DNA from: a virus | Direction: 5' to 3' (one strand) | IMG/VR virus record: IMGVR_UViG_3300042332_000310 | Coordinates: 3,277-67,276 of that record | DNA: 64,000 bases | Shown: positions 1-64,000 of the stretch, piece by piece | Position numbering within the stretch: position 1 is the stretch's first letter | Layout of the letters: each line of letters begins with the position of its first letter | Translations under genes and position numbers: made by a program | The notes under the pieces: model-generated | Database searches by the model: none | Told to the model about the DNA's origin: nothing | The model's input: only the letters and a program-made list of their open reading frames with translations

Positions 1-1
1 G

Positions 2-322
2 GTATGCCCAACGTACAAGGAATCATTCACAGAATCATATCCTCAAGAGGATACAAGATGGTGGGTATTCCAATTATTTAAGGATGGATTCACAGGTCGC
101 TACGAAGCGATAGGCACTAATGGATACGAAGATGAGTTAATATCGTATGAACAAATGATTGATGAGATTCTTGGCATCAATAAAACTATCACGCTTTGTT
201 TATCAAACTTGCTAACTGCTTACTACGAAAAAGGAGATAGCTACATGAAGATAGGTAATGATGCCGTAGATATTATAAAGCTAGAGGAATTATTAACTAA
301 AGTAAACCAATTAAATGCCTAA
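2..322 (+). CDS. hypothetical protein, 5' truncated by the window edge
   Basis: Frame 2 is open from base 2 (VCPTYKESFTE...) to TAA at 320-322; read by hand, absent from the ORF track. Confidence 0.7.
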   Translation, partial: VCPTYKESFTESYPQEDTRWWVFQLFKDGFTGRYEAIGTNGYEDELISYEQMIDEILGINKTITLCLSNLLTAYYEKGDSYMKIGNDAVDIIKLEELLTKVNQLNA

Positions 323-323
323 T

Positions 324-572
324 ATGAAACCACTAATGCAATTGCTAAATGAAACTATAAGTATTCAAAGCAACGACTACGAGTTTATCAAAAAAGAAAT
401 AGATAAAAGGATTAACATGGGTAATCACAATGTTGAAGCAAATGATTTCCAAGAAATGATGTGTTTCCTATTTGCTTGGAGCGATACTCCACAAGGTCAT
501 GCTTATTGGAATAGTGTAGTAACAAGAGAGGTTAAAATGAAAGAGGACTTACAGAATCATTCACAAGAGTAA
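324..572 (+). CDS. hypothetical protein with F-x-W-x3-x-QG-x2-YW motif
   Basis: ATG at 324 follows the upstream stop; motif FAWSDTPQGHAYW recurs in the next gene. Confidence 0.75.
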   Translation: MKPLMQLLNETISIQSNDYEFIKKEIDKRINMGNHNVEANDFQEMMCFLFAWSDTPQGHAYWNSVVTREVKMKEDLQNHSQE

Positions 573-602
573 ATAAATTATGTAACCAAAATCTAATAAC
601 AT

Positions 603-2306
603 ATGGAAATGACAATCGTAGAATGGCTTAACCTATTAGACGAGCCATACAAAACACGCGCCCTGTTGAAACTAAGAGAAGACAGGCGCACTAGAATGGT
701 AGGTAATATGAGTGAAGCTATCAACCAAGCATTTACTTGGCATGAATCAGCTCAAGGTAGAGAATATTGGGATGCTCTATACAAAAGTTACTTACGAAAA
801 GAAGAACTTGCATATGCAGAAGAGCGTCAAGATGCAATGATGCGCGCACAAGCTGAAAATCATAAAATGCAAGAAGAAAGAGTGCTGTTTTCAGCCTCAA
901 TGTATGAGATGCTTGAAAAGTTATCATGCGATTCAAAGGTGGCAGATTATCTAAATTCCTGGAGGTTTACTATAAATACCTTCGGCAACTATGTAACTAC
1001 AAGACGAGGGATGCTGTCCTTCTTGCCTAATGGTAGAGAGCATAAAGTAAACGAAGAGACAGGCAAATGGCTTAGAGATGGTAGGCAAGAGATGAAGCCT
1101 GCAAAATTGGCTCGTAGGCTAATCAGAGAATCGCACCTAGCAGACCTAACAGATGCAGACTTTGAGAAGTTCGGTAACAAAGTACGTGCTTATCTAGGCG
1201 TAGTGGGCGACGAGGATGGAGAAGGTAAGAATATAAGGCTAGAGATTATTGAAGGAGCAGCCATCAAAGATGCGTATCTAAGAGACAATTATAGTACGCT
1301 GCTAGGAGATGGCACAAACCTACACAACTCTTGTATGCGAACTGAATGTAGTCAAAGATACTTTGGTATCTATACTGAAAATCCAAGCGCAGTCAAGATG
1401 CTAGTAGCTAGAGATGAAGATAACAAGGTACTAGGTCGCGCTTTACTATGGCAATTTGATGACGGAGACAAGGGTATGGATACGGTATATGGGCCTGATA
1501 TAGTAGCACAACTAATGATTGATTGGGCTATGGATAATGGGTATTGGCACAAGACTAATCAAAGCTGTCATCATCACACATTTGATGGGCATGGACTAGA
1601 TAGGTATAGCAACTCCGAGCTTAGAGATATCAGCAAACTGACAAGAAAGGTAACGATTACATACAAAGAATTTGATTTTTATCCATTCGTTGATTCGCTT
1701 TACTATCTATGTAATGACGGAAGCAAATACTATCTAACCAATATACACGATAGCAATGTAGAAAAAACGCTACGAGATACAGGAGGTAGTTACGAAGAGC
1801 ATGACGACGACGATGATGATGATGACTATGTAACCCTTGAAAGCGGAGATAGAGTTCATCAAGATGACGCTTGCTATGTAGATTATCGTAATTATGAAGG
1901 GTCTAGGATTGATGGATACTATCTTGATTCTGATTGTATCTATTGTCTAGATGGAGAAACTAGACTAAGAGAAGATTGTGTAAGAGTTGACGGAGATTGG
2001 TACGCACTTGATGATGATGAGATTGCATATGTAGAAGATAGGAGTGATTACTTCTTAACAAGTGATACCGTTTACTGCGCGCAAAGAGAGGTAACAATAC
2101 ACGTAGATGATGCTGTTGAATTACATGACGGAGACTACTGCGATAGCGAATATGCTCACGATTGTGTTATTGATGGGGAAATGTATAAAGATAGTGACAT
2201 GGATTGTATTGATGGTGTATGGGTAGCGCTTGATAACAAGGAAACTTATTTAGAACAACTTAAAGAAAAACAAAATGAAACAGAACGAGAAAGAACTACT
2301 GCTTAA
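603..2306 (+). CDS. multidomain phage protein (QG-YW domain, NSCMR/GRALLW core, acidic Cys/Tyr-rich C-terminal repeats)
   Basis: 567 aa ORF; motifs NSCMR and LGRALLW; Asp-rich C-terminal third. Confidence 0.75.
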   Translation: MEMTIVEWLNLLDEPYKTRALLKLREDRRTRMVGNMSEAINQAFTWHESAQGREYWDALYKSYLRKEELAYAEERQDAMMRAQAENHKMQEERVLFSASMYEMLEKLSCDSKVADYLNSWRFTINTFGNYVTTRRGMLSFLPNGREHKVNEETGKWLRDGRQEMKPAKLARRLIRESHLADLTDADFEKFGNKVRAYLGVVGDEDGEGKNIRLEIIEGAAIKDAYLRDNYSTLLGDGTNLHNSCMRTECSQRYFGIYTENPSAVKMLVARDEDNKVLGRALLWQFDDGDKGMDTVYGPDIVAQLMIDWAMDNGYWHKTNQSCHHHTFDGHGLDRYSNSELRDISKLTRKVTITYKEFDFYPFVDSLYYLCNDGSKYYLTNIHDSNVEKTLRDTGGSYEEHDDDDDDDDYVTLESGDRVHQDDACYVDYRNYEGSRIDGYYLDSDCIYCLDGETRLREDCVRVDGDWYALDDDEIAYVEDRSDYFLTSDTVYCAQREVTIHVDDAVELHDGDYCDSEYAHDCVIDGEMYKDSDMDCIDGVWVALDNKETYLEQLKEKQNETERERTTA

Positions 2307-3348
2307 CATCTTGAATGTTCAATCGTATTCATACGAGACAAAGAGAATGGAAGCTTTCATTATCAAACACATTGAACGATTGGGATTGGATTGCACCTAT
2401 GACAATGGCAACATCTATGTAACCAAAGGTGTATCGGATAGCTATCCTTGTATTGTATCGCATACTGACACAGTGCATAAGATTATCCCCGATAAAGATT
2501 TCACAATCATATCTAATGATGAGTTTGCTATCGGTTACGATAGAGCTAGGATGCAAGCGACTGGCTGTGGTGGTGATGACAAGGTGGGTATCTTTATCTG
2601 TCTACAAATGCTGCAAGAGTTTGATGCTATCAAGGTAGCCTTCTTCAAAGACGAGGAGGTAGGTTGCGTAGGTAGCTATGAAGCTAATGTAGAATGGTTC
2701 AACGACACAAGGTTTGTATTGCAATGCGACAGACGTGGCAATGCTGACTTTGTAAATAGTATCTATAGTACACCATTACAGAGCAAACGTTTCAAGAAAG
2801 CTGTTGCACCTATCCTTAGTAAGCACGGCTACAAACCAACATCAGGTATGCTTACCGACGTATATGCACTCAAGACTCTAGGTGTCAATGTATCAGTAGC
2901 TAATATGTCTTGCGGTTATTACAATCCACATATGGATGACGAGACTATAGTATTTGCAGATGTAAACAACTGCCTTGAAATGTGTCGCACTATATTCAAA
3001 GACATGACAGAAGTATATACTCATTCAGCACCTGTTCAATCACACACTACATACTACGGAGGGTACAATAACAAATACATACCACCTAACCCTACGTCAT
3101 CTAGGTATGGCTCTTATTATGATTGGGATGATTGGGATACTACGCCCTTACCTAAAGATGCTAAGGATAAGGATGACAAGGACATTGAATACTATTCTAC
3201 TCACGAGCAATGCGAGTCATGTATGGAATGGGGAGAGATTGATAATATGGACTTTAGTTATGATTATAATTGCTACTTATGTCCAAGCTGTTCTGATGAA
3301 ATAATATACGATAACGCTCAACAAACCAAAAAACAAACATATGACTAG
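2275..3348 (+). CDS. M28/M20-type zinc peptidase
   Basis: Metal-ligand motifs SHTDTV, GGDDKVG, DEEVGCVGS, QCDR, GYYNPH; C-terminal CxxC pairs. Confidence 0.85.
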   Translation: MKQNEKELLLNILNVQSYSYETKRMEAFIIKHIERLGLDCTYDNGNIYVTKGVSDSYPCIVSHTDTVHKIIPDKDFTIISNDEFAIGYDRARMQATGCGGDDKVGIFICLQMLQEFDAIKVAFFKDEEVGCVGSYEANVEWFNDTRFVLQCDRRGNADFVNSIYSTPLQSKRFKKAVAPILSKHGYKPTSGMLTDVYALKTLGVNVSVANMSCGYYNPHMDDETIVFADVNNCLEMCRTIFKDMTEVYTHSAPVQSHTTYYGGYNNKYIPPNPTSSRYGSYYDWDDWDTTPLPKDAKDKDDKDIEYYSTHEQCESCMEWGEIDNMDFSYDYNCYLCPSCSDEIIYDNAQQTKKQTYD

Positions 3349-3598
3349 AGACATGAAAGAGTTAGAAACCTTTTGGAACAAAAGGGCAAAGCAAGTCTTA
3401 TTAGGTAAGACTATAGTAAGTGTCAACTATATGACGCACAAGGATGCAGAAAGTATGGGATGGTACAAAAGACCTATTGTATTTAAGTTAAGCGACGGAA
3501 CTGTATGCTATCTGTCTTGTGATGATGAAGGCAATGATGGTGGCGCACTATTCTTTTCAGACAAGAATGGTAAACATGATGAACTTCCAGTATTATAA
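3341..3598 (+). CDS. hypothetical protein
   Basis: 85 aa coupled ORF with DDEGNDGGALF motif. Confidence 0.75.
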   Translation: MTRDMKELETFWNKRAKQVLLGKTIVSVNYMTHKDAESMGWYKRPIVFKLSDGTVCYLSCDDEGNDGGALFFSDKNGKHDELPVL

Positions 3599-3616
3599 AC
3601 AATTAAAAAAAATCAA

Positions 3617-3877
3617 ATGAACAAAAAAGAAATCGTTGAAAAAATTAGAATCGTAGAAGTTTCCCAAAATAGTTGGGAAGAAGAGAATTTGTTATTGTTA
3701 ACTACTTTAACAGATGAACAGATTAAAGCTGTACTAACTCCCTTGTTGCAAGAAGAAAGGGAAGATGAAACAGGAGAAGTTATTTATGCCAATGAAGATA
3801 TGGCAAGTGTATTAAGTGAAAAATATCCTGATGATATTGTGGTATTGTATGGAGAACCAGATTATTTAACTATATAA
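3617..3877 (+). CDS. acidic hypothetical protein
   Basis: 86 aa ORF with A-rich leader. Confidence 0.7.
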   Translation: MNKKEIVEKIRIVEVSQNSWEEENLLLLTTLTDEQIKAVLTPLLQEEREDETGEVIYANEDMASVLSEKYPDDIVVLYGEPDYLTI

Positions 3878-3888
3878 ACAAATCAATT

Positions 3889-4089
3889 ATGCAAAATGTG
3901 ACTATTAACATTATTGAGTTGGCATCAGAGCTTGCTAACATGGAACTAGAGAATAATTGGATGGACTCCATAAAAGTATGGGTTGAAGATGATGATGGAA
4001 GTTTAAGCTATACAGAAGAAGCTCAAGATATATTTAATGACCTATATGATAAATACTATTCAGTAATTGAAAACACAAAAATAAATTAA
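3889..4089 (+). CDS. acidic hypothetical protein
   Basis: 66 aa ORF ending EEAQDIFNDLYDKY... Confidence 0.7.
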   Translation: MQNVTINIIELASELANMELENNWMDSIKVWVEDDDGSLSYTEEAQDIFNDLYDKYYSVIENTKIN

Positions 4090-4099
4090 AAACAAACAA

Positions 4100-4648
4100 A
4101 TGAAACAATCAAACTTCTTTGCTGTAAAAAGTAACAGCGCAAGGAAACTAAGAAACTTTATCAGATTGGTAAAGAGAATGGGTATTAATTACAATAACGA
4201 TTGGATTATTGATAGAGATATCCTATCCGACTACCCTAGAACAAATAGCCAATACTCTTTAGGATTCTCAAACAAATGGGGTGAGACTCCTGTATCACCT
4301 AATCTTAGCTGTGCTATGACTGCTGCTACTATTAATATAGATATAGATAGTAAAGATGGGTATATTGATGCTGTCAAGAGAGTATTGCAAGAGATTGAAT
4401 ACATAAGCACTCAAGTATTCAGCGATATCAATGGTGCTGAATTAAAAGTAGGCGACAGGGTGGTAATGATTGACAATGAAGACTTGCTAGCAGAAGATGA
4501 AGGAGATGCTACAGTATTTAAAATAGGAGAGGTTTTAATAGTTGAACAACTAAGAGACCTAGAACCTAACTATATCACTTTTGTAAGTAAAAAAACTGGA
4601 TTAATGAATGGATTCTATGGACATAGAGTAGCAAAATTAATTCAATAA
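4100..4648 (+). CDS. hypothetical protein with possible SH3-like C-terminal domain
   Basis: 182 aa; DINGAELKVGDRV motif. Confidence 0.7.
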   Translation: MKQSNFFAVKSNSARKLRNFIRLVKRMGINYNNDWIIDRDILSDYPRTNSQYSLGFSNKWGETPVSPNLSCAMTAATINIDIDSKDGYIDAVKRVLQEIEYISTQVFSDINGAELKVGDRVVMIDNEDLLAEDEGDATVFKIGEVLIVEQLRDLEPNYITFVSKKTGLMNGFYGHRVAKLIQ

Positions 4649-4650
4649 TA

Positions 4651-4682
4651 TTTGCAAATTAACAAAAAACAATTTAACTTTA
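4651..4682 (+). promoter_or_regulatory. Bacteroidota sigma-A type promoter
   Basis: TTTG(4651-4654)-20 nt-TAACTTTA(4675-4682), 4 nt before ATG 4687. Confidence 0.65.
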
Positions 4683-4686
4683 CAAA

Positions 4687-4923
4687 ATGAAATATAAAGT
4701 AATCAGCCAATTAGAATTAGAATTAGGCGAAGTAGAAGAAAACTTATTTGACTTTAAGAGTCTAGAAGATGCAAAAGAATACTACAGAGATGGCTTAAAG
4801 ACAATGGCTGAAACAATAGCAGACTTTGGTGGAGATTTTACAATTAGTCTTATATCCATTGAAAAGTCTGATGTACAAATACTTAAAAGAAATAATGTTA
4901 CAACATCAATAAACCAAATGTAA
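4687..4923 (+). CDS. hypothetical protein
   Basis: 78 aa ORF directly after a promoter. Confidence 0.7.
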   Translation: MKYKVISQLELELGEVEENLFDFKSLEDAKEYYRDGLKTMAETIADFGGDFTISLISIEKSDVQILKRNNVTTSINQM

Positions 4924-4924
4924 T

Positions 4925-5158
4925 ATGACAACTATCAACAAGTTAAGCACGGCATTGACTACGCTAAAAGACATTCCATACATGGAAAGGTGCGACATGA
5001 TTGGTTCTGTACAAAGAGAATCAATACCTGAATCTTATTCACTAAAAGAAGAAGTTATAATGCACGGATATAGGATATGCATTTATGACATGGGTTTGGT
5101 TGGCAAGAAATCATACTTTGTAGATATTAAACAATTAGGTTACTTTCAAATAATGTAA
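4925..5158 (+). CDS. hypothetical protein
   Basis: 77 aa tightly packed ORF. Confidence 0.65.
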   Translation: MTTINKLSTALTTLKDIPYMERCDMIGSVQRESIPESYSLKEEVIMHGYRICIYDMGLVGKKSYFVDIKQLGYFQIM

Positions 5159-5159
5159 A

Positions 5160-5561
5160 ATGCTAGATGAATTAATTAGTCCTTATGTATATGTTGGCAT
5201 AAGAGGAGCTGACATACCTATAAAATTTAGGAAGTCACTAAAAGAACAAAAGCCTTTATATACACAACAAATGGTGGTAGAAGCTGTTGAGGATGTCATG
5301 GGTATCGCTTTTGCAGAGATGCAGAGTAAGTATAGATTCAGACAGATAACTCAGGCTAGGAATATGTACTGCCATTATATGTATAAGTATCTTGGATGGA
5401 CATTGCTTGAAATTGGTAAAAGTATAGGAGGCAGAGACCATACTACCGTTATGCATAACATAAAGGTACATGACGATATGTGTTACTCTGACCCTGAATT
5501 TGAAAAGAAATCTTTAGCCATTAAAACAATGATAGAATGGAAGAAGCTAAATACTATTTAG
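5160..5561 (+). CDS. stand-alone DnaA C-terminal (domain IV) DNA-binding protein
   Basis: ARNMYCHY...TLLEIGKSIGGRDHTTVMH matches the DnaA signature IG..FGGRDHTTV.H. Confidence 0.88.
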   Translation: MLDELISPYVYVGIRGADIPIKFRKSLKEQKPLYTQQMVVEAVEDVMGIAFAEMQSKYRFRQITQARNMYCHYMYKYLGWTLLEIGKSIGGRDHTTVMHNIKVHDDMCYSDPEFEKKSLAIKTMIEWKKLNTI

Positions 5562-5764
5562 ACAACGGCATGGTTGTATTTACAGAGAAGTTCCTTTTAG
5601 ATAGGGGATTCTGTTGCGATAACGGATGCCGTCATTGTCCATATAAAAAATTAAATAAAAATGAATATATTAAAACAGATTTTTCAACCTCCGAGAGCGG
5701 AGAAACCAAGCCTAAGCTACGACAAGGCTGTCCTCACAGCAGAATTGAGGACGAAGATGCTTGA
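5537..5764 (+). CDS. DUF5522-like cysteine-rich protein
   Basis: YYLDNGMVVFTEKFLLDRGFCCDNGCRHCPY motif. Confidence 0.75.
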   Translation: MEEAKYYLDNGMVVFTEKFLLDRGFCCDNGCRHCPYKKLNKNEYIKTDFSTSESGETKPKLRQGCPHSRIEDEDA

Positions 5765-6047
5765 TGATTTATTTTCTATTCAGCGTGATATCCTTGACAA
5801 GAAAGGGTATGACTACGCAGGGGAAGATGTGCTGTCTAATTTTAGATTAGCTGGCATGATTGTCAATCAAAGTGTACGCAATCCTGATGCTGTCAACTGC
5901 CTTAACTTAATAGGCACTAAGGTCGCAAGGCTAGGGCAATTGCTTTCATCAAACAAATCTGTTCAGAATGAGTCTATTCAAGACTCTGTTGTTGACCTGT
6001 GTAACTATAGCGCATTACTTTATCTAATCCTAAAAATGGAAAAATAA
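5661..6047 (+). CDS. nucleotide-modification-associated domain 1 (DUF1599-like) protein
   Basis: KKGYDYA...NF...KVARL...ESIQDSVVDLCNYSAL pattern. Confidence 0.75.
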   Translation: MNILKQIFQPPRAEKPSLSYDKAVLTAELRTKMLDDLFSIQRDILDKKGYDYAGEDVLSNFRLAGMIVNQSVRNPDAVNCLNLIGTKVARLGQLLSSNKSVQNESIQDSVVDLCNYSALLYLILKMEK

Positions 6048-6125
6048 ATGATAAAAATAATTATAACAATAGCGATATGGGAATTAACTAAATTCATATT
6101 CTATAAACTTATAAACGAATAACAT

Positions 6126-6254
6126 ATGAAACCAAAATTTAAACTAACCTGCAATGCAGGTAGTTACGAAGCTGACACATTTTTTGCCTTAATTATTGAA
6201 GTATTAAAACATAGATTCTGGCATCTAAGAACACACGGAAAATGGATGGATTAA
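6126..6254 (+). CDS. small hypothetical protein (42 aa)
   Basis: MKPKFKLTCNAGSYEADTFFALIIEVLKHRFWHLRTHGKWMD read by hand; fills a gap between genes. Confidence 0.6.
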   Translation: MKPKFKLTCNAGSYEADTFFALIIEVLKHRFWHLRTHGKWMD

Positions 6255-6273
6255 AACTTTAAATAAATAACAT

Positions 6274-6477
6274 ATGAAAACAGCAATGCAAGAGATGTTG
6301 GAATGGACTAGAAGCACATTCCCAATGGATTTAGACACTCCAAGAATGATTGAAGATAAGATTCAGTCATTACTTGAAAAAGAAAAAGAGCAGACAATAG
6401 ACTTTGCTTATGGGTGTGTGCAACATATAAGTAGAGAGGATATTGAAGAATACTATAACCGAACCTATAACCTATGA
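6274..6477 (+). CDS. hypothetical protein
   Basis: MKTAMQE...LLEKEKEQ...YYN pattern common in Bacteroidota phages. Confidence 0.75.
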   Translation: MKTAMQEMLEWTRSTFPMDLDTPRMIEDKIQSLLEKEKEQTIDFAYGCVQHISREDIEEYYNRTYNL

Positions 6478-6698
6478 CAAGCTATCAGAAACTACAGCAT
6501 ACCAATGAGCTGTTAGAAGATAAGATAAGAGAGCTTACTAGACAGCTTATGGTTATATCTATGGGCAATGAATTATCAGCCGAGGCTAGGTATATAAAGT
6601 CTTTTTATAGACTAAGGTATAGGTCGGAGCATGCATTATGGCATGGAGATGTAGGAGAATTTAAATCTTATGGAATATCAAATAAAATAAATCAATAA
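6474..6698 (+). CDS. hypothetical protein
   Basis: 74 aa, overlaps the upstream stop. Confidence 0.65.
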   Translation: MTSYQKLQHTNELLEDKIRELTRQLMVISMGNELSAEARYIKSFYRLRYRSEHALWHGDVGEFKSYGISNKINQ

Positions 6699-6701
6699 CA
6701 T

Positions 6702-6959
6702 ATGACTAAAGTACAAATCAAATGCAGAATGTGTGCTAAACAGCCTAAATTTGGGCTGATAGGCAAGACATTTTATGTGCTAGGCAATGATAATATTCTA
6801 TGCCATAGACACTGGTATCAATGCGATACCCCCAAATGTGAGCTGTTTGGAGACTATGATGACTTAAATGCTAAGTTAAATCCAAAGGCTAAAAAGAATC
6901 AAATAAAGCCTATTGACGTAGTAAAGGCTATTGTTAAACAATCAAATCAAACAACATGA
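6702..6959 (+). CDS. putative zinc-finger protein
   Basis: CRMC ... CDTPKC. Confidence 0.6.
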   Translation: MTKVQIKCRMCAKQPKFGLIGKTFYVLGNDNILCHRHWYQCDTPKCELFGDYDDLNAKLNPKAKKNQIKPIDVVKAIVKQSNQTT

Positions 6960-7150
6960 ATATAGGAATAACGAATATAGAATTTGACTTATCTTCTCCA
7001 TTATTTGGCACAGGAGATAACTCTTTGTTAATTGGTATTTCAAGTACAGAAGGGTTTACAGATTGCTGTAATGACCCTGTAATTGTATTTGAGATTGGCA
7101 TTTTAGTGGCAAAGCTAACTATCATCACAAGCCGTAACCATAAACATTAA
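6956..7150 (+). CDS. hypothetical protein
   Basis: 64 aa, ATGA overlap with the upstream gene. Confidence 0.6.
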   Translation: MNIGITNIEFDLSSPLFGTGDNSLLIGISSTEGFTDCCNDPVIVFEIGILVAKLTIITSRNHKH

Positions 7151-7156
7151 AATAAA

Positions 7157-7188
7157 TTTGGTGGTTTAAAATAAGCTACTTAATTTTG
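7157..7188 (+). promoter_or_regulatory. Bacteroidota sigma-A type promoter
   Basis: TTTG(7157-7160)-20 nt-TAATTTTG(7181-7188), full consensus. Confidence 0.8.
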
Positions 7189-7192
7189 TGTT

Positions 7193-7293
7193 GCAAATCC
7201 GATAAGGTAAGGGAGATACGTTATCGGGTATGTTTAAAGAACTAACCCTTCTTAAGATATGCCCATCAAAATCTCCCTTTGGTGGGCTTTTTT
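7193..7293 (+). ncRNA. candidate kissing-loop small RNA or attenuator
   Basis: Hairpin 7197-7229 exposes GGGAGA(T); terminator hairpin 7261-7287 has loop ATCTCCC and is followed by T6. Confidence 0.55.
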
Positions 7294-7527
7294 ATCACCC
7301 TATCTGATGTAGTCAAAGCAATATGGCTACTGCACCTACTGATATCTGCCTGAAGTTAAGTACGGCTGTCCATCATATGGGAAACGCATAAGGTCTAAAC
7401 CTCCGATATTTATTCTTACACTTTCCTTTGCATTTGCAATGGGGGAGGGTAGGGAGGGGGTGTAACACAGATAATCAACTACATACAAGAGGCTGTCAAA
7501 CAGCCGTAAAAAATAAAGTAAAAAATA

Positions 7528-7559
7528 TTTGGATAGTAGTATAGTATTTTGTAATTTCA
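7528..7559 (+). promoter_or_regulatory. Bacteroidota sigma-A type promoter
   Basis: TTTG(7528-7531)-20 nt-TAATTTCA(7552-7559) upstream of erf. Confidence 0.55.
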
Positions 7560-7581
7560 CAAACAATAAAAAAAATAACCA

Positions 7582-8157
7582 ATGAAGAGTTTATTAACAG
7601 CATTAGCTAAGTTTCAGCAGGAATGTCCTGCAGTAGAGAAGGGTAAGGATAACCCATTCTTTAAGTCAAAGTATGCAGGTTTAGATGCAATACAGTATGT
7701 AATACAGCCAGTATTATCTAAGCATGGATTAGTGGTAACTCAATGTAATATTGCGACAGACGGTGGTCTGTTTGTAGAGACAAGAGTATATCATGCAGAT
7801 AGTGAAGACAAGTACATATCGTCTATATTCCCTATCATCATTCAAAAGAATACAGCTCAAGATTATGGTAGTGCTGTTAGCTATGCTAAGAGATACTCAT
7901 TAACAGGAGTATTGAATGTAAGAGTAGTAGATGAAAGTGATGACGATGGCAATACAGCATCTGTTCAGCATCCACAAGTTGAGAAGAAAGCAGCACCTAT
8001 CGTAAAGAAAGTAGCTGTTAAGCTGCCTGAATTAGTAGAAGGTACTGATATATTTTTTGTAGTACAAAAGGCTATGAAAGAAGGACAGACTACTATTGAA
8101 AGATTAAAGACTAAATATATCTTATCTAAAGATGTAGAAGCTAAACTAACTAAATAA
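7582..8157 (+). CDS. erf: ERF family single-strand annealing protein
   Basis: ALAKFQ...KDNPFFKSKYA.L...AQDYGSAVSYAKRYSL...DDDGN. Confidence 0.92.
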   Translation: MKSLLTALAKFQQECPAVEKGKDNPFFKSKYAGLDAIQYVIQPVLSKHGLVVTQCNIATDGGLFVETRVYHADSEDKYISSIFPIIIQKNTAQDYGSAVSYAKRYSLTGVLNVRVVDESDDDGNTASVQHPQVEKKAAPIVKKVAVKLPELVEGTDIFFVVQKAMKEGQTTIERLKTKYILSKDVEAKLTK

Positions 8158-8162
8158 ATTAT

Positions 8163-8414
8163 ATGCAAGCATCTAACGAAACATACCTTGATGTAGAGAA
8201 TAATCAAAAGTCTGTTGAAGAACAGCTAAGAGAAAGAATACTTAGACTAGAGTCTTTACTAGAAGATACAAGGGATGAGATTCAAATCATACAGACAGAA
8301 CTAGAGTCTATACTTAACGCACTGTATAATGCAGTAGAGAATGGAGTACAGCTCAATATAGGTATAGTAGTAGGACAAACAATGTCTAAACTATCCGATA
8401 TAATAGGCAAATAA
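8163..8414 (+). CDS. coiled-coil hypothetical protein
   Basis: 83 aa with heptad pattern. Confidence 0.7.
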   Translation: MQASNETYLDVENNQKSVEEQLRERILRLESLLEDTRDEIQIIQTELESILNALYNAVENGVQLNIGIVVGQTMSKLSDIIGK

Positions 8415-8418
8415 AAAT

Positions 8419-8660
8419 ATTGCCCTCTCTGTCATCTATTTTTAATAATAAAATTTAACAACAAGATAGTAATTGCGGGTAAATTTGACGGAGGGGGTAA
8501 TTTATTTTAAGATATAAAAGCCATAGTAATTGATAATCCTTGAGGTACAGCCTTTGACCTGGAATAGACACAGCTTTCTTGAAATTTGTATGCTATGGTG
8601 ACGATTCCAATAACAATAAAGAAAGCAAGGGCGTTTAGGATTGTACGAGAACAATTCATT
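8419..8660 (+). ncRNA. candidate structured RNA(s): 16-bp stem followed by a multi-pseudoknot domain
   Basis: Seven complementary segment pairs in a non-coding gap; G-U pairs favour the + strand. Confidence 0.5.
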
Positions 8661-8679
8661 TTTTAAAATATAATTACAT

Positions 8680-8784
8680 ATGAATAAAGAAGATAAAGAT
8701 GAATTATATGGTTATATAGTAATGGTATTTATACCTTTAATACTTACAACAATGTTATACATCAAGAAACACCTTTTTAAATAA
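8680..8784 (+). CDS. small membrane protein (34 aa)
   Basis: MNKEDKDELYGYIVMVFIPLILTTMLYIKKHLFK read by hand; one hydrophobic segment. Confidence 0.5.
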   Translation: MNKEDKDELYGYIVMVFIPLILTTMLYIKKHLFK

Positions 8785-8794
8785 AACAAAACCA

Positions 8795-9550
8795 ATGATA
8801 ACACTAGAAAACCTACAAGAGCGACCACTTAGCTACAGCTCTCTAAAAGAATTTGCTAAGAGTCCAAGACACTACATATCCTATCTAAACAAAGAAAGGA
8901 AGTCAACACCTGCAATGGAGTTTGGTAGCTTAGTACACTGTCTGTTATTACAGCCAGAAGAATTTGCAATGAACTACATGGTTGCACCTAACCTTGATAG
9001 AAGAACTAAAGATGGCAAGGCAGAGTATGAGAAGTTCCTAGAAGCAAGCAATGGCAAAACTGTTGTAAGCGCTGATGATTACAATAATGCGTATGACCTA
9101 GTAGCTAATGCAAAAGAAAATCAATTGATATCTGATGCTGTTATGGGATGCAAGAGTTTTGAATCAGAGTGGAGAGCAGAGATAGGAGGCCTTCCTGTAA
9201 GGGGATTCTTTGATGGAGAAGCGGATGATTATATCCTAGAAGTAAAGACAACCAATGATGCAGAACCAAGAACGCTCATCAATGATTTCTACAAAAGAAT
9301 GTACCATATCCAAGCAGGCTTATACAATTTAGTATCAGAAAAACCAATCAAATACTTAGTTGTTGAGACAACAGCACCATACAATTCATACATTGCATTA
9401 GCAAGTGATAAGTATGTAAATGCAGGTAGAAAAAGAGCATTAGACCTTATTGAAGGGTTTAAATATTGTATGGATAATCAAGAATTCCATAAAGGATATG
9501 AACATTATCACGGTAGTATTTCTATAGATTTACCCCATTGGGCAGATTAG
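8795..9550 (+). CDS. RecE/exonuclease VIII-like PD-(D/E)XK nuclease (DUF3799-like)
   Basis: LSYSSLK...SPRHY...TPAMEFGSLVH...RGFFD...EVKTT...YHIQAGLY. Confidence 0.88.
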   Translation: MITLENLQERPLSYSSLKEFAKSPRHYISYLNKERKSTPAMEFGSLVHCLLLQPEEFAMNYMVAPNLDRRTKDGKAEYEKFLEASNGKTVVSADDYNNAYDLVANAKENQLISDAVMGCKSFESEWRAEIGGLPVRGFFDGEADDYILEVKTTNDAEPRTLINDFYKRMYHIQAGLYNLVSEKPIKYLVVETTAPYNSYIALASDKYVNAGRKRALDLIEGFKYCMDNQEFHKGYEHYHGSISIDLPHWAD

Positions 9551-9551
9551 A

Positions 9552-9584
9552 TTTGGTAGTTTCGCAAAATATATTGTATATTCG
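9552..9584 (+). promoter_or_regulatory. Bacteroidota sigma-A type promoter
   Basis: TTTG(9552-9555)-21 nt-TATATTCG(9577-9584). Confidence 0.6.
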
Positions 9585-9604
9585 CAATACCAATTAATTA
9601 TAAA

Positions 9605-9970
9605 ATGGGTAGATACGATAAACTAAAGATAAACGCGAAACTCCTTCCTACGTCAAGCGCGCAAGAACTAGAGGACTTAACAGACCTAGAGTTCCAAACA
9701 AAAGACTTAGACAGAGAATTCTTAGAGTATTATGTAGGAGATGATGGCTATCTATATTACGAAGACTTTGATTACGAAATGAAACCAACGAACAATCCTG
9801 ATGGGCTGTTTTCAATAGAACTAATAAAGATTAACCAAAGAACCAAGAAGAGTTATCACACTGGCGATATTAAATTTTACGGCAAACCTTATGAAACATT
9901 CTACACATTCAGTGCTAGATTTACAGATGGAAAGCTAGAGTCAGTTGATTTGTTTTCTAAGGCGCAATAG
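9605..9970 (+). CDS. conserved phage hypothetical protein
   Basis: 121 aa; MG.YD...FQTKDLD...F..GKL pattern. Confidence 0.75.
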   Translation: MGRYDKLKINAKLLPTSSAQELEDLTDLEFQTKDLDREFLEYYVGDDGYLYYEDFDYEMKPTNNPDGLFSIELIKINQRTKKSYHTGDIKFYGKPYETFYTFSARFTDGKLESVDLFSKAQ

Positions 9971-9984
9971 ACCAATGAAACCAT

Positions 9985-10221
9985 ATGACCAAAAGCAAAG
10001 GAATAACCAAAGAAAAACTAACCAAGCATTATCCTAAACTAGCTAAAGTATTAGACACAATTCTTGAAAAAGATAAAGCACAGAACTATTGGTTCTATGT
10101 GAACTATTGTGGAAAATATAAAGATAGACAAGGTAATCCTAGGACTGTATCAATCGGCTCTGTCATAGACCTAGTGTCAGAGTACGGATATACAGTAGAT
10201 ATAACACCTAGAAAAAATTAG
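9985..10221 (+). CDS. hypothetical protein, possibly DNA-binding
   Basis: 78 aa basic ORF. Confidence 0.65.
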   Translation: MTKSKGITKEKLTKHYPKLAKVLDTILEKDKAQNYWFYVNYCGKYKDRQGNPRTVSIGSVIDLVSEYGYTVDITPRKN

Positions 10222-10307
10222 TTTAACGCGACATAGGTAACCCCCCGCCTTTATTCTTATTGGTGGGCTTTTTTAAAAAAATTTACAAACCAATAAACCA
10301 TAACACA

Positions 10308-10634
10308 ATGAGTAAAGAAGCAAAAGTTTACTTAAACAAATTCAACTCTGTTAAATCTAGCGAGTATGGATTTGGAATCTACATCAAGAGTGTAGATGAA
10401 TTATACCAAGAATTAAAAGCTAATGCAAACGCTGATGGAAGTATCCGTTTGTATGTTAGCAAGAAACAAACACCTGATAAGTTTGGCAACGATGGAACAG
10501 TTACACTGAATACATGGAAGCCAACACCAGGCGCACAGCCACAAGGACAGCAATATGCAAAGCCTAAAGCTGCAGTTTACACACCTCAACTTGCCGTTAA
10601 TCAGCAAGAAGCAGAGGACGACTTGCCATTCTAG
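10308..10634 (+). CDS. putative single-stranded DNA-binding protein
   Basis: Beta-rich N-terminal domain, P/Q linker, acidic EDDLPF C-terminus; start moved to ATG 10308. Confidence 0.7.
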   Translation: MSKEAKVYLNKFNSVKSSEYGFGIYIKSVDELYQELKANANADGSIRLYVSKKQTPDKFGNDGTVTLNTWKPTPGAQPQGQQYAKPKAAVYTPQLAVNQQEAEDDLPF

Positions 10635-10662
10635 TTTTTTCTGTTTTCATATTTTAGATTTT

Positions 10663-10696
10663 CCCCTGTGAGTATAAAAGCTTGCAGGGGTTTTTT
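10663..10696 (+). terminator. intrinsic terminator
   Basis: CCCCTGTGAGT-ATAAAA-GCTTGCAGGGG followed by T6. Confidence 0.7.
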
Positions 10697-10709
10697 AACC
10701 CCGATACCT

Positions 10710-12530
10710 ATGCAAAAAGTAACAATATTTGATAACATAAAGTCTATTACAGACCCTAAGTTTAGAGATGTAGATAAGGTATTGCAGGCTATAAAAAATG
10801 GAATATACAAGGAGCAAGTTGAGAATATTAGAAGGTGTAAGGAAGACTACAAAATACCTGCATTAAAAAGCCAACTTCCATGTGTTTTATTTTCTGGAGA
10901 GTTTGCAAAACCAATTGAGAAGACATCATCAGTAAGCGGAGAAAAGTATATATCCTATAGAGATGACAAGTCATTGACATCACACAGCGGATTTGTACCT
11001 ATTGATATTGATGACATTGATGACATTAACGAGAAGAAAGAAGAACTAATTAATAACCCATACATCTATGCACTATGGACTTCATCTAGTGGTAAAGGAT
11101 TACATGGATTAGTTAGGATTGGAGATGGTAATAAGCATAGCGAACATTATAAGGCGCTGTTAGAAGAAATACATGGCCTAGACCCAACAGCTAGAAACCC
11201 TTCAAGAGTTTTATATATCTCATATGACCCTGATATATATATCAACACCTCATCTAGCGTATTTTATAATATCGTAAAAGAAGAAGAGGTAAAGCCTAAT
11301 CTATTAAGATTTGGAGATGGATATACGGATTATAGAAAGATTGATATAGCATCTAGGATGATTAGGCTAGCTCCTGATGGAAGCAAGCATCACACATTAT
11401 TAAAGGCTGCTCACTTATTAGGTGGATATGTAGCTACAAAAAATATAGAATATGATATTGCTGTTAACATACTTACTCACGAGATATCTAAGAGGCAAGT
11501 AGATGACCTCGGTTTAGCTATCAAAACTATTGAAGATGGTATTAGGCACGGAATGTCAATGCCTATCTCAGAAATTGAAACCAATCTTAGAGAGGCTGTT
11601 AGAATTATAGGGGTTCAAGAAGAAGACCTTAGCTTCCTAGCATCCAATACTAAAGATGATGATTTTATCTACAGATTTAGGGCAGGATTGATACCAATGG
11701 GATTACCATTTGGATATAATGACTTAGACCCCCATTTAAGGCTCAAGGAAGGCGAATTTTACGCTTCCCTGGCACATAGCCATATTGGTAAGACGACAGT
11801 CAATTTGTGGCTTATATTCCTATCTGCGATACATTACAATTGGAATTGGATGATGTATATGGGAGAGAATCAGTCTGCATCTATTAAGATGAAGCTAATG
11901 GAGTTCTTTATAGGCAAGAAGGTATTAGACATGTCTGACCTTGAGCATAATGTTTCACTCAAGTTTGTTGATGAGCATTTCTTCATCCTATCTACCGATA
12001 ACATGTATACGTATGGAGAGATATTAGAACATGCTAAAGTATTGATGGAATATAAATCTTTGAAAGGAGTATTTATTGACCCATATAATTCACTTAAAAT
12101 GGAACTTACAGCAGCCAAGAATAAGTATATATATGACTACGAAGCATATAGCGAGATGCTAAACTTTACTAAGAAATATAATACTACCATATTTTTATCT
12201 GTTCATAGTACCACAGGCTCTCAAAGAGAGAGGGATAATGAAGGTAATCAGAAGATGCCACACGCATCTGATACCGAAGGTGGTGCAGCCCTATACAATA
12301 GAGTAGATAACTTTGTTACCCTTCATAGGAAGATTAAATCAGCAGATGAATGGATGTTTACCCAAGTATCTATTGATAAAGTTCGTAATCAAGAAACAGG
12401 AGGCTCTCCTACTAGGCAAGGCAATCCTTGTATATTAAGGATGAATAAAGGCTTAGAGTTTGTTGATATAAATGGGTTGCTACCATTTGACAGAGACCAA
12501 TTATTAATGAAATATAAATGTAGATTTTAA
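10710..12530 (+). CDS. primase-helicase (BT4734/VirE-N-like N-terminal domain plus DnaB-like SF4 helicase)
   Basis: KSQLPCVLFSG, IDIDD, SSSGKGLHG; Walker A AHSHIGKTT, Walker B FIDPYN, KVRN; start moved to ATG 10710, after the terminator. Confidence 0.85.
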   Translation: MQKVTIFDNIKSITDPKFRDVDKVLQAIKNGIYKEQVENIRRCKEDYKIPALKSQLPCVLFSGEFAKPIEKTSSVSGEKYISYRDDKSLTSHSGFVPIDIDDIDDINEKKEELINNPYIYALWTSSSGKGLHGLVRIGDGNKHSEHYKALLEEIHGLDPTARNPSRVLYISYDPDIYINTSSSVFYNIVKEEEVKPNLLRFGDGYTDYRKIDIASRMIRLAPDGSKHHTLLKAAHLLGGYVATKNIEYDIAVNILTHEISKRQVDDLGLAIKTIEDGIRHGMSMPISEIETNLREAVRIIGVQEEDLSFLASNTKDDDFIYRFRAGLIPMGLPFGYNDLDPHLRLKEGEFYASLAHSHIGKTTVNLWLIFLSAIHYNWNWMMYMGENQSASIKMKLMEFFIGKKVLDMSDLEHNVSLKFVDEHFFILSTDNMYTYGEILEHAKVLMEYKSLKGVFIDPYNSLKMELTAAKNKYIYDYEAYSEMLNFTKKYNTTIFLSVHSTTGSQRERDNEGNQKMPHASDTEGGAALYNRVDNFVTLHRKIKSADEWMFTQVSIDKVRNQETGGSPTRQGNPCILRMNKGLEFVDINGLLPFDRDQLLMKYKCRF

Positions 12531-12770
12531 ATGCATAAAGGACACGCTTTTATTATAGATTCAGCTGTAAACGTACTAGCGTATGACGTTAGTATAGCTG
12601 ATTTAGAATTAAGAAAAAAAACTGTCTTAGAATTTAAGACATTAAAACTTGCAGAGCAGAAACTTGGAGTAGGTCAGAACGTACTGAAGAGGGCATTGAC
12701 CACCAGGACTAGGGTCTATTCGCCACTAATGGAGAAGGAGTATGCTATAAGATTAAAACCAAAAAAATGA
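12531..12770 (+). CDS. NUMOD1-like HTH DNA-binding protein
   Basis: EFKTLKLAEQKLGV pattern. Confidence 0.55.
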   Translation: MHKGHAFIIDSAVNVLAYDVSIADLELRKKTVLEFKTLKLAEQKLGVGQNVLKRALTTRTRVYSPLMEKEYAIRLKPKK

Positions 12771-13129
12771 AATACTCATCAAGTTTCAGCCATGACCTAG
12801 CATTCGGAGAGAATGCAGAGGATTGGGTTCACAACCTATTTAACTCTGGCAAAAAGATAGAAGTTAAGTACGATAGGATAGCCCACGAGACAGGTAATGT
12901 ATTCATAGAATACATATCAAGAGGTAAGCCTAGTGGTATCTCTACAACAGATGCAGACTATTGGGTCTACAAGATAGAGAAGACAGGCTGTGCTATTATA
13001 CTTCCTGTGCCATTCCTAAAAGAAAAGCTAAGGCAATACTATGTTAATGGCATGTACCTTAAAGATGGAGGAGACAATGATACGTCAAAAGGATTTTTAA
13101 TACCAATACAAAAACTAATAACAAAATGA
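12767..13129 (+). CDS. PD-(D/E)XK nuclease-like protein
   Basis: IEVKYD...TGNVFIEY.SRGKPSGISTTDADYW. Confidence 0.75.
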   Translation: MKYSSSFSHDLAFGENAEDWVHNLFNSGKKIEVKYDRIAHETGNVFIEYISRGKPSGISTTDADYWVYKIEKTGCAIILPVPFLKEKLRQYYVNGMYLKDGGDNDTSKGFLIPIQKLITK

Positions 13130-13536
13130 AAGCAATAAACGTAAAGTTTAACGAAGGCTCTCACGAAGAGAAGCTATTCAATGATTCAAAGAAACAGTAC
13201 GCACAAGTTCAAGCTATTGTAAGTAAACAAATAGACTGCTCTAATGCTACAGAAATAGTAAACCATCTATCTGAAATAACAGGCATAATGGGTTCTGCAG
13301 TTTACTGCAAGGCTCAGTTAGAATACCTTACAGATAAGCTATCTACAAAGGCAATGATGAATTTAAAGGATGAGGAAGGTAGCGCAAATGAACGTAAGGT
13401 AATGCTTGCATTCGCTATTGGAGACTGTTCTTTTTACAATCATATAATGGAATTGCTGATAAAAGAATTGCATTATAAGATAGAAATATTAAGAACTTCT
13501 TTGTCATATTGCAAAAGTGAATTAGCTTTGTCTTAA
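13126..13536 (+). CDS. helical hypothetical protein
   Basis: 136 aa coupled ORF ending LRTSLSYCKSEL. Confidence 0.75.
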   Translation: MKAINVKFNEGSHEEKLFNDSKKQYAQVQAIVSKQIDCSNATEIVNHLSEITGIMGSAVYCKAQLEYLTDKLSTKAMMNLKDEEGSANERKVMLAFAIGDCSFYNHIMELLIKELHYKIEILRTSLSYCKSELALS

Positions 13537-13898
13537 TGAAGCAAATAAAAAAAGTACATAAGTATGGAGAGAAATTTGATTCTAAATTAGAATTATATTT
13601 CTATGAACTACTTAGTAATAACGGCATACCATTTGAATTTCAGGTGTGCTATGAATTGATTCCCTCTTTTAAGTATGACGGAAAGTCCATTAGGGCTATG
13701 ACACTTACTGTTGATTTTGATTTTACAGAACATGGATTGAATGTAGTTGTTGATACAAAAGGATTTTGGAGGAATGATAATAAATTAAAATGGAAGATGT
13801 TCCAATGGTGCAATGAAATGCAACCTAAATTATTCTTTCCTAAGTCTCAAAAGGAATGTATAGAAGTTGTTCAACTGATAAAAAACATGAAGAAATGA
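13536..13898 (+). CDS. DUF1064-like endonuclease (possible resolvase)
   Basis: FDSKLE...FQV.YELIP...VDF...VVDTKGF. Confidence 0.8.
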   Translation: MKQIKKVHKYGEKFDSKLELYFYELLSNNGIPFEFQVCYELIPSFKYDGKSIRAMTLTVDFDFTEHGLNVVVDTKGFWRNDNKLKWKMFQWCNEMQPKLFFPKSQKECIEVVQLIKNMKK

Positions 13899-14092
13899 TG
13901 TCCGTAACTAGAACAAATGAAACATTTGTAAATAAGTGTATGAGATGCCACTTTAAGTGGAGAGCTGTAGTAAATGTAGATATTATAGATTGGGATAACA
14001 ATACTTCTAGCCTAGTTGCTAGTAATTATATAGAATGTCCCAAGTGTAGAAAAACAAGTCCAATAAAAAAAATAAACGATAAATATGAATAA
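13895..14092 (+). CDS. zinc-ribbon protein
   Basis: CMRC and CPKC; ATGA-coupled start. Confidence 0.65.
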   Translation: MMSVTRTNETFVNKCMRCHFKWRAVVNVDIIDWDNNTSSLVASNYIECPKCRKTSPIKKINDKYE

Positions 14093-14342
14093 GATAAAAT
14101 ATAGATTAACAAGGCTAAATGATGGGACTATAATAGAGTCTAAAAATGTAGCATTTGTCAAAAGAGATAAAGATGGCTCTTTTAGCATACTAAAAACACC
14201 AGAAACAGGAGCTACATGCAGTATGTATAACAGTATGGAGAGGCTAATTAGAACAAGCCTTATAACAGACTTTAATATAATTGATGAGGATAACATTGAA
14301 TTTACTACAATAAATAGTAAGTATAAGCTAGAAAAGGTATAA
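14085..14342 (+). CDS. hypothetical protein
   Basis: 85 aa ending FTTINSKYKLEKV. Confidence 0.7.
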   Translation: MNKIKYRLTRLNDGTIIESKNVAFVKRDKDGSFSILKTPETGATCSMYNSMERLIRTSLITDFNIIDEDNIEFTTINSKYKLEKV

Positions 14343-14345
14343 AAA

Positions 14346-14377
14346 TTTGCTTAATTAAAATATATGTTGTAGTTTAG
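14346..14377 (+). promoter_or_regulatory. Bacteroidota sigma-A type promoter
   Basis: TTTG(14346-14349)-20 nt-TAGTTTAG(14370-14377). Confidence 0.55.
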
Positions 14378-14398
14378 CAAAACCATTAACAAAACCAC

Positions 14399-15442
14399 AT
14401 GAGCAAAAAAGAAGTTAGACCTCGTATTTCTCCTGATGAAATGATTATTTTACAGGATATCCGTAACAAACACGCTGCTTTAGAAAAAGAATGTATTGCA
14501 CAAGGAATACCTGTAGAAGATGTAAAACACTATTGGTTTAAGGGAGAACACTTCTCTATCAATGTTAGAGGAGCTTCTGTTTCTTATGATGATATCAAGG
14601 CTGACATCATTAATGAGATGAAGGAGTACGCTCCTGTTTATCCTAAATTAAAAAGGGATAAAGAGAATCTAAAGCTAGACAGCCATCTGTTGGTTATAGA
14701 CCCTGCTGATGTTCATATAGGCAAATTAGCTATGGCTACTGAAACAGGGGAAGAATATAATAATATTATTGCTGTTAAGCGTGTAATGGATGGAGTGTAC
14801 GGCATTGTAAATAAGGCTTCTGCATTCAAGACAGACAAGATTTTATATATCATAGGTAATGATATCTTACACATAGATACACCAAAGAGGCAGACTACAA
14901 GCGGTACTCCACAAGATACTGATGGTATGTGGTATGCTAACTTCTTGATTGCTAGAAAGTTACACGTTGAAATGATTGAGGTATTGAGAGAGATTGCTGA
15001 TGTTCATGTTCAGTATGACCCATCTAACCACGATTATACTAATGGATTCTTTTTAGCAGACAGCATTCAGTCTTGGTTTCACAATGACCAACACGTAAGT
15101 TTTAACTGCTCTCCTGCCCATAGAAAGTATTTTCACTACCATAATAACCTTATAGGTACAACGCATGGAGACGGAGCTAAAGAGAATGATTTACCATTGT
15201 TAATGGCGCATGAAGCAAAGCAAGAGTGGAGTATATCAGACCATAAATACTTCTACACACACCATATTCATCACAAGCGTTCTAGAGATATTATGGGCGT
15301 AACCATTGAATCATTAAGAAGTCCTAGCGGAGCAGATAGTTGGCATCACCGAAATGGTTATGTTCATTCACCAAAAGCTATTGAAGGATTCTTACACCAT
15401 AAGATGCACGGACAGATAGCTAGATTTACGCATCTATTTTAA
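14399..15442 (+). CDS. calcineurin-like metallophosphoesterase
   Basis: DVHIG, GNDILHID, SNHD, THGD, HHIH motifs in canonical order. Confidence 0.88.
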   Translation: MSKKEVRPRISPDEMIILQDIRNKHAALEKECIAQGIPVEDVKHYWFKGEHFSINVRGASVSYDDIKADIINEMKEYAPVYPKLKRDKENLKLDSHLLVIDPADVHIGKLAMATETGEEYNNIIAVKRVMDGVYGIVNKASAFKTDKILYIIGNDILHIDTPKRQTTSGTPQDTDGMWYANFLIARKLHVEMIEVLREIADVHVQYDPSNHDYTNGFFLADSIQSWFHNDQHVSFNCSPAHRKYFHYHNNLIGTTHGDGAKENDLPLLMAHEAKQEWSISDHKYFYTHHIHHKRSRDIMGVTIESLRSPSGADSWHHRNGYVHSPKAIEGFLHHKMHGQIARFTHLF

Positions 15443-15630
15443 TTAGCGTAGATATAAGACAATAAGAATGGGTCATCATTAGGCGCATAAACACCATTGT
15501 CGTGTGTTATGAAGTCGTCTATATATTCATTCATGAGTAGCTCTTGAGGGTCTCTTTTGATACAAAGAAACAGCACGTCAAAGTCTAGATATGAAGCTGT
15601 CTCATCAATCTTATGTAGTCTTATTATCAT
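15439..15630 (-). CDS. hypothetical protein at the strand convergence
   Basis: 63 aa ORF whose stop overlaps the phosphoesterase stop. Confidence 0.45.
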   Translation of the reverse strand: MIIRLHKIDETASYLDFDVLFLCIKRDPQELLMNEYIDDFITHDNGVYAPNDDPFLLSYIYAN

Positions 15631-15646
15631 AGAAACAAATTGTATT

Positions 15647-15784
15647 ATGAAGGTAGTAAAAATAAACGAGTCAGATGATAAGAAGCTCGCTGAACTAATA
15701 AAGGAAAAAGATAAGCATCAAGCAATAGTAGATGAACTTACTAAACAGATTAGAAAAATAATATATAAGTACGATAGAAAGTAA
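15647..15784 (+). CDS. small coiled-coil protein
   Basis: MKVVKINESDDKKLAELIKEK...; internal ATG of the track ORF. Confidence 0.5.
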   Translation: MKVVKINESDDKKLAELIKEKDKHQAIVDELTKQIRKIIYKYDRK

Positions 15785-15789
15785 AGATT

Positions 15790-15981
15790 CTATTTTGATT
15801 TTTTAAGCTCTTTTAGCTTAAGATAGATATTAATACATAAATATGTAATAGATAATCCAGAGATTATCAAGGTTAAAATCATATTTATATTAGACAGATT
15901 AAAAATTGTCATTAAATTTAAAGCGATAGCACCTAGTGTGCTTGAAACCCCAACCTCATCTGAAATTTTAAAGTGTTCCAT
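15790..15981 (-). CDS. small membrane protein, holin-like
   Basis: Hydrophobic segments and basic C-terminus; own TATATTTG box at 16002-16009. Confidence 0.65.
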   Translation of the reverse strand: MEHFKISDEVGVSSTLGAIALNLMTIFNLSNINMILTLIISGLSITYLCINIYLKLKELKKSK

Positions 15982-16011
15982 CTATTATATTAATTATTGT
16001 GCAAATATATA

Positions 16012-16293
16012 TTATTTTTTAGTAGACTTTCCATTCTGTCCATTACGGCCTCTGTTCTTAGACTGATGCTCTTTAACCATCTTGCCTTTTTTAGTATGGC
16101 TCATATCTTTATTGTCGCCATTACCATAAGTACCAGCATCTCTGTTTGCTTGATTTAATTCAGCTCTATAGTTAATCTTCTCCTTGGATGCATTATATTT
16201 CTTATCGTATGCACGCTTTCTAGCGATTGAGCTAGGACTCCAATTTAATTTAAGGTAACTAGGATGCTTACCAGCATTTCTATTTCTAGCCAT
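16012..16293 (-). CDS. basic protein, degenerate HNH-like
   Basis: KDMSH...NRGRN motif; very Lys/Arg rich. Confidence 0.65.
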   Translation of the reverse strand: MARNRNAGKHPSYLKLNWSPSSIARKRAYDKKYNASKEKINYRAELNQANRDAGTYGNGDNKDMSHTKKGKMVKEHQSKNRGRNGQNGKSTKK

Positions 16294-16361
16294 TTTTAAC
16301 TATATTTTTAAGGTCATCCAAAGATACTGATTGTATAGCTATACTTCCAGGCTGTGGTACG

Positions 16362-16607
16362 TTACTCTGTGCCATGTATTATTTCTTTTACTTCTTTACA
16401 ATTAACTTCAGATACTTGTTCAACTATGCTTATGTATCTACCTTTCTCAAATATTTCTATATCTAATTCCCCTTTAAGTGAATCTATTAAGACTTTATCT
16501 TTTCTAATAACAGCATTTAGTTTATCCGTCTCTTGCTTAAAAGATATAATAACTAATGTAATTGATACAAATATAAACGCAATTAAAAGAGATATAGCTT
16601 TTGGCAT
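16362..16607 (-). CDS. membrane-anchored coiled-coil protein (spanin-like)
   Basis: N-terminal hydrophobic segment; coupled to the endolysin. Confidence 0.6.
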   Translation of the reverse strand: MPKAISLLIAFIFVSITLVIISFKQETDKLNAVIRKDKVLIDSLKGELDIEIFEKGRYISIVEQVSEVNCKEVKEIIHGTE

Positions 16608-17203
16608 TATGATAACAGTTGATGATATTCTTTAAAGTGTTTTATTCTGTCAGCCAATCCAATAGTTCCACCATTTACTTTCTTAGTAACCTTTGTTACA
16701 ACCTCGTCTGTTGCTCCTTGGTCAGCAACTGCATTCAATCCAGTCTTAGACCAAAACCATGCAGCAGATAAAAGTGGGTACTTTGTAGCTACTAAATCAG
16801 GATTTGCTTCAATGTTATCTTCAACAGTCTTATCAAATGCTTGGTAGTTAGTCTTACCTGTTAATTGAATATAACCTCTTCCACGAAACTTAAATCCATC
16901 TCCACTAGCTTGATTGCCATTACCCATTCTGTTTGCATATACAATGTTAGCAATCTTCTCAGGCTTACGCTGATATTCAGCAGCACTCTCAGGAGTGAAA
17001 TACTTTTTAAATATACCTACAAGACCTTTAGCACTATAGTTTAAGTTTTCTGTAGTAACTCTAAAGCCTCCACTCTCGTGTCCTGTTTGAGCTAAAAAAT
17101 GTGCTAAACGTATTGGTGTATTAACACCAAACTTTTGAGACACTTCAGGAATCTGTTTGATAACAGAATCAGGTATATGACCCTTCAATTTATCTAAATT
17201 CAT
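16607..17203 (-). CDS. glycoside hydrolase family 19 endolysin
   Basis: AHFLAQTGHESG, ENLNYS, DGFKFRGRGYIQLTGKTNY, SAAWFW, VNGG.IGL.DR. Confidence 0.95.
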   Translation of the reverse strand: MNLDKLKGHIPDSVIKQIPEVSQKFGVNTPIRLAHFLAQTGHESGGFRVTTENLNYSAKGLVGIFKKYFTPESAAEYQRKPEKIANIVYANRMGNGNQASGDGFKFRGRGYIQLTGKTNYQAFDKTVEDNIEANPDLVATKYPLLSAAWFWSKTGLNAVADQGATDEVVTKVTKKVNGGTIGLADRIKHFKEYHQLLS

Positions 17204-17204
17204 T

Positions 17205-17450
17205 TTACTTTTCCTTTATATTTTTATTACCAAATACAGCTTCTACGCCAGTGATACCACACATAGTTAGTGCTGTATACATAAGGCCGTTAAATACGAT
17301 AGGTTCAATAACAAATGCAATACCCATTGCACCTGTAACTACATCTGTGATAGCATAGATAGCCATTAACAGAAATGATACAAACCCTAATACAGCCTTT
17401 TGATTTACGTCAGACTTATCGCTGAACATTCTAAGTAAAAATTCTTTCAT
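17205..17450 (-). CDS. putative holin
   Basis: 81 aa, two hydrophobic helices, directly upstream of the endolysin. Confidence 0.7.
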   Translation of the reverse strand: MKEFLLRMFSDKSDVNQKAVLGFVSFLLMAIYAITDVVTGAMGIAFVIEPIVFNGLMYTALTMCGITGVEAVFGNKNIKEK

Positions 17451-17452
17451 GT

Positions 17453-18055
17453 TTATTTTATTTTCCAGTAAATAGATGCGTTAACAAATGGTGTCTTATT
17501 GATGTCAACACCAGCTCCTACGTTATATATTTTATCACATTTGGTATTCAATAGTAAGTTAACCTGTATGTTATTTACAAAGTTAACCTTGTCAAATGAA
17601 GCTCCTACACCCCAAAACAGCTTAGTCTTAGGTAATTCCTTTACAATTGTAGTCTCCTTGATTGTTCTTTGCTTTACATTAGCTGTAAACATTCTAGACT
17701 CAATTGTGTTCTTACTAATAGTATCTAACAGTACAACGTATCCTAAGCTATCTGGTAGACGTAAGGTGTCCTTGTATACGTTCTTAGCGAAATACATTTT
17801 AATAATTTCTAATGTGTCTACATTCATTGAAACTTGTACGAAGATTGTCGTATCGTGGTAGATATCTTTACCTTGCTTAGTAATGACTTTGGTCTTAATA
17901 ATGTCAACAGTGTCTATCTCATGCTTTATAACCTCATAAGGTTTGCCTGCAACATATTTTATCTTAGGTGAGAATGGGTTCTTTACTCCTGTCATCTTTG
18001 AGAACACAAGCAAGACAACTATCACCAAAACTGCTATCTGTAATATCTTTTTCAT
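17453..18055 (-). CDS. putative spanin-like envelope protein
   Basis: N-terminal membrane anchor; C-terminal amphipathic beta strands ending YWKIK; located in the lysis cassette. Confidence 0.65.
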   Translation of the reverse strand: MKKILQIAVLVIVVLLVFSKMTGVKNPFSPKIKYVAGKPYEVIKHEIDTVDIIKTKVITKQGKDIYHDTTIFVQVSMNVDTLEIIKMYFAKNVYKDTLRLPDSLGYVVLLDTISKNTIESRMFTANVKQRTIKETTIVKELPKTKLFWGVGASFDKVNFVNNIQVNLLLNTKCDKIYNVGAGVDINKTPFVNASIYWKIK

Positions 18056-18089
18056 ATTGCAAATTTACTCTATTTTTTCATACAGCTTA

Positions 18090-18276
18090 ATGTGTCATAA
18101 AACGCACTTTTTGACTCATATTTATCCCATATAAGTCACATTGATACATTTTGCATGAATTATTAGAAAATTTCATGCAGATTCTGTCACAATTTTTCAA
18201 ATATTTGTGACATATTATACCCTATAGCGTATAAAGTAACATATAAAATACCTTATTATACCCTATCACGTATAAT
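18090..18276. repeat. array of six imperfect palindromes
   Basis: 18091-18118, 18112-18138, 18152-18179, 18185-18212, 18215-18234, 18256-18275. Confidence 0.85.
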
Positions 18277-19529
18277 TATAAGTTAAATTTAGTCCCTATT
18301 AGAAGCCCAATCATATTGACAGGGTACATGTATTTTACGTTAGTGCTGAGCCTAAAACGCTTAGATATGGCTATATCAAATGATGAGCCTACAATATAGG
18401 TCATTTGGCTAGTAGCCGCAAAGTCCTTTGACTTGCTAGAGTAAGATAAAGGGTTAGACATTATAAATAACTCAGGGGTAATGCCTAGTCTTTTGCTGTA
18501 GGTAATAGGCTTCATACCAAACAGCACTATAGAAGATGCCCAGAACTGCTGTTTCACGCTCTCAAATGGAATAGATGTATTGATAAGGCTTAAGGCATAA
18601 CCATAGACATATGACTTATGCGTCATTACATATGAATTTCCTATAATATGTAGTAAATCTCCTGCATTATAAGCTAGCGTATATGACATTGTAGAAATAC
18701 CACATAATTTACCATCCTGTATGTTCATTTTAGAATACCTCGTAGATAGGGCAAATTGCCTTAAATTTGAGAAGATTGTAAGCGTTGAGCCATAAGATAC
18801 GTCTCCTGCCATAGATGCCCTAGAAACGCCTAAATTTGCCATTAAATTAAACTCACCTTGAATCTGTTGAACCGCACTCATATCAGACGAAAAAATCAAT
18901 GGCGTTTGGCCTGCTTTTGCGGAAGACTTTTTCTTTTCTTCCTTTTTTTCTTCTTTTTTCTCTTCCTTTTTCTCCTCGGATTTTTCTTCACTTTTGCTTT
19001 CAGATTTGCTTTCAGAAGACTCAGAACTGCTTTCGCTAGAAGATGAGCTACTCTCGCTACTTGATGAAGATTCACTAGAGCTACTCTGACTACTTGACGA
19101 GCTAGATGAAGATGACGCTGCTGGAGCAGGTGGAGGTGGTGCGCTTGCTGCCGCAGATGACGCTGCTGATGATGCCGCTGAACTTGCTGCACTTGATGCT
19201 GCCGCACTAGCTGTAGAAGCGATTGTATTAGCTACTGTCTGCTGTGTTAACTGTTGTGCTAATTGAGCAACAGGGCATGGCGCTGAATACTCTGCATATA
19301 CTTGATTTACCCAAGTCATTAAAGCTCCTGACTTTACATCTTGAGCTGTTATGTATTTAGACTTGCCCATAAACGTAAGCGTAGTGCCTTGTAGTGGAAC
19401 TATAAATACAGTTACACTCTTACTGCATGGGTCTACGAATGTACTCGTAAGTATCTGAGAGTATGAAAATAAAGGTAGTAATACTACTACCAATAGAGAT
19501 AAAATAAACTTATTTAGGGAATACATTCT
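18276..19529 (-). CDS. secreted protein with Ser/Ala and EEKK linker and predicted C-terminal outer-membrane beta-barrel
   Basis: Signal peptide MYSLNKFILSLLVVVLLPLFSYS-Q; alternating aromatic strands; ends GTKFNL. Confidence 0.7.
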   Translation of the reverse strand, partial: RMYSLNKFILSLLVVVLLPLFSYSQILTSTFVDPCSKSVTVFIVPLQGTTLTFMGKSKYITAQDVKSGALMTWVNQVYAEYSAPCPVAQLAQQLTQQTVANTIASTASAAASSAASSAASSAASSAAASAPPPPAPAASSSSSSSSSQSSSSESSSSSESSSSSSESSSESSESKSESKSEEKSEEKKEEKKEEKKEEKKKSSAKAGQTPLIFSSDMSAVQQIQGEFNLMANLGVSRASMAGDVSYGSTLTIFSNLRQFALSTRYSKMNIQDGKLCGISTMSYTLAYNAGDLLHIIGNSYVMTHKSYVYGYALSLINTSIPFESVKQQFWASSIVLFGMKPITYSKRLGITPELFIMSNPLSYSSKSKDFAATSQMTYIVGSSFDIAISKRFRLSTNVKYMYPVNMIGLLIGTKFNL

Positions 19530-20226
19530 TTTTAACCATTCTTGATAGGATGCGAGCACACGCAATATCTAGTGCTTTCTTTGTGGCTGTTCCTATGGTT
19601 GATTGGTTAAACTTAACTTCTGACAAATTCTCGTCATTAAGTAAGCTTGCTTCACGTGTAGTCTTTGCTTCTCCAAGACCAGACGCTGCTATAATTTCTC
19701 CTGTCTCTGCATTCGTAAATCGTACTTGTAATCCTATTCTTGTTACAACAGTTTCCTTGATACCATCCTTTACTCTAATCTCCTCATCTTCTGAAATAGA
19801 ATAATCGTAGCATTCAATCTCTACGAAGTAGTGGGCTAGTCTAATCTTTCCTCGTCCATCCAGCTTATCTTGAGAAATTCCTGACTGCGAGGCTTGAAAC
19901 TGTTTGACCATACGGTTTTTAATTTCCGTCTTGTCTTCTGTAAAGGTAAAACGATTGAGATTTTCAAGGTACTCAAGGGTGATGTTTGCAACACCCAAAC
20001 CGACACGCTTTTCTTTAAGCTCTGGATACTGTTCATACATTTCATCTGATATTCCGCATTTTAAGATTTGAATTGGTATAGTCGGGCCATCATAATCCAT
20101 GTATTGACTAATGTCAATTTTAGTCTCAAAGCTAGCCTTGAAGTTCTCTGTCTTAGTTGTCGCTACCTGTGAAATACCACTAACAGATAGCAACAACAAT
20201 ACAATAATATGAGTCAGTTTTTGCAT
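19510..20226 (-). CDS. CsgG/HfaB-like periplasmic or outer-membrane protein
   Basis: Signal peptide; L...NRF, AHYFVEIECYDYS and GLQVRFTNAETGEII patterns. Confidence 0.75.
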   Translation of the reverse strand: MQKLTHIIVLLLLSVSGISQVATTKTENFKASFETKIDISQYMDYDGPTIPIQILKCGISDEMYEQYPELKEKRVGLGVANITLEYLENLNRFTFTEDKTEIKNRMVKQFQASQSGISQDKLDGRGKIRLAHYFVEIECYDYSISEDEEIRVKDGIKETVVTRIGLQVRFTNAETGEIIAASGLGEAKTTREASLLNDENLSEVKFNQSTIGTATKKALDIACARILSRMVKKNVFPK

Positions 20227-20242
20227 TTTTTGACTTATGTTT

Positions 20243-20806
20243 TTATTTATCTTTCAAAAGTCCGCATTTTTGACACTCAAGTTCTCCGTCTCCGTCAGAA
20301 TCTCCCCAAACATGCTCACATTGTCTGTGCGCTTGATATTCAAATTCTAACTTCTCCATTTCTTGCTCATGCTCTTGTTGGTCTCTCTTAAGTTCAAAGT
20401 TTTGTCTGTTCTCTGTAACAGCTAAATCTCTAGCAGCCTCAGCACCTTTGATAAACGCATCAGGAATAATCGGTGTTGGAACTTTGTTTGTTTCCTTCAT
20501 GTCGTTAGTATGAGATAGCGTTACACCATCTTCTTCATCCATTTTTTGTACCAACATCTTATCCTTGTCTGCATCAGAATAGTAGTAGTCTATAATCTTA
20601 CCATAGCTACCTATAAATGCACCTAGTAATAATAATAACAGCTCCTTCCACTCAGCACCCATTGCTGTACCTGTAGCGATTGCTGCAAATATTCCTAATA
20701 AGATTAATACAAATAGTCCTAATACGATGGCTGTTACATACCATCTTTTATCCATTAAACTAGTTAAAAGGTCTTTAAAACCTGATTGCTGTTGAGGCTT
20801 GTCCAT
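20243..20806 (-). CDS. two-TM membrane protein with C-terminal zinc-ribbon-like tail
   Basis: Two hydrophobic helices, coiled coil, CEH...CQKC. Confidence 0.75.
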   Translation of the reverse strand: MDKPQQQSGFKDLLTSLMDKRWYVTAIVLGLFVLILLGIFAAIATGTAMGAEWKELLLLLLGAFIGSYGKIIDYYYSDADKDKMLVQKMDEEDGVTLSHTNDMKETNKVPTPIIPDAFIKGAEAARDLAVTENRQNFELKRDQQEHEQEMEKLEFEYQAHRQCEHVWGDSDGDGELECQKCGLLKDK

Positions 20807-20907
20807 ACGTTATAAATTGTTTCTTGATTACTATTAATTAATTGAGCTGTTTTTTTGCCTGAACGTATACTACGTTTTGCTCTAGGCTTTTTTGCTTTAT
20901 TTGCCAT
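20764..20907 (-). CDS. small basic protein (47 aa)
   Basis: MANKAKKPRAKRSIRSGKKTAQLINSNQ... read by hand; TAATG-coupled to the upstream gene. Confidence 0.55.
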   Translation of the reverse strand: MANKAKKPRAKRSIRSGKKTAQLINSNQETIYNVWTSLNSNQVLKTF

Positions 20908-21212
20908 TACCAAGCTGCTGGTTTTTCTTTGAACTCATCCGCTTCTTTTTTAGGCTTAGCTGGTTGAGGTTTTGCTGCTACTTCTTTCTCTTTGATAATC
21001 ACAGTTTTACCACCACCTGCCGCTTGTTGTTGCGTTTGGTTGTTTTGTATATTAATTACTGGAGCTGCTTGTTGAACAGGTGTTTCTTTTTCATCTCCTC
21101 CTGTTAACTTAGTAGTTATCCATCCACCTACACCTAAAGTAATTGTGCTAACGAATCCTATGATTACATTTTTCATAGAACTACCAGTTGATTGTTCTTG
21201 TTCTTCTGACAT
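20907..21212 (-). CDS. single-TM protein with Q/P/K-rich tail
   Basis: VIIGFVSTITLGVGGWI helix followed by low-complexity sequence. Confidence 0.75.
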   Translation of the reverse strand: MSEEQEQSTGSSMKNVIIGFVSTITLGVGGWITTKLTGGDEKETPVQQAAPVINIQNNQTQQQAAGGGKTVIIKEKEVAAKPQPAKPKKEADEFKEKPAAW

Positions 21213-21218
21213 ATTATA

Positions 21219-21569
21219 TTATTTTATAATTATTGGGGTTCTAGTTTCCTGACCATTTATATTCATCAAAATTAAGTCATAAGTACCACTCTGCAAACCA
21301 GACAGATTCTCTTCCTTAATTAAAAAGCCATCTACAGAAGATAGCCCATAAGATTTATAGACTTTGCCTGACATATCCTTAATTGTTACATTGTACTTTG
21401 CAGAAGGCTGTAAGTTAAAACTCATAGTAATAGGGCCAGTTGTTGGCGTTGGAGCTACATTTACATACCCTTGCTTGTCAGGCTTTGCAGCTTGTGGAGC
21501 AGGATAATACTCTATTTTCTTACATGCAGATATCGCAACGACACAGAAAAGGATTATAATTTTTTTCAT
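21219..21569 (-). CDS. lipoprotein with T9SS type-A C-terminal sorting domain-like fold
   Basis: Lipobox ISAC; VAPTPT...IKDMSGKV...LSGLQSGTY...IIIK mirrors the YPNP...D..G..V...L..G.Y...KIIK consensus. Confidence 0.72.
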   Translation of the reverse strand: MKKIIILFCVVAISACKKIEYYPAPQAAKPDKQGYVNVAPTPTTGPITMSFNLQPSAKYNVTIKDMSGKVYKSYGLSSVDGFLIKEENLSGLQSGTYDLILMNINGQETRTPIIIK

Positions 21570-21570
21570 A

Positions 21571-23214
21571 TTATTTAAAGTTGTTTATACCGATTAAACG
21601 AATTAATGCTGTGTTTAGGCTTATTCCTATTTGGTTTCCTTTATTATCAGACGCATCCATATTATCTGTTACACCTACATAAGTATTTATGTCAGTGCCT
21701 GCAGACTTAGCCTTAAATATAACCGTAAACGGTACAATAGTTCCTTTTATTGGCTCTTTTAATGTCTTGTCTATACCACCAAACTTAACATAGCCATCAC
21801 CATTCGTAAAGAAGTTAAGCCAAGATGGATTGGTATTAGCCTTAATTTCTTGCAACTGAAGTTTAGTTGCATCATAGGTAAACTCAAACTGTATACCGCA
21901 TACAGATAATTCATTGGTATTTACAGATATAGGTATAGATATATTATCTGATTCAACTACTGCGTTAGCTAAACTAACAGCGATGGCTTTCTTTTGTATT
22001 GGTGTATTCACTAGTGAAAATGATTGAATTGTTCCGTCCCTAGCTACAACTTGTGAGCTATGGCTTCTGTTGATATCTCCTGCTATAAGGTAGTTTAATT
22101 CTAAGGCCTGATTGGCATTAGTAGTACGAAAATACACAAACTCTTGCGGAGTTAAAGTATCCTTGCTAAACTCATCCCTCTTATAAGTATACACCTTTGG
22201 GTCTATGTTATTGGTAGCAGCAACTTGTGCAAGTACAAGGTAAGGGTCTGCAGCATCAAATGAGCCATTATAGTTCACATCAGCAGCCAACCAAGCAGCA
22301 CCTGACTTTAAATTAGTCTTATTAAAAGTGCCATCTAAATTAACAGAACCAAACTCATTTAACGCAGCTGTCGCATCTGATACCGTAACAGCTGATTTAG
22401 TCGCATTTAAGAGGCTATCTATGATAACTGATACTTTGTATGTCCTATTGGCTAAAAGCTCCGTAGAAGCCTTAAAAACGCCATTTACATCAGGAGTAAG
22501 CGTAACAGAATTTGTTGAGGCCGAGTCGGTAAACTTAATGCGAGTCTGAACAGCATTATTTTTATATATATTACCAGTAAGAAGAGTATTTGCATTAGCA
22601 TCTAAAGTTATAAATGTGCTCTTAGGAAGAGGCATATAAGTATCAATATAAGTACCATCCGATTTCCAGCCCGACACGAAGTTCATATACAAACTATCAT
22701 AAGCCGTTCCTGCTGGCACATTGTTTATCTTAAGACGTATCTTGATGTATTTCCCATCACGTAGATTGCTATTTGAAGTAACTGTAGTGTAGATTCTCTG
22801 GATAGCATTATTGCCATTTGGTGAATATACATAGTTAGCATAATTGTAATTCTGTGAACCATTTTGTGTTGTGTTTTGAGCTGTTCTAATATATGTAAAT
22901 CCTGGATGGAAGCTGTTTTGAATACTCATTGTAGCACCTGTAGGCATAGCACTGCTATCGTCACTAAAGTTAGTTACGCTTAATATAGTATATGTTCTAT
23001 AGTTATACTGAAAGTCAAAATATAGCGTTCTAGTAGAAGATGATTTCTCCTTATACATAACCACCATATCAACAGTATCCCCTTTAAGGATACTCGTATC
23101 TTTTATATTTCTAGTAATATTAGACTTCTCTAGGTAAATTTCAGGAGTTTGAGCTGTTACATTTATACATAAAAACGTAACAAGACTAAGGATTAATTTT
23201 TTGAATAAGTTCAT
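21571..23214 (-). CDS. secreted cohesin- and dockerin-like domain protein
   Basis: Signal peptide from ATG 23214; dockerin-like AADVNYNGSFDAAD and GDIN loops; cohesin-like ISIPISV...GIQFEFTYDATKLQ. Confidence 0.72.
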   Translation of the reverse strand: MNLFKKLILSLVTFLCINVTAQTPEIYLEKSNITRNIKDTSILKGDTVDMVVMYKEKSSSTRTLYFDFQYNYRTYTILSVTNFSDDSSAMPTGATMSIQNSFHPGFTYIRTAQNTTQNGSQNYNYANYVYSPNGNNAIQRIYTTVTSNSNLRDGKYIKIRLKINNVPAGTAYDSLYMNFVSGWKSDGTYIDTYMPLPKSTFITLDANANTLLTGNIYKNNAVQTRIKFTDSASTNSVTLTPDVNGVFKASTELLANRTYKVSVIIDSLLNATKSAVTVSDATAALNEFGSVNLDGTFNKTNLKSGAAWLAADVNYNGSFDAADPYLVLAQVAATNNIDPKVYTYKRDEFSKDTLTPQEFVYFRTTNANQALELNYLIAGDINRSHSSQVVARDGTIQSFSLVNTPIQKKAIAVSLANAVVESDNISIPISVNTNELSVCGIQFEFTYDATKLQLQEIKANTNPSWLNFFTNGDGYVKFGGIDKTLKEPIKGTIVPFTVIFKAKSAGTDINTYVGVTDNMDASDNKGNQIGISLNTALIRLIGINNFK

Positions 23215-23683
23215 AGCATGCTTTTTTAATTGCTGTGCTAAGGTTCTGTTGGTTAAACTTACCGTCTGTGCCGACAAGTATCGTTGAAGTTGACACCTCG
23301 GATGCGCTACCTTCTACCAGGATTGGCTTGGACTTTTTACCATCCTTATCCATATAACCCTTGATTCTAATAACGACATCGGTGTTGTCTTTATGGAATA
23401 CTGATAGGTTGCTTTTAGTCTTCAGCACATCCATATAAATCAACTCCGCAAAGATAATGTTTTTGGATGATGGGTTCAAAGCGTATCCTTTCTCTTGTAA
23501 CAACTCCTCTATAATATTCTTTACACCAAACTCTATTTTTCTGTTGCCAGCTAAATCGCCTAGCTTAATGCTGTTCTGAACAGATATAGATATATCTTGG
23601 GCTGTAACGCTTGATACAAATAGCAAAGCCCCCATTAGGAGGCCAAGCTTATATTTACTTACACAATGAGAACTAATTTTCAT
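23186..23683 (-). CDS. secreted protein with CsgG/TolB-N-like fold
   Basis: Signal peptide ending VTA-Q; RKIEFGVKNIIEELL and FNQQNLSTAIKKA resemble KRVGLGVANITLEYL and FNQSTIGTATKKA of 19510-20226. Confidence 0.62.
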   Translation of the reverse strand: MKISSHCVSKYKLGLLMGALLFVSSVTAQDISISVQNSIKLGDLAGNRKIEFGVKNIIEELLQEKGYALNPSSKNIIFAELIYMDVLKTKSNLSVFHKDNTDVVIRIKGYMDKDGKKSKPILVEGSASEVSTSTILVGTDGKFNQQNLSTAIKKACYELIQKINP

Positions 23684-24110
23684 CTACCAAAGGTACAATA
23701 GTAGCTTCAATTTTTTCTTTACCTAATACCTTCTCAAGTAATACTGGGAAGTAGTCGTCTGTTTCAATATTGAATAACTCAGCTACATCTAACTTAGGTA
23801 CTTCAATATTCTTCTCAATAGCTTCTAACTCTTGAATTTTCTTGATTAACTCTTCTTGATTCTCAGGAGCAACAACATAAGATTCACCTTCTTGCTTACC
23901 TAATTCCTTAAAGATTTCTAATCTAGCTTCTTCATAAGATTTAACTTCTTCAGCTACAGCCTTATTCAATTCATTGTTTAATAAGTACTTAGCACGGATA
24001 CTTAACTTGTGAGATAGTACACCCTTGCTTCTTTCGCCTGTTTCTCTGTTTAATAATCGTCCGTTTAATTCTTCAAATAAAACTACGATTTCTCCTAATG
24101 TTAACTTCAT
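23673..24110 (-). CDS. helical hypothetical protein, possible tail chaperone
   Basis: 145 aa, Glu/Lys-rich. Confidence 0.7.
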   Translation of the reverse strand: MKLTLGEIVVLFEELNGRLLNRETGERSKGVLSHKLSIRAKYLLNNELNKAVAEEVKSYEEARLEIFKELGKQEGESYVVAPENQEELIKKIQELEAIEKNIEVPKLDVAELFNIETDDYFPVLLEKVLGKEKIEATIVPLVDEN

Positions 24111-24111
24111 A

Positions 24112-24387
24112 TTATTGGTTTGGTGTTAAAAATTTTTCATCTACTTCCGCCCATTTGCCTGCTGGACAAGCTCCTTTTACTGGAGAGAATACCTTTGCCT
24201 TCAAAGCACAACCGCATAGTCCACAATGGATAACAGGGTCTGTCTTCTTGTGTTCGCATCCGTTACAAATCTGTATTCTTTCTGTAGCTAGTTCTGCTTG
24301 TTCATCTGTAGGGTTAAACATTATACCCCATGCAGAGAATATCTCTTTTACTTTTGCCATAGCCTTAAAGGCATCACTTAAATTCAT
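24112..24387 (-). CDS. cysteine-rich metal-binding protein (DUF6171-like)
   Basis: RIQICNGC...CGLCGC.LKAK...CPAGKW. Confidence 0.75.
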   Translation of the reverse strand: MNLSDAFKAMAKVKEIFSAWGIMFNPTDEQAELATERIQICNGCEHKKTDPVIHCGLCGCALKAKVFSPVKGACPAGKWAEVDEKFLTPNQ

Positions 24388-24424
24388 GTGGTTTTACTTT
24401 GTGGTTAGGCAAATATAAGAAATA

Positions 24425-24907
24425 TTAGCAATCAACTATGTTCTCAGCACCGAATAATGTAACTAATTTTTCCTTAAGCTTACCATAAGCAAAAGCAAAT
24501 ATTGTGCCATCTTCTAAAGCGCTTAAATCAGGAACTGTTTTTGTATATTCTTCTTCCACATCTTGCATTTCCCAAGTAGAACTTGCAGGAGTTATAACCT
24601 CTCCCTCTGAATCTAAAACAGCATCTGTTACTACTTCTACATTTCTTTGTACTGTTCTTGTAGCCTCTACTTCTTTAGTCATAGCAACCCATAGGTTATC
24701 ACCTATTTGTTGATTACGAGCTTGTCCGCCACTTAGTGGCATAGGGGACATACCGCTGTTAGTTACTGAGTCAGCCTGAGATTGAAATAATTCAACTCTA
24801 AAGCTAGCGCTACCGTACTTAGATACTTGATAGTCTGCGATTCTTACGTAAGCCTCAGATGTGATACCTTTATCTGTACCAATCTGTGTTGTGATTTTTA
24901 AAGCCAT
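24425..24907 (-). CDS. tail-fibre-associated protein
   Basis: 160 aa downstream of the fibre genes; AYVRI...AY.KLK. Confidence 0.65.
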   Translation of the reverse strand: MALKITTQIGTDKGITSEAYVRIADYQVSKYGSASFRVELFQSQADSVTNSGMSPMPLSGGQARNQQIGDNLWVAMTKEVEATRTVQRNVEVVTDAVLDSEGEVITPASSTWEMQDVEEEYTKTVPDLSALEDGTIFAFAYGKLKEKLVTLFGAENIVDC

Positions 24908-24926
24908 TATTTATTGTTTTTAGTTG

Positions 24927-25283
24927 TTATGATTGAGGTGGCTCATCTTTAGTTAAAAAAGGAGCATTTGTGTATACAAAGTTATCTGATTTCTTTTTAA
25001 AGGCAAGCATTCCATCTAGTCTGCTATTAATAAAGTCTTGATTTAATAAAGACTCTAGCCATCCAGAAACTATCTCTGTTGTAAGCTCATTGATTGGAGA
25101 AAAGTTAGCTGGGTTAGGAGGAGGTAATTTAGCTTCACCTATAAAGTCTGCCTCATATTTTTTACCATCAACTTCTTCCACCACTCTTTTAATATAGTGT
25201 ACTTTATATACAATATTCTCCATCCCATCCTTGTTAGGCATGATTGCAGAATCAATAATCCTCCATGTGTATGTTTTGCTCAT
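24927..25283 (-). CDS. tail-fibre-associated protein
   Basis: TYTWRI...VYKVHY...ELTTEIVSGWL pattern; follows a fibre gene. Confidence 0.65.
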   Translation of the reverse strand: MSKTYTWRIIDSAIMPNKDGMENIVYKVHYIKRVVEEVDGKKYEADFIGEAKLPPPNPANFSPINELTTEIVSGWLESLLNQDFINSRLDGMLAFKKKSDNFVYTNAPFLTKDEPPQS

Positions 25284-25284
25284 A

Positions 25285-27771
25285 TTATGCGTTTAATAAT
25301 TGGTTAATTTTGGTTTCTAATAGCTCTATTCTTGCATTAGCATCTGTTAGTTTTTGATTTAATTCTTTAACACCTTCTATAAGGACACCAGATAAGTCAT
25401 TGTAACTTACAGTAAGTGTATCAGTTTCTTCATGATAAAGTACAGCTTCAGGACAAACTTCTTGAACTTCTTGTGCAATAACACCAATATGCTTTTTATT
25501 TTCTGTATCTATAATCCAGTTGTAGTATACACCTCTTAATTGTAATATCTTATCAAGAGCATTGTCAACAGTTACAACATTTTCTTTTAGTCTAGCATCT
25601 GATATAGGGTTAAATGAAACAGCGTAAGATATTGCATCACACCATGAATCATTTGTAATTCTATGTTTACCATTAGAACACACTCTTACCCAGTCATATG
25701 TTTCAGAGCCAGTTATTGCTGTACAGTTATTACCACCAAAATAATATATCTCCCACTTACCTCTATCTTGCATATAAATACCTCCGTTTCCTGCTTCCCA
25801 CATGAAAAATGAACGATATCCTGAAGCATCACGTGCACCATAACCAGAATAACCATTTATTCCAGTTCCATAAGTATGTACATTACCATATGAACCATAT
25901 GTATCAGAAGATGTTAAACCTCTTCCACCGCTGCCAAAATAAGCATGATTTGTATTTAATGTTCCTATTGCAATATCTCCATTACCATCTCTTAACACAA
26001 TATTATTACCTGCGTTTCCTGATGTAGCATTTATAGTTGCGGAGTTTGCTTGACCTGATATAGAAGCCGCTTGTCCTGATATATTAAAATATCCAGTACC
26101 AGATGTAAATCTAGCTGTCCACCCCACACCCTCTCTATGAAACCCAAACTCTCCTTCATTCATCATTAATGTCATACCATTAGCACCACCAAAGTGAATA
26201 CCATGCCATCCGTTTCTTGTTCCTTCTATTCTCCATGACCCATAAGATGCATTATTAATATAAAGATGAGCGTTATTTGTAGGAGAATATAAACCATATG
26301 TACCATTAAGTTGTATCCAGTTTTCTGGGATTAAGTAGCCACTTGCATTTCTTGTAGGAATTGTATTTGCACTACCAGCAACAGAAACAGAATAACCACC
26401 TACGGTAGCAGAATTACCATTATATTGTGAACCATTAGCACTAATAGAATACGTAGTTCCATTTAAATATATAATACCATTTTGATAATAGTTTAAATAT
26501 ATGCCTTTACCAACTCCACTATCCATGTGCAAATTACCATCTGTGGCTTGAACAACTGCAATATTAGCAACGCCTGAACCTCCTCCATTCCCACCTAATT
26601 GTACTCTAGCTCCCCATGTAGGGTTTGCCTGTGTTAAAAAACTTACACCTGATGCTGCTGCAGCAGTGCCAACAGACAATGCTGATGTTCTATATGTTCT
26701 TAGATAATCATCACTACCATTAGTACCCCAAACCCTATCTGCATTAGTGTTATTATTTTCATTACCACTTGTTGAATTAATATATCCAGCTTGTATATAA
26801 CCATTTACGTCTGTTCTTACTATTTGATTAGCTGCGTTATTTCTTCCAGTATGAACAGCTAATCCTCCTGCTGTTGTTGCGTTAGATACTGATTGAGAAC
26901 CTATATTACCAGAGTCAATTACTGTTCTCCATGCTTGCCAAGAATTAGCGTTTTTACCTCTTATTGCAATTTGTCCAGTTCTATAATCACCAAATATTTG
27001 ATGTTGCCAAGATGAGCTATATGCTTGTGAATACAATGCCCCATCACTTTGACCCAATAATGACACAGAAGTATAACTTATACCATTACTTGCAATAGTG
27101 TCAGGTACTGTTGCTAAATTAGAATTTGTATTAACAAACCCCACCCCATCAATATTATCTGCACTAGTTGCTGTTGCAGCATTACCAGATATACTTCCAG
27201 CAGAAGTTATATATCCAGCAGGATTAGTAGCGTTATAAGGCGTAAATCCTAAAGCATTTGTTACTAATGTACTTGTAATACCAGTTAGGTATGTAGAGTT
27301 ATCATAAGTTATTGTAGTACCACTAGCTTTAACAAAACCTGTTCCATTTAATGTAGTTCCTGCACTTACTGTATAACTTCTATCAGCAGATAAATCAAAA
27401 GTAGTGCCATTTATTGTTATTGTTCTAGCGTTTGTTACAGGAGTAAATCCTAGTGCTGTTGTTACATCACTTGAAGTAAGTGTAACATCTCCAGTTCTTG
27501 TATTAAACGAAGAAAGACCTGCAGCTATAGTAAATGTTCTATTAGCGCTTAAATCTAATGTTGTACCATTGATTGTTATTGTTCTAGATGTAGGTACATA
27601 TGAGCTCAATGAAGATGACAATGCATAAGAACTTAAAGCTGTAGTCACATATGATTGTGATGCTACTAACTGATTTGTATGCATAGTAATTCCAGCAGGA
27701 ACTGTTATATGGTTTTCTGCATCGTATGCTACTATGTGAGCTAAGTGACCTAAATCTTTTGTTTTTCCCAT
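25285..27771 (-). CDS. tail fibre with C-terminal intramolecular chaperone (peptidase S74)
   Basis: G/T/N-rich repeats; SDARLKENV...LDKILQLRGVYYNW...GVIAQEV; terminal coiled coil. Confidence 0.9.
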   Translation of the reverse strand: MGKTKDLGHLAHIVAYDAENHITVPAGITMHTNQLVASQSYVTTALSSYALSSSLSSYVPTSRTITINGTTLDLSANRTFTIAAGLSSFNTRTGDVTLTSSDVTTALGFTPVTNARTITINGTTFDLSADRSYTVSAGTTLNGTGFVKASGTTITYDNSTYLTGITSTLVTNALGFTPYNATNPAGYITSAGSISGNAATATSADNIDGVGFVNTNSNLATVPDTIASNGISYTSVSLLGQSDGALYSQAYSSSWQHQIFGDYRTGQIAIRGKNANSWQAWRTVIDSGNIGSQSVSNATTAGGLAVHTGRNNAANQIVRTDVNGYIQAGYINSTSGNENNNTNADRVWGTNGSDDYLRTYRTSALSVGTAAAASGVSFLTQANPTWGARVQLGGNGGGSGVANIAVVQATDGNLHMDSGVGKGIYLNYYQNGIIYLNGTTYSISANGSQYNGNSATVGGYSVSVAGSANTIPTRNASGYLIPENWIQLNGTYGLYSPTNNAHLYINNASYGSWRIEGTRNGWHGIHFGGANGMTLMMNEGEFGFHREGVGWTARFTSGTGYFNISGQAASISGQANSATINATSGNAGNNIVLRDGNGDIAIGTLNTNHAYFGSGGRGLTSSDTYGSYGNVHTYGTGINGYSGYGARDASGYRSFFMWEAGNGGIYMQDRGKWEIYYFGGNNCTAITGSETYDWVRVCSNGKHRITNDSWCDAISYAVSFNPISDARLKENVVTVDNALDKILQLRGVYYNWIIDTENKKHIGVIAQEVQEVCPEAVLYHEETDTLTVSYNDLSGVLIEGVKELNQKLTDANARIELLETKINQLLNA

Positions 27772-27781
27772 TATATAATTA

Positions 27782-29572
27782 TTATAAAGTATGATATGTT
27801 ATACTAAATCCATAAATAACACCTGAGCTTGCCACTGGTGGATTATGACTGTATCCGCCGCCAGTTGAATCTCCTTGAATGACATAAATAAAATCTGCTC
27901 CAGGGTCTATAACTAATATCCAATGGTTATAACCTGAATTAAAAGAAATACCAGAACCTACTGCTCCCATACTTCCAGCACTTCTTACACCAGTACATGC
28001 AAATGGTAATCCAGTTATTCTAACCATTCCTGTTCCAGAACCTCCTGACCATTGAAGATGCCCTGATATAGTTACTTGATTTCCAACTCTAACATATCTG
28101 CCGTCATTAATACCACTCATTGTAAAAGATGTACTTCCAGCAATTAACTGTGGAGTCCAACTACCTTCTTGATAGTAGTTTAAATTACTAGCTCCTGAAG
28201 CAAAACGAATTCCAGTAGAATTAATTAGTTGTAATAAACCACCGCTTGTGATTCTCATTCGTTCTACTGGTGTTGTGCTACCAGGTTGTGTAAAGAATCT
28301 AAAGCCACCACCAGTTGTAAAAGTTCCACCTCCAGCTATTTTAAAATCAACATTATCTGTTGCTTCACCAGGGCCAAAATTATAAGTTGTACCCAGATAG
28401 TTCATATATGCATAAAACTGTGTATTAGTTCCTGCATAAGTTGTAATTTCTCCAGCTACTTGCAGCTTGCTTGTTGCATTATTAAATCCGATTCCAACGT
28501 TACCTAATCGTGTAATTTTCATTCTTTCCGTTAATGCACCAGCTGTTGATTGTGTGTGAAAACTAATGGATGTATCATTATTAGTACCACCATCTGCATC
28601 AAAAGAAATTGCTGATATAGCTGAACCATTATTTGATGTGCCTACAATACGAACACCATATCCACTTGTTTGAATACCTGTAACAGTATCTGATAATGTT
28701 AAAATATTAACATTAGTACCACTTGTTCTTGCTGATGTATTAATATGAAGTAATGTACCTGGACTAATTGTTCCGAATCCAACATTACCACCCTCTAATA
28801 TGGTTAAATTCTCTCTGTTATTATTATCTACAAATGAAAGTCGTTGAGATGTACCAAATACTTTTAAAAATATTGGTGAGACTATACCTCCTGTAGGCGC
28901 ACCTATTTGAAGTCCTCTTTGACCACCCCCAGATGCATTATTTATAAATGATGCAATTGGATATGAACTTAATACAGAACCTGCTACTGAATCTGTAGTA
29001 GCTAAGCGTGTATCAAATATAGTTATAGGCGAACTAGTTCCTATCCCAACATTACCACCACTTGTAATTAACATACTTGTAGTTCCACTTCCGTTTGTTC
29101 TAAATGCTATATCTCTACCAGTTGCTGAAGTTATATATAACCCATCTGTCGTACCTGTTCCACCAGCTATTCTATTAAAGCCATTTGACACACCACCAAA
29201 ACCAATAGTGTAATAGTTAGTTCCAAAAGTACCATCAAGATTAAATTGAATATTACTTCCCATAGCAGCTAACGTACTTGAAAAACTAGCACTTGTCCCA
29301 TTCAATGCTCCAGTCAATGTTCCACCACTTAAATTTAGTTTTGTGCCTATGCTTGTAGCAACCGTAGTAGCAAAGTTTGCATCATTTCCTAAAGCTGTTG
29401 CTAGTTCATTTAATGTATCTAAAGTAGAAGGAGCAGAAGCAACAAGATTACTTACAGCTGTAGTTACATAGTTCTGAGTAGCTACCAGCTGTCCAGTAGA
29501 TAATACCACATTACCACTACCATCTACTGAGATGTAGTTAATTAAGTCCGCTATGTTTGTATTCTTACTCAT
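27782..29572 (-). CDS. tail fibre protein
   Basis: APSTLDTLNELATALGNDANFATT, repeated GNVGIG and ERMRIT, YQEGSWTP...YVRVGNQV head. Confidence 0.88.
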   Translation of the reverse strand: MSKNTNIADLINYISVDGSGNVVLSTGQLVATQNYVTTAVSNLVASAPSTLDTLNELATALGNDANFATTVATSIGTKLNLSGGTLTGALNGTSASFSSTLAAMGSNIQFNLDGTFGTNYYTIGFGGVSNGFNRIAGGTGTTDGLYITSATGRDIAFRTNGSGTTSMLITSGGNVGIGTSSPITIFDTRLATTDSVAGSVLSSYPIASFINNASGGGQRGLQIGAPTGGIVSPIFLKVFGTSQRLSFVDNNNRENLTILEGGNVGFGTISPGTLLHINTSARTSGTNVNILTLSDTVTGIQTSGYGVRIVGTSNNGSAISAISFDADGGTNNDTSISFHTQSTAGALTERMKITRLGNVGIGFNNATSKLQVAGEITTYAGTNTQFYAYMNYLGTTYNFGPGEATDNVDFKIAGGGTFTTGGGFRFFTQPGSTTPVERMRITSGGLLQLINSTGIRFASGASNLNYYQEGSWTPQLIAGSTSFTMSGINDGRYVRVGNQVTISGHLQWSGGSGTGMVRITGLPFACTGVRSAGSMGAVGSGISFNSGYNHWILVIDPGADFIYVIQGDSTGGGYSHNPPVASSGVIYGFSITYHTL

Positions 29573-29613
29573 AATTTATTTATTCTCTAATTCGTTTACT
29601 TTTTGTGTTAGTT

Positions 29614-32600
29614 TTATCCAGCTGCTTGAGAACCTTGAATTCTTACTTGAACATGATAAGCTGCTGCACCACCAGTTATATAAACCTGAATTTCTCCTCC
29701 ATTGTTTCTAAATTGTGCTGCTGCATTTTGGTCGTTATTAAATAATGTGTAAACAACTCCAAGAGTATTAGTAGCAGAAACATACGCCCATCGCATATAA
29801 GCTGCTCCACTTCTATTGTAATCACCAGAACTTGTCCAAGTAAATTCAGTTATAGCAGCCCAGTTATTATTAGGTGCATAAAAAACTGTTGTCCAAGTAT
29901 TTACTGGAACTGAAAAAGTAGAAAAGAAATGACCCCCTGAAGTTGTAGAATTTGCAGTTCTACCTACTTCAAGTTTACCTTGTGGTGCAGTATTTTGAAT
30001 CCCTACTCTACCAGCACTTGTGATTCTCATTTGTTCATTTCCACCAGGTATAAATAAAACAGGAGTTGAACTAGTTGTTTGAATATATAATCCTGAAAAT
30101 TCAGCATATATATAAGTATGTATACTTGAAGTACTTCCAAGTATTATGCTTCCCCCTCCACTACCTCTAATATCTAATCCTGTATAACCACCACCAGCAG
30201 TTGCTGGAGTATAAGTTCCAATTCCTACATTTCCGCCTCTAGGTTGTAAAGTTAAATTTCTGCTAGTCCAACTTGTAGCGTCTTGCATTACTTGTATATA
30301 CCCATAATTACCAGCATTACATGCGCCTATTGCTATTTTACTTTGACCAGATGCAGATAATACAGAAAAAGCCATATTTGCTTCTTCAATATTAGTACCA
30401 TTTGTATTTGTATCTTTTAATATTTGTAATGGTGTTTGTGGTGCAGTTGTTAAAATTCCAATGTTACCACTATTGGTAAATGTAAATAAGTCAACACTAT
30501 CTGCTGCATTTGTAATTCTTAAACTATTAGAATTTGTACCAATTTTTATATAACTATTTGGCGCACCACTTGAATATCTACCTATTTCTAATTTACCATT
30601 ATTATCATCTTTAGTAGAAATACCACCAAATACAGAAAGCGTACCATAAGTGCCACTTGGCGCACCTGCTATACCTACACTACTTACAAATGTAGCAGCA
30701 CCAGTTGCACCGCTAATTATTAAATCACCTCCTCTAGCTGAGTTATTAGCTATTATATAAAGGTTACTATCTTGACCTGCACCAAAATACGAACTAACTG
30801 AACCTCCTGCATTTACTTGTTGTCTTACTCTTAAATAAGAACGATTTCCACTTGTAAAATCACTATTATAAATTTGTGCAATAGTATTAAAAGTTCCAGC
30901 TGAATTAGTTAATAAGTCTAAAGGAAATGAAGGTGAAACTCCAATACCAACACTACCACTAAGCGTAGCACTTGTACCACTTAAAGCACCAGTAAGCGTA
31001 CCACCAGATAAAGGCAGGTAAGTACTTGATGCGGAACTTGTTGTTAAGTATGTGCTGTTATCGTAAGTAACAGTTGTTCCTGATACTTTTACAAATCCAG
31101 TACCATTTAATTGAGCCTGACCTGAGAATGCGCCTACTTGATAACTATATGCATGCACCTCCAATGTATCGTTTAAGTTACATGGGAAGTTTAATACAAT
31201 AGTAGTTCCATTGCCTGCCGCATACTCTGTAGATAAAAGCTTAGAGCCATTATAAAACACATCTACTAAACCTGAGTTATAAGTTACATTAAATGTAGTC
31301 TGTCCTGCAGTTGCAGTAAACTCAGTAACAACTCTTAAAGCATTATTAGCTAAGAAAGCTGTTTGGTATCTATATACCTCTATAACGTCATTTACAGACG
31401 CACCATTGGTCAATACTATCGTAGTGCCATTAGTTGCTGTAAAGTCTGTTGAGTTGTCTAATTTAACCCCATTTCGGTATACATCTGTAAGCCCTGGCGT
31501 ATACCCACCAGATATTGTGAATGTAGTCTGATTTGCAGTTGCTACATATCTTAAAATACTTCTTGCAGACGCATCTGTTGTAATAGTCCATGCCCTGTTT
31601 GCAGATAAGTCGTAAGTGGTTCCATTAATTGTAAGTGTTCTAGAACTTGGAACATACGCAGTTAAATCACTTGTTAATGCTATAGTACCTGTGGCATTAG
31701 GAAAAGTAAATGAATTATTACTTGTTGCAAAGTATAAATTATTCGTATAATTTGTAGATACAGGTCTTGTTACTATTGATATACCTTGACTATTACCACC
31801 AATGCCTGAATATAAATTACTTGTAATATTTGGCATTACACCATTCAAAAATCCAATACCAGCATTTACAGTAATAGCGGCATCAAATGATTTTGCTCCT
31901 GTTATTACCTGCGCTCCTGCCAATTTAACTACCAAAGAATCATCTGATGGCGTAAATCCTAATATTGTAGATATGCTCTTAGGCTTATATAAGCTAGTAG
32001 AAGATTCATAAACAATAACTTGATTGTTTTGAACAGAGCCTTCTTGGTAATTATGAAGCTCATTCATCTCAAATCCATTCTGCACCTTCACGAAGATTTC
32101 TCCGTTATTAGAGTTAACTCTAGTTACGATACCTATGAATACTAGGTGAGCAGGAGCATAAGGCTTATTTGCTAATCCGTAAATTAAAGCACCATCTACT
32201 CCTAGCCATACTGGGTCTCCAGCTGTAGCTCCATTTGTATTTAATCCAGAAAGTAAACCTTCTGTAACTACATTTCCTTTACCATTAGTAGATAAACTAA
32301 CCTCAAGCAATCCCATTGTCTTAGAAGAAGTTCCTTCTGAAACATTAGATGCTTTTGATACAATCATATTAGTACCATCCGCAGATGATACATAAACAGC
32401 TTGTCCTTTGCTTATTGCCTGACTAGCTTTTACTTCATGTTTTAAAGTAGAAGTAAATCCAGCAGGTAAAGAACCTATTCCTAAGTCAGCATATAATTCA
32501 GCAGCAGTTCTATATGACACTACATTACTTGAGTCTAATACGAGAAACTTGTCTGTATTAGAACCTGCATCAGCCACCGTATTAAGGGCAGCTGAACCAG

Positions 32601-32634
32601 TTACATTTATTCCACTTAAGAATCTTTTAGACAT
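29614..32634 (-). CDS. tail fibre protein
   Basis: 1006 aa; two QTTF...DV..NG.KL modules; GNVGIG repeats. Confidence 0.88.
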   Translation of the reverse strand: MSKRFLSGINVTGSAALNTVADAGSNTDKFLVLDSSNVVSYRTAAELYADLGIGSLPAGFTSTLKHEVKASQAISKGQAVYVSSADGTNMIVSKASNVSEGTSSKTMGLLEVSLSTNGKGNVVTEGLLSGLNTNGATAGDPVWLGVDGALIYGLANKPYAPAHLVFIGIVTRVNSNNGEIFVKVQNGFEMNELHNYQEGSVQNNQVIVYESSTSLYKPKSISTILGFTPSDDSLVVKLAGAQVITGAKSFDAAITVNAGIGFLNGVMPNITSNLYSGIGGNSQGISIVTRPVSTNYTNNLYFATSNNSFTFPNATGTIALTSDLTAYVPSSRTLTINGTTYDLSANRAWTITTDASARSILRYVATANQTTFTISGGYTPGLTDVYRNGVKLDNSTDFTATNGTTIVLTNGASVNDVIEVYRYQTAFLANNALRVVTEFTATAGQTTFNVTYNSGLVDVFYNGSKLLSTEYAAGNGTTIVLNFPCNLNDTLEVHAYSYQVGAFSGQAQLNGTGFVKVSGTTVTYDNSTYLTTSSASSTYLPLSGGTLTGALSGTSATLSGSVGIGVSPSFPLDLLTNSAGTFNTIAQIYNSDFTSGNRSYLRVRQQVNAGGSVSSYFGAGQDSNLYIIANNSARGGDLIISGATGAATFVSSVGIAGAPSGTYGTLSVFGGISTKDDNNGKLEIGRYSSGAPNSYIKIGTNSNSLRITNAADSVDLFTFTNSGNIGILTTAPQTPLQILKDTNTNGTNIEEANMAFSVLSASGQSKIAIGACNAGNYGYIQVMQDATSWTSRNLTLQPRGGNVGIGTYTPATAGGGYTGLDIRGSGGGSIILGSTSSIHTYIYAEFSGLYIQTTSSTPVLFIPGGNEQMRITSAGRVGIQNTAPQGKLEVGRTANSTTSGGHFFSTFSVPVNTWTTVFYAPNNNWAAITEFTWTSSGDYNRSGAAYMRWAYVSATNTLGVVYTLFNNDQNAAAQFRNNGGEIQVYITGGAAAYHVQVRIQGSQAAG

Positions 32635-32637
32635 CTA

Positions 32638-33612
32638 TTATTTTTTAATTACTACACGATATGCGTTTGATGAAGGAGCTATTGCAAAAGAAACTGTAAC
32701 TACTGTTGTACTAGTAGCCACTACATCTGCCATAACTTCTTCATATGTTGCATTATCGTAAATCGCTACAATTACATCTCTTGTACCCAAGTTATGAGTC
32801 AAAGCAAAAGTTGTTGCAGAAGCGTTACCAACATTAGCAGCATAACCACCAACAGCTGCATCCAAGTAAGTTTTTAACTTAAGAGGAGTTACTATTCTTT
32901 GGTCATCTGTTCCTGTGTTTACTTCAGTTTGAGTAGCAATTTCTGCTAAACCTAAAGTAGTTTCTGTAGCTTGGTCTCTATTTACTTCTAATTGAATCCA
33001 ATCAGCAGCACTTGAAGTAGATGCGCTATTAATTTTTGCAATGATAACATCACCTACATTAAACGCTACACCACCTGTAGTACCTGCTACAGATACATAC
33101 CAGTAGTCACCAGCTTTAGTTCCTGCTGTTGGAGCAGAACCAACTGGGAAAGAACCACTAGAAGCATCCCATGCGCCTTCTAAGTTTCCTAGACCTGCTA
33201 CATTTGCGTCTACATAAGCCTTTACAGCTGCTGCTGTAGGAACTGCTGTAGAACCATTATTTGTAGTTAAGTCTGTAGATACGTTAGCAAGTTTTGCAGT
33301 AGTGATACCAGCATCTTTTACTCTAATTGTATCTGTCGCAATCTCTACTGTAGAATTATCTACATTCACATCTAAGGTAATAATACCATTAGAAGTACCT
33401 GCAGTTAATCCAGCACCACCGATTACGTCACGAATGTCTCCTGACATGTCAATCCATGCTGTGCCATCCCAGAAGTAAATTCTGTTATCTCCAGTATTGT
33501 AATAAACCTGACCAGCTACAGGTGAGCTAGGTGCAGATGATAAATTCTGAATCGCTGCGTTCAGAATCTGGTTTTTCGCTAGGTCTAAATTGACCAAAAA
33601 CTTTTTTGCCAT
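32638..33612 (-). CDS. tail fibre or tail structural protein
   Basis: QATETTLGLAEIATQTE, VTPLKL, THNLGT motifs. Confidence 0.75.
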   Translation of the reverse strand: MAKKFLVNLDLAKNQILNAAIQNLSSAPSSPVAGQVYYNTGDNRIYFWDGTAWIDMSGDIRDVIGGAGLTAGTSNGIITLDVNVDNSTVEIATDTIRVKDAGITTAKLANVSTDLTTNNGSTAVPTAAAVKAYVDANVAGLGNLEGAWDASSGSFPVGSAPTAGTKAGDYWYVSVAGTTGGVAFNVGDVIIAKINSASTSSAADWIQLEVNRDQATETTLGLAEIATQTEVNTGTDDQRIVTPLKLKTYLDAAVGGYAANVGNASATTFALTHNLGTRDVIVAIYDNATYEEVMADVVATSTTVVTVSFAIAPSSNAYRVVIKK

Positions 33613-33617
33613 TTTTT

Positions 33618-34232
33618 TTAATTTAAGTATGCTTTTCCACTAAACGCAGCAGTAAAGCTAATTGTGATTTGATTTAAAGAATTATATTTTACATCTCCAG
33701 TAACTTCGTCATTTGCTGTATCAACGACATTTACTGAAGGGTATTTATTCATATTATGATTTACAGTCCATGTAGTAGAAGCAGTCTGTTGGTCGTGAAC
33801 ATAGTTTTCTCTTACTTGCGTTTTTATATACGCAAAGTTTAAGTCTATCTCAACAGTAGTTCCTTCAAAATTATTTGAGCCAGTTAATCCAAGTCCAAGG
33901 TCTAATATTGTAGATTTTAAAACATAAGGTGTAGCCTGACTTAAACTATTATTAAATACAATGTCGCTGTAAATAGGAGTCAACTTACCATAGTCATAAA
34001 GATTAACCTTTACAGATAAGCGTTCAACAACTTGGTCTAATTTCAATGTTCCAACATAGAAGTTATCAGCATATTCTACAGCCTTCTTATATATATAAAT
34101 GATATCTCTCTCATAATCAAGCGTTTCGCTCTCTTCGGAGAACATATCGTTGTATGCTACAGCTCCTAGCCTATAAAGCGTCTTATCCGCTTTTAAGAGA
34201 ATATCTGATATTTCGGTTATATTATAACCCAT
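33618..34232 (-). CDS. tail structural protein
   Basis: C-terminal WTVNHNMNKYPSV...FSGKAYLN module. Confidence 0.7.
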   Translation of the reverse strand: MGYNITEISDILLKADKTLYRLGAVAYNDMFSEESETLDYERDIIYIYKKAVEYADNFYVGTLKLDQVVERLSVKVNLYDYGKLTPIYSDIVFNNSLSQATPYVLKSTILDLGLGLTGSNNFEGTTVEIDLNFAYIKTQVRENYVHDQQTASTTWTVNHNMNKYPSVNVVDTANDEVTGDVKYNSLNQITISFTAAFSGKAYLN

Positions 34233-34789
34233 TAGTACCCTATTTTAAGTGCGTCAGAAACAAATTTACCTCTATCTAAACATGACTGAGATGCACCAAT
34301 GTCTCCATCAATACCAGCCTTCTTAGCAGACTCCTGCTCAATAAATAATCTCATAACATCTTTTACAAATCTGTATTCTTTTTCTAAGCTTGGGTTTAAA
34401 GCCATCTTATTAGAGTTAGAGTAAAACGCACTCATGATATAACACACTAGAACAGCCAATTCTGTCTTAGTATAAATACTGCCAGATTGAGGGCTAGATG
34501 ATGTTAATGTAAGTATAATTGTAAAAGCGTAGTCTTTTTCTATAAAAGCCGTATTAGTGACACTATCTGTACCACTTAATAAAATTGTATTACCAGCGTT
34601 AAAAGGCCATACATATTCGTTATATGTAATATTCCCAACCTTTAAATAAGTTCCGTCTGATTTTCTAATAGTCAACTTTCTAGCTGTAAAAGTACCAGTA
34701 GCCTCTACGTTGTATGTAGACGTATCAACTATAGTTAGCTGACTACAGTCTGCACCTTGTGAAACCGTAATTGAGGTAATAAAAGGCAT
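34232..34789 (-). CDS. putative tail hub or fibre-docking protein
   Basis: Position in tail cluster; start moved to ATG 34789, below the promoter box at 34805-34812. Confidence 0.6.
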   Translation of the reverse strand: MPFITSITVSQGADCSQLTIVDTSTYNVEATGTFTARKLTIRKSDGTYLKVGNITYNEYVWPFNAGNTILLSGTDSVTNTAFIEKDYAFTIILTLTSSSPQSGSIYTKTELAVLVCYIMSAFYSNSNKMALNPSLEKEYRFVKDVMRLFIEQESAKKAGIDGDIGASQSCLDRGKFVSDALKIGY

Positions 34790-34823
34790 ATTGAAATGTT
34801 TATGCAAATATACCTAAAAACTA

Positions 34824-37800
34824 CTATTGTTCCCCTGCCTTGTATTCAAATCCAGCTTTGTTGGCTAAATCATTTAATATTTGAAAATCTATGCTGAAAT
34901 CAACTCCTTTTAATTTTAACTCTTTTTCTTTGCCAGCAAGGTAAGATGCATAGTTAAGAAGCATTTTCTTAGTAATGGCTTTTGTGGCGATACCTTCAGC
35001 AATATAGTCATAGAACTCTGTTGGGGAATCTGCCATGTCTTGTCTCTTTTGAAATAACTTGTATGTTACCACATCAGAGTCATTATACAATACAGCTTTT
35101 GATACATCTTCTAAATTCTTGTTTTGGCTTGTAATGCCTCTAAATGCGAATATATCCTTATTACTAATAATGTTTAATTTAGCTTCAACTGACCTAGGCT
35201 CATTGTATTTCTCAATTACCCTGTTCATTTGAATAAGGTCTTCAATTCCAAACTTATCTGCTAATGACTTAAGATACTCAGCCTTAGCTAATGGGTCGCT
35301 TTGAGTTAATATGCCTGGAATCTCTTGGAAGATATTCTTTCCATCAACTTTCTTAAACTCTGTTAATTTAGAGCCAGCCTCCATAATTGTATCGTAATCC
35401 TTCTTCTGCTTATCTGTAAGCGCTCTATTCTTGATAATGTTGTATCCTTCAACAGCAACGCTCTTAAAGTCTGCAGGGAATAATCCAGTTGCCTGTAATG
35501 CGGTTACAGCTCCATAAATAGCTGACCTACTCTTATCTTCAGGTATAATCTTAAATTCTTTAGCTTGACCATTTATCTGCTTTTCAACCTCTTCTAAATA
35601 AGATGTTTCAAACATTTCATATCCTTTCATAAAACCTCCGATACCTATACCTATAAGACCAGCTTCTTGTCCTGGCTTTATATTCTTAGCTCCGCCTAGC
35701 TGTGGTCTTAATCCTTTAGGGATATCTGTGAAATTATCATAATACATATCCATAACCCCACCAACACCAGACTCAACTACAGAATTTAAAAGAGGGAATG
35801 GAGATATTAAATCTCCTACTATATTACGAAGTGTCATATCACTTCTCTTATTTTCTCTCCTTTCTAGCTCCATTTCAGAAGGAGTATGGTCGTTTAATAG
35901 GTCTGCACCACTTTGATATAAAGCAGACATATTACCTTTAATACTATTAAATACAACTGATTCTAATACTGTACCAAATGCATTTTGAGCACCATCTAAT
36001 CTATTCTCTAGGCTTGATGAAAGACTTGTAGCCTTTTGTACGTTGTTAAAGAAAGATATCTTTTGGTTCATCATAAAGTCAGATAATGGCATAACCATAT
36101 TCTTAACAAATCCAACCTTAGTATCTCTTGATGACATCATAGCACCTTTTAAATCTGTCTGTACTACGTTCTGCTTTTTATCTACTTGAGCTTGCGCAAA
36201 GTCGGCAGCCATATCATCTAGCTTTTCAACTTTAGACCAATCTATCTTATTTACATCTGTACCATTATCTTCAAGATACTTTGTGTAGTAAGACCAGAAT
36301 GCGGCTCTTCTAGATAAAGCATCACCCCTTCCTATTGTTTGCTTACCCCAATAAGCTGCAGCATCTTTGAAAAACCCAGCAACAGCGTTTGCATCTGAAC
36401 TTGAAGATTTCATAAATCTATCAATTGCTGTAAGACTTAATTGTCCTTCTAGAGTAGAGTTAGCTATATCTCTACCAGAATTATCTAGTAATCTTTTAAT
36501 ATTTGAATTTGTAGTAACCTCTTTAACACCCAATCTTCCTGTCTCCATAAATGATTTTCCTAATGGAGAAAGCTGTTGAGCAGCACCTCTAATACTAGCT
36601 AGTGTAGCAGATGATGCTAATGATGCTAATGTAGCAGATGTCTTAAAGAAGCTAGACTCATTAATCATATCTGATTCGTAAGAAGTCTTTCCTCTTGAAG
36701 AGTTTACATATTTTCTAAATCTCTTAGTTAAATTATCAGCATTTAATTCATTATCAAAAGAAGAAGCCATGCCCTTAGACCTAATAAATGCATCCATTTG
36801 AGCTACATACTTTGAGCTTTTTACATCAATAAGAGTAGACCTCATAGTATTCTTTTGGTCAGTTAAAAAGTCAAGGCTAAGGTATTTACCTTCTGCAACT
36901 TTTGGTTGTATATTAGAAGGCATAAATCGTCCGCTCTCCTTTTTAAATATCATATCGGCTGTAGATGGAATAAACCCTTCATCAAAAGAATCTTCATTAA
37001 CTGATAACTTCAAAGCGCCAGTACTTCTAAATACATCTGGAGTAAAATTATTTTGTCTTCCAAGTTCTTTATTGTAGAAATTCTTAGCGTGAGATTGCAT
37101 ATCTGGATACATCTCTTCCCATTTATTATTCCAGAACTTAACAGCCTCTATATTTGTTTTATCCATCTTAGACTCTACTTCATCTATAGAGTTAGCATCT
37201 TTTAATAATTTATCATATATCTTTTTATATGCAGAACCTAATTTTTTTATATCATTGTCACTACTAGATAGCATTTTGTTAATACTATCATCAAGCAAAC
37301 TCTTTCTAATTAAAAATTCTTCAGCAATGTCATCAGCAGTTCCTCCAGCATTTCTTAATACATGAGAATATAATCCCATCTCATGTATATTGTCTTGACT
37401 ATTTATAGCCATACCATTAGGTCTTGCCTTACCAATAAATTGTTTAAATCCATTCTCCATATTATCAATCATGGTATATGCTTGAGATATTGAGTTTTTG
37501 TAGTCATTAAAACCAGAAATCTTTCCAAACTCTACATCTTTAACACCAAACAACTTACTCATATAAACAGGAATAGAAGCAAAAGCATTTGTATATGCTG
37601 TTGAGTTTTTACCTGCACTTGTAATGGCTTTAATAGGAGACTGTCTATTGAACTCTGCATTCATATCTCCATAGTAACTATATAAAGGCTTTTGTAATCC
37701 TGAAGCATCTCCGTTTGTTACAAAGTTTCCTAATCCTTCTATAACTCTATATGCATCTGTAAGCTTCATATTTTTAATACCAGCCTTCATTACACTATTC

Positions 37801-40715
37801 AATATAGCCTTGTCTTGCTCTGGTATATCCAATTCAACTTTATTTCCAAATCCATCCTCTCCTTTTGTTAATATAGAATTAGCAACAGAGTATAAACTAG
37901 AAAATCTTCTATCTAAGAAAGACTTAATATTATTTGTTTTTTGAGCAGGAGGAACTGGATTCTTACCGTCTACATCTGATTCTATAGCAGCAACTATTGA
38001 CTCCATTTCATCAAATGGCATATCTTTTGATATAATACCCTGGTCTACTAAATCAGCATAATCATCCATCATATTCTGCTTATTCTTAGCAGCAATCATT
38101 TCCTTCTGCTTTGCAGTATATTCGTATACATCTTCAATCTTAAACGGCTGTGCAAAAGATTTTGCACTACCTTTTTGAGTTGTTTTAACACGTCTAACAC
38201 CTTCAAATACTTCATTTGCTTTAGCTATGTAGCCAGCTATATCATCAACTTCTGATGGGTTTATTTTAGCAAATTCTTTTGCTGTCTTAGATAAACCAAT
38301 ATCTAAATCTTTTCTTTTTGCAAGTTCAGCTATTTTATTTTTAATAGCTTTTGCTTGGCTTAAATTATCTTCATAATCTGCCTTGTTAATTACATTGCTA
38401 ACATAGTCAACAAATGCGTTCACTTGGTCATTATTTGTAATATTTAACTTATCATACTTCTTAAGTAAGTTCTGAAACTGAGTAGCTTTAACAGAGCCTC
38501 TCTTTTTATCAAGAGCTGCAATGCCATCTGATATTTGCTTTCTAGTAGCCTTTATACCATCTGCAGTAGACATTTGAGCCTTAATCATTCGCTTCACAAT
38601 AGACTTTTCTGTAACAGTTATTTTTTCTGTTACATTACCTAATATTTTATCAAGCGTCTTTTGAGCACTTAAACCCTTTACAGGCGGATTTCCAAAATGC
38701 TCCATAGCGGCGACTACATATTGCTCTCTATCATTACCATCTAGATTTTTATAAAACTGCGAGTTCTTTAAAATCTTAACAGCCTTTTGAGCAGCACCTC
38801 TTGTGTCTTCTGCATTTCTGCCTAACTGCTCTGTAGCTGCAGTAGTCATTTTACCGAATACGGCATTAGCATCCCCTTCTTTAAATACTTCAGGTGTTAC
38901 TACTTCCTCTTTGATGCCGACAGCGCGATAGCTATTATCTGCTTCATTGGTCGCTTGTTTTTGCTCGCCTTCAGTTCCCTGATATTGGCCGACACGGCTG
39001 TTTGCATCGCCTTCTTGGATTTCCCCTTGGAGTTTTGTAGTGGCATTTTTACTTATTTGTGCGGCCTCTTCTTGTGATATTAAAGTGCCGCTTGTTAATG
39101 GGTCAAGCTCTCCAGCTAACTCGTCGTCAGATGATAGAGCCTTTTTAATTCTAATATTTATATCGTCAATAACAGATAATGTCTCTGCTTTTGTAGGGTC
39201 ATTGTCAGGCATTAAACTAAATGCTTTTTGATACTTTTTCTTTTTAAGCATCAGCCCTATAACAGCAGGAACTTTATCATCTGATATCTGTGGATTTTCT
39301 TTTCTTAGTTTAGCAAAGTCGTCAACTTCTTTTAATATTTGGTCGTAAGTAGATTGGTTTATTTCTCCAGATTGCTTCATTTCAGAAAGCCTAGCAGTAA
39401 CAAAATCTTTATCAGCAGTAGCTGCCATATTTAATGCCCTTGCTTTAAGTGCATTACCCCCAGCTATTTTAGTAGCACCAACTGTTGTGCTCAATACTTT
39501 AAAAGAACCATTTAATAACATTGCATATTTAAATGCCTCAGTTCCTCTTCCTAATGGGTCTACATCTTCATCTCCTGTAGCAGATTCTATACCTTTAGCT
39601 CTAGCATATTCCATAAGTCCTACTGTGCCAGAACTAGCAACAGCTTCTGGAACATTGTATAATGCTGTTTTAGTAAGATATTGGGACAAATTATTTCCTG
39701 CTGCCTTTGCTGCTACAGATAAATCTTTAGCAATTTTACCTCCAGCTAATTGTAGTGCAGCATTTTCAGTAAAAGATGTAGTTAAGTTAGTAGCTCTATT
39801 TCTACTAGCTATTGCAGCAGCCTGACCTTTATCCATGCCATTATTTCTAGCCCTGATATAAGTCTCTTTTTCAGTTTCAAAGCCAGTTCCAAATGCCATG
39901 TATAATCCATTGAGTGTAGCAGATAATGCTGGTAAGGTATAAGCAGATGCAGCACCTCCAGATTCAACAGTAGCTGCTGTTAGTAATCCTGCTGTTGCAG
40001 CAGCACCTGCTATTGTTGTTATTCCTGCTCCCATACCTCCAATCAAAGTACCAGCTGTGCTTACTTCACCTTGAGGGATAGCCTTTAATGATTTTACAAA
40101 TTCTTGTTCAAGTATATCCTGCTTTTCTTTTTCACTTCCCTTATAATAATTTATTCCTATAGATTTATTATCAAAGAAATCTATAAATGATTTTGATGCA
40201 GATTGGAATATGTTTGCAGGCTTAGTAACAACATTGCCTTCAGGAGATATCACATAGTCTCCATTTCTAATACCAGACAATATATCTTTTTTATAATCTT
40301 CTCTAGGTTTTGAAGGAATGAATTTTCCAGAGTACTTCTGATTAACTGTTCTATCAACAGTAGCGTCAATCAAATCCTCAATAAGCTTATTATCAAATTT
40401 TGGCATTTGATAAGGCTTAGTAAAGTCTGGCTTTGCCTTTATCTCGTAAGTAGTAGGCTTAAGGCTTCTTTCTGGCTGTTTTGCAGGCGTTCTAGGGCCT
40501 TGTTGTTCTGTAGTATCTTCTGCTGCAGTTTGGATTAATTCTGGCTGAATAGGCTCAGCAATAGGCTCAGGAGTAGGTTCAGGAGCTTGCTCTATCTTTA
40601 TAGGCTCTACAGCCTTTTCTTTATATGGAGATACGCTTTTACTTTCTTTTGTTCTATCCAAAATAGACTTTAAAGTTCCTGCACTAGGTCGTCTTGATTG
40701 CTCTAAATAGGCCAT
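34824..40715 (-). CDS. large (1963 aa) putative internal virion/ejection protein
   Basis: Helical, Ala/Gly hydrophobic patches; cargo-gene position; no DxDxD motif seen. Confidence 0.7.
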   Translation of the reverse strand: MAYLEQSRRPSAGTLKSILDRTKESKSVSPYKEKAVEPIKIEQAPEPTPEPIAEPIQPELIQTAAEDTTEQQGPRTPAKQPERSLKPTTYEIKAKPDFTKPYQMPKFDNKLIEDLIDATVDRTVNQKYSGKFIPSKPREDYKKDILSGIRNGDYVISPEGNVVTKPANIFQSASKSFIDFFDNKSIGINYYKGSEKEKQDILEQEFVKSLKAIPQGEVSTAGTLIGGMGAGITTIAGAAATAGLLTAATVESGGAASAYTLPALSATLNGLYMAFGTGFETEKETYIRARNNGMDKGQAAAIASRNRATNLTTSFTENAALQLAGGKIAKDLSVAAKAAGNNLSQYLTKTALYNVPEAVASSGTVGLMEYARAKGIESATGDEDVDPLGRGTEAFKYAMLLNGSFKVLSTTVGATKIAGGNALKARALNMAATADKDFVTARLSEMKQSGEINQSTYDQILKEVDDFAKLRKENPQISDDKVPAVIGLMLKKKKYQKAFSLMPDNDPTKAETLSVIDDINIRIKKALSSDDELAGELDPLTSGTLISQEEAAQISKNATTKLQGEIQEGDANSRVGQYQGTEGEQKQATNEADNSYRAVGIKEEVVTPEVFKEGDANAVFGKMTTAATEQLGRNAEDTRGAAQKAVKILKNSQFYKNLDGNDREQYVVAAMEHFGNPPVKGLSAQKTLDKILGNVTEKITVTEKSIVKRMIKAQMSTADGIKATRKQISDGIAALDKKRGSVKATQFQNLLKKYDKLNITNNDQVNAFVDYVSNVINKADYEDNLSQAKAIKNKIAELAKRKDLDIGLSKTAKEFAKINPSEVDDIAGYIAKANEVFEGVRRVKTTQKGSAKSFAQPFKIEDVYEYTAKQKEMIAAKNKQNMMDDYADLVDQGIISKDMPFDEMESIVAAIESDVDGKNPVPPAQKTNNIKSFLDRRFSSLYSVANSILTKGEDGFGNKVELDIPEQDKAILNSVMKAGIKNMKLTDAYRVIEGLGNFVTNGDASGLQKPLYSYYGDMNAEFNRQSPIKAITSAGKNSTAYTNAFASIPVYMSKLFGVKDVEFGKISGFNDYKNSISQAYTMIDNMENGFKQFIGKARPNGMAINSQDNIHEMGLYSHVLRNAGGTADDIAEEFLIRKSLLDDSINKMLSSSDNDIKKLGSAYKKIYDKLLKDANSIDEVESKMDKTNIEAVKFWNNKWEEMYPDMQSHAKNFYNKELGRQNNFTPDVFRSTGALKLSVNEDSFDEGFIPSTADMIFKKESGRFMPSNIQPKVAEGKYLSLDFLTDQKNTMRSTLIDVKSSKYVAQMDAFIRSKGMASSFDNELNADNLTKRFRKYVNSSRGKTSYESDMINESSFFKTSATLASLASSATLASIRGAAQQLSPLGKSFMETGRLGVKEVTTNSNIKRLLDNSGRDIANSTLEGQLSLTAIDRFMKSSSSDANAVAGFFKDAAAYWGKQTIGRGDALSRRAAFWSYYTKYLEDNGTDVNKIDWSKVEKLDDMAADFAQAQVDKKQNVVQTDLKGAMMSSRDTKVGFVKNMVMPLSDFMMNQKISFFNNVQKATSLSSSLENRLDGAQNAFGTVLESVVFNSIKGNMSALYQSGADLLNDHTPSEMELERRENKRSDMTLRNIVGDLISPFPLLNSVVESGVGGVMDMYYDNFTDIPKGLRPQLGGAKNIKPGQEAGLIGIGIGGFMKGYEMFETSYLEEVEKQINGQAKEFKIIPEDKSRSAIYGAVTALQATGLFPADFKSVAVEGYNIIKNRALTDKQKKDYDTIMEAGSKLTEFKKVDGKNIFQEIPGILTQSDPLAKAEYLKSLADKFGIEDLIQMNRVIEKYNEPRSVEAKLNIISNKDIFAFRGITSQNKNLEDVSKAVLYNDSDVVTYKLFQKRQDMADSPTEFYDYIAEGIATKAITKKMLLNYASYLAGKEKELKLKGVDFSIDFQILNDLANKAGFEYKAGEQ

Positions 40716-40768
40716 AATCTACATTATATATTAATGCAAATCTAACCATTTTTTGCCACTTTGTATCC

Positions 40769-42007
40769 CTATTTGTTCTCTTCTGCAGTAGCGTTTGCTG
40801 TAGCTCTAGCAACAACTTCTAATGGACTTAATCCTTTATTTTTACCAGCTTCAATATCTCTCATTAGCTTAGGTATATCTTTTACACCAAGATTCGTCAA
40901 ATCCTGTTGTATATTACCAGAGTTATTTACAATAGCACTAGCGCCATCTCTTAAAATAAATCCGAATGTTCTATAAGCTGAAGCTTGAAGGGCATTTGTT
41001 TGTGCATTCTTTTGAGAAGCAGCTAAGAATCCTTTAGATATTTCTATCTTTTGTTGTGCATTTAAAGCCCCTAATTGCTTCAATTTTGTAGTAAGGTCGC
41101 TCATATCAATAATTTCCTTGCCTGTTGTTTTGCTATCGTAAACACCCATTGAAGTAGCTGTTAAATGAACTGGCTCAATTAAATCTATAGAAGAAAGTCC
41201 TGCTTTTGTAGCAATATTTTTTGCAGCAGAAAGCGCATCTTCTTTCTCCTTAGTGCCATCTGGCATAGCTAATTTAGCCTTAAGATTTTTATACATCTCT
41301 ACACCTGAATTATTAACAGGACTAGATTTCAATGACTCAATTATTAAATCGTTGGCTTCTTTAGAAGATGAGAATGTTGGAGTATATCTAAAAACTTTAG
41401 CCTTACCCAAAATAGGCAAGTCAATATCCTCTTCAGACCTATTAGCTTGAACAAAATTTGTTTTAGTCTTGTCAATCATAGTCCTAGTCTTTATCAAATC
41501 ATCAGCTTTAGGAGATAAATTTAACGACATTTCTTCTTCTAAATCTGTTTCTTGCATTTTAGATACTGGAGTATTAACTAACGTTGATATAGACCTTTTG
41601 TATTCTAAAGGGACAACGTATCCCATTTTTTGAGCAGTTTCAATCTCTTTAGTAAGTCTTAAAACCTTATCATTCTTCATTTTAGACTTGCCGTATATGG
41701 TAGCAAGTTTAGCTTGAGATGCTCTTAATTGCTTATCTATTTCATCAAGGTTTTCTTTACTTCTTCCAGTTTCTGCTCTTAGTTGTCTTTTAGCCAAATC
41801 TTTGTTTTCCTGAAATGCATTTATATAGTCTGTTCTATCTGAGTCAGATATCTTAGTTGGGTCAAACATTCTAGAATATTCTCTCCAATCATTATCAAAC
41901 ATCCTTTGCTCTTGCATCTGTCTTTCTGCAGCAATCCTCATCCCTTGAGCTATTCCTTCGCCAAGTCCAGAAAAATCAACACCTTGTGTATAGAAATTTA
42001 ATGCCAT
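40769..42007 (-). CDS. putative internal virion/cargo protein
   Basis: 412 aa helical protein between the muzzle and the large protein. Confidence 0.62.
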   Translation of the reverse strand: MALNFYTQGVDFSGLGEGIAQGMRIAAERQMQEQRMFDNDWREYSRMFDPTKISDSDRTDYINAFQENKDLAKRQLRAETGRSKENLDEIDKQLRASQAKLATIYGKSKMKNDKVLRLTKEIETAQKMGYVVPLEYKRSISTLVNTPVSKMQETDLEEEMSLNLSPKADDLIKTRTMIDKTKTNFVQANRSEEDIDLPILGKAKVFRYTPTFSSSKEANDLIIESLKSSPVNNSGVEMYKNLKAKLAMPDGTKEKEDALSAAKNIATKAGLSSIDLIEPVHLTATSMGVYDSKTTGKEIIDMSDLTTKLKQLGALNAQQKIEISKGFLAASQKNAQTNALQASAYRTFGFILRDGASAIVNNSGNIQQDLTNLGVKDIPKLMRDIEAGKNKGLSPLEVVARATANATAEENK

Positions 42008-42027
42008 ATTGGTTTTTTATATTTTAT

Positions 42028-42627
42028 TTATTTTGGTTTACCTAAAGCAGCTCCAAGAACTTGGCCACCAAATGACATCAGCCCACTTAATGTTTGCGCT
42101 CTTCTAGCCTTTTTAGCAGAAAGTTCGTTATATACAGCTTCTGCTTTATATTTTTGAAGGTCGCTTTGAGCCTGTCCAAATTGCATGCCTGTCTGAATAC
42201 CTGCTAATTGGTTTTCTCTTCTTATCATTGCATCATCTGCAGCTAATCTTAAAGCAAAATCACTTGAACTTTGAAGTAATCCAGGAGCAGATGCTAGGAA
42301 AGAACGTTTACTTCTAGCTTGAGAAGCAAGTGCATTTTGTCCTCTTGCCTGTTGTTGAATAGCCATTTGTCTTGAAGCAGCATCCATACCTTGTCCAGCT
42401 AATGCTTGAGATTTTTGATAAGCGTCCATCATCTCTGGAGATAATCCAAGCCCTTGAATATTTTTCATAGCTTCCTCCATCTGCCTAGTTAATTTGCTTT
42501 TACCAAAAATACCAGTAGCTGCCAGACCTAATCCACCAGTAAGAACACCAGTTGCAATCTTGCCTCCTTTTGTTTTTAAAAAGGGTTTATTGGTTGGAGC
42601 AGTCGCTGCCATATTTTCTTGAGCCAT
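42028..42627 (-). CDS. putative internal virion/ejection protein
   Basis: Gly/Ala hydrophobic ends and Gln/Ala-rich helical core. Confidence 0.68.
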   Translation of the reverse strand: MAQENMAATAPTNKPFLKTKGGKIATGVLTGGLGLAATGIFGKSKLTRQMEEAMKNIQGLGLSPEMMDAYQKSQALAGQGMDAASRQMAIQQQARGQNALASQARSKRSFLASAPGLLQSSSDFALRLAADDAMIRRENQLAGIQTGMQFGQAQSDLQKYKAEAVYNELSAKKARRAQTLSGLMSFGGQVLGAALGKPK

Positions 42628-42628
42628 T

Positions 42629-45600
42629 TTATCTATTATTTAAAGGTTGTAATATTCCTAATTCTGCGTAGTACAAATCTACTAAGTTTTGCGGATTTGT
42701 AGCTTTCAAGTTTAATTCAAGCCATGAACCCTTCAATACCTTTCCACCATATAGTCCACCAACGCTATTAATGTCTCTTTTAAAAGATGCATGATATTTA
42801 TCATCTTTTATCTTAAAATCAGAACTTAACAGCTTTGAATTGTTATTCATATTGGTAACAATATCGCTAGTCAAAGGAGCTGTCCATGTAGTATTTCCTA
42901 GTATAGTAAGCGTATTGTAATGCTTTTTTACACTAGGACTCTGATTAAATATCAATTTAATAGAAGGAGTTTGCTGTACTCCGTAAAAGTTAGCGTAAGC
43001 TGTAGTATTATTATGTGCCCATAACTCACCATTCTTCCAAGATACTACAAGGTTACCAGCAACAGTAATCCATTCTGGATTATAATCATAGAATGCACTA
43101 TATGCATTTCTAGGCTCAGAGAACCCAAATGTGTAGTCTGTTATAGTGCTCCCACTTCCCTGCATAACAGTTATAAACTCTTCTTCAAATGCATCATAAA
43201 CACCTAATACTTTAGCATACCCTCCGTTACCAAACTTATCAGCATTATTTGTTTTTTGATATTTAGTTATCTTATCTGTAAGGAAAAAGTGAGCTTTGTA
43301 TGTTTCACTTATAGAAGTCATACCATCTGCAGCTAATCTAACTTGACACCCAAGTATTGGGTCTGTAAAGTAGTCAGCGCTAGCAGAAGATGCTAATGAG
43401 CAATACTGCTCACCAATTCCATAATCACCTTGATAATACTGAATGCTATTTAAAATTTCTGAACTTTGAGATACCACGCTTCCTCCATCAGCAGTCTGTA
43501 GTACATTTTGTAATACAGGAACAACTCCACAAGCTCTATTTTGGAATACTTTTAACTGCTGTCCTCTTATTTTAAATCTTTGTATATCTCCCTTTTGCCT
43601 ATCATATTCATCAAGATTTGCAGGGTTAAATCTATTTGTATTATTTATATTTGTTCCTTGCTCGTATTCGCCTGAATATCTTATAAGGGTAGGATAATAT
43701 GTTTCTTTTGCATATTCATCTATTACAAAAGCTCTGCCATTGCCATCTATTTTAGATGGATATTTATCAGACACAGACATATCAATTACATAAGCATTAT
43801 TATTTCTTCTTCTGTTGTATACGTCTCCTCTAATAAAGTTATACTTAGCAGGTCTAGAGCCTGTTCCTATGATTTGATTTTGTCCAGCTCCTTCATGCAC
43901 AAGGTTATTATTAGCATCTTTTATAATATAATAATCTTCCCCAAACTCGTAATATAATTGCTGTTCGTCGGTTGCATTAGGAAAGGTACTATACAGCTCT
44001 AGATAGTATCCTGTAGTAGATGTTTCCCATTGACTCATTAAACTAGCGTCATATGTAACTTTTATCCAATATCCTGTTCCAGTTCCATCATTATCTCCAG
44101 TAGGATTTTCTAATACAACATCTAATATTGGCAAATCTAATGCAAGGCTATTAAATCCATATATCTTAACTCTATCCCCTTTTTGGAATGAATATACAGG
44201 ATATCCATTTTTATTTTTATTATAATTACTAATATCCATATATCCATAAAGAGTATCCTTATGAACTTTATTTGTAGTAGCCCAAATAAAATTAGATGAA
44301 GTTAAATTATTAGTTCTTACAAAAGAAAATGTTTTAGCCCAAGAAGGAGGTGCATGATTTACATCAATTAATATCTTTGGATTATAAAGCAATGAATTTC
44401 CTATTGCATTACTACCTACTACTTTTAATGGCAATGTTGTAACCTTCATTGAATCACCAGTTACAACACCATTAGTAACTCCAAATTCATCAAAATAAAC
44501 TATACCAAATTTATATGTAGAGCTATGTTTGTAGCATGATATATTTACATCTGTAGGAATCTCTGTTGATACTAAATCAACATAAGCTTCTCCTACTGTA
44601 TTCCATGTAATTCTATTTCCTGTAGGAGTATATGATACTAAGAGGTCATTAGTGCTACTACTTGTTCCTGATAATTTTGCTTCTGCGTCTATAACTCCTT
44701 TAAAATAGTCTCTTATATTTGTCGCAGTAGTAGTTCCATTAGGGACTGTATAATCATATCCAAAAGTTTCTTCAGTAACCTCAACTGGAAAAACATTATC
44801 ATTTGTAACTGTAACTACTACATCTAATCTAACCTTGTCTCCCATAGCAGGAACACCACTAAATATAAATCTCCAGTTCCTACCAACATCCTGAGATGTA
44901 ACACTTAATAAAGCAGTACTAGAAGAAGGCTCTTGCTCATCTGCTGTTATTGTAACAGATATTGGATTATTAAAAGTATTTCCTTCTAATATTCCTCCAT
45001 ATGCTAATATATTACCATTAAGTAATTCTTGCGTATTAGCTTTCTTAGGTACATAATCAAATAATTGAATACTTTCTGTAACATTTGAGAATGGATAAGC
45101 TCCATCATTAAAAAAATTATATACTCTAGTAACATTACTTGGCATTGCCAATCTTTGCTTATCTAATACAGTAACTATCATCCTGTCCGAAAATGCAGAA
45201 GCAATAGTCTCTCTTGTAGATATTTCTATTCTATAACAATCTATAGGGCCTGTATTATATGATACGCTTATTACGTTATTTTTTGTAGGGTCTGCGTCTA
45301 AGTTTAAATCAGTAATATTAAATGGTGCAAAGACTTTACTCCATGGACTCCATGTAGATTTAGTATTGTCTTTGTATACCCATCTGTAACTAAATTGGAA
45401 TAACTTACTTCTAAGATTATTTTGAGTATCTGGACTATCTCCATAAGAACATACTGGTGCTTTTGTAGGCATCTTCCTAGCAACAGTTAAATATTCCATT
45501 TTCCAATTTGTTCCATAAGTTTTACCTGATACTGTAGCTTCTTTTATATTAAGCTTCATAGGTTTATTATTCCTATCAGTCCAATGAATCACATCACCTT

Positions 45601-45829
45601 CGTCTTCTGTTCTATAAAGTATATTAATAGATGCAATAGGGAACTTAGGGTCAAAATTAAATATATCCTCTTGACTATCTATAAATGATATTAAAAGTGG
45701 AGATATAGTATTTGCCTTAACATCATAAGAATATATACCATGATAACCAGCTGAGTTATAGTTAAAGTAAAATACCCTCTGCTTTAACTCGTCGTAATGA
45801 GAACCTATACATTGATTTGTAGACGGCAT
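42629..45829 (-). CDS. tail stabilization/muzzle protein (crAss Tstab-like), apparently lacking its usual N-terminal ~60 aa
   Basis: CIGS...FYF, WTD.NNKP.KLN, FQFSYRWVYKD, FGIVYFDEFG, YGIG, GVYD motifs; follows the ring genes. Confidence 0.8.
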   Translation of the reverse strand: MPSTNQCIGSHYDELKQRVFYFNYNSAGYHGIYSYDVKANTISPLLISFIDSQEDIFNFDPKFPIASINILYRTEDEGDVIHWTDRNNKPMKLNIKEATVSGKTYGTNWKMEYLTVARKMPTKAPVCSYGDSPDTQNNLRSKLFQFSYRWVYKDNTKSTWSPWSKVFAPFNITDLNLDADPTKNNVISVSYNTGPIDCYRIEISTRETIASAFSDRMIVTVLDKQRLAMPSNVTRVYNFFNDGAYPFSNVTESIQLFDYVPKKANTQELLNGNILAYGGILEGNTFNNPISVTITADEQEPSSSTALLSVTSQDVGRNWRFIFSGVPAMGDKVRLDVVVTVTNDNVFPVEVTEETFGYDYTVPNGTTTATNIRDYFKGVIDAEAKLSGTSSSTNDLLVSYTPTGNRITWNTVGEAYVDLVSTEIPTDVNISCYKHSSTYKFGIVYFDEFGVTNGVVTGDSMKVTTLPLKVVGSNAIGNSLLYNPKILIDVNHAPPSWAKTFSFVRTNNLTSSNFIWATTNKVHKDTLYGYMDISNYNKNKNGYPVYSFQKGDRVKIYGFNSLALDLPILDVVLENPTGDNDGTGTGYWIKVTYDASLMSQWETSTTGYYLELYSTFPNATDEQQLYYEFGEDYYIIKDANNNLVHEGAGQNQIIGTGSRPAKYNFIRGDVYNRRRNNNAYVIDMSVSDKYPSKIDGNGRAFVIDEYAKETYYPTLIRYSGEYEQGTNINNTNRFNPANLDEYDRQKGDIQRFKIRGQQLKVFQNRACGVVPVLQNVLQTADGGSVVSQSSEILNSIQYYQGDYGIGEQYCSLASSASADYFTDPILGCQVRLAADGMTSISETYKAHFFLTDKITKYQKTNNADKFGNGGYAKVLGVYDAFEEEFITVMQGSGSTITDYTFGFSEPRNAYSAFYDYNPEWITVAGNLVVSWKNGELWAHNNTTAYANFYGVQQTPSIKLIFNQSPSVKKHYNTLTILGNTTWTAPLTSDIVTNMNNNSKLLSSDFKIKDDKYHASFKRDINSVGGLYGGKVLKGSWLELNLKATNPQNLVDLYYAELGILQPLNNR

Positions 45830-45832
45830 TTA

Positions 45833-46069
45833 TTATGTTTTGAATCTTAGTGTAATAGAATTTGTACAATATGTAGTGCTTGACTGAACTTTAATTTGGA
45901 AGGCTGTATCAGGCACATCAGTATATCTAATAGCAGTACCAACCGTGAATGAAACACCTGTTTTAGTCCACCCAGCCACAAGAGCACCTGCTGTGTCCAA
46001 AGCTGTTAATGTAAAGTTTCCTGTATCTAAGCCTTTTGTTGAAAGCGTTACGTCTACTGTTTGAGGCAT
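45833..46069 (-). CDS. small beta-rich virion-type protein
   Basis: VTLSTKGLDTGNF...VPD...IKVQS...CTN; promoter box at 46090-46097. Confidence 0.7.
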   Translation of the reverse strand: MPQTVDVTLSTKGLDTGNFTLTALDTAGALVAGWTKTGVSFTVGTAIRYTDVPDTAFQIKVQSSTTYCTNSITLRFKT

Positions 46070-46102
46070 TGAAATTCAATTTAATGGTTCAAAGATACGA
46101 AT

Positions 46103-48715
46103 TTAAGCGCTACAACTTCCTACATTAGTAACATTACCACCACCTGCAGATACCGTATTTTCTACTGCGCATACATTCATAGTCATTCCAGGGCCTACTG
46201 AATCATAAACCGTTGAACCACCACATTGTTCGTAAGATATATAGACGTCATAATTACTATCTGGATTATAGATATCGTAAGATGTACAAGTAACTGGATT
46301 ATAACCACAATATCCAGCAACAATTCCATCTTGAGCTCCTGTACGAGTTTGACCCGCTGTTGGAGAACATTGATTTATATCCATTTGTCTGTAGTATCTT
46401 ACATTGCCCACACACTCATAATAGTCTTCTATTGGCAGCATGTTTATCCAGTTAGCAGTCGTACTTGGATATGAATTTGCAGGGTTAGCTCCAGTTCCAT
46501 AATATAAATAATTGCCACCCCCTAAGTCAACCCTAAATTGTGCAGTATTCATACTACTATAACAAGGATTTGTATTAGCCATTACTGGAGCTTCATAAAC
46601 AGTACCAGCTGAACAATAATGATAAGTTCCAGCAGCGGATGTGTAACTAGGAGTTGTTGTATTACATGGAGCTGCTCCATAAACACCGTCTGAATTTCTA
46701 GTAGTATTATAAGTAGAAGAGCATGGATTTACATCTCTTTGAGGTTGATATGAGGTACAGTCTACACAAACCCTAGCTCCTTCATTTTGCCAGTTTGCAG
46801 TTGTTACACAGTTACCATTAGAAGGAGCTGTATTACCTACGTTTATGTATGTAGCACTAGGAGGTTGATTTAATACATAATTATTAAATGTTGCAGAACA
46901 AGGGTTAGTATCTCTAAACACAGCATAATTAGCACACTGATAACAAGTATTATAACTTTGAGCTGTTAGTGTAGGTGTAGTAACACAATTCCCATTAGGA
47001 GGAGCGGTATTCCCTACATTTACATCATTTACTCTATAATTATTGTAAGTAGGACTACAAGGATTGGTATCTCTATATACTAGATAATTTGTACAAGACG
47101 AGCATGTATTATATGCCTGGCTTGTCCAAGCAGCAGTTGTATTACAATCGCCAGCAGGAGGAGCTGTTTGTCCTAAACTAATCGTATTATTTATAAAGTA
47201 TTCATTCCAAGTAGGAGAACATGCATTTCTATCTCTATAAACTAAATACGTTACACAATTATAACAATAATTAAATTCCTGACTAACTAATATCCTATCA
47301 TCATCTGGATATTCATTTACTGGATTAGTGGCATATGTAATAGTGCCATTTGGGCCTCTACTATATTGATTGCCAGTAAAGCATGGATTACTATTTTGAT
47401 GTATAGCATATTCGTTAATTTGTCCTCCAATACAAACATAATAAGTACCAATACTTTCACCACTATAATCAGCAGTTGTAATACAATTGCCAGATGCAGG
47501 CTGTATTGTATCTATTACTCCATTTACCTTATACTTGTTATAACTTGTTGAGTTAGGATTAATATCCTTATATACGTCATAAGTAACACAATCTATACAG
47601 GTATTATAATTTTGGTCTACCCATACAGGTGTAGTGTCTCCACATTGAAAGCAAGTTGTATTTGTAGTACAAGGAACAACAGGGCTACATCTTGATATAT
47701 CTAATCCAGTAACAGCTGGAGGAGTAGTACCACCAGCTACACAAATATATTCAGGAGAATTAGCTTCAACAACTCTTGAAGAAGGATTACCATTACATGC
47801 AAAGAATGTAACATCTAATCTATTTGCAGTTGTATTTGTAACAGTAAAGCAAGAGCAATCTCCAGCTAAAACGCAATCTGAAACTATAGAAATAGCTACT
47901 TTATTTGCAGTATTAGCTTTATCTCTTAAACCTATATAGTATGTTCCATCTACTACGTTAGTGTATTCAGTATTAGGAAGAGTTACATCTACAAATGTAC
48001 CAGCTAATGCAGCAGCTGCAGTAGTATAAATTGTATTAGTTATTTGAAAAGTTCCTCCACCTCCAGTAAAAGTATTAGCTCTTATGGTTGATTGACCAGT
48101 AAATTCATCACAAACATGATTTAATACACAGTTTACAGGCTCTGGTTCACACGCAACAGTATCAGAAGTACTACCCTTTAATCCTCCCGTATCCATTATA
48201 GCTATATAATATGTAGCATTATTTAAATTTTGAAAAGTATAAGATGAAGTAGTCAATGCAAATCTAGTTCCAGACGAATCTAGTCTAGCCAATGCATCTG
48301 CTGCAGATACTGTACTTATAGCTATAAAACTAAAAGACTTCCATCCTCCAGCAAAATTTGAAACTACTATCTTTCCACTTCCTATGTATGCAGTACAGCT
48401 AACTGTAGTTGTCATAGTAATAGGGTCTGGTATCCAAACAGCAGTTCCAGCTAACTCACACTTAGGCACATAAACAGCAGTCCCTTCTAATGAGCAATTT
48501 GGAGTAAATAAGGCGCTTCCTGACAACTTACAGTCATTGATTGCTAAAGATGCATTATTAACCTTTACATTGCCTCTAATGGCCGTAAAATGCATTTCAG
48601 GGGCATTCCCCTTGAATACACCGTTTCTGGCTTCCTTATGGTTATTTAATGGTAAGACATCATTAGAATCGTCAAGATTCATGACACCATCTAATGTTTT
48701 TATTTCTTTGCCCAT
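46103..48715 (-). CDS. Cys-rich repeat protein with muzzle-type N-terminus
   Basis: About eight DxNPCSxTYN-type repeats; first 61 aa are 34/61 identical to 48717-48908. Confidence 0.85.
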   Translation of the reverse strand: MGKEIKTLDGVMNLDDSNDVLPLNNHKEARNGVFKGNAPEMHFTAIRGNVKVNNASLAINDCKLSGSALFTPNCSLEGTAVYVPKCELAGTAVWIPDPITMTTTVSCTAYIGSGKIVVSNFAGGWKSFSFIAISTVSAADALARLDSSGTRFALTTSSYTFQNLNNATYYIAIMDTGGLKGSTSDTVACEPEPVNCVLNHVCDEFTGQSTIRANTFTGGGGTFQITNTIYTTAAAALAGTFVDVTLPNTEYTNVVDGTYYIGLRDKANTANKVAISIVSDCVLAGDCSCFTVTNTTANRLDVTFFACNGNPSSRVVEANSPEYICVAGGTTPPAVTGLDISRCSPVVPCTTNTTCFQCGDTTPVWVDQNYNTCIDCVTYDVYKDINPNSTSYNKYKVNGVIDTIQPASGNCITTADYSGESIGTYYVCIGGQINEYAIHQNSNPCFTGNQYSRGPNGTITYATNPVNEYPDDDRILVSQEFNYCYNCVTYLVYRDRNACSPTWNEYFINNTISLGQTAPPAGDCNTTAAWTSQAYNTCSSCTNYLVYRDTNPCSPTYNNYRVNDVNVGNTAPPNGNCVTTPTLTAQSYNTCYQCANYAVFRDTNPCSATFNNYVLNQPPSATYINVGNTAPSNGNCVTTANWQNEGARVCVDCTSYQPQRDVNPCSSTYNTTRNSDGVYGAAPCNTTTPSYTSAAGTYHYCSAGTVYEAPVMANTNPCYSSMNTAQFRVDLGGGNYLYYGTGANPANSYPSTTANWINMLPIEDYYECVGNVRYYRQMDINQCSPTAGQTRTGAQDGIVAGYCGYNPVTCTSYDIYNPDSNYDVYISYEQCGGSTVYDSVGPGMTMNVCAVENTVSAGGGNVTNVGSCSA

Positions 48716-48716
48716 T

Positions 48717-48908
48717 TTAAGGTCTGTCGTTTGTTTTTAAATTACTATTAGTAATCTTAGTATTACCTCTTATTGCCTGAAATTTAATTAATCCCTGAGT
48801 ACCTCTAAAAACGCCATTCCTTGCTTCCTTATGATGAGAAGAAGGAAAAGTGTCTCTTGGGTCATCAAGATTCATGACACCGCTAAATGTCTTTTTCTCA
48901 AATCTCAT
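48717..48908 (-). CDS. stand-alone muzzle N-terminal module (63 aa)
   Basis: EKKTFSGVMNLDD...P...EARN...GN; tightly packed between neighbours. Confidence 0.7.
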   Translation of the reverse strand: MRFEKKTFSGVMNLDDPRDTFPSSHHKEARNGVFRGTQGLIKFQAIRGNTKITNSNLKTNDRP

Positions 48909-48909
48909 A

Positions 48910-49680
48910 TTATGATTTAGCTACAAGTTTGCTTCCCATTCTTATTACCTCATTTGCATCCCATAGCATAACAGGGTTTTCACGTAGGTTGGCATTTCTT
49001 TTTTGATTATAGTATTCTTTTCTTCTAAGTTGTTTATCACCAAGACTAGCTCTTCTACCCAACGGTAAATGCTCTATATCTTTCCAAGCTATAAAAGCTA
49101 AAACAGCTTCTCTAATCTGAACAGGAATTTTATAGTCAACATCATCTGCTGGAGATGATAAATATTCTAATACTACATAATCATACCCATATTCATTATC
49201 TAAATATATAAGTCCTTGTTCTTCATCTACATCAAACTCTCCAGCCGCATTTAAAACAGAACCTGTACCAAATATATTTACATATCTAGCTCCATCAAAA
49301 TAATTTACAAAAGCTAAATCTTGAAGTCTATATGTATTTCCTGTGCTGTTGTCAGTATTGCTTGTTAATCTATCTGTTTGATTTATTTTATAAGAACTTA
49401 AATTTTTATTTCTTCTTAAAGTAGATACTTCACCCTTTTGGTTAAAAATACCAATTTTAGAAAATCCTACATAATCAGAAGGTAGACTTACTGTCTTATT
49501 TGCATTTACTACTAATTTAACAGTTTTAGTAGTTCCATATACATCCATTCCCATTTCTTCTACACCTCTAACTCCAATAGTCCATAATCTTCTATAGTCT
49601 GAATTAGAAAGCCTAGCTTGGTCTATATACTGATATATTACCTCTGATAATCCAACCCATTTTGCAGTATCTTTTGCCAT
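48910..49680 (-). CDS. tail tubular/ring protein
   Basis: LPSDYV...VVLEYLS...EAVLAFI; synteny with crAss-like ring genes. Confidence 0.75.
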   Translation of the reverse strand: MAKDTAKWVGLSEVIYQYIDQARLSNSDYRRLWTIGVRGVEEMGMDVYGTTKTVKLVVNANKTVSLPSDYVGFSKIGIFNQKGEVSTLRRNKNLSSYKINQTDRLTSNTDNSTGNTYRLQDLAFVNYFDGARYVNIFGTGSVLNAAGEFDVDEEQGLIYLDNEYGYDYVVLEYLSSPADDVDYKIPVQIREAVLAFIAWKDIEHLPLGRRASLGDKQLRRKEYYNQKRNANLRENPVMLWDANEVIRMGSKLVAKS

Positions 49681-49685
49681 ATTAA

Positions 49686-50309
49686 TTATAATTTATCTAA
49701 GCCATCATTTGTTGAATCTTGAGGAGTTGCTTTTCTTGGTCTTAATTGTCCCATTACAAGATTAATAATATCTGTTATATACTCTTGAGGAACATTTAAT
49801 TCCGCATCCATATCTGAAGTTTCAGTACTAACCATTCTAACTATAGCAAATCTTCCAACTAAATTAGTGTAACTTTTAAACCATAGTTTTTTACCTTCTG
49901 CCCAATAGAATATTTTACTAGGAGGTTGTTTTAAGCTATCCATATAATCTAACTCTCTAACAGAAATAGGTATTGGTGATTTAGCAAGACCTGTTGATGT
50001 TGGGAATGTTACAGTAGATATACCATATCCTCTAGCTAGTCCAAGTGGAACTTGAGGTAAGTCTAATGAATAATATCCTGTATCATTATCTCTTGTTATA
50101 GCAAGATTTTTAAATGTCAAATAAAATACATCACTAACAGTTTCTATACCATCAAGCTTAATTGAGTCTGTATAGTTTATTTTAGCCATGTAAGCTAATG
50201 CCTGGTTAATATACAGATTGATTTCTTTCTCTGTGATATTTGCGTCATCTGTAGGGACTCCTCCGTACAACATACGTCTTATCTGTTCTATTAATACTTT
50301 TCTAGTCAT
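49686..50309 (-). CDS. ring/connector protein
   Basis: Synteny; ends PQDSTNDG. Confidence 0.7.
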   Translation of the reverse strand: MTRKVLIEQIRRMLYGGVPTDDANITEKEINLYINQALAYMAKINYTDSIKLDGIETVSDVFYLTFKNLAITRDNDTGYYSLDLPQVPLGLARGYGISTVTFPTSTGLAKSPIPISVRELDYMDSLKQPPSKIFYWAEGKKLWFKSYTNLVGRFAIVRMVSTETSDMDAELNVPQEYITDIINLVMGQLRPRKATPQDSTNDGLDKL

Positions 50310-51004
50310 TATTGACCTTCATTTTTAATTGTTTGAGAAGCTCTAATCAAGTCTACATCTTTTAAATTAATACCTATTAATCCTACTGCTATATAAATTA
50401 TCTCATTCATATCTGCTTCTCCCCACTCTGGATTTACAGAGCCAGTAGAAGGTATAAGTGTTTTACCTGTAGGAAGTGTAGCGCCTTGAGGTAAATGAAC
50501 TAAGTCATCATAATAAGCCCATACCATTTTATTTGGAGTTCTTATGTATCCTACTATTACGCTATTATTTACTAATGGAAATAGCTTTAATGTACTTCCA
50601 ACTTCCATATACACTGGGTCTGCGGCTGTTGGTGCATCTATTGGATTAGTTAAATGAGTAGCTAAATTATCATCAAATACTTTTTTAACAGGCCTATTTG
50701 CAGTTGTTCTTACTGAAGTTATAGCCCATGCTGTAGCAGGTTTTGTAACTATTCCTAAAGTAGCACTTAAATTCACCTCTGTATAAAACTTAGAAAGCCT
50801 ATCAGATACTGAAGAATTTACCATTAATCCAGCAGGACTTTTTCTGTTATTACTGTTTATATTACCAGTACCATCAACGATAGATTCAATATATTGGTTT
50901 TGAGCCATATTGATTATCATATTGAAATCGTCTGGTGCAATGTATGTACCTTGATATTTATCTACCAAGTACGATACTATTTTGTATGCTTCATCTATAG
51001 TCAT
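50309..51004 (-). CDS. ring/head-tail connector protein
   Basis: GTYIAPDDFN..INMAQ...YIRTP...WAY; synteny. Confidence 0.72.
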   Translation of the reverse strand: MTIDEAYKIVSYLVDKYQGTYIAPDDFNMIINMAQNQYIESIVDGTGNINSNNRKSPAGLMVNSSVSDRLSKFYTEVNLSATLGIVTKPATAWAITSVRTTANRPVKKVFDDNLATHLTNPIDAPTAADPVYMEVGSTLKLFPLVNNSVIVGYIRTPNKMVWAYYDDLVHLPQGATLPTGKTLIPSTGSVNPEWGEADMNEIIYIAVGLIGINLKDVDLIRASQTIKNEGQ

Positions 51005-51019
51005 AATGCAAATATAAAC

Positions 51020-51048
51020 AAAAAAAGCCCCACCGAGAACGGCAGGGC
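51020..51048 (-). terminator. intrinsic terminator
   Basis: GCCCTGCCG-TTCT-CGGTGGGGC followed by T7. Confidence 0.8.
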
Positions 51049-51080
51049 GTAACCAATGAAACCATATAACACAAAGCGAC

Positions 51081-52001
51081 TTAATTATTGATTATATGCT
51101 TAATTTGAGAATAGAATTCTTTTCCTTTCTCAGTCAAGCAAAATTCAGCCAAAAACTGTAACGGCTCTTTACCGTCAGGTATTTGTGCAATATATGATTT
51201 ACTATCCCCCCAGATAGCTTGCCCTTTTACAGAGCTGGTATCAACAAGACCACTAGCCATAGCCTTCTGTACTACGTACTGAATCTTAACCAATGGGTTA
51301 TTGTATGTCTTAATGAACATATCAGGATTCTTATCGGCAACATTTAGATAATCAAATCTAATAGCCTTTTCTCCTCTTTCTACACTTTGAGCATTTACAA
51401 ATTTAACTCCTAAATATTTAGCATGAGGAATCATCATATCTAAAGGAGCATCCATAGCTATTCTCATAGCATCCATGCGGACTTCTGCCTTTTCCATATT
51501 CTTTGTTTCCTCAGCTTGGAAATCTAGCATTTTATATAAAGGCTTACTTCCAGCCATTCTGTTCTTTACATCAACATTCATGTTGCTCTTTTTCAAGAAC
51601 TCCAATAATGAAGGCTTGTTTGATGGAACTCTTAAGTATCCATTTACAAATCTTACATCAGGTCTTTGACGTTGCTTTTGCTCTGACAGATGCTCTTGGT
51701 CTTCTACCCATATGCTAGAAACTCCTTCTAAGTATCTAATATTTCTTTCTGTACCTGTTTCTTCATCATAAATAATGTCTTCATTCTTAATCAAATAATT
51801 CTCAGGGTAAGGCAACTTACCTGGAGTGGTTACATAGAAAGTTTGAATTAATTGAAATACGTAAAAATCTGGTTTCTTAGCTTGCTTTTTAGGAACATCA
51901 ACTACGATGTCAACTACTTCGCTAATTTGTGTTGCTGTTGGCTCTACATCAATGATATTGCCTTCAGCGTCAATTGTTTGCTTTTTAATTGCTTTTGCCA
52001 T
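51081..52001 (-). CDS. conserved structural protein downstream of the capsid gene (crAss gene-75-like)
   Basis: RNIRY...SIWVEDQ...FVNGYLRV...LLEFL; synteny. Confidence 0.7.
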   Translation of the reverse strand: MAKAIKKQTIDAEGNIIDVEPTATQISEVVDIVVDVPKKQAKKPDFYVFQLIQTFYVTTPGKLPYPENYLIKNEDIIYDEETGTERNIRYLEGVSSIWVEDQEHLSEQKQRQRPDVRFVNGYLRVPSNKPSLLEFLKKSNMNVDVKNRMAGSKPLYKMLDFQAEETKNMEKAEVRMDAMRIAMDAPLDMMIPHAKYLGVKFVNAQSVERGEKAIRFDYLNVADKNPDMFIKTYNNPLVKIQYVVQKAMASGLVDTSSVKGQAIWGDSKSYIAQIPDGKEPLQFLAEFCLTEKGKEFYSQIKHIINN

Positions 52002-52032
52002 AATGGTTATTTTGTGTTATGCAAATATAGGT

Positions 52033-52068
52033 AAAAAAGAAAACCCCACCATTTCTGGCAGGGTTTCC
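52033..52068 (-). terminator. intrinsic terminator after the major capsid gene
   Basis: GGAAACCCTGCCA-GAAA-TGGTGGGGTTTTC followed by T6. Confidence 0.85.
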
Positions 52069-52087
52069 TATATGTATCTTGTTAAAA

Positions 52088-53431
52088 TTAGCTCTTAACT
52101 GAGATGTATTGGTTTGCACCAAACACTTGGATACCGCAGTATGCCATGTGGTGTACATTCAATTCCATCTTGTCAGAAGTTGGAACTTTAGCTAATGCAC
52201 CAGTTTCCCAAACTTTAACATCTTTTCCAGCCTCTACTTCGTTAGTAACGATACGTAAAGAAGGAATCTTATCTCCGTTTGCTGCATCTCTTCCCTCTTT
52301 CATTGGGATTAAGATACCGCTGTTCTTGTAGTACTCAGTTGTTGGAGCAACACCGTATACAGCTTCAGCATTGAATGGTAAGTACTTCTTCAAGTGGAAA
52401 GTTGTACCGTCAATCTTCAATGAATCAAAACCGTATTTAACAGCTAATTCTTGAGAACCACCTGCATTAGCCCAAACAATAGCACCATTTTGGTACTTAG
52501 TGAATAAAGCGTCATCAACTACAGTTCTTAAGTAAGAATCCATCAAGAAGTGATACTCTTGAGCACCACCATTGAAATCAGCTAAACGAGCTAAAGCATG
52601 GAAGTCATCAATTGTGAAACCGCTAGAAGAAGCATTCCACTGATAAGTTTGACCACCAGCCTCAATTTGAGGAACTAAACCTGTAGCACCAACTGTTCCA
52701 GTGATGTTATCTGTAGGCTTACCAAACATTAACTTGAATTCTTTGTTGTTCATGAAACGACGAACAGCTTCATCTAAACCTTTGTAGGTATAGTAAGCTT
52801 GGCCATCTACATTGAAATACAATTCTTCAATCTTAGCACGGTCAGTGATAGAGAAATCTTCACGGATTTCAGTTGTGTAGAAAGTTTTCTTTTCAGTCAA
52901 ACCTGTTAAAGTGTTGAATTTGCTAGATGCTTCACCAGCTTCTGTGATACCACGGAATAACAAGAATGCAGTAGAATCAGCACCTAAGTCTGTGTTTGCA
53001 TCAATTGCAGCGCTTAAAGGCTTGATTGTGCAAGCAGTAGCAGAAGCTACAGCAGTGATTTTGTACTGAACGCCAGTTGCAGCATTCTCAACAACTTCAC
53101 CAACACGTAATGGAGACTTTCCGTTATCAACGAATGAATTAGAGATTACTACATCAATAGCAGCACCAGCAGCAACATTTGTTAATGCACCACCGTTTAA
53201 TTGTACTGCAGAATGTAATTTACCCTTAGATTCAAAGTGGAAGAATTCTCTTGAAGGAACTGTAGCTTTCATTCCTAACGCCTCAAGTAATTGAGTGTAG
53301 TTTTGAGAGCCATACTTCTCAATAAACTTATCGTAGTATTGAGGTTTTAAAATAGACAAATCAGACACGAATTGACGTGTAACTTGTCCGCTGGTAGGTT
53401 GTACGCTACCTGGTTGTAATGGAGCTGGCAT
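52088..53431 (-). CDS. major capsid protein
   Basis: 447 aa after portal and scaffold; GEAS, visibly biased codons (TAC, TTC, AAC, CGT), strong terminator. Confidence 0.85.
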   Translation of the reverse strand: MPAPLQPGSVQPTSGQVTRQFVSDLSILKPQYYDKFIEKYGSQNYTQLLEALGMKATVPSREFFHFESKGKLHSAVQLNGGALTNVAAGAAIDVVISNSFVDNGKSPLRVGEVVENAATGVQYKITAVASATACTIKPLSAAIDANTDLGADSTAFLLFRGITEAGEASSKFNTLTGLTEKKTFYTTEIREDFSITDRAKIEELYFNVDGQAYYTYKGLDEAVRRFMNNKEFKLMFGKPTDNITGTVGATGLVPQIEAGGQTYQWNASSSGFTIDDFHALARLADFNGGAQEYHFLMDSYLRTVVDDALFTKYQNGAIVWANAGGSQELAVKYGFDSLKIDGTTFHLKKYLPFNAEAVYGVAPTTEYYKNSGILIPMKEGRDAANGDKIPSLRIVTNEVEAGKDVKVWETGALAKVPTSDKMELNVHHMAYCGIQVFGANQYISVKS

Positions 53432-53463
53432 AATTAAATGTTTTTATCCTTTTATTAAAATTG

Positions 53464-54585
53464 TTATAAACTAAACATTTTGCTTACCATGCTATCAAAA
53501 TCACTTGTATTAGAAACAGCAGCCGTCCTAGGCGTATTACTGTAATCAATATTTTTCATCCCCTTTAATAAGTCTGCCTTTGCTTTGCTTACCGCTTGGG
53601 TAACCATAGAATTAACAATCTTATCTCTGTTTTGTAAGAAGTAGACGTCTTCTGCTAATTGCTTGGTATCGTACTTACCATCCTTGTAGTAACGAGGCCC
53701 ATAAAAAGACTCTAAGTCAAAATCTTTCAAATCATTCTGAAGTTGCAATTTCTCTTCTGCTGACAGAGAGTATTTGCCGTCAAACTGGACTTCCTCGTCT
53801 TTGTAATTGACGTTAAACCCTTCAAAATTTTTCAATCCATCTGAAATGCTATTTTCATACATTTCTCTAGATTGTTGATAGACCTTTGATTGTTCTTCTT
53901 CTTGAGATTTCAAATACTGACTCACAATATCTTCCGCATTAACGGTAGACTGAGACTGTTCTTGAAATTGACTCAAGATATCTGGAAAGCTAATGTCCTG
54001 TTTTAATGTTTGCAAGTAGTCTTTCGCTTCACCCACAGCCTTCTTCAACTCTCTTGCAATCGCTTTTTCTTGCTTCTCAATTTGCTTGTTTTTAGCAGCA
54101 ATTTCGCTATCAGTCATTAAAGATTCATCAAAATCTTTATCAACTAAATACTTAGAAGCAAACTCTTCTTCAATTTCTTCTGGGCTTAAATCTGGGTAGT
54201 CATAAGCTATTTTAAGCTTTAATACATCAGAATCATTCATTTTATCTAGCTCAGAAAGAACTTTTTGTTCATATAAGATATCTGCTACATCACTAATGTT
54301 ACCATTAGTTAAGTTTTCATATATCTCTTTTGCTACTTCATTTTCCCATTCAAAACTAATTTTTGATGGTTCTGATGTTTCACTTACCTTCTCTTCTGTA
54401 GTAACTGGTGTTGATTCAGTAGCTTCAGTAGTATTAGGTGTTTGAGTTGATTCAGTAGTTTCTGTAGCTTCAGTAGTTTCTGTAGCTGTTTCTGTCTGAA
54501 TTTCCTCATTTGTTGTTTCGGTTGATGCTGTAGTTTCTGTTGAGTAACTTGATACATCAAACGGATTGATTTCTTGCTCTGTCAT
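53464..54585 (-). CDS. putative scaffolding protein
   Basis: Highly acidic with T/E-rich N-terminus; between portal and capsid; start moved to ATG 54585. Confidence 0.72.
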   Translation of the reverse strand: MTEQEINPFDVSSYSTETTASTETTNEEIQTETATETTEATETTESTQTPNTTEATESTPVTTEEKVSETSEPSKISFEWENEVAKEIYENLTNGNISDVADILYEQKVLSELDKMNDSDVLKLKIAYDYPDLSPEEIEEEFASKYLVDKDFDESLMTDSEIAAKNKQIEKQEKAIARELKKAVGEAKDYLQTLKQDISFPDILSQFQEQSQSTVNAEDIVSQYLKSQEEEQSKVYQQSREMYENSISDGLKNFEGFNVNYKDEEVQFDGKYSLSAEEKLQLQNDLKDFDLESFYGPRYYKDGKYDTKQLAEDVYFLQNRDKIVNSMVTQAVSKAKADLLKGMKNIDYSNTPRTAAVSNTSDFDSMVSKMFSL

Positions 54586-54618
54586 TTTGGTTTGGTTTAT
54601 ATTATGCAAATATATAAA

Positions 54619-56985
54619 TTATTGTGCTTCATTATCCATTTCTTCATTTTCAACTCCTTCTTCTTCAATATATTGCTCTTGCTCGCCTTGTTCTTGTTGC
54701 ATTTGTTGTTGCATCATTTGTTGCTCTTGCATAGCTTGTTTTTGCATAGCTTCTTGCTGCTTTTCATTAAAAAACTCGCTAACAAGCATCTGTAATTCTG
54801 GAGTCAATGGTCTTCCTAGTTCAAAAGACTTAAGCAAAGCTGAATGAATGAAAGCTTGTTGTTGAATATATTTTTTCATTTCAAGTTCAGTACTTGCAAT
54901 AGTAACTTTTGATTGAGTTTCTAGTTCAGCTAATTGAGCATCCATTTGGGCTTTCATCTGTAAAGATTGCTGCTGTGATTGGGCATTCATTTCAGAATTA
55001 GCTCTAGCTTTTTCCATTTCAGATTTTTCCTTATTCTTTTTAGCCTTAGCTAAATACATTTCAGCAAGTTTAACATTCTTGATGCTTCTTACTCTAAACG
55101 CATCTTCAAAGTCAATAACACCTGCAGATAAAGCAGTTTGAATCATTTGTTCTACAAATTGCCTTTCTTTATCATCAGGCAATACTTCAATCATTACATC
55201 AAATTTTTTGCCATCTACAGCATTAGCTCCAAGATATTCTGAATATTGCTTACCTCCGTATAATACAGAATCATAAAGTAACAATGAAATCTTAAATGCA
55301 GTTTGCTGATAGATGTTTAAGTAAGCATCATATATAAAATCTGTAGCATTGTTAGACGCTTGTATTTGAGATTGTTGAACACCTAATCCTAATTTTGGAT
55401 TTACTCCAGAACCTTCTCTATATTCATTTACTCCAATCTCGTCACGAAGTCTTTCTAGATAATGATTATAAACCATTATCAATTGTTGAATCTGACTTAC
55501 AGAACCAGAATTAGGAGCTTCTTGAATAGGAACACCATTCATTTGGTCTCCATCTTCAGTTCTTCTCTTATAATAAATGTTACCAGTTTGGTCGTAAACA
55601 GCTTGTAACTCAAGTGGAGTTAATGCTTTTGCTTGACCAATATTAATATCTGATAAAGAATCAATATCTATAATTAAACCAGAAGGTCTAAGTTTTGCAA
55701 TTAATTGCTGAATCTTTAAGTGAGCTAATGTCATCTGACGAATAGAAGTCTCCATTCTTTCAGGGATAGCCATATTCTCTAAATCAAGATTCTCGTGCAT
55801 ATATACGCTATAGCTAAAGTATGCATCAGACATCTCTTTTATAGTAGATGGCTTAATCATATTCTTAGCAGGGCCCCATTCAAGCATTACGTCTGTATTT
55901 AATACATATACGCCTCTATAGATAACATACATATCTTTTGATATAGCTTCTTTGTTATCTCCATTTACTTGATATGCCTTATCTTTTTTATCTACAGCAA
56001 TTAGATTGCCGTATTTATTAGTTTTAGCTTGGTAAACCATGCTATCAATAGTCTTGATTTCATAGTCTAAAACATCTACAGTCCAATCGTCATATGGTCT
56101 ATCAATAGAATATCTAAATCTATCGTCCCATTTAACAGACTGATTGTATTGCTTTGCATTTTTAGCTAATAAGAATAATTTATCTTCTGGTAGATTAGGG
56201 TAGTTATTTCTAATGTCTATTATTTTCATAGACAAAACCTCTCCTATAAAAGATACATCACGGAAGTCGTCATACTGAGAAAATCCATAAAAACTATTTT
56301 CTGGAACAACTCTTCTTATATCTATTTTACCATTCACGCCAGTGCTAACTTTTGTAGCGCCTATACCTGTTTCAGCTATATCTTCTAAAAGCTTACGTTT
56401 AATAACAGGCCATCCGTTCTCATGAAATACATAATCACATCCTTTTTCAAATAAAACCTCTTCGGGAAGTTGATATTCTAATCCAAAGTATAATTCTAAT
56501 TCTTCGTAGTTTTCTGGTGTATATTGCCCTTTTGCCATTAATCTAACTCCAACCTGTTCTTCCATGGCTTCTACTTCTTTGCCATACTTCATTCTAAATT
56601 CAGCCTCTTCTTTATCGTATACTTTTCTTTCAGTAGATACAGGGTCAACAGCACTTGCCTTTACCTTTTCTTCCCTTTTCATGAATCCACCAATAATAAC
56701 CTGCATAAACTTAGGAGCAATAGCAGGAGCTTTCATGTCTAGATTGACAAACGCCTCTTTACCATCTACATTAAGTAAGTCAAGAAATTCAGCCATTGGC
56801 TGTTTTCCTCTAGAGAACTTTCTATTTTTCTCAAACTTTTTATTACGTGCAGAGAAGTAGCCGCTATTGTAAGCTTTTTGCAAGAATTTGGATATCTTTA
56901 ATCCCTCTTCTTTTTCTCTTTTAAGACTTGAATTACCAAGGTGGAAATTCAATATCTCTTTTGTTGTTGCGTTATTATCACTCAT
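54619..56985 (-). CDS. portal protein
   Basis: 788 aa after terminase; IAPKF, YDQTG..Y, GVNEYREG, Gln-rich tail. Confidence 0.88.
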   Translation of the reverse strand: MSDNNATTKEILNFHLGNSSLKREKEEGLKISKFLQKAYNSGYFSARNKKFEKNRKFSRGKQPMAEFLDLLNVDGKEAFVNLDMKAPAIAPKFMQVIIGGFMKREEKVKASAVDPVSTERKVYDKEEAEFRMKYGKEVEAMEEQVGVRLMAKGQYTPENYEELELYFGLEYQLPEEVLFEKGCDYVFHENGWPVIKRKLLEDIAETGIGATKVSTGVNGKIDIRRVVPENSFYGFSQYDDFRDVSFIGEVLSMKIIDIRNNYPNLPEDKLFLLAKNAKQYNQSVKWDDRFRYSIDRPYDDWTVDVLDYEIKTIDSMVYQAKTNKYGNLIAVDKKDKAYQVNGDNKEAISKDMYVIYRGVYVLNTDVMLEWGPAKNMIKPSTIKEMSDAYFSYSVYMHENLDLENMAIPERMETSIRQMTLAHLKIQQLIAKLRPSGLIIDIDSLSDINIGQAKALTPLELQAVYDQTGNIYYKRRTEDGDQMNGVPIQEAPNSGSVSQIQQLIMVYNHYLERLRDEIGVNEYREGSGVNPKLGLGVQQSQIQASNNATDFIYDAYLNIYQQTAFKISLLLYDSVLYGGKQYSEYLGANAVDGKKFDVMIEVLPDDKERQFVEQMIQTALSAGVIDFEDAFRVRSIKNVKLAEMYLAKAKKNKEKSEMEKARANSEMNAQSQQQSLQMKAQMDAQLAELETQSKVTIASTELEMKKYIQQQAFIHSALLKSFELGRPLTPELQMLVSEFFNEKQQEAMQKQAMQEQQMMQQQMQQEQGEQEQYIEEEGVENEEMDNEAQ

Positions 56986-57011
56986 AATTATAGCAAAAGT
57001 ACAAAATTACA

Positions 57012-59036
57012 TTACATGTTAATCTTGTATGTTTTTAAAGGTAATGAAACTAGCTTTTGTTGAGGCTTGTCACTTTCCAAAGATACGCCAGAAAGTAGAC
57101 TAATCATAAAAGCTACAGTTCGGTCAAATGGGGTACGATGCTCATGGTCATATGCCAGCAACTCTTCTAATAAATCATAGAAGTATATTTTTTCGCAATG
57201 GCTTTCAATATAAGATATGCAAGTGTCTAGCTGTCTAGCTAAAGCAAAAGCATCTCCAGATGCAACTCCATATTTTACATTACCCTGTCTCCTTTTGTGC
57301 CTATCTACAGCTATTTGAGGTGTCCTTAAAAGGTATCCCTTAAATCCTTTATTCTGAAAATAGTCCACAAAGTCATCACCTACGTCATTCTCATAACAAG
57401 CCTTATATCCGTAGAATACAGAAGCTTTAAGCATCTCATCATGAAATAAACTCTTAAGCCTGGGTCTGCCAACATATTCGGCAATAGGCATCCCTGTATT
57501 ATCAGGGTCTTTCATATTAAGCATTTCAAATATGTAACAAGTACCCATAGAACCCTTACCACTAATAACAGAAGACTTAAATGGGTCAATACCGCTAGAG
57601 TAGATATGGTTGTTCCCTGGAATCTTAACGCCATTTACCTCAACAGACTTATTCTTTAGGTCATCAGGAGGAAATTTATGTATAAGCCAGCTGCCCTCTT
57701 TATCATCCGCCCAATCTACAGTTCTATTGTCTTTCCAAAAGAGCCTTACTCTTCTCATTGGCACTTTCTCTTCTTTAAGGAAATCTATCTGATTGTATAT
57801 CTTTTCAGCATTAAAGTAGCATTTCTTAGAGTCAATCATAAAAGCTTCATTCTCATCAAATGGATTCATACGAACCTCCTCCGATAGCTGTTGCTTGTCT
57901 GTAATTAGCTTTCTTTGGTTAATAAGGTATTCCTTGCTACCCATTTCAATCTTAATTCCAAACTTCTCGTATATAAACTTCTTTTGCCTATCAGTAGGTG
58001 CATCTATAATAGATTTGCCATATTCATCTATAAATCCTTCATATCCATCATAAGCAGGACAGAAATATCTGTATAGCCCTGATGCCGTCATTGATGTTTC
58101 AAAATGGTTAGATGAGTCGTAAAGATTTTTATACGGCTCACCTCCAGACTTGGCATCATTGGCAGTAGATGGTATTAGACAGAATCCAACCTTAATAGCA
58201 CCACGACCCATTGTCTTTTTAACGATAGGCCAGTATTGGTTAACAGATACATCTTTAGGCCACTTACCAGCTTCGTCCATTAGTAGCGCAGTAACACGCC
58301 CAGAATCGTACGAATTAAGGGCAGTGTTCTTGAAATTAATCTTTGACTCAAGGCCAATGTCATCATCAAATATCTTTCCCTTCTCCCTGCTCTTAGCCTT
58401 CTTTTTATCCTTCTTTTTCTTAAATACAAGTTCTGTTTTAGTCTCTTCATCTTCTGCTCTCGGTTTTAGGAATATCGGTAAATTACGATATCCATTCATT
58501 ACCATATATACGAATGCATCACTAGCATCCTTTCCTGTTTTTGATATAATGCCACAGAATGACTTACGTTTAGTTATTGACTTCCATACTAGATAAGCAG
58601 TAGCTTGTGATGTAGCACCCTCACGACGTTTTTTAATTCTTACTATACCAAAACAGTATGGTAATTCTTCTGCATGTTCCTGGAAATAAAAGTATCTTCT
58701 ATCTACATCTCTATAGTCTGGGTTAGTTCCATCCTCTAGCGTCCAATAGTTTAAATAAAAATAATGCAACCCTGTAATATAGGTTGCCTCTCCGTCATTG
58801 TAAAACCAGTACCCTTTATTAATCCTATTCCATTCTTGTATGACAAAATCCTTTTGCTCGTCAGAGTATATGGGATTGCCATCTTCATCAAATTCAAGCT
58901 CATCAAAATAATCAGGTATTTCTATTTTGTAGAACTTTTGGTCTTCCTTATCTAACTCAAAGTTTTCTATTAGAGAACTTTTTGGCATTTCAGGTAGCTT
59001 ATATTTTATACCATATACTTCTACTATATTATTCAT
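57012..59036 (-). CDS. terL: terminase large subunit
   Basis: ITGLHYFYLN, KKRREGAT, LLMDEAGKW, nuclease motifs GIDP and FDRTVA. Confidence 0.93.
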   Translation of the reverse strand: MNNIVEVYGIKYKLPEMPKSSLIENFELDKEDQKFYKIEIPDYFDELEFDEDGNPIYSDEQKDFVIQEWNRINKGYWFYNDGEATYITGLHYFYLNYWTLEDGTNPDYRDVDRRYFYFQEHAEELPYCFGIVRIKKRREGATSQATAYLVWKSITKRKSFCGIISKTGKDASDAFVYMVMNGYRNLPIFLKPRAEDEETKTELVFKKKKDKKKAKSREKGKIFDDDIGLESKINFKNTALNSYDSGRVTALLMDEAGKWPKDVSVNQYWPIVKKTMGRGAIKVGFCLIPSTANDAKSGGEPYKNLYDSSNHFETSMTASGLYRYFCPAYDGYEGFIDEYGKSIIDAPTDRQKKFIYEKFGIKIEMGSKEYLINQRKLITDKQQLSEEVRMNPFDENEAFMIDSKKCYFNAEKIYNQIDFLKEEKVPMRRVRLFWKDNRTVDWADDKEGSWLIHKFPPDDLKNKSVEVNGVKIPGNNHIYSSGIDPFKSSVISGKGSMGTCYIFEMLNMKDPDNTGMPIAEYVGRPRLKSLFHDEMLKASVFYGYKACYENDVGDDFVDYFQNKGFKGYLLRTPQIAVDRHKRRQGNVKYGVASGDAFALARQLDTCISYIESHCEKIYFYDLLEELLAYDHEHRTPFDRTVAFMISLLSGVSLESDKPQQKLVSLPLKTYKINM

Positions 59037-59646
59037 TAAAGTGTTTTTTGGTAAACTTATCTATTTTATTGAACATATCAACTCCTGTTCCTGTTAAAGC
59101 GTATTGTCTTAATCCCTTTTCATTCCTTATTCCTACAATCATATTCTTCTTAGTAAAGTAGGTTATCATATTATGATATGTAACTAAAGTTTTAGGTATA
59201 TCTCTTTTAAAGTCCTTAATAGTAAAGAAATTGTATCTACCTGCCCATAATATAAAAGCGCAGTAACTCAATTTCATTCCTAGTATATTTGATACTTGCT
59301 CTGTTTGAATCAAGAATTCATACATCTTTATAACAGAATAGTCTTTTACTCTAATTCTATCTCTACCTTCTTGTATTCCTTTCTTCTTAGCCTTTGACCT
59401 TTCATTAACAGCAAACCTTTGTAGGTTCATTATATGCTGGTTTAGTCTAAATATCTTTTGGTCTCTTTTAAGAACTTGATATCTAAGCTCATTATACTTC
59501 TTATTCTTTTCTTTTCTAACTTCAGCTACCTTATCTTGTATCTCTTTCTTATGGAATACTGTAGCCTTGAGCCTTTTCTGAGACTCTATATAAGCTTCAT
59601 ATATCTCTTCTTTAGATGAGTCCTTTGTGATATAGGCTACGTTCAT
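59029..59646 (-). CDS. basic coiled-coil protein with winged-helix-like C-terminus
   Basis: Ends ...YALTGTG; coupled to terL. Confidence 0.65.
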   Translation of the reverse strand: MNVAYITKDSSKEEIYEAYIESQKRLKATVFHKKEIQDKVAEVRKEKNKKYNELRYQVLKRDQKIFRLNQHIMNLQRFAVNERSKAKKKGIQEGRDRIRVKDYSVIKMYEFLIQTEQVSNILGMKLSYCAFILWAGRYNFFTIKDFKRDIPKTLVTYHNMITYFTKKNMIVGIRNEKGLRQYALTGTGVDMFNKIDKFTKKHFNE

Positions 59647-59936
59647 CGTACTAATTGTTCAATTAAAGGTTTTGTTCTAGCCTTATCCTTTTCTTCATCT
59701 CCAGTAAGGGCATTGTCAAGCTTCAATTTCTTCATTACGTCGTTGATATCGCCTACGCTATTAAAAAACTTCATAACTCTTTCCATAGTGCCATCATTTT
59801 TATCAGATAGTTCTATTTGAGATAAGTCAGTCTTATTAAGCATTGTTGTAATCTCATTAAGCTTTCTATTCAAAGCGTAGTAAGCACCTACGATACCATC
59901 TTGTTCGTATATTTTTATTTTTTCTTTATCGTTCAT
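59643..59936 (-). CDS. helical protein, terminase small subunit candidate
   Basis: Size and position upstream of terL only. Confidence 0.45.
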   Translation of the reverse strand: MNDKEKIKIYEQDGIVGAYYALNRKLNEITTMLNKTDLSQIELSDKNDGTMERVMKFFNSVGDINDVMKKLKLDNALTGDEEKDKARTKPLIEQLVR

Positions 59937-60526
59937 ACAGTTTCTTTTGCTAAACAATCGGAATATCTAAGTCTTATTGCAGTTTCAACAACACCATTGA
60001 CGTTATGAGTCATCTCATAGTCAGAATGTATGTATGTTATAGCAATATCACCTACTTCAAAGTCAGTTATTGAGTCAGGCTTCGCTAAAATTCTTAATTT
60101 GTTGGGTATTTTTACTTTTTCCGCCTCAAATACGCTAGATTGCTCTACATATATCCTTTCTGCGAGCATAAATCCGTCTATTGGAATTAATTTTCCTTCA
60201 ATTACGCCAAAGTATACGAATATCCCTTCAACAGAAAAGAGTTTGTAACCGTGTGGGATACGTTTGTCTGTAAGTTCAGACTCCTCACGCATGCTATTGT
60301 GGTGTGCCAGTACATGTGTTCCTGCTTTTAAGTTTTTGTAATCAGTTAATAAGACTCCTTGGGTAAAATTAGTGACACGACTATCCCATGAATACTCGTT
60401 AGCCATGTAAAGTTGCCCTTTAGTTCCGTCTTCTTTTGTAAATGAGTGTGTTTCTTTTTCATCAACGTCAACTAATACTATGACGCGATTGCCAACAGGC
60501 CTAATTTTGTTGTAGAGTTCTTTCAT
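59933..60526 (-). CDS. GroES-like protein with two repeats
   Basis: IRPVGNRVIV and LIPIDGFMLAE starts; EVGDI; ends YSDCLA. Confidence 0.65.
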   Translation of the reverse strand: MKELYNKIRPVGNRVIVLVDVDEKETHSFTKEDGTKGQLYMANEYSWDSRVTNFTQGVLLTDYKNLKAGTHVLAHHNSMREESELTDKRIPHGYKLFSVEGIFVYFGVIEGKLIPIDGFMLAERIYVEQSSVFEAEKVKIPNKLRILAKPDSITDFEVGDIAITYIHSDYEMTHNVNGVVETAIRLRYSDCLAKETV

Positions 60527-60572
60527 TTGCTTTGGTTATTCGCAAATATACGCAGATATTCGTATTTGTATC

Positions 60573-60878
60573 CTATTTAAATCGTTCTCCTTTGCCAGAT
60601 GTTCTACCAGAGCGGTATACTTGAGAACTTTTAGACCATAGATGATGATAAGCCCACCATCCTGGAGTTAATTTAGATGCGTTTGCAGATTTTGCATGAC
60701 GGCTTCTATAGTTTTTTCTTGCTTCAGCAGAATAATTAGAGGAGTAGCCTTTAGCGCCAAATCTTACGATACGAACTTTATCGCCTTCTTTAGCAAGTAC
60801 AACCTTTTTATGCGTTCCATCGGTAGCATTTTTAGGTTTATTGTACCCAGCAAATTTTTCTCCTCTATATTCTACCAT
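60573..60878 (-). CDS. basic conserved virus protein
   Basis: KKVVLAKEGDKVRIVRFGAKG...RKNYRSRH...GWWA..LW. Confidence 0.75.
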   Translation of the reverse strand: MVEYRGEKFAGYNKPKNATDGTHKKVVLAKEGDKVRIVRFGAKGYSSNYSAEARKNYRSRHAKSANASKLTPGWWAYHHLWSKSSQVYRSGRTSGKGERFK

Positions 60879-61012
60879 TTCCCTGTCTTTAATTTTTTAA
60901 AGTCTTTAGCAGACACAGTTGATTTACTTTTAGGCTTAGATGTTCCAGCCTTTTTCTTAGCGTTGATGTTATTTACTAAGCTGTTCTTTACTCCTAGTTT
61001 ATTTACTTTCAT
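60872..61012 (-). CDS. small basic protein (46 aa)
   Basis: MKVNKLGVKNSLVNNINAKKKAGTSKPKSKSTVS; start moved to ATG 61012. Confidence 0.65.
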   Translation of the reverse strand: MKVNKLGVKNSLVNNINAKKKAGTSKPKSKSTVSAKDFKKLKTGKW

Positions 61013-61013
61013 A

Positions 61014-61142
61014 TTATCTTCCTTGGCCGCGGTAAGTTTTTGGCTTACCCACGTGTTTATTATAAGTTTTTTTAGCAGCACCTGTTTTGCGCTTACCAAA
61101 AGAAATTTTTACGCTACCTCCAGCTGATTTAAGCTTTGCCAT
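61014..61142 (-). CDS. small basic protein ending YRGQGR (42 aa)
   Basis: MAKLKSAGGSVKISFGKRKTGAAKKTYNKHVGKPKTYRGQGR read by hand; TAATG-coupled. Confidence 0.7.
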   Translation of the reverse strand: MAKLKSAGGSVKISFGKRKTGAAKKTYNKHVGKPKTYRGQGR

Positions 61143-61903
61143 TAATTGTTGTTTTTAATTACTTTTACTTCACCAGTAGACATATCCATTTTAATTTTTG
61201 AATTACCTGTTTTTTCTCCTGTTTTTTTTCTATATATATATCCGTATTGGTCAGGAAATGTATCAAGGTCAAATTCTTCAGGATTAGATTTAATACGTGC
61301 TTCTAGATTTTTTCTAGCAACTCCACTCATTGCAAATTTATCATAGTCTTCTTTTCTAACAGGAGCTATCTTTTTAGTTCTTGTATTAAATAAACCAGCA
61401 AAATTATTTGCATCTGTAGTGTATTCAAGCCCAGGTATCATATAAGAAGGGAAGTCCATCTGTCTGCCGTCTAGAAAATATTCATCAGCAGGTTCAACTT
61501 TAGGCTTTTCTTTAGGTGTAATATTTTCAACAGCTTTCATAATTTCAAAGGTTCTAGCACCTAATATACCATCAGCAAGCGTACCTGCTTTTGGCATACC
61601 ATACTTGTCCATCATTCCTTTAATAACTTTTTTACCTTCTGGAGTTGATTCCAAATATGCTATTTGAGCTTTCTGAAAATCTTTATTTGAAGTAGTAGGG
61701 AAATTATATCTACTTGCATAATCAAGCAATGTTTCTTCTGTAAGTCCAGATTCAGTAAATGCGTTACTTCTACCTGTAGGAGTTTTTTCTACACCACCTC
61801 CATAAACAGAAAGGCCTGTTCCTTTTACTTTTTTAGATTTAGGAGTTGGCTCTTGTTTAGCCTTTTTATTGCTAATGATTTGTTGTATTCTAGTTAAATC
61901 CAT
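61142..61903 (-). CDS. hypothetical protein with possible peptidoglycan-binding motif
   Basis: FQKA...ADGILGART. Confidence 0.65.
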   Translation of the reverse strand: MDLTRIQQIISNKKAKQEPTPKSKKVKGTGLSVYGGGVEKTPTGRSNAFTESGLTEETLLDYASRYNFPTTSNKDFQKAQIAYLESTPEGKKVIKGMMDKYGMPKAGTLADGILGARTFEIMKAVENITPKEKPKVEPADEYFLDGRQMDFPSYMIPGLEYTTDANNFAGLFNTRTKKIAPVRKEDYDKFAMSGVARKNLEARIKSNPEEFDLDTFPDQYGYIYRKKTGEKTGNSKIKMDMSTGEVKVIKNNN

Positions 61904-61904
61904 A

Positions 61905-62201
61905 TTAGTACATGTTTTTTAATTTACTCTTAGATTTATCAAGAGAAGATTTTATTTTAGCTCTATCAATAGCATTTATTAAACGAGGCTTTCTTGGGTC
62001 GTTAATTGTCGGCTTAACAGGGTATTCTTTGCTTTTACCCATTTCTCTAGCTTCAGCTTCTTTTTTTGTTTCTGGCTTTAAAGTACCAACAGCACCTTTT
62101 TTTCTAGACATAAACTCTTCTTGCATAGCTTTATCAAAAGCTTCTTTATTATCAGGTCTGCCCATTTCGCCTACTCTTTTTTTCTTTGGAATTTGTTGCA
62201 T
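61905..62201 (-). CDS. Lys-rich hypothetical protein
   Basis: 98 aa, tightly packed. Confidence 0.65.
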   Translation of the reverse strand: MQQIPKKKRVGEMGRPDNKEAFDKAMQEEFMSRKKGAVGTLKPETKKEAEAREMGKSKEYPVKPTINDPRKPRLINAIDRAKIKSSLDKSKSKLKNMY

Positions 62202-62202
62202 A

Positions 62203-62484
62203 TTATTTTTTCTTTTTAACTGTTTTAACTGCAGCTTTCTTAATCATCTTTTCAGACTTTTCTTTCTTCATGCTTTCCTTACCTTCATGCTTTTTCATAG
62301 CTGTTTTAGTAGGATACTTTTCTTTACCACCGTACTCTTTTATCATGTTGTTTGTTTTTAATTTTTTATTAGTTGGTTTCTTAACCTCAATAGCAGGCTC
62401 TTCATTAAGAGATACATTATACTCAGTAGGCGCATATTCCATTTTTGAGAATAAGCTTTTAAAGAATTCAATTATTTTTTTCAT
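62203..62484 (-). CDS. Lys-rich hypothetical protein
   Basis: EYGGKEKY...AMKKHE motif; promoter box 4 nt upstream. Confidence 0.65.
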   Translation of the reverse strand: MKKIIEFFKSLFSKMEYAPTEYNVSLNEEPAIEVKKPTNKKLKTNNMIKEYGGKEKYPTKTAMKKHEGKESMKKEKSEKMIKKAAVKTVKKKK

Positions 62485-62497
62485 TGTACAAAAGTAG

Positions 62498-63118
62498 TTA
62501 TTTCTTAGAATAGTTTGCTATGATATAATCAGCCATATCTTTAGGCACATCTCTATATGACTTTTTAAAGCCTTTAGGAGACATATCCGTTAGAGTCTTG
62601 TCATTGTATATACCTGTAGGGAATCTTTTAAGGACAGGCAGCATATAGTAGCTGTATAGGTATAGGTTAGCTTTCTTGATGTATCTAGTTTTATTTATAG
62701 GCAGACCCCACATCTTTATCTTCTCAACAGCCCTCATCTCGCAGTCCTTTTCTAGCTCAACCATACCATCAAGCATACTTAATACCTGAGTCTTATTTAG
62801 CATAATGTTTCCTGCAAGCCAGTCCCATGTCTTTCCTGTATTATCATTCCAATCATTCCACCTTTCATCGGATTTCCATTGTTCCATATGACAGAACTCG
62901 TGTACTAGAATCTCAAACCATTCTTTAAATGGTCTGCCACAAGCAACGACAAGCGCCTTGTCTGTCTCACAGAAATACCCACTACAATTTTGAGAGAAGT
63001 CATCCGTTAGTACAACATTATTAGATGGAGACAGAACTAACTCTATCCCATATTTTTTGCACTGTCTTTTTACTGATGATATGAAAGGTCTGTATTCTTC
63101 GGGGATATCGTACTTCAT
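62498..63118 (-). CDS. zincin-like metalloprotease
   Basis: ILVHEFCHMEQW (HExxH) and downstream ELEKDCE. Confidence 0.75.
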   Translation of the reverse strand: MKYDIPEEYRPFISSVKRQCKKYGIELVLSPSNNVVLTDDFSQNCSGYFCETDKALVVACGRPFKEWFEILVHEFCHMEQWKSDERWNDWNDNTGKTWDWLAGNIMLNKTQVLSMLDGMVELEKDCEMRAVEKIKMWGLPINKTRYIKKANLYLYSYYMLPVLKRFPTGIYNDKTLTDMSPKGFKKSYRDVPKDMADYIIANYSKK

Positions 63119-63131
63119 GGCTCAAAATTAG

Positions 63132-63593
63132 TTATAAATTCCTTAGCCTATTTCCATTGAATAAAACATTTGGGTTAATCCAGTACTCCATATTAGAGCC
63201 TATCTTTCTAGCTATTATCTTTTGCTCTATTAGACCCCTTATACCCTCTCTATAGCTTGTAACAGACTTAAACCCACATACCACCATACAGTCATCTGAA
63301 TGAAGGAATACGGTCTCATGTAGAGGCTTTAGCCTATCCATGGCATATATGAACATTTTTAGTGAGGGGGTAGGTAATTCCATTATACGGCTACACGAGC
63401 CTTGAAAATACTTGGTGTAAGTGAGTGGGTCATGTTTTTGATTTTGGTGGTTCTTAGGCAACTTCCTCATAGTGTACATTTCACCAGACTCAGGGTCTAT
63501 AACTATATTTTCATTACCTTTGGGCGTATAGCTTATTTCTACTATGCCTTCTATCTTAAATGGGTTCTCCATATAAGCTGAATTCTCTCTCAT
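63132..63593 (-). CDS. RepL-like winged-helix DNA-binding protein
   Basis: GIRGLIEQKIIARK...YWINPNVLFNGNR. Confidence 0.75.
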   Translation of the reverse strand: MRENSAYMENPFKIEGIVEISYTPKGNENIVIDPESGEMYTMRKLPKNHQNQKHDPLTYTKYFQGSCSRIMELPTPSLKMFIYAMDRLKPLHETVFLHSDDCMVVCGFKSVTSYREGIRGLIEQKIIARKIGSNMEYWINPNVLFNGNRLRNL

Positions 63594-63613
63594 AATTTCA
63601 TTGGTTTATACTG

Positions 63614-63645
63614 TAAAAGTATAGTTTCTTGTTTTTAAAAACAAA
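63614..63645 (-). promoter_or_regulatory. Bacteroidota sigma-A type promoter
   Basis: TTTG-20 nt-TACTTTTA upstream of the RepL-like gene. Confidence 0.55.
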
Positions 63646-63883
63646 TATATGTTTTACACATATTGATAACCAATCTGTTATAGCCTTTCCTTCTTATATA
63701 TATTAAGAATCATATCCAGGGGCTAACAAGTCAAGTTATAAGTTTACTAAAACGGCTGTAAAGTAAAGGTATTGCTGTCCCCTACCCCGAAATTTAGGTG
63801 AGGTGTGTGACCATGTAAGGGTCTCTATATGATATGTTATATTTTTTTTCTATGGGAAATTAAAATTATTTGACCCAGTACCT

Positions 63884-63981
63884 CAATGTTCAAACATCAA
63901 TGTCTAAACAATAATGTTGAAACACTAAACATATATTACGATTATTTATATATATTATTTTTTTAATCAATGTTTAAACAC
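63884..63981. repeat. four 14-bp repeats with near-palindromic core TGTT-NN-AACA
   Basis: CAATGTTCAAACAT, CAATGTCTAAACAA, TAATGTTGAAACAC in tandem (63884-63925), then CAATGTTTAAACAC (63968-63981). Confidence 0.8.
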
Positions 63982-64000
63982 TGAAAACCCTTTGCACAAA

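What the first reader, a model, noticed from the sequence alone, without database searches (positions are those of the whole stretch)
8520..8656. Candidate double-pseudoknot RNA between erf and the RecE-like gene
Seen: six complementary pairs in 137 nt: GCCATAGTA(8520-28)/TGCTATGGT(8591-99), AATTG(8528-32)/CAATT(8652-56), ATAATCCT(8533-40)/AGGATTGT(8637-44), GCCTTTG(8550-56)/CAAGGGC(8626-32), TGGAAT(8560-65)/ATTCCA(8604-09), GCTTTCTT(8573-80)/AAGAAAGC(8619-26). They use almost non-overlapping bases and two of them cross the others. Inference: a compact ribozyme-, riboswitch- or decoy-like RNA; I cannot match it to a family I know.
Basis: partly seen in the sequence, partly recalled or inferred. 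Interest (0 to 1): 0.72.

Follow-up and report, generated by a model that had tools for sequence, protein, structure and literature searches.

The report
New double-pseudoknot RNA in lake phages
The flagged stretch is a real, evolutionarily conserved, intricately folded small RNA found once per genome in many uncultured freshwater phages, matching no catalogued RNA family, and its function is still unknown.

Summary
The six complementarities exist exactly as listed. In this one sequence they are no more than chance gives (MFE z -1.14; stem counts equal to shuffles).

Comparative data make it real. A covariance model finds one copy in the window (8515-8669, + strand, 104 bits) and one in each of 42 IMG/VR phage contigs. 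Reader helices 1, 4 and 6 covary strongly. Helices 2, 3 and 5 do not.

The true fold adds a P2 hairpin, a P3b helix and a 3' hairpin with a conserved C[C/G]AGA loop. It contains two pseudoknots. G-U pairs number 26 against 0 A-C, so the + strand RNA folds.

The 50-aa minus-strand ORF that covers it is spurious. It carries stops in 2 of 4 distinct relatives, and no frame is conserved in distant members.

No Rfam 15 family matches. Nothing was found in 50,697 GenBank phages or in the 151 Bacteroidota genomes sampled.

The element sits co-oriented inside replication and recombination operons. It ends in a U-tract (21 of 34) or abuts a tRNA-like gene (8 of 34).

Best reading: a discrete stable phage RNA of a new family. 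Its function is inferred, not shown.

The parts
8515..8669 (+). Whole element as delimited by covariance model R1 (about 150 nt RNA)
   Evidence: cmsearch 104.4 bits, E 2.4e-23, the only hit in the 64 kb window
8520..8528 (+). It pairs with 8591-8599, inside the loop of P3b, forming pseudoknot 1
   Evidence: Cognate 5' region/loop duplex -12.33 kcal/mol against -7.94 +/- 0.55 for deranged partners, 0 of 5000, 20 representatives. The arm sequences differ completely between clades
8537..8539 (+). P2a 5' arm (part of the invariant CCUUG). It pairs with 8561-8563
   Evidence: RNAalifold predicts it unprompted. The outer pair is CG 15, AU 9, UA 3, GU 2, UG 1
8544..8547 (+). P2b 5' arm.
   Evidence: 97.1% of cells paired, and all 4 pairs change on both sides. 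L008 changes U-A to C-G at 8546/8557
8551..8555 (+). It pairs with 8627-8631, forming pseudoknot 2
   Evidence: 4 of 5 pairs change on both sides, 85-86% paired
8556..8563 (+). 3' arms of P2b (8556-59) and P2a (8561-63)
8565..8573 (+). Conserved junction. The family consensus is UAGACAUAG and the window reads UAGACACAG
   Evidence: Invariant or nearly invariant columns in A3
8573..8580 (+). It pairs with 8619-8626
   Evidence: 98.3-98.5% paired, and 6 of 8 pairs change on both sides
8586..8589 (+). P3b 5' arm.
   Evidence: Cognate -4.03 against deranged -2.08 +/- 0.40 kcal/mol, 0 of 5000. RNAalifold also predicts it
8591..8599 (+). H1 3' arm
8613..8631 (+). 3' arms of P3b (8613-16), P3/H6 (8619-26) and H4 (8627-31). 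A8618 and A8619 are invariant
8638..8657 (+). P4 hairpin (8638-44/8651-57), loop ACGAGA (family C[C/G]AGA).
   Evidence: A stem of 5-8 bp around the conserved loop in 34 of 34 members, with 16 distinct stem sequences
8659..8664 (+). U6 tract directly after P4. Probable 3' end (weak intrinsic terminator)
   Evidence: A T-run of >=4 within 14 nt after P4 in 21 of 34 members. 8 of the other 13 have a tRNA-like gene start there instead
8507..8659 (-). 50-aa hydrophobic ORF antisense to the RNA. Judged spurious
   Evidence: TAA at codon 27 plus a 1-nt insertion in L007, and TGA at codon 18 in L008. Variable sites by codon position are 10/7/5. No open frame on either strand in distant members

Best explanation
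SHOWN. Window 8515-8669 (+) encodes one member of a previously uncatalogued family of phage RNAs of about 145-170 nt. The fold is conserved by compensatory change and has these parts:
- H1 joins the 5' end to the apical loop of P3b (pseudoknot 1).
- P2a/P2b form a hairpin whose loop pairs with the strand just 3' of P3 (H4, pseudoknot 2).
- P3 and P3b form an interrupted stem.
- There are invariant junctions (CCUUG, UAGACAUAG, AUAA).
- A 3' hairpin, P4, carries a conserved C[C/G]AGA loop.

It is the + strand RNA that folds. There is one copy per phage genome in the records searched whole. The element is always co-oriented with its neighbours, inside early replication and recombination operons (ERF, PD-(D/E)XK exonuclease, SF2 DNA helicase). 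It is not detected in syntenic relatives searched whole. The antisense 50-aa ORF is not a gene. I put the existence of this structured RNA family at about 0.93.

INFERRED (about 0.55, which is the confidence given for this explanation as a whole). The RNA is released as a discrete, stable small RNA. It is co-transcribed with the upstream gene. Its 3' end is set by P4 plus the U tract, or by RNase P cleavage at the 5' end of the tRNA that abuts it in other lineages. Its 5' end comes from processing, or from a tRNA-like gene in one lineage. The compact double-pseudoknot body then acts as a specific binding surface for a host or phage protein (an RNP or decoy used in take-over or counter-defence), not as an mRNA leader. 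Partner and effect are unknown.
For: FAMILY.
- nhmmer with the window-clade profile finds distant + strand copies in related loci, with E from 8e-16 to 8e-9 in 7 loci.
- A conserved motif pattern hits 33 IMG/VR contigs.
- Model R1 hits 43 of 83 sources, one hit each. This is 16 of 56 PDDEXK-related loci, 26 of 26 pattern loci, and the window. Five loci not used to build the model score E 1e-18 to 1e-19.

STRUCTURE.
- On the MAFFT alignment A3, 88.4% of cells are paired, against 70.8% shuffled (0 of 500) and 37-56% slid. 19 of 24 pairs change on both sides.
- On A4, 87.9% are paired against 70.6%, and 19 of 26 pairs change on both sides.
- H1 and P3b pass cognate versus deranged duplex tests, 0 of 5000 each.
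- P4 is present in 34 of 34 members, with 16 distinct stems.
- RNAalifold recovers P2a, P2b, P3 and P3b on its own.

STRAND. G-U 26 against A-C 0 among 493 cells.

NOT CODING..

DISCRETE RNA.
- 21 of 34 members have a T-run of >=4 after P4. 8 of the other 13 run straight into a tRNA-like gene.
- The L017 tRNA is confirmed by ARAGORN and by Rfam at 41.2 bits. It starts at 334, while the element's model match ends at 341.
- In L065 an ARAGORN tRNA-like gene ends exactly where the element starts.
- Downstream genes differ between lineages while every part of the RNA, P4 loop included, is kept.

ACCESSORY, SINGLE COPY.
- 5 of 5 positive-control records have exactly one copy.
- 0 of 5 syntenic or related records have one. 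These include the complete Maribacter phage Panino, where erf, a hypothetical gene and exoVIII abut without a gap.
Against: - No promoter is conserved in front of it. In many loci the upstream gene ends 0-23 nt before the element. Flanking long ORFs are on the same strand in 30 of 31 cases upstream and 39 of 40 downstream. This fits a cis-acting leader equally well.
- In 13 loci the nearest long downstream ORF is the same SF2 helicase gene. Where gaps were measured, its start codon lies 0-34 nt after the element.
- P4 is a weak hairpin of 5-8 bp with few G-C pairs. The terminator scan calls nothing here.
- Contigs from two RNA libraries bridge the element and the nuclease gene. If these are RNA, P4 does not stop all transcripts.
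- Only the L017 and L018 tRNAs are called by a program. The other tRNA-like neighbours are judged from an alignment.
- No transcript ends, abundance or partner have been seen.
Confidence: 0.55

Rival explanations
1. It is a cis-acting leader or attenuator, riboswitch-like or factor-binding. The double-pseudoknot domain senses a ligand or protein and decides whether transcription stops at P4 plus the U tract or reads through into the downstream replication or recombination gene.
For: - It is embedded in operons, co-oriented with its neighbours, with no conserved promoter.
- P4 plus a U tract lies directly before the next start codon in most members.
- The same SF2 helicase gene follows in 13 loci.
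- Many invariant junction nucleotides resemble an aptamer core.
- RNA-library contigs span the element and the nuclease gene.
Against: - No conserved alternative (antiterminator) pairing was found.
- The P4 loop is conserved in sequence, which is unusual for an expression platform.
- In 8 of 34 members the U tract is missing and a tRNA-like gene follows.
- Downstream genes are heterogeneous.
- The motif was not found in bacterial genomes, whereas phage riboswitch classes, as I recall, usually also occur in bacteria.
Confidence: 0.25
2. It is a ribozyme, either self-cleaving or another catalytic RNA, that processes the polycistronic early transcript.
For: - It has a complex pseudoknotted core with invariant junction nucleotides.
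- It sits in intergenic positions in phage operons and next to tRNA genes, settings where I recall self-cleaving ribozymes being common.
Against: - No Rfam ribozyme model matches, even at E <= 10.
- The helix order differs from HDV-like, twister and glmS as I recall them.
- At 145-170 nt it is larger than most self-cleaving classes.
- There is one copy per genome and no association with other ribozymes.
Confidence: 0.08
3. The functional unit is the minus-strand 50-aa hydrophobic ORF (8507-8659). It would be a small membrane protein, or a type I toxin with the + strand as its antisense RNA.
For: - An ATG-to-stop ORF with a hydrophobic stretch that reads like a single transmembrane helix (my reading of the sequence) covers the region.
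- A public gene caller predicted a 76-aa protein 84% identical to it.
Against: - There are in-frame stops in L007 (codon 27, plus a frameshift) and L008 (codon 18), so 2 of 4 distinct relatives are interrupted.
- The 22 variable sites fall 10/7/5 on codon positions 1/2/3, the reverse of a coding pattern.
- All six frames are closed in distant family members that keep the RNA fold.
- There is no Pfam hit.
Confidence: 0.02
4. It is a DNA-level element, either a structured single-stranded origin or a primosome-assembly signal in the replication module.
For: It is located among replication and recombination genes, next to an A+T-rich tract.
Against: - The pseudoknot topology, the strong strand asymmetry (26 G-U against 0 A-C) and the terminator-or-tRNA 3' context fit RNA.
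- It is not detected in relatives with the same replication genes, so it is not a core origin.
Confidence: 0.03
5. It is chance complementarity in neutral intergenic sequence.
For: Single-sequence statistics are unremarkable.
Against: - There are 43 model hits with E down to 3e-36.
- There are compensatory changes in five helices and two more by duplex tests.
- The element is kept intact while gene-sized insertions and deletions occur on both sides in close relatives.
Confidence: 0.01

Closest known systems
Candidate structured RNAs catalogued from IMG/VR (csRNAs 'DNAVirus_X', PMC10690425; passages of the main text read, supplements closed)
   Same: Both concern covariation-supported, uncharacterised RNA motifs in uncultured phage contigs of the same collection. 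Some of the catalogued motifs sit directly upstream of replication genes or contain terminators.
   Different: That catalogue's motifs are 29-151 nt long (mean 67), and it predicts nested structures. The passages I read (term searches, including helicase, ResIII, DEAD and ERF) name no motif next to ERF or helicase genes. Whether part of this element is among the 8,495 entries could not be checked.
Stable small RNAs encoded in phage tRNA gene clusters (T4 'species 1/2' RNAs; recalled, no call)
   Same: Both are discrete phage RNAs of about 120-140 nt with unknown function, made together with tRNAs and presumably trimmed by tRNA-processing enzymes.
   Different: Most members of this family are not next to tRNAs, and they lie in replication and recombination operons of phages whose closest cultured relatives infect Flavobacteriaceae.
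Double-pseudoknot ribozymes (HDV-like, twister, glmS)
   Same: They share a compact core built from crossing helices with invariant junction nucleotides.
   Different: No Rfam model matches at E <= 10. The order of helix strands here (1, 2a, 2b, 4, 2b', 2a', 3, 3b, 1', 3b', 3', 4', P4) is unlike those classes as I recall them. Cleavage was not tested.
Riboswitch aptamer plus intrinsic-terminator expression platform
   Same: There is a conserved, complex 5' domain followed by a hairpin and U tract just upstream of a gene.
   Different: No conserved mutually exclusive pairing was found. The terminator-like hairpin has a conserved loop. Some members lack the U tract and precede tRNA-like genes. 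No bacterial copies were found.
Type I toxin-antitoxin loci (small hydrophobic ORF with an overlapping antisense RNA)
   Same: In the window clade a 50-aa hydrophobic ORF lies exactly antisense to a structured RNA.
   Different: The ORF is interrupted in 2 of 4 distinct relatives and absent from the rest of the family. Only the RNA is conserved.
Cis-acting processive antitermination RNAs (HK022 put, EAR; recalled)
   Same: These are structured RNAs in operons that act on the transcribing polymerase. The EAR RNA has a pseudoknot.
   Different: No Rfam match. A promoter-proximal position was not shown. This element is larger and carries its own terminator-like hairpin.

Membership tests
Any Rfam 15 family (4,227 models) | Covariance-model score at or above the family's gathering score | tested here: not met
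   0 matches on the whole window at gathering threshold. None overlaps the element at E <= 10 in window 8000-9200 or in L072 100-420 (one lncRNA-model match at E 9.7 overlaps only its 5' edge). Over 23 family-bearing loci only tRNA and tmRNA were found, elsewhere.
Intrinsic (Rho-independent) terminator, for P4 | Stable G+C-rich hairpin immediately followed by a U tract | tested here: inconclusive
   The hairpin is present in 34 of 34 members, but it is only 5-8 bp and G+C-poor. A T-run of >=4 within 14 nt follows in 21 of 34. The consensus scan finds no terminator in 8000-9200.
Riboswitch | Conserved aptamer fold supported by covariation | tested here: met
Riboswitch | Expression platform with a conserved alternative pairing that competes with the terminator | tested here: not met
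No other candidate was seen in A4.
Riboswitch | Ligand binding, and a coherent set of regulated genes | not testable with these tools
   Downstream genes are SF2 helicase (13 loci), PD-(D/E)XK nuclease, ERF, small ORFs and tRNA-like genes.
Self-cleaving ribozyme classes | Match to a class model or its core motif | tested here: not met
Self-cleaving ribozyme classes | Site-specific self-scission | not testable with these tools
   This needs an in vitro transcript assay.
Type I toxin-antitoxin | Small hydrophobic ORF kept open under purifying selection | tested here: not met
   Stops in L007 and L008. Codon-position tally 10/7/5. No ORF in distant members.
tRNA / tmRNA | Cloverleaf or tRNA-like domain detected by ARAGORN or Rfam | tested here: not met
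   No tRNA or tmRNA in the window. The element itself is never called one.
IMG/VR csRNA catalogue (PMC10690425) | Overlap with one of its 8,495 covariance models | not testable with these tools
In the passages returned by my term searches of the main text, no such motif is described.

The most novel reading that the evidence does not exclude
The element is the founding member of a new functional RNA class specific to phages whose closest cultured relatives infect Flavobacteriia. It would be one of three things: a new ribozyme, a new ligand- or protein-sensing switch that gates the early-to-replication transition, or an RNA decoy that neutralises a host defence or RNA-processing protein. Its double-pseudoknot core (5' end locked into the P3b loop, P2 loop locked to the strand after P3) would be the active or recognition site.
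Probability: 0.3. Interest if true: 0.9.

Novelty: categorically new. Interest (0 to 1): 0.78.

Why it matters
Structured RNAs of this complexity are few. This one has seven helices, two pseudoknots and about 25 invariant positions, kept across phages whose neighbouring nuclease proteins are only 44-60% identical. As I recall, RNAs like this have usually turned out to be ribozymes, riboswitches or RNP scaffolds.

This element is phage-restricted as far as searched. It is single-copy and accessory, and it sits in the early replication and recombination region. That is the profile of a take-over or counter-defence factor, here made of RNA.

It occurs in freshwater phage populations detected in sequencing runs from 14 studies. 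It also gives a concrete, alignable target with a model in hand for structure probing, cleavage assays and pull-downs.

The analysis also corrects public annotation. The hypothetical protein called on the opposite strand is an artefact.

Tried and rejected
- Minus-strand ORF as the explanation. Pursued first and rejected because of stops, the codon-position pattern and the lack of a conserved frame.
- Searches with the ORF peptide. They found nothing in viral contigs or GenBank phages. The first DNA pattern, taken from the window clade, found nothing in viral contigs.
- A sigma-70-like promoter (TTGACG-17-TAAGAT, 8485-8513) would start the RNA near 8520. It is not kept in L005/L006 (9-nt deletion) or L007 (gene inserted). 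Promoter-like sites are no more frequent than in shuffles (6 against 5.3). Dropped.
- A Bacteroidota-type -7 box (TAAATTTG, 8480-87). It is kept in L005-L007 but altered in L004. The full -33/-7 pattern occurs 8 times in the window against 3.9 expected, and 4 of 100 shuffles reach 8. None is in front of the element. Left open.
- RNA-library contigs. They show the region is present and bridged to the nuclease gene, but give no strand, ends or level, and DNA carry-over cannot be excluded. Not used as evidence of transcription.
- A loop-loop contact for the P4 loop, and a K-turn in the P3/P3b internal loop. Both were considered by eye and neither was supported.
- Literature. A sequence-motif search, keyword searches and passages of a 2026 preprint on noncoding-sequence mapping turned up no description of this RNA.

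Full report
THE OBSERVATION

The six complementary segment pairs are present at the stated coordinates, with G-T counted as wobble. They lie between an ERF single-strand annealing gene (7582-8157, Pfam ERF 2e-28) and a PD-(D/E)XK/DUF3799 nuclease gene (8795-9550, 3.3e-21).

Judged on this one sequence they are not remarkable:
- The + strand MFE is -27.5 kcal/mol, z = -1.14. The minus strand has z = +0.21.
- Counts of non-overlapping stems equal those of dinucleotide shuffles: 5 against 5.0 for >=5 bp, and 4 against 3.6 for >=6 bp. Stems of >=8 bp number 3 against 1.3, reached by 51 of 1000 shuffles.

A COMPETING READING, TESTED AND REJECTED

The interval is exactly covered by a minus-strand ORF (8507-8659) of 50 aa with a hydrophobic stretch that reads like one transmembrane helix. 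A public gene caller had predicted a 76-aa protein 84% identical to it.

Five metagenome loci carry close relatives of the region. L004 is almost identical to the window and L005 equals L006, so with L007 and L008 there are four distinct relatives. The evidence against a gene is this:
- In L007 the frame has TAA at codon 27 and a 1-nt insertion. In L008 it has TGA at codon 18.
- The 22 variable sites within the ORF fall 10, 7 and 5 on codon positions 1, 2 and 3.
- In distant members of the family (below) every one of the six frames is closed.

The ORF is therefore not a conserved gene.

A FAMILY

In close relatives the block at about 8505-8668 stays intact while gene-sized pieces come and go on both sides:
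- A 460-nt insertion lies at 8503/8506 in L007.
- About 300 nt are inserted before the nuclease gene in L004 and L008.
- 8669-8774 is missing in L005-L007.

I then collected 56 IMG/VR loci that encode relatives of the nuclease. An nhmmer profile of the block found copies on the same strand as the nuclease gene in L060 (8e-16) and in L016, L017, L018, L014, L013 and L015 (1e-9 to 1e-12). Weaker hits came in L059, L022 and L027.

A motif taken from these copies (CCTTGTACC, 8-14 nt, GGTTGGNNTAGACATAG) matched 33 IMG/VR contigs of 5-147 kb. It matched none of 185,579 species genomes.

A covariance model (R1) then hit 43 of 83 sources, once each:
- the window (8515-8669, +, 104.4 bits, E 2.4e-23);
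- 16 of the 56 nuclease-related loci;
- 26 of 26 non-redundant pattern loci.

L019, L020, L021, L024 and L025 had not been used to build the model, yet they score E 1e-18 to 1e-19.

Searched over whole records, 5 of 5 carriers (62-147 kb, two of them complete) hold exactly one copy.

THE STRUCTURE

The MAFFT alignment of 29 sequences (A3) is not fitted to any structure.
- 88.4% of cells pair, against 70.8% in shuffles (0 of 500) and 37-56% when partners are slid.
- 19 of 24 pairs change on both sides.

On the model-based alignment of 34 sequences (A4), with P2a and P2b added although neither was in the model, 87.9% pair against 70.6%. 19 of 26 pairs change on both sides. RNAalifold independently returns P2a, P2b, P3 and P3b.

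I tested them by duplex energy between cognate and non-cognate partners, using 20 representatives less than 80% identical to one another:
- H1: -12.33 against -7.94 +/- 0.55 kcal/mol, 0 of 5000 derangements as low.
- P3b: -4.03 against -2.08 +/- 0.40 kcal/mol, 0 of 5000.

The H1 arm sequences are entirely different in different clades, yet always complementary.

P4 is present in 34 of 34 members. It has 16 distinct stem sequences around a conserved C[C/G]AGA loop.

They are not conserved. The 3' arms of helices 2 and 3 are the two arms of P4.

In window coordinates the supported fold is:
- H1: 8520-28/8591-99
- P2a: 8537-39/8561-63
- P2b: 8544-47/8556-59
- H4: 8551-55/8627-31
- P3: 8573-80/8619-26
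- P3b: 8586-89/8613-16
- P4: 8638-44/8651-57
- U6: 8659-64

H1 crosses P3 and P3b. H4 crosses P2 and H1.

Among 493 cells of P2b, H4 and P3 there are 26 G-U pairs and no A-C. The folding strand is therefore the + strand RNA.

CONTEXT

The nearest long ORFs are on the element's strand in 30 of 31 cases upstream and 39 of 40 downstream.
- In 13 loci the nearest long downstream ORF is the same SF2 DNA helicase gene (ResIII/Helicase_C, phrog_16). Where gaps were measured, its start lies 0-34 nt after the element.
- In the window clade and several others the neighbours are ERF and the PD-(D/E)XK nuclease.
- No promoter is conserved in front of the element. Often the upstream gene ends 0-23 nt before it.

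After P4, 21 of 34 members have a T-run of >=4 within 14 nt. Of the 13 that do not, 8 run directly into a tRNA-like gene. The L017 gene is confirmed by ARAGORN and by Rfam (41.2 bits) and starts at 334, while the element's model match ends at 341. The rest I judge from their alignment to it. In L065 an ARAGORN tRNA-like gene ends where the element begins.

The element is accessory. R1 finds nothing in the whole records of L002, L003, L009 and L012, whose nucleases are 56-60% identical but whose records are only 53-69% complete. It also finds nothing in the complete genome of Maribacter phage Panino, where erf, a small gene and exonuclease VIII abut without a gap.

The window's primase/helicase has its closest cultured relatives in phages of Flavobacteriaceae, 15 of 18 records. 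The only genome-collection hits for the nuclease are two Bacteroidota MAG contigs. The host is therefore probably a freshwater member of Flavobacteriia. R1 found nothing in those two Bacteroidota MAG genomes.

Near-identical DNA occurs in lake and freshwater runs from 14 studies. Contigs of three RNA libraries cover the element, and two of them bridge it to the nuclease gene. Contigs give no strand or ends, and DNA carry-over cannot be excluded.

WHAT IT IS NOT

- No Rfam 15 family matches.
- blastn of three family members finds nothing in 50,697 GenBank phage records.
- R1 finds nothing in a sample of 151 Bacteroidota genomes.
- The catalogue of 8,495 IMG/VR candidate RNAs (PMC10690425; passages of the main text read) describes no such motif in the passages returned by my term searches. 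Its supplementary models, which I could not open, may include part of it.
- Three further literature look-ups found no description.

HOW IT MOST LIKELY WORKS

Shown: this is a conserved, single-copy, accessory, + strand RNA with a double-pseudoknot fold, embedded in early replication and recombination operons.

Inferred: every member ends either in a hairpin plus U tract or against a tRNA-like gene. Every part of the RNA, including the P4 loop, is kept whatever gene follows. For these two reasons I favour (about 0.55) a discrete stable small RNA that is released from the operon transcript and acts through its fold as a binding surface for a protein.

The main rival (about 0.25) is a cis-acting attenuator or riboswitch-like leader for the downstream replication gene. 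In its favour are the operon-internal position and the recurrent helicase gene. Against it are the lack of any conserved alternative pairing and the members followed by tRNA-like genes.

The remaining readings, and their approximate weights, are:
- a ribozyme (0.08);
- a DNA-level origin signal (0.03);
- the antisense ORF (0.02);
- chance (0.01).

VERDICT

It is a new, widespread and structurally complex phage RNA family. Its structure is well supported. Its function is open.

Noticed in passing
window 8412-8516 (+): The 100 nt between the 83-aa gene and the element fold into a long stem, with arms near 8419-8432 and 8487-8500, followed by a U-rich run. The energy is -28 kcal/mol, z = -5.3, and 0 of 200 shuffles fold as well. 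The stem is kept in L004-L007, with two mismatches in L005/L006. It may be a terminator or a processing site for the erf operon.
   Followed up: partly
window 7151-7581: A 430-nt gap without a long ORF lies upstream of erf. It starts with one of the eight matches to the Bacteroidota-type promoter pattern TTTG-N17-23-TANNTTTG (7157-7188, +; 8 found against 3.9 expected in the window).
   Followed up: no
window 8680-8784 (+): A 34-aa ORF with a hydrophobic core lies between the element and the nuclease gene. It is absent from L005-L007. L003 has a different hydrophobic 42-aa ORF at the same place, and L004 and L008 have a 101-aa gene there. This is a hot spot for small-gene exchange.
   Followed up: partly
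L007 633-1097 (locus coordinates, minus strand of the locus): A 154-aa gene is inserted between the upstream hairpin and the element in one close relative. Its stop lies at the left edge of the element.
   Followed up: no
L019 about 396-590; L020, L024 and L084 at the matching place: Directly after the element lies a long tRNA-like gene. It has an acceptor-like 5' end, a hairpin inserted in the D-arm region, and a GGTTCGAATCC T-arm. Neither ARAGORN nor Rfam calls it (nothing at E <= 1). The shorter L017 version is a called tRNA of 83 nt.
   Followed up: partly
L068 4304-4721 and L080 11686-12133: Two phages that carry the element also encode a full tmRNA (Rfam 65 and 76 bits; ARAGORN gives the tag peptides) and tRNAs.
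   Followed up: no
L064 2602-3318; also L078 and L086: A 238-aa GIY-YIG/NUMOD1 homing-endonuclease-like gene lies two genes upstream of the element in three helicase-clade contigs.
   Followed up: no
protein P0002 (public prediction, 76 aa): This public gene call, found on 1 contig, corresponds to the antisense strand of the RNA in an L005/L006-like phage. It is open to 76 aa there only because a 9-nt deletion removed the stop. It is probably a false gene call.
   Followed up: yes
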